Shown: positions 1 through 12,377 of the stretch, one piece after another
Numbering within the stretch: the first letter of the stretch is position 1
Layout of the letters: each line of letters begins with the position of its first letter
Source of the DNA: a candidate division WOR-3 bacterium
Lineage (GTDB): Bacteria; Hydrothermota; Tepidihabitantia; SM23-42; JAOAFX01
Assembly (NCBI GenBank): GCA_039802265.1
Contig: JBDRWI010000063.1
Span: 1-12,377 of the forward strand
DNA: 12,377 nucleotides
Reading direction: 5' to 3'
Position numbers and translations under genes: made by a program
The notes under the pieces: model-generated
Databases searched by the model: none
Told to the model about the DNA's origin: nothing
What the model saw: only the letters and a program-made list of their open reading frames with translations

Positions 1-1763
1 CGCGGACCCTGAACCTTAACCGTATCATAAATGTATATCCACTTGGAATCAGGCGCATACCATAACGAATCCTTCACAAAAACCGAATCAAAATAATCCT
101 TCACATAATTGTAATCAAACGAAGTCACCGCATAATAATAACCAAAACCATTACGCACATCCGTATCCACATAACTATGCACCAAACCCACATCCGTCGC
201 CGTAAGCGCAATTGAATCCGGAGCATTCGGATCCTTAAAGGTTATCCCATTAGATAAATCAAACGAGGCAAGCAGACTCCAGGTCCCAGTCTTGCCCGTC
301 GGACTCTTCCAGACCCGATAACCTTCAAAATCGTATTTCTTATAGTAGGGATCATAGTTCGGCGAAGAAGGATTGCTCACCACATCATAGTATGGGTCAG
401 GCGTAGTCTCCGAAGAATTGTCCCAGACCAGCGTAATCTTTGCATCACCCGGGACACAGGTCAATTTCGGCGGCGGTGGCGGACCAGGAAGTAACCAGTT
501 CATATCATAAATGTACTGGACGGTTTTATCAAGTTTTGCGAGTGCAGTATCAGGCCTTTCTACAATTCCCCTGGGCCAGTAAGTCAACATTATACCAACA
601 AGCACAATTGCCACTGAATCTGCCTCAAGGTCAAATGGTCCACTGCATTGTAAGAACCTCTGGTCATCAGGTTGAGGAGGCAAAGTATCATAAGGCGTAT
701 ATTCGCCAGTCTTGAAGTTATAACCGGCGAGTGTCACATATCTTTCATTATCTTTATTAGGCTCAAGGTTCAATGTGAATCTCTTGAATGCAGTCATCCC
801 CATCTGTGGAATCTCTGACGGGTCACGCCAATCCGGCGTTCCATCTGCATCTACATCCCATTGTGCTGGTGGAACATTCTGGGCATAATATGCACTATCT
901 CTTTCATACTGATCAGGAATCCCATCGTTGTCTTTATCCTGACCTTCTTTTAAATCCCAAGGGCTCTGCAGATAATCAAATCCGATTGCACCTACATCAT
1001 CCCAACCAGTTTCATCCGCAACCTGCCATTGATAACCAAGATTATCTACAATGAGTGTTTCACCAGCAACGACAAATGTATCACACACAATACCAGAGAT
1101 TATATCATTCGCATTCGTTCCGGATTCATTGCCGATATCATTATCGGTACAGACACCGAAATAACAATTACTCAATTTCTTGCCACTAATATTCTTCAGT
1201 TCGTATCGCACAAAGATTATATCCCTTGTTGTGCTGAGGTTCCAGGCATAGACTGTTTGATATACTTCCAGACCGATTGGTCTTGTATCACCGGGCATAT
1301 GATTATTTATATCAAGGTCATTATAGGCACACCAGGAATCCTGATGGGATTTTGGAACTTGCGGTGCCATAGGAAATATATCGGCTGGAGGTGGCCAGGG
1401 AGATGGATACATAAATATTATCGCATTAGGGTCTCCGGATGACATATCTTTCAATCCAGGCGTATATTCAGCCTCTCCACCGTGTGGACCATAACCAATG
1501 GTAACAAGTGTATCAGTGCCATCTATCGTGCCAAACCATGAACCGGCACCAAAGATATAAGTGTGTCCACTACCTTTGGGCCAGAATAAACCAGAATTAC
1601 CGGCCTTGGTTTGACCAAATTTACCATAATTGGAGATACACATCTCCACATTATTTATGTCATGCTTTTTTATTTCGAATGGACGGTATTGTGGTGCAGG
1701 GGTTGCAGTCCTGCAAAAACCTATTACCGCAATAAGCAGGGTTAATGCTAATATCCTTTTCAT
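1..1763 (-). CDS. Large secreted TBDR-associated protein with DxDxDG Ca-binding motifs and an FN3-like domain; 3'-truncated by the window edge (>=587 aa)
   Basis: Not in the ORF track; translated by hand. ATG at 1763 preceded by CAGGAGG and open with no stop to base 1. N-terminal signal peptide MKRILALTLLIAVIGFC, then HDINNVEMCISNYGKFG...FWPKGSGHTYIFGAG, PIGLEVYQTVYAW, DKDNDGIPD, DVDADGTPD, SGPFDL, and PPPPPKLTCVPGDAKITLVWD...YDFEGYRVWKS...HSYVDTDVRNGFGYYYAVTSFD (FN3-like). Starts 12 nt after the TBDR stop. Confidence 0.9.
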   Translation of the reverse strand, partial: MKRILALTLLIAVIGFCRTATPAPQYRPFEIKKHDINNVEMCISNYGKFGQTKAGNSGLFWPKGSGHTYIFGAGSWFGTIDGTDTLVTIGYGPHGGEAEYTPGLKDMSSGDPNAIIFMYPSPWPPPADIFPMAPQVPKSHQDSWCAYNDLDINNHMPGDTRPIGLEVYQTVYAWNLSTTRDIIFVRYELKNISGKKLSNCYFGVCTDNDIGNESGTNANDIISGIVCDTFVVAGETLIVDNLGYQWQVADETGWDDVGAIGFDYLQSPWDLKEGQDKDNDGIPDQYERDSAYYAQNVPPAQWDVDADGTPDWRDPSEIPQMGMTAFKRFTLNLEPNKDNERYVTLAGYNFKTGEYTPYDTLPPQPDDQRFLQCSGPFDLEADSVAIVLVGIMLTYWPRGIVERPDTALAKLDKTVQYIYDMNWLLPGPPPPPKLTCVPGDAKITLVWDNSSETTPDPYYDVVSNPSSPNYDPYYKKYDFEGYRVWKSPTGKTGTWSLLASFDLSNGITFKDPNAPDSIALTATDVGLVHSYVDTDVRNGFGYYYAVTSFDYNYVKDYFDSVFVKDSLWYAPDSKWIYIYDTVKVQGP

Positions 1764-1775
1764 CTTGGCCTCCTG

Positions 1776-4544
1776 TTAAAATCCTAAACTTACACCGAGT
1801 TGAACCCTGAATGGACCATTGTAATAAGTCGGGTCGCGATAGTAATCGTTGCGTGCTGCAATATATGCCTTCTTTTGCTCAGGCGGAGTAACTATTCCAT
1901 CGTGATTATAATCTGTCTGTGGCGAATAGCGGGTCGATGCAATAGTGATATAACCGAATTGTGTAATTGTTGGTTCTGGGTCACCATGATTATCAGGCTC
2001 ACCAGTCGTGGGATAAACATTATTCACTTGTTTTGTATTAAATAAGTTTCTTACCAAAGCGCTGATATTAAGTTTTACCGGTCCAATCTTTATCGGCCTG
2101 CTCGCATTCAGATCAACATTCCAGTATCCCGGCATTCTTGCCGAATTCTCATCACCAGTTTTATTACCCTTAAGGTCCTGTGGAGTATATGGCTGTCCTG
2201 AATGGAATGAGAATACAAGGGAAGAGCTGAAACCTTGCAATGGGATGAAAACGAAATCTTCGGGTAGAGAAAGGTCAAAATTTGCATTGACAATATTTCT
2301 TTCATCAAAGTCAAGCCAGTAATCAATCACCGGTGGCTGAAGTGGTAAGCCAGTGATCGGGTCATTTCCACCATAATAGAAATCATAATAGAATTCACCT
2401 GCATAAGAAGCAGTTCCCTTGGCAAATTGAAGGGTATAACTCAAACCCATTGCCCACATATTTGACATTGTCTTCTGGAGGCTTATTTCAAACCCTTTGA
2501 TATTTCCATAGTCAACATTAAAGAACTGGAAATAAGGCATTGGCAATGCAATCACCTGACGAATCTGGGAAAGGTCATAGACATCCTTGAAATAGGCAGT
2601 GAACCCCATTACAACATCCTGGGTAAACTGGTTCTCAATACCAACTTCATACTGGACTGTCTTCTGCGGTTTCAAAAATATATTTCCCACAATGGTATTT
2701 CCACGAGTGAGTGCAATCCTAATAACCGCGGTATCAGTCGTCCCGTACATATCATCAAGTGCTGGTAACTGGAAATAATGACCATAATTGAAACGGAATT
2801 TCATCCTTTCAGTTACCGGGAGTGAGAAACCGAGTCTCGGTGAAAACTTATAATTCTTTTCAGCCTCAACAAGTGTATCATTCCTTGGATTATTGGGCTC
2901 TTTATAAGTAACACTCTTGGGGTCAAAATAGTCAAATCTCAAACCAACCCTTGCGATGAGTCCTTCAAAATCCATTTTATCCTGGACATAAGCGGCTAAT
3001 TTATAAGGAGTCCGCTCATAATAATCCCAGAATGGGTTGGTAACCCAGGGGAGGTTGTTGTCGTAGTATTTTAGATTATACTGGATATAATCAATTCCGG
3101 TCTTAAATTCATGGATTTTGCCAACCGCATGGGAAATATCAAAACGTGCCTGGATATCGTCATTTTGCCAGTATCTCCATACACGATAATCCCCATAGGT
3201 ATAATACAGACCTTCAATGCCGTAGGGGTTATATCTCAATGCCTGAACATCGCGATTGGTATATTCGGTATGGTATTGCATTACACTATCAACTATCACA
3301 TCCTTTGGTGGTAATTGGTCTTTAGTAAGATACTCAATCACATGTTCTGCCTTCATACGATAATCATTGAACCATTTTTGATTATTCTCTTCTTCCCACT
3401 CATAATCCCTTGTTCCATAGACACGGTCATAATGTGTCAAGCCAGCTTTTAATGAGAGAAGTGTCTGGGCACTGAACATATAATTTAGCGTTGTTGAAAG
3501 AATGTAATTCTTCGTCCGGCTCATTGGTCTTCTCTGGAAATATTTCAAACTTCCAGAAGACCAGGTCACATACTGATCCCGAGAATTGAATCCGCTGAGA
3601 GTAACCTTTCCTTTATTGTTAGGCATTCCATAGGAAAATCTTGCCTGGGCACGATAGGTATTTCTCGGTGACGGAACTTTATACAACGCTTCCCTATAGG
3701 CATCGGTTAAAGTCAACTCACCTGATAAAAAGTATCTCAATCTTTGAACCGCAGGTACAGGTCCACCAAGTGATAAATCATAGAAGTTATAACCGAAATT
3801 CAATTTATCTTTAAGATTATCTACAAAGAAGACCTCATCAGTAAGATAGCGGAAACTGCCTGAAGGCTTTGTCCCACCTTCTTTCGTAACAATGTTGATA
3901 ACACCGCTGAGTGCATCTCCATATTCTGCATCAAAACCACCGCTGACAACCGTAACTTCTTCTACCGCTGAGGCGTTTATCTGGGTTGATTGGGCACCGG
4001 TATGAGGAACCCTTGTCTGTATACCATCAACATAATATGTGACTTCGTCAGTTCTACCGCCACGAATATGAGTTCCCAGATTGGATGTTGAAACACCAGC
4101 CTGCAGTGTAACCACCTGATTGATTGTAGTAACAGGTAAACGAGATATATCCTTGGAAGTAACTGAATGACCACTCTGGGTCTGTGAAACTACAATCGGT
4201 GGTCTTTCAGCAACAACCGTAACTTTTTCAACCTCAATAACCGTCGGTTTCAAACGGAAATTCAATGTCGTGGTCTGGTCAGCATTGACAATCACCTGAG
4301 CATATGTAAATGGGTCATAACCAAGATAAGATGCGGTAACGCTGTATGTTCCTGCTGGCACATACAGAATTACAAATTCACCCTTTTCATCAGTAGCAGC
4401 ACCAAGTTCTGTTCCTTCAACAATGACATCAGCACCGATCAATGCTTCGCCGGTCTCAGCGTCTCTTACCCTGCCGGTGATCTTGCCGTATTCGGCACCG
4501 AACAACAATGCACCGACAAGGATTAACGCCCAAAGTTTCTTCAT
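1776..4544 (-). CDS. TonB-dependent outer membrane receptor (N-terminal carboxypeptidase-regulatory-like domain, plug, beta-barrel)
   Basis: Signal peptide; GKITGRVRDAETGEALIGADVIVEGT...GAATDEKGEF (CarboxypepD_reg-like); plug motifs HIRGGR...YYVDG and VVSGGFDAEYGDALSGVINIVTKEG; barrel motifs GLRFDYF, SPRLG, LKPQKTVQYEVG, RNLFN; C-terminal Phe (VSLGF). RBS GGAGGTG. Confidence 0.95.
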   Translation of the reverse strand: MKKLWALILVGALLFGAEYGKITGRVRDAETGEALIGADVIVEGTELGAATDEKGEFVILYVPAGTYSVTASYLGYDPFTYAQVIVNADQTTTLNFRLKPTVIEVEKVTVVAERPPIVVSQTQSGHSVTSKDISRLPVTTINQVVTLQAGVSTSNLGTHIRGGRTDEVTYYVDGIQTRVPHTGAQSTQINASAVEEVTVVSGGFDAEYGDALSGVINIVTKEGGTKPSGSFRYLTDEVFFVDNLKDKLNFGYNFYDLSLGGPVPAVQRLRYFLSGELTLTDAYREALYKVPSPRNTYRAQARFSYGMPNNKGKVTLSGFNSRDQYVTWSSGSLKYFQRRPMSRTKNYILSTTLNYMFSAQTLLSLKAGLTHYDRVYGTRDYEWEEENNQKWFNDYRMKAEHVIEYLTKDQLPPKDVIVDSVMQYHTEYTNRDVQALRYNPYGIEGLYYTYGDYRVWRYWQNDDIQARFDISHAVGKIHEFKTGIDYIQYNLKYYDNNLPWVTNPFWDYYERTPYKLAAYVQDKMDFEGLIARVGLRFDYFDPKSVTYKEPNNPRNDTLVEAEKNYKFSPRLGFSLPVTERMKFRFNYGHYFQLPALDDMYGTTDTAVIRIALTRGNTIVGNIFLKPQKTVQYEVGIENQFTQDVVMGFTAYFKDVYDLSQIRQVIALPMPYFQFFNVDYGNIKGFEISLQKTMSNMWAMGLSYTLQFAKGTASYAGEFYYDFYYGGNDPITGLPLQPPVIDYWLDFDERNIVNANFDLSLPEDFVFIPLQGFSSSLVFSFHSGQPYTPQDLKGNKTGDENSARMPGYWNVDLNASRPIKIGPVKLNISALVRNLFNTKQVNNVYPTTGEPDNHGDPEPTITQFGYITIASTRYSPQTDYNHDGIVTPPEQKKAYIAARNDYYRDPTYYNGPFRVQLGVSLGF

Positions 4545-4555
4545 CGTACACCTCC

Positions 4556-5590
4556 TTACTTAACCCTTACGGGTATGAGCCAGAATCTTGCTAACAGTGG
4601 GCTGGCAGGTTTCACATAATAAAAACCATCGTTAACAATTACCTCAAAAATAAGATTCTTTACTCCGGAACCCGTAATTTGAATTTTTCCTGAACCGCTT
4701 GGAAGATGAACTTTCTTGCCATCCTGAACCGCAAAGAAACTGCAGAGATCACTTGTAATTGTGCCGCCGAGTACAATGGTTATTGTTAATGAATCTCCAT
4801 TATCATATTCCAAGAGTGAATCAATATGGCAAAAACGATTCATTGCATGATGTTGATAAATTGTATCAACATTAGACGCCCAGATTGTATCAATCCGTCC
4901 GGTATTCATAGAAGAAACTATTACCTGACTGATATAAGGAATGCTTGCACCACGATTGGGCAAACCATAATTACCATAGGATATTCTTTTTAACTTCCAT
5001 TCTCTCGGTTCTTTCACCTTCCAGACGGAATCGCCTAATTCTTCATTCCATACCTTCTCTTTTACTGGCTCAACGTATAGATGGCGCAATCCTTCAACAG
5101 TTATTGTATCGTAAGAATAATAACCACCACCAGTCTCAACTATTACTGTATCAAGTTTCTTAACTGTGTCACCCTGCCAGAAATAATAACCTTTGTATAA
5201 TAGGTCATAATGGACCTCCCGTATTACATTAAATGTATCATAAAGATACGCAGTACAGGTTGTATCTTTCGTGTACCAGAGGTCCTTAAAACGGGAACTT
5301 GAAGCAACATTATCACGTAGACTATCAACATGCTGCTTTACAATAACTGATTCACCTTTGAAATAAGAATCAGAGACTGGGAAAGAGACTGGATCAAGAG
5401 TAACAGGAATGTAAGTATTTACGAAAATATCGTCAGTCTTAAGGAACTCAGGATAACCATTAAGCAATGTGTTAATAAGTGAATCATCTTCGGGTGTCCC
5501 ATTGTAAAATTCCTCTGGTGGTTCATTTCCACAACTTATAAATATCAATCCAACGATTGCCAATAGGCTTAGCCAATTCAACCTTTTCAT
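4556..5590 (-). CDS. Putative lipoprotein of unknown function, beta-rich, first gene of the TBDR unit
   Basis: MKRLNWLSLLAIVGLIFISC|G has the n-region, h-region and lipobox-like FISC with Cys20. RBS AAAGGAGG. Ends 11 nt before the TBDR start. Confidence 0.85.
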   Translation of the reverse strand: MKRLNWLSLLAIVGLIFISCGNEPPEEFYNGTPEDDSLINTLLNGYPEFLKTDDIFVNTYIPVTLDPVSFPVSDSYFKGESVIVKQHVDSLRDNVASSSRFKDLWYTKDTTCTAYLYDTFNVIREVHYDLLYKGYYFWQGDTVKKLDTVIVETGGGYYSYDTITVEGLRHLYVEPVKEKVWNEELGDSVWKVKEPREWKLKRISYGNYGLPNRGASIPYISQVIVSSMNTGRIDTIWASNVDTIYQHHAMNRFCHIDSLLEYDNGDSLTITIVLGGTITSDLCSFFAVQDGKKVHLPSGSGKIQITGSGVKNLIFEVIVNDGFYYVKPASPLLARFWLIPVRVK

Positions 5591-5679
5591 TTATTCCTCC
5601 TTTGTTTATATATATAAATTATTAGAGCGTGGTATTTGTTTTTTATTATCACCCCCTTTCAATTCTTCATATTATTAAT

Positions 5680-5707
5680 ATTATATTCAGAATATTAAAA
5701 TTGTCAA
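5680..5707 (-). promoter_or_regulatory. Sigma70-type promoter for lipoprotein-TBDR-secreted protein unit
   Basis: Minus strand TTGACA (5707-5702), 16-nt spacer, TATAAT (5685-5680); both hexamers are exact consensus. Confidence 0.75.
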
Positions 5708-5709
5708 GC

Positions 5710-6318
5710 TTACTGCAATTTAAAATCAAACGGTATGTTAACTCTAACTCGCACAAACATATCCCTTTGTTTTGCCGGGGTAAATTTCGCCCTTCTTGCA
5801 GCAGCAATTGCTGCCTCATCAAGCATCGGATTACCACTTGATTTAAATATCTTTGCTTCCATCACACTGCCATCTGTATCTACAATCGCCTCAACAATCG
5901 CTTTTCCTTCAATTCCTGCCTTTCGCGCAAGTTCAGGATAATCAGGTTTTGGAATTGAAATTGGTTTGGGTTTCACTTCTACTTTTGCATAAGGAATGAC
6001 TTCTATCTCCGGACCTGTAGGTTGGGTTCTGATTATATCTTCCCTGAATTCGGTTGCAGCAATTGTTTCCACTGCCTCTTCGGCAACTTCTGTTGCCGCT
6101 GCAGCAACTGCGACCTTGGGTCTTTCCACCGGTGGTGGTTCTTCATATTTTTCTATCTCCGCAGAAATCTGCTCCACCATTGTTACAATTTCCTTCCTCA
6201 ATTTGTATGGTTCAACCTCTGCGTATGGAACAAAAAGAAATAATAGTATCAAAATGATTATCCCAAGCAACATTCCAGTCCGGAAATAAACCCCATACAT
6301 TAATTTATGGTCGCGCAT
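5710..6318 (-). CDS. tonB: Energy transducer TonB
   Basis: One N-terminal TM helix, Pro/Glu/Ala-rich linker (EEPPPVERPK), TonB C-terminal domain PDYPELARKAGIEGKAIVEAIVDTDGSV...SSGNPMLDEAAIAAARRAKFTPA. Start moved from the track's TTG at 6330 to ATG at 6318 because GGAGG lies just upstream of that ATG. Confidence 0.92.
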   Translation of the reverse strand: MRDHKLMYGVYFRTGMLLGIIILILLFLFVPYAEVEPYKLRKEIVTMVEQISAEIEKYEEPPPVERPKVAVAAAATEVAEEAVETIAATEFREDIIRTQPTGPEIEVIPYAKVEVKPKPISIPKPDYPELARKAGIEGKAIVEAIVDTDGSVMEAKIFKSSGNPMLDEAAIAAARRAKFTPAKQRDMFVRVRVNIPFDFKLQ

Positions 6319-6319
6319 T

Positions 6320-6736
6320 TTAACCTCCAAATTCCGTGGCGAATGTAATCTTAAATGCCCTTGCCTCTTTCAACTGATCAAGAACCACATCAACTGTCCC
6401 ATAATCAATATCTTCATGAATATTCAGAATAGTCACGAGTTCTGAATTTTCCGCTATCTTGGGTGCAATCCTCGTACTCACCCTTTCCTTGGGAACCAGG
6501 CTGTCATCAATGAATACCCGGCCATTATTATCAATAAAAATATGGGTAATATTCCTACGGATTAATATCCGCTCCGTTGATTTTGCCTTGGGTAGAGTAA
6601 GTTTTAAATTAAGGGTTGTAGCACGGAAGACTGTAGTAACCATAAAGAAGAGAATCAAAAGAAATGCAACATCAGCAGTTGAAGCAGTAGGAATCTCTGG
6701 GGTTCTTGTAAATCTTCTAATTATACTCTTACGCAT
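6320..6736 (-). CDS. exbD: Biopolymer transporter ExbD/TolR family protein
   Basis: EIPTASTADVAFLLILFFMVTTVF with the conserved TM Asp; LPKA; C-terminal YGTVDVVLDQLKEA. Confidence 0.92.
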   Translation of the reverse strand: MRKSIIRRFTRTPEIPTASTADVAFLLILFFMVTTVFRATTLNLKLTLPKAKSTERILIRRNITHIFIDNNGRVFIDDSLVPKERVSTRIAPKIAENSELVTILNIHEDIDYGTVDVVLDQLKEARAFKITFATEFGG

Positions 6737-7200
6737 TATTCCTCACTCGTTGGGATTAAACTAATTTTGTTTGCCCTCAATTCCCTGCCATCCTGAGTGA
6801 CAACCCGGCATAATTTTATCTGGTCAAGAACCGCAATCATTGCCTGATACCTTGCATCCTTGCTTGTCTTCAGTGAAACAACCAACAGTGTATCCCTTTC
6901 TAACAATTTCTCTTCCACAATTCTCCGCACTTCTGAATAATTTTGTGGTAAAATGTCTAAACCATCGTACCCCGAAGCCTTGAGTCTGAGTGCACCCTCA
7001 GGATTTATCAGAATTGAAACAACATTCTCAGGTTTTACCTTCGTCTCCTGCTGTGATTTTTCGGGAAGAAGCATCTTTATTCCCTTTTCTCTTGTAAAGA
7101 CTGTGGTAGTCATAAAGAATATAATTATCAAAAAGGCAATGTCACCCATTGAGGCAGTAGGAATATTGGGAATGATTTTTTTCTTCTGCCTTAACTCCAT
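6736..7200 (-). CDS. exbD: Biopolymer transporter ExbD/TolR family protein (second paralogue)
   Basis: NIPTASMGDIAFLIIIFFMTTTVF with the conserved TM Asp; DARYQAMIAVLDQIK; TAATG overlap with the next exbD. Confidence 0.92.
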   Translation of the reverse strand: MELRQKKKIIPNIPTASMGDIAFLIIIFFMTTTVFTREKGIKMLLPEKSQQETKVKPENVVSILINPEGALRLKASGYDGLDILPQNYSEVRRIVEEKLLERDTLLVVSLKTSKDARYQAMIAVLDQIKLCRVVTQDGRELRANKISLIPTSEE

Positions 7201-7824
7201 CTATTTTTTCCTTTTCTGATAATGCTCAAGTAAATAATCAATCAAACCTGCAGCAACTTCCTCCATATCTTTTGTATAGCCATCAACCTTGCCTGAGAAT
7301 AAAATATGGAGAATTGCCAGGGGTGTTGCTATCAAAAGACCCCATTTTGTCGTAATCAATGCCTCAGAGATACCACTGGCAACGATTGTCGGTTCAACTT
7401 CTCCCGCAGCAGCAATCGCTGCAAATGCACGGATCATTCCGGTGACCGTTCCCAAGAATCCCAAAAATGGTGCAACAGTTGTCAAACCGGCAAGGAGCGC
7501 CATTCCCCGGTCAAGGAATCCAAGTTCAACTGCTGCTGCCCGCGCCGCAACCTCTTCCATTGCATCCTTACCTTTATCTGCCTTTTCAAGAATTGCCTTT
7601 GCAATTTTTGCTGCAGGTGATGATGTCTGATCACATAAAGCAATTCCTGCATCAACACCCTGGGCATCAATGGTAGAAATGAGTTTTTCCATAAAACTCT
7701 TTGGATTTAATCTTATCTTAAACAACAAAGAAAATAACCTTTCAATAATAATCGCCAAACCCAGGATGATGCAGATCAACAAAAGCCACATCACGCTTCC
7801 ACCTATTGCAAATTCTTTAACCAT
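7201..7824 (-). CDS. exbB: MotA/TolQ/ExbB proton-channel family protein
   Basis: GGSVMWLL, IIIERL, APFLGFLGTVTGMIRAF, GISEALITT; directly upstream of two exbD genes and tonB; RBS AAAGGAGG. Confidence 0.93.
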   Translation of the reverse strand: MVKEFAIGGSVMWLLLICIILGLAIIIERLFSLLFKIRLNPKSFMEKLISTIDAQGVDAGIALCDQTSSPAAKIAKAILEKADKGKDAMEEVAARAAAVELGFLDRGMALLAGLTTVAPFLGFLGTVTGMIRAFAAIAAAGEVEPTIVASGISEALITTKWGLLIATPLAILHILFSGKVDGYTKDMEEVAAGLIDYLLEHYQKRKK

Positions 7825-7851
7825 ATAATTAGCCTCCTTTCTATACCTTAC

Positions 7852-7879
7852 ATTATAATGAAAATGTCACTAATGTCAA
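7852..7879 (-). promoter_or_regulatory. Sigma70-type promoter for exbB-exbD-exbD-tonB
   Basis: Minus strand TTGACA (7879-7874), 16-nt spacer, TATAAT (7857-7852); exact consensus hexamers. Confidence 0.78.
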
Positions 7880-7882
7880 GAG

Positions 7883-8233
7883 TCATTTAGAACTTGCCGA
7901 GTAATAAAGAACCCCACCAATTAGTGGGAAAAGACCCGCACCAAGGAAAAGGAAGCTCTCATATCTTGCGAGTCTAAGAGAACCGATGATTAAATCAAAC
8001 AAATCACCCGGTCCTGCAACACTTAAAAGTGGGAAATAGAAAATCATTCTGTAGATATGGAATCCTGCTACCGCAATCAGGAATATACTTCCGATTATCG
8101 GAAAAATCCATATCCCCTTACCGCCGATAAGAGTTAAAAGCCTTTTTAGAATAATCCCAAAAATTATCAATGAAACAATGGCAAGAAGAATTGCCACCAT
8201 AAAGATTATTTCTGCAATTATGTCAGGCCTCAT
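7883..8233 (-). CDS. Small 3-TM membrane protein, paralogue of 8255..8623
   Basis: Three hydrophobic stretches; RBS AGGAGG; motif GIILKRLLTLIGGKGIWIF matches its neighbour. Confidence 0.85.
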   Translation of the reverse strand: MRPDIIAEIIFMVAILLAIVSLIIFGIILKRLLTLIGGKGIWIFPIIGSIFLIAVAGFHIYRMIFYFPLLSVAGPGDLFDLIIGSLRLARYESFLFLGAGLFPLIGGVLYYSASSK

Positions 8234-8254
8234 AGAACCTCCTGATATTTTTCA

Positions 8255-8623
8255 TTACTTACCCTTGGTGACGCCGTAAAACCTTAAATTTGCCACAAGC
8301 GAGAGAATACCAGAAAGAAAAAACAGTCCATAAGCAAGGTAATTAACCCCACCTTTAGGCAACATCATTTTGCCGCCAATTCCGCAGAATATCAATTGGA
8401 TTAAAGCAAATATAAGAATGCCGGTAGGCGCAAAAACCATAAACTGCCAGTTTGTCTTTTCACCAAGAACTATTTCATACCTTCGGGCAATTATTCCTAA
8501 GAATATAAATGCGAGCCATAATAATAGTGCACCCAGCACGAGAATATAATTAGGGATTACTGCCAGGGATTGATAGGTAGATTTTTCAATCCCGAATGGT
8601 GCAGTAAATAAAACAAATTCCAT
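8255..8623 (-). CDS. Small 3-TM membrane protein, paralogue of 7883..8233
   Basis: Three hydrophobic stretches; RBS AGGAGG; motif GIIARRYEIVLGEKTNWQF. Confidence 0.85.
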   Translation of the reverse strand: MEFVLFTAPFGIEKSTYQSLAVIPNYILVLGALLLWLAFIFLGIIARRYEIVLGEKTNWQFMVFAPTGILIFALIQLIFCGIGGKMMLPKGGVNYLAYGLFFLSGILSLVANLRFYGVTKGK

Positions 8624-8631
8624 AAAACCTC

Positions 8632-9216
8632 CTATTTTAATTTTGCAAGTAATTTATTGGTTAAATCTTTTCCCTTTGTTGGTCCGATAATCATTCCTGC
8701 AGCCTTGCCCAGGGCGAAAATAAATCTTCTAATATCTTCTTCGTAGAGTTCTTCTGCTTTTATCCTCTGTGCCTTGAGTTGGTTTTGGAATACCCTATCA
8801 GCAAAATCACCGAGATAATCCTGAACGATTGATTTCAACTGGTCAAGAAATTCTGGTCCGAATTTTTCTTTTGGTTTTTCTTCCTCAACACCTTCAGCCT
8901 TTTTATGTGCTCTTATCTCTTTTATTGCATTGTAGATACTATCCAGCACATCTTTCTGGCTTGTAGCATAAATATGCCCTATAAGATCACCTTCTCCAAT
9001 ATCAAATAGTAGGCTCTGATTACTACCTACTATTTCTAAAGTATCAATCTTTATCCCACCCAATGCATTAATTGTTTCAAAGACTACGGTTGCGGTCTGG
9101 GAAAATTTTTGTTTTTGTTTCTCACCTGTCTTTGAAGTTGTTGTTTCCCCATCCTTTTGCGTAATAAAAGGTAACCCCAGACCACGGTCTTCTATTTTAT
9201 TTAATAATTCATCCAC
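8632..9216 (-). CDS. Cytoplasmic protein: divergent Roadblock/LC7-like N-domain plus helical C-domain
   Basis: GTG start with AGGAGG. N-terminal ~100 aa follow a roadblock-like pattern (FITQKDG; helix; LGGIKIDTLEIVG; LLFDI; LIGHIY; helix). Charged linker, then LKSIVQDYLGDFADRVF... helical domain. Domain call is by eye. Confidence 0.6.
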   Translation of the reverse strand: MDELLNKIEDRGLGLPFITQKDGETTTSKTGEKQKQKFSQTATVVFETINALGGIKIDTLEIVGSNQSLLFDIGEGDLIGHIYATSQKDVLDSIYNAIKEIRAHKKAEGVEEEKPKEKFGPEFLDQLKSIVQDYLGDFADRVFQNQLKAQRIKAEELYEEDIRRFIFALGKAAGMIIGPTKGKDLTNKLLAKLK

Positions 9217-9226
9217 CTCTTACCTC

Positions 9227-9982
9227 CTATGTTTGTTTCATCTTTTCAATAACCGCCTGTACCTTCACCCTTGCCTGCGAAGAACCCATTTCCTCCACGG
9301 CTTTTTTAACAAGAAAATCTATGAGAGTTCTTAGTATTTGTACAATGTCATCCTCTTTTTCAGAAGGCGGGGTCTGTTTGAATCCCATTTTATCCCCGAT
9401 AATTCCGACCATTGGAAGAATATCCGTGGCAAGAATGCCAAGCCCCTGATTGAGAATTTCAATCCAATGCGCTTTTTTCCCACCGCTTCCAAACTCTTCA
9501 ATTAAAAGATTGATTTGCATCAACTTTGAACTAATACTTCTCGGCAGTTGTGTCTCTACCTTCGGCGGAGGTGGAGGTGGTGGTTTTATTTCCTCAACCA
9601 CCTTCTCCTCAATTTTTTCCTCAATAATCTTTTCTGCGGGTTTTTCTTCTTTTATTTCTTCTTTTATTTCTTTTGGTGCAATGAGCTGCTCCTGCACCCG
9701 TTGAATAAATTCTTTAGGATCCTGCTCTCTTTCTACCTCTATCCCAATATACTTGCCGTTGTGCAGAAAGATAATCAACCGATTTGCCCCATAACACAAC
9801 GAAACAAAATTTATCTCTCCGAGATTGAGGGTATTCTTTATAACCTCTGCTGCCGAGGAGAAGAATGCCGTGAGATCACCGAGCGGTGAAGTAGATGAGC
9901 CCTTCACCTCTTCAATTGAGCCATCCTCGGCATTGACTACAGCATAGTTTATGATTCCGGCAATCTTATCCAGTACATCCAT
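9227..9982 (-). CDS. Roadblock/LC7 (MglB-like) domain protein with Glu/Lys/Pro linker and helical C-domain
   Basis: LDKIAGIINYAVVNAEDG...LTAFFSSAAEVIKNTLNLGEINFVSLCYGANRLIIF...YIGIEV fits the roadblock alpha-beta-beta-alpha-beta-beta-beta-alpha pattern; linker with PPPPPPP; RBS AAAGGAG. Confidence 0.7.
   Translation of the reverse strand: MDVLDKIAGIINYAVVNAEDGSIEEVKGSSTSPLGDLTAFFSSAAEVIKNTLNLGEINFVSLCYGANRLIIFLHNGKYIGIEVEREQDPKEFIQRVQEQLIAPKEIKEEIKEEKPAEKIIEEKIEEKVVEEIKPPPPPPPKVETQLPRSISSKLMQINLLIEEFGSGGKKAHWIEILNQGLGILATDILPMVGIIGDKMGFKQTPPSEKEDDIVQILRTLIDFLVKKAVEEMGSSQARVKVQAVIEKMKQT
9647..9670 (+). repeat. Perfect 12-bp tandem duplication inside the linker (encodes EIKE-EIKE)
   Basis: ttcttttatttc at 9647-9658 and again at 9659-9670; in frame. 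Confidence 0.85.
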
Positions 9983-9995
9983 TACCCGCTCCTTT

Positions 9996-10832
9996 CTATT
10001 TCAATTCTGTACTCAATTCTTCAATTTTTTTCTTGAATAACAACTTTCCATAGATCTGTGGACCTTCAGACCGGACGAATTCATCAAAACCTTTTCTGAA
10101 TTTATCAATCTGCTCTTGGGACAATGGATTTTGAACCGATATCTCAAAAGTTTCTTCATTCACATTTATTGAGGCACCGAGGATTTGATTTTCCGGATTT
10201 AACTCTGACCATCTTCTAAACCAGTTTAGACCATTTCTTCCAAAAACCCTGAAGAAGGCATTAAAATATTTTAACAATCCCGCCATCAATCTCTCTGCTT
10301 CTTTAGGGTCATAAATCAAACCCTGCTCTTTAAGCCAGACTATTGTCTTTATGGTCTCATAACCACCGAGTTTGGATTGTGCGATTATTTCATTTATTGT
10401 CCTTTTACCATCAACCATTGCCAGAACCTGCCAGTCGGTGCGGCGCAACGCAACGGCAGAAGGCAGTTCCTTTGTTGATTTTGCCAGAACTGCATCCCTC
10501 GGTGGCAATCGGTCTTTTATTGTTTCAAACTCAACCCGCCGTCGTTCAATATTTTCATTTAATTTGCCAACATCTTCGGAAATAGTCTGCTCTGTTGCCT
10601 TAACCCCCGATTCAAAAACACCTTTTTCAAGATGGACAAGAGAAAGGTTTAGCAATGAATCAAAACCCTTCTCTGTTCCATCTGTGGCATGAATAATATG
10701 CCCATCCCTTAAATATACTTCACCATTTAATTCACCATTTACCCTTACCACGCCGGTCTTTTTCAGTTGTACAAGAAATTGTAATACATCGGATAGATTG
10801 AACTCCTTTAAATTTATCTCAAGATCTGCCAT
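9996..10832 (-). CDS. DUF4388 (PATAN-like) domain protein with central winged-HTH-like region and helical C-domain
   Basis: NLKEFNLSDVLQFLVQLKKTGVVRV...GEVYLRDGHIIHA...G.F is the DUF4388 signature; DWQVLAMVDGKRTINEIIAQSKLGGYETIKTIVWLKEQGLI is the wHTH-like segment commonly following it. No receiver domain is seen. Confidence 0.88.
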   Translation of the reverse strand: MADLEINLKEFNLSDVLQFLVQLKKTGVVRVNGELNGEVYLRDGHIIHATDGTEKGFDSLLNLSLVHLEKGVFESGVKATEQTISEDVGKLNENIERRRVEFETIKDRLPPRDAVLAKSTKELPSAVALRRTDWQVLAMVDGKRTINEIIAQSKLGGYETIKTIVWLKEQGLIYDPKEAERLMAGLLKYFNAFFRVFGRNGLNWFRRWSELNPENQILGASINVNEETFEISVQNPLSQEQIDKFRKGFDEFVRSEGPQIYGKLLFKKKIEELSTELK

Positions 10833-11449
10833 TAAATCACTCCCAACCAGTTATGCAAAAGGAAATAAACCCTGCCAATAAATAAAGATACACGCGCCAT
10901 GATTGTATATCCAAAAGATGCGCCAAACGATATCATCATAAACCATATGCCGATCTTCGCACCAATGCCAAGTGCTCCTTTATGCTCTTTTGAAAAGTAG
11001 AAATAGGTAAGGGTAAAAATAACCCCGCCAATAATCAAAATGTTTGATATTACATTAAAAACAGGAATACCCTTTAGCGGCAGAAATGTCGCCTGTAATT
11101 GAGGAAAGATATCGCCCTGAACAATCTGAGTAATAGAAACCGCCATTGCAATACCCATAGTAAATGTCAGGGGGATACGTATCATCCATGAAATTTTTGG
11201 AATGAGTGGTGCAAACATCAAAAGTCCGATAAAAATTGGAAATATGTTATACCATTGCCCTTTTGTAAAAAAGGGCTCAAATAGATTGGGCCAGGCAAAA
11301 TCATACCAGAGCACAACCGCCCAATAACCAGCAGAGACACCAACAAATATATTTTCGGCAATTTTATAGAATGGATTATCTTTATAAAGAAACGAATAAA
11401 TCGCAAGTGTTAAGAGTGCAGCAATCCATATTCCAATTGCATTGATCAT
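10832..11449 (-). CDS. Conserved polytopic (~6 TM) membrane protein of unknown function
   Basis: Highly hydrophobic; motifs LTLAIYSFLYKDNPFYKIAENIFVGVSAGY and FMMISFGASFGYTIMARVSL; AGGAGG RBS; ATGA overlap upstream and TAATG overlap downstream. Confidence 0.88.
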   Translation of the reverse strand: MINAIGIWIAALLTLAIYSFLYKDNPFYKIAENIFVGVSAGYWAVVLWYDFAWPNLFEPFFTKGQWYNIFPIFIGLLMFAPLIPKISWMIRIPLTFTMGIAMAVSITQIVQGDIFPQLQATFLPLKGIPVFNVISNILIIGGVIFTLTYFYFSKEHKGALGIGAKIGIWFMMISFGASFGYTIMARVSLFIGRVYFLLHNWLGVI

Positions 11450-12267
11450 TTTTTCCTCCTCTGATATAACAGTATCACGTTGCCAAGCACAATAAAACCT
11501 ACAAGGAGCAGGTGTACAATTGATTGAGAATCCATACCCCTTAGTCCTCTTCCTTTTCTATCAACAAGTGTCTCATACTCGGCTGCACCTTTCAATCCAC
11601 CTAAAAGTCCGGTCAATTGTCCAGAGCTCAAATAAGGATATTGCTGTGGTGCCATAATTGCAGTGGTGGCACCGCAGATTGTTACGCCGTACCGCGCATG
11701 GAAATATAATATCCAGTGTAGTATACCCGGGTCACCAGCCGAAAATGTCATAACCATTGATAAATCCTTCGCTGATTTCACTCTCCTCCCCAACGGAAGT
11801 GAATCTATCGGAGTTCCCTGATAATCAACCTTTATCACATCAGAAAAATTCCTACCCAAACTCAATAGCATTACTGCTCCACCAGGACGATAGCCAACAT
11901 TGATATAATCTTCACCATATCTTTTGTTATAAGATTGTGCAATTTTATTTAACGCAATATTACCCAGTTCGCTACCCGCGGGCCAGAGACCCATCATATA
12001 TATTTTTAAATTTCTACGAAAACAATGCTCAATAAATGCCTCGGTCGCAGGGTATAATTCTGCCTCACTGCCCGGGTCATAATCAGTTGAGATAAGCACA
12101 ATTGAACCCGGAGGTAGAGATTCAACTTTATTATAAACATTCTTTACTGGCTTTGTAATATCCACCGGTAAATTTAAAGGCACAACCATTGGGATAATAA
12201 CTGCCAATGCAACGAGTAGAAATATGATTCGACGGTCAAGATGAGCGAGGTGGTCAAATATTTTCAT
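11446..12267 (-). CDS. Conserved membrane-anchored protein (N- and C-terminal TM helices flanking an extracytoplasmic alpha/beta domain), unknown function
   Basis: DRRIIFLLVALAVIIP (TM1), VLISTDYDPGSEAEL, YGEDYINVGYRPGG, YPYLSSGQLTGLLGGLKGAAEYE, MDSQSIVHLLLVGFIVLGN (TM2). Only a weak RBS (GGATGG). Confidence 0.88.
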   Translation of the reverse strand: MKIFDHLAHLDRRIIFLLVALAVIIPMVVPLNLPVDITKPVKNVYNKVESLPPGSIVLISTDYDPGSEAELYPATEAFIEHCFRRNLKIYMMGLWPAGSELGNIALNKIAQSYNKRYGEDYINVGYRPGGAVMLLSLGRNFSDVIKVDYQGTPIDSLPLGRRVKSAKDLSMVMTFSAGDPGILHWILYFHARYGVTICGATTAIMAPQQYPYLSSGQLTGLLGGLKGAAEYETLVDRKGRGLRGMDSQSIVHLLLVGFIVLGNVILLYQRRKK

Positions 12268-12287
12268 AAAATGCCATCCGTAAATTC

Positions 12288-12377
12288 GTCTGACGTCTAT
12301 CGGTTGCGAAAAGCGAAACGGCTTCGCTTAACGAATTACAACTAACTTTCAACGAAACGCATTTCGCAACCGTAGGA
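12288..12377 (-). repeat. Nested inverted-repeat element, possibly a degenerate integron attC site; cut by the window edge
   Basis: cggttgcgaaaagcg (12301-12315) pairs with cgcatttcgcaaccg (12358-12372) at 14/15; inner hairpin aagcgaa-acggc-ttcgctt (12311-12329); minus-strand GTCAGAC (12294-12288) is one base from the GTTRRRY core. The repeat is certain; the attC identity is tentative. Confidence 0.55.

Follow-up and report, generated by a model that had tools for sequence, protein, structure and literature searches.

Results

Genes at the locus and extent of the conserved unit

The window analysed here, 12,377 nt of DNA from a candidate division WOR-3 bacterium, is a whole contig, and its minus strand carries the seven ORFs A to G (Table 1). 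Two junctions overlap in the sequences ATGA (11446-11449) and TAATG (10830-10834), and gaps of 13, 10, 8 and 21 nt separate the other co-oriented genes; this layout, described in a first-pass annotation of the sequence, was recovered in full. Only 110 nt of the contig lie upstream of A, and the two genes usually found before A are therefore missing. The contig may be mis-binned or may reflect a recent transfer.

Table 1. Coordinates of the seven ORFs and the downstream features in the window
Feature	Positions	Strand	Description
A	11446..12267	-	273 aa; third gene of a four-gene DUF6754 membrane cassette; neighbour, not core
B	10832..11449	-	205 aa; polytopic membrane protein; last of the four DUF6754 cassette genes; neighbour, not core
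C	9996..10832	-	278 aa; DUF4388/PATAN, wHTH-like and C-terminal helical region; core
D	9227..9982	-	251 aa; Roadblock 1-101, low-complexity linker, helical domain; core
E	8632..9216	-	194 aa; divergent Roadblock 1-110 and conserved helical domain HD 120-194; core
F	8255..8623	-	122 aa; 3-TM, unnamed family; N-out by prediction; basic loop following helix 1 conserved; core
G	7883..8233	-	116 aa; 3-TM paralogue of F; core
Promoter, sigma70-type	7852..7879	-	between G and exbB; perfect match 12/12
exbB-exbD-exbD-tonB	5710..7824	-	Pfam assignments; usual downstream neighbour in WOR-3

The unit consists of five genes: C encodes a PATAN protein, D and E encode Roadblock-helical proteins, and F and G encode 3-TM proteins. 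About 105 of 271 WOR-3 genomes have it, mostly with exbB-exbD-exbD-tonB following, and the gene order is kept across genomes and does not reflect chance. The seven-gene composition initially proposed was not supported by this comparison, as A and B are the third and fourth genes of a separate and uncharacterised four-gene DUF6754 (PF20539) cassette that lies only patchily beside C and is separable from the five-gene core. The order of this cassette was read from a paralogous copy on contig C34 and from relatives, in which the first gene matches PF20539. In a hydropathy scan A has the two hydrophobic segments expected of a 2-TM protein, whereas the suggestion that B spans the membrane about six times was not confirmed, four segments being detected at the threshold used.

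One could assume that a single membrane machine is built from all seven genes, or from nine if the two missing cassette genes are counted. Of 55 WOR-3 loci, 20 have B abutting or overlapping C and 26 have it no more than 900 nt away, different cassette paralogues hold the same place in some genomes, and the B-C junction contains no promoter match. However, by the 900-nt measure the cassette is absent from 29 of the 55 WOR-3 loci, a few of them at contig ends, and it was found in none of the 35 Chloroflexia and none of the four archaeal-type loci. The binned genome also has four A/B copies, and two of the three outside the window occur without C-G. The single-machine reading is already disfavoured by this distribution, and we regard it as very improbable.

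PATAN and Roadblock proteins

The reported absence of P-loop, kinase and receiver proteins was borne out by zero matches to such families in the seven proteins (Pfam and NCBIfam). For A, B, D, E, F and G no Pfam or NCBIfam family scored above its cut-off, and PDB sequence searches with these six proteins returned nothing significant. The DUF4388 assignment of C stands (PF14332, E 8e-11, 42.5 bits against a cut-off of 25); the winged helix ascribed to the same protein is a weak hint below cut-off (E 0.1), which becomes stronger in a Chloroflexia homologue.

The N-terminal domains of D and E had been read as Roadblock domains, and AlphaFold2 models and fold searches agree. The model of D has the Roadblock alpha/beta fold in this domain, with a Ragulator chain as the top Foldseek match (E 1e-5) and an Asgard Roadblock protein at E 5e-5. 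The model of E (pLDDT 88.6) has the same fold in its N-domain and is closest in structure to M. xanthus MglB (Foldseek E 3.6e-5; VIA Z 14.1, rmsd 2.2, 111 aligned). Neither D, E nor the members of their alignments match the Roadblock/LC7 model PF03259, for which they are too divergent. Weak D-like matches in genomes G260 and G261 come from a different arrangement, in which HAMP and binding proteins accompany a PATAN-Roadblock fusion; they were excluded. Genome G061, in which D is a remnant, was dropped from the D-positive set, and G016 was dropped for its weak F match.

E ends in a 75-residue helical domain, HD, which is shared with the Chloroflexia PATAN and the archaeal-type Roadblock proteins, and in all three lineages HD ends the gene before F. 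A profile built from WOR-3 sequences only matched 13 of 13 Chloroflexia PATAN C-termini and three of three archaeal-type proteins, and no others among 1051 ORFs. An Atlas search links the HD of E to DUF8082 (PF26309) at 0.87, which we treat as a lead only.

The paired membrane proteins

F and G each have three hydrophobic segments in the hydropathy scan, in line with their description as 3-TM proteins, and their proposed paralogy is supported by hhalign (91.7%, E 7.8e-7). His59 and Tyr110 of G are invariant in all 55 alignment rows. Relatives of F/G exist outside WOR-3, in bacteria and in archaeal records: F is fused to a Lamin-tail domain (LTD) in Chloroflexia, and homologues also occur in Anaerolineae, Methanosarcinales and Altiarchaeota. 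An Altiarchaeota protein joins the F domain to a G-like half, the match of the latter being weak (E 3.3e-4, probability 38%). Across the phylum Chloroflexota F was found in three of 401 sampled genomes and is thus not general in that phylum.

The predicted complex of F/G with HD scored 0.41 (runs 0.48, 0.41 and 0.36), the best of three controls scoring 0.00, with contacts agreeing at 92% or more and a partner pLDDT of at least 75. The mark applied to these scores was reached by 116 of 157 solved pairs and two of 215 mismatched pairs; at scores up to 0.60 it was reached by just 18 solved pairs and both mismatches. In the range of the F/G-HD score, wrong passes outnumber right ones unless binding is likely a priori. 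The prediction gives weak support to the idea that HD binds F/G.

Gene order across lineages and the downstream TonB genes

Of the 109 WOR-3 genomes with D or F, 105 have both (on different contigs in 10, from three families). The order mglB-mglA-PATAN-F is found in all 35 Chloroflexia loci read (13 + 2 + 20), with G next after F in 34 and a contig end in the remaining one; loci within one lineage are kin, so that such counts are not independent. Three of the four archaeal-type loci consist of Roadblock-HD, F and G, and the fourth begins at F; neither MglA nor PATAN was found near any of the four. D/E-type genes are absent from Chloroflexia, which have ordinary MglB-type Roadblocks instead, and the function in WOR-3 may therefore have diverged.

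In WOR-3, F and G might instead be accessory subunits of the ExbB-ExbD-TonB motor, with C-D-E as a cytoplasmic control layer and MglA uninvolved. In 47 of 55 WOR-3 loci exbB comes immediately after G, and where loci are split, F-G mostly stay with exbB and not with C-D-E (8/9). Genome G034 has a duplicated F-G-exbB copy, G143 (92% complete) has F-G beside exbB with neither D nor HD, and G061 retains C and its broken D before exbB. However, 30 of 46 related G-exbB junctions contain a sigma70-type promoter matching at 11 or more of 12 positions, against none at four internal junction types. The exbB-exbD-exbD-tonB set is likely its own transcription unit; no notable terminator was found after G. 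Two families have C-D-E-F-G with no exbB next to it, and in G223 all three blocks lie apart. The expectation that F/G occur only alongside the motor failed, as TonB_C and ExbD were found in none of five F/G-bearing Chloroflexia genomes examined and F/G also occur in archaea. We consider the motor reading unlikely as an account of the module, but it can be compatible with input to MglA, as the output in WOR-3.

The MglA GTPase

The locus had been described as lacking a GTPase and as possibly acting on one encoded elsewhere, and both parts of this description are supported. In none of 55 WOR-3 loci is there an mglA gene up to four genes away from the Roadblock gene, whereas there is one in 35 of 35 homologous Chloroflexia loci, where mglB-mglA is part of the operon. 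In the binned genome, a family search found no PF03029 GTPase; reading of gene neighbours located an mglB-mglA pair on contig C35. MglA is present in 102 of 108 D-positive WOR-3 genomes, but it is not specific to the module, since it also occurs in 64 of the 163 genomes that lack a strong D match. A module-specific WOR-3 MglA paralogue was rejected by tree and synteny, as the orthologous mglB-mglA pair is retained in genomes that lack the module.

Discussion

Because the Chloroflexia relatives of the module lie in one operon with the gene for a Ras-like MglA, we lean, on balance, toward C-G being an undescribed, kinase-free and membrane-anchored input module for an MglA-type small GTPase that is encoded elsewhere in WOR-3. 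In the cytoplasmic membrane, F and G are predicted to pair into a six-helix heterodimer, on which the HD at the end of E may dock, as the complex prediction weakly suggests. The D/E Roadblock pair, presumably a dimer in contact with MglA, would together with the PATAN protein C position or regulate the GTPase. The topology is predicted to be N-out, and the sensing of a signal at the outer face is suggested by the Lamin-tail domain in Chloroflexia and by His59 of G. The output in WOR-3 can only be guessed, with the neighbouring TonB/TBDR envelope machinery as the most obvious candidate.

A bolder version, which we put forward tentatively and with some doubt, is that F/G represent a new family of small heterodimeric six-helix receptors in bacteria and archaea. 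An outer ligand, acting through the Lamin-tail domain or through the site around His59, would alter the grip of F/G on HD, and the HD-borne Roadblock/PATAN proteins would thereby switch or position a Ras-like GTPase with no kinase involved.

In the eukaryotic Ragulator-Rag system membrane-tethered Roadblock domains provide a platform for a small GTPase. The module resembles it in having two kinds of Roadblock domain, a predicted membrane tether and a putative small-GTPase platform; the likeness to D/E is one of fold only (12-16% identity). Unlike in Ragulator-Rag, the anchor of the module would be a pair of integral 3-TM proteins, and the GTPase is of the MglA type.

In M. xanthus, the Group 1 proteins MglA/MglB form a polarity switch with neighbouring PATAN proteins, according to the sections of PMC4316618 that describe it (Makarova 2006 is cited there). 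The module has in common with this system, as outlined in those sections, a Roadblock fold nearest to MglB, a PATAN gene beside Roadblock genes, and partners that can be far from mglA, with mglB-mglA included in the Chloroflexia version. It differs in adding the unnamed 3-TM pair and the shared helical domain, in the two divergent Roadblock-helical paralogues of WOR-3 that the Pfam Robl_LC7 model misses, and in a WOR-3 locus without GTPase or receiver domain. Like the actinobacterial Group 2 conservon CvnABCD, as far as PMC4316618 outlines it, the module combines a membrane component, a Roadblock protein, an accessory protein and a small GTPase with no response regulator. Unlike that conservon, again as outlined there, it contains neither a histidine kinase nor a HAMP or LPxR motif protein, and on the membrane side it has a pair of 3-TM proteins, of which one is Lamin-tail-fused in Chloroflexia. 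No kinase family that could represent a CvnA-type membrane histidine kinase scored above cut-off in the seven proteins, and no CvnD-type GTPase is encoded in the operon at WOR-3 loci (0/55). A comparison with Ton(Oar) of M. xanthus, in the portion of PMC6434023 that treats it, covers the downstream neighbours only: both have ExbB/ExbD/TonB genes and an adjoining TonB-dependent transporter.

An alternative explanation is that F/G sense a signal at the membrane and C-D-E relay it independently of any GTPase to the winged helix of C, which might for example bind DNA at the exbB promoter. The wHTH-type Pfam matches in C homologues, the adjoining conserved promoter and the lack of both MglA and PATAN near archaeal-type loci would fit this explanation, and for those Group 3 MglA systems that have a wHTH partner PMC4316618 proposes a transcriptional output. 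However, the wHTH matches fall below cut-off and mglA is present in every Chloroflexia locus read; we consider a GTPase-independent relay quite unlikely.

Orphan Roadblock proteins had no experimental role as of PMC4316618, in the passages that concern them, and a literature search returned general MglA papers and none dealing with WOR-3. For prokaryotic MglA/Roadblock switches beyond myxobacteria and Streptomyces, the proposed input module offers F/G as a candidate membrane input and HD as a candidate docking domain, with a complete version of the operon in Chloroflexia, and the module is present in lineages where TonB was not found. Chloroflexia is a class with cultured members, and the complete operon there makes the idea testable. 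If the receptor reading were true, the logic of the module would parallel, in prokaryotes, that of receptor-Ragulator-GTPase signalling, with its connection in WOR-3 rewired to a TonB envelope machine.

Composition and Boundaries of the Unit

The first-pass annotation described seven co-oriented genes, A to G in transcription order, as one signalling system containing neither GTPase nor kinase. The sequence bears out the seven reading frames, both overlaps and the gaps of 8-21 nt, and family searches matched no GTPase, kinase or receiver family among them; C alone has a family (DUF4388, E 8e-11). The window takes up the whole of contig C63 in its genome, and protein matches of its genes name the lineage candidate division WOR-3.

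Features of the window contig
Feature	Position	Strand	Size or context
A	 	-	273 aa
B	 	-	205 aa
C	 	-	278 aa
D	 	-	251 aa
E	 	-	194 aa
F	 	-	122 aa
G	 	-	116 aa
Perfect sigma70-type promoter match	7879-7852	-	between G and exbB
exbB, two exbD, tonB, 344-aa gene without family, TonB-dependent receptor	 	 	downstream of G, in this order
Second perfect sigma70-type match	5680-5707	-	between tonB and 344-aa gene
TonB-dependent receptor	3-5590	 	coordinates span the receptor together with its two neighbours, the 344-aa gene and a large exported protein cut by contig end

The composition of seven genes does not hold. A and B close a four-gene membrane cassette headed by DUF6754, and the binned genome has three paralogues of each. 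Among 55 WOR-3 loci picked by a match to C or F, F is always present, F and G are adjacent in 54, C-D-E-F are contiguous in 46 and G adjoins exbB in 47; B and C are adjacent in only 20 and at most 900 nt apart in 26. A few of the misses stem from a frameshift, masked bases or the end of a contig. Sigma70-type matches of at least 11/12 were seen at 30 of 46 G-exbB junctions, against none at the E-F (43), B-C (20), D-E (50) or F-G (49) junctions. These junction and promoter counts place the unit at C-G, whose order is conserved across genomes as the annotation's claim required, and by the same gene-order comparison the cassette is a frequent neighbour outside it. That all seven genes form one machine, as the annotation proposed, seems very improbable. 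One WOR-3 family has a tandem duplication of the cassette ahead of the module (L054, L056, L057, L069, L091, L092). At the second perfect sigma70-type match of the window, between tonB and the 344-aa gene, 16 of 18 related junctions also score at least 11/12.

The standing neighbour of the module in WOR-3 is the TonB block (exbB-exbD-exbD-tonB), and C-G might serve as an accessory of this motor. The motor genes likely have their own promoter, and neither TonB_C nor ExbD was detected in any of five F-bearing Chloroflexia genomes tested, whose completeness is not given. We consider an accessory role unlikely. In genome G061 a PATAN gene and what is left of a broken Roadblock gene stand immediately ahead of exbB-exbD-exbD-tonB (L149:5378-8968), with neither F nor G: this is a decaying copy.

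Origin of the Window Contig

Eleven complete window genes from A onwards (12 with the receptor), compared without wrong-frame rows, are 83-99% identical to those of G007, a genome of another genus (L041), and flanking orthologues of the two genomes are 32-67% identical. A second, more distant full copy lies on contig C34 of the binned genome (43-88% identical), and 117 nt at the end of the window contig are identical to C34:3001-3117; by tetranucleotide distance the two contigs cannot be told apart. On C34 the string of 344-aa gene, receptor and exported protein continues with a gene that we take to be PorV-like. The window contig may be mis-binned or recently transferred. Because G007 has its own MglA, the reading in terms of this Ras-like GTPase is independent of the window's origin.

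Distribution and the Link to MglA

Leaving aside one weak F match and three weak D matches, F is found in 106 and D in 108 of 271 WOR-3 genomes, and both together in 105 (hand count). In ten genomes from three families D and F lie on different contigs; there C-D-E and F-G each stay together (both loci inspected in four, the F locus in three more). Genome G143 carries F-G but neither D nor HD, the C-terminal helical domain of E.

Action on a GTPase encoded elsewhere, or on none, had been proposed, and the binned genome does carry an mglB-mglA pair (C35) as well as a second mglA (C14). MglA was detected in 166 of the 271 genomes, including 102 of 108 D-positive ones, but also in 64 of 163 others, and module-negative genomes retain the orthologous mglB-mglA pair. 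On WOR-3 data alone, a link between module and GTPase is allowed, not demonstrated.

Several other arrangements were seen. One mglB precedes four tandem mglA copies in L131 (G133). Roadblock and DUF4388 genes cluster in the binned genome (C3:6261-13273 and C17:20979-26693) with members that, from sequence appearance, we take to be DnaA-like and Che-like, and the DUF4388 protein has what looks like a TPR part; in several relatives a second mglA heads this cluster (L139, L142, L143, L146). L150 and L151 (G260, G261) show a GTPase-less arrangement of a Roadblock-helical protein, a binding-protein-like gene, a HAMP-like membrane protein and a PATAN-Roadblock fusion.

Folds and Relatives of the Module Proteins

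The N-domains of D and E adopt the Roadblock fold on which the annotation depended: in AlphaFold2 models, the top Foldseek match is a Ragulator chain for D (E 1e-5) and M. xanthus MglB for E (E 3.6e-5; VIA Z 14.1, rmsd 2.2 over 111 residues). The match between D and E along their length is weak (E 3.6e-4), and a narrower alignment pair detected nothing. G is a paralogue of F (91.7%, E 7.8e-7, a figure perhaps inflated by membrane composition); over 55 rows, G is conserved at His59 and Tyr110 and F at its loop residues.

When 1.84 billion representatives were searched with a profile, 50 F relatives emerged. Among the 18 longer ones scanned, 14 match the Lamin-tail domain (PF00932), 12 above cut-off, and one is named Herpetosiphon. 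Names were looked up for 20 of the 50, and they also include Theionarchaea, Altiarchaeota, Methanosarcinales and Anaerolineae. The Altiarchaeota protein fuses F to a G-like half with the His aligned (E 3.3e-4).

Four loci from metagenomes share 73-82% identity with the protein named Theionarchaea; three read Roadblock-F-G and the fourth begins at F, and MglA is absent from these four as it is from all 55 WOR-3 loci. In Chloroflexota, the 13 loci returned by a locus scan all read mglB-mglA-PATAN-F with a Lamin-tail fusion on F, and G follows in 12, the remaining one stopping where its contig does; in one locus both mglA and F are frameshifted. F occurs in 38 of 251 Chloroflexia genomes (G744, unpublished, only counted), and 22 further loci all keep mglB-mglA-PATAN-F with G, one with a partial mglA frame; by inspection, 15 of 20 of these also have another Roadblock-like ORF ahead of mglB, and Pfam confirmed two such ORFs. 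We regard a GTPase-free relay as rather improbable. In L176:4818-6719 PATAN-HD and Lamin-tail-F share one 633-aa frame, perhaps through a recent read-through or by error, since the close sister locus L177 has a stop there.

A Shared Helical Domain and a Possible Mechanism

All three lineages share HD, a 75-residue domain that closes the gene ahead of F: E in WOR-3, the PATAN protein in Chloroflexia and the Roadblock protein in the archaeal-type metagenome loci. A WOR-3-only profile matched 13 of 13 Chloroflexia and 3 of 3 archaeal-type carriers, with no other match in 1051 ORFs; a profile built the other way round recovers E in the window (E 2.5e-4). An F + G + HD complex predicted on custom alignments scored 0.41 (runs 0.48, 0.41, 0.36), the best of three controls, one with G replaced, scoring 0.00; at least 92% of contacts agree between runs, with partner pLDDT at least 75. 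In calibration 116 of 157 solved pairs and 2 of 215 mismatched ones attained the mark; at 0.60 or below, where 0.41 sits, only 18 solved pairs did so, along with both mismatches. The model thus hints weakly that HD binds F/G.

F and G would form a six-helix membrane heterodimer with the N-termini outside, because of basic loops after helix 1 and the Lamin-tail fusion behind a hydrophobic leader, and HD may dock on it. The tethered Roadblock and PATAN proteins would position or regulate MglA, by analogy with the established MglB-MglA pair and in view of the operon in Chloroflexia; MglAs of that operon score slightly higher against the C35 MglA in 31 of 31 comparisons, by a small margin. This combination of membrane pair, HD dock and control of MglA is the reading we hold somewhat probable.

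PMC4316618 describes the kinase-based conservon, orphan Roadblocks and PATAN genes lying close to mglA/mglB. Within the open-licence literature, we found no paper matching the composition of C-G. The module would join known MglA/Roadblock/PATAN signalling to an unnamed membrane pair and its candidate docking domain.
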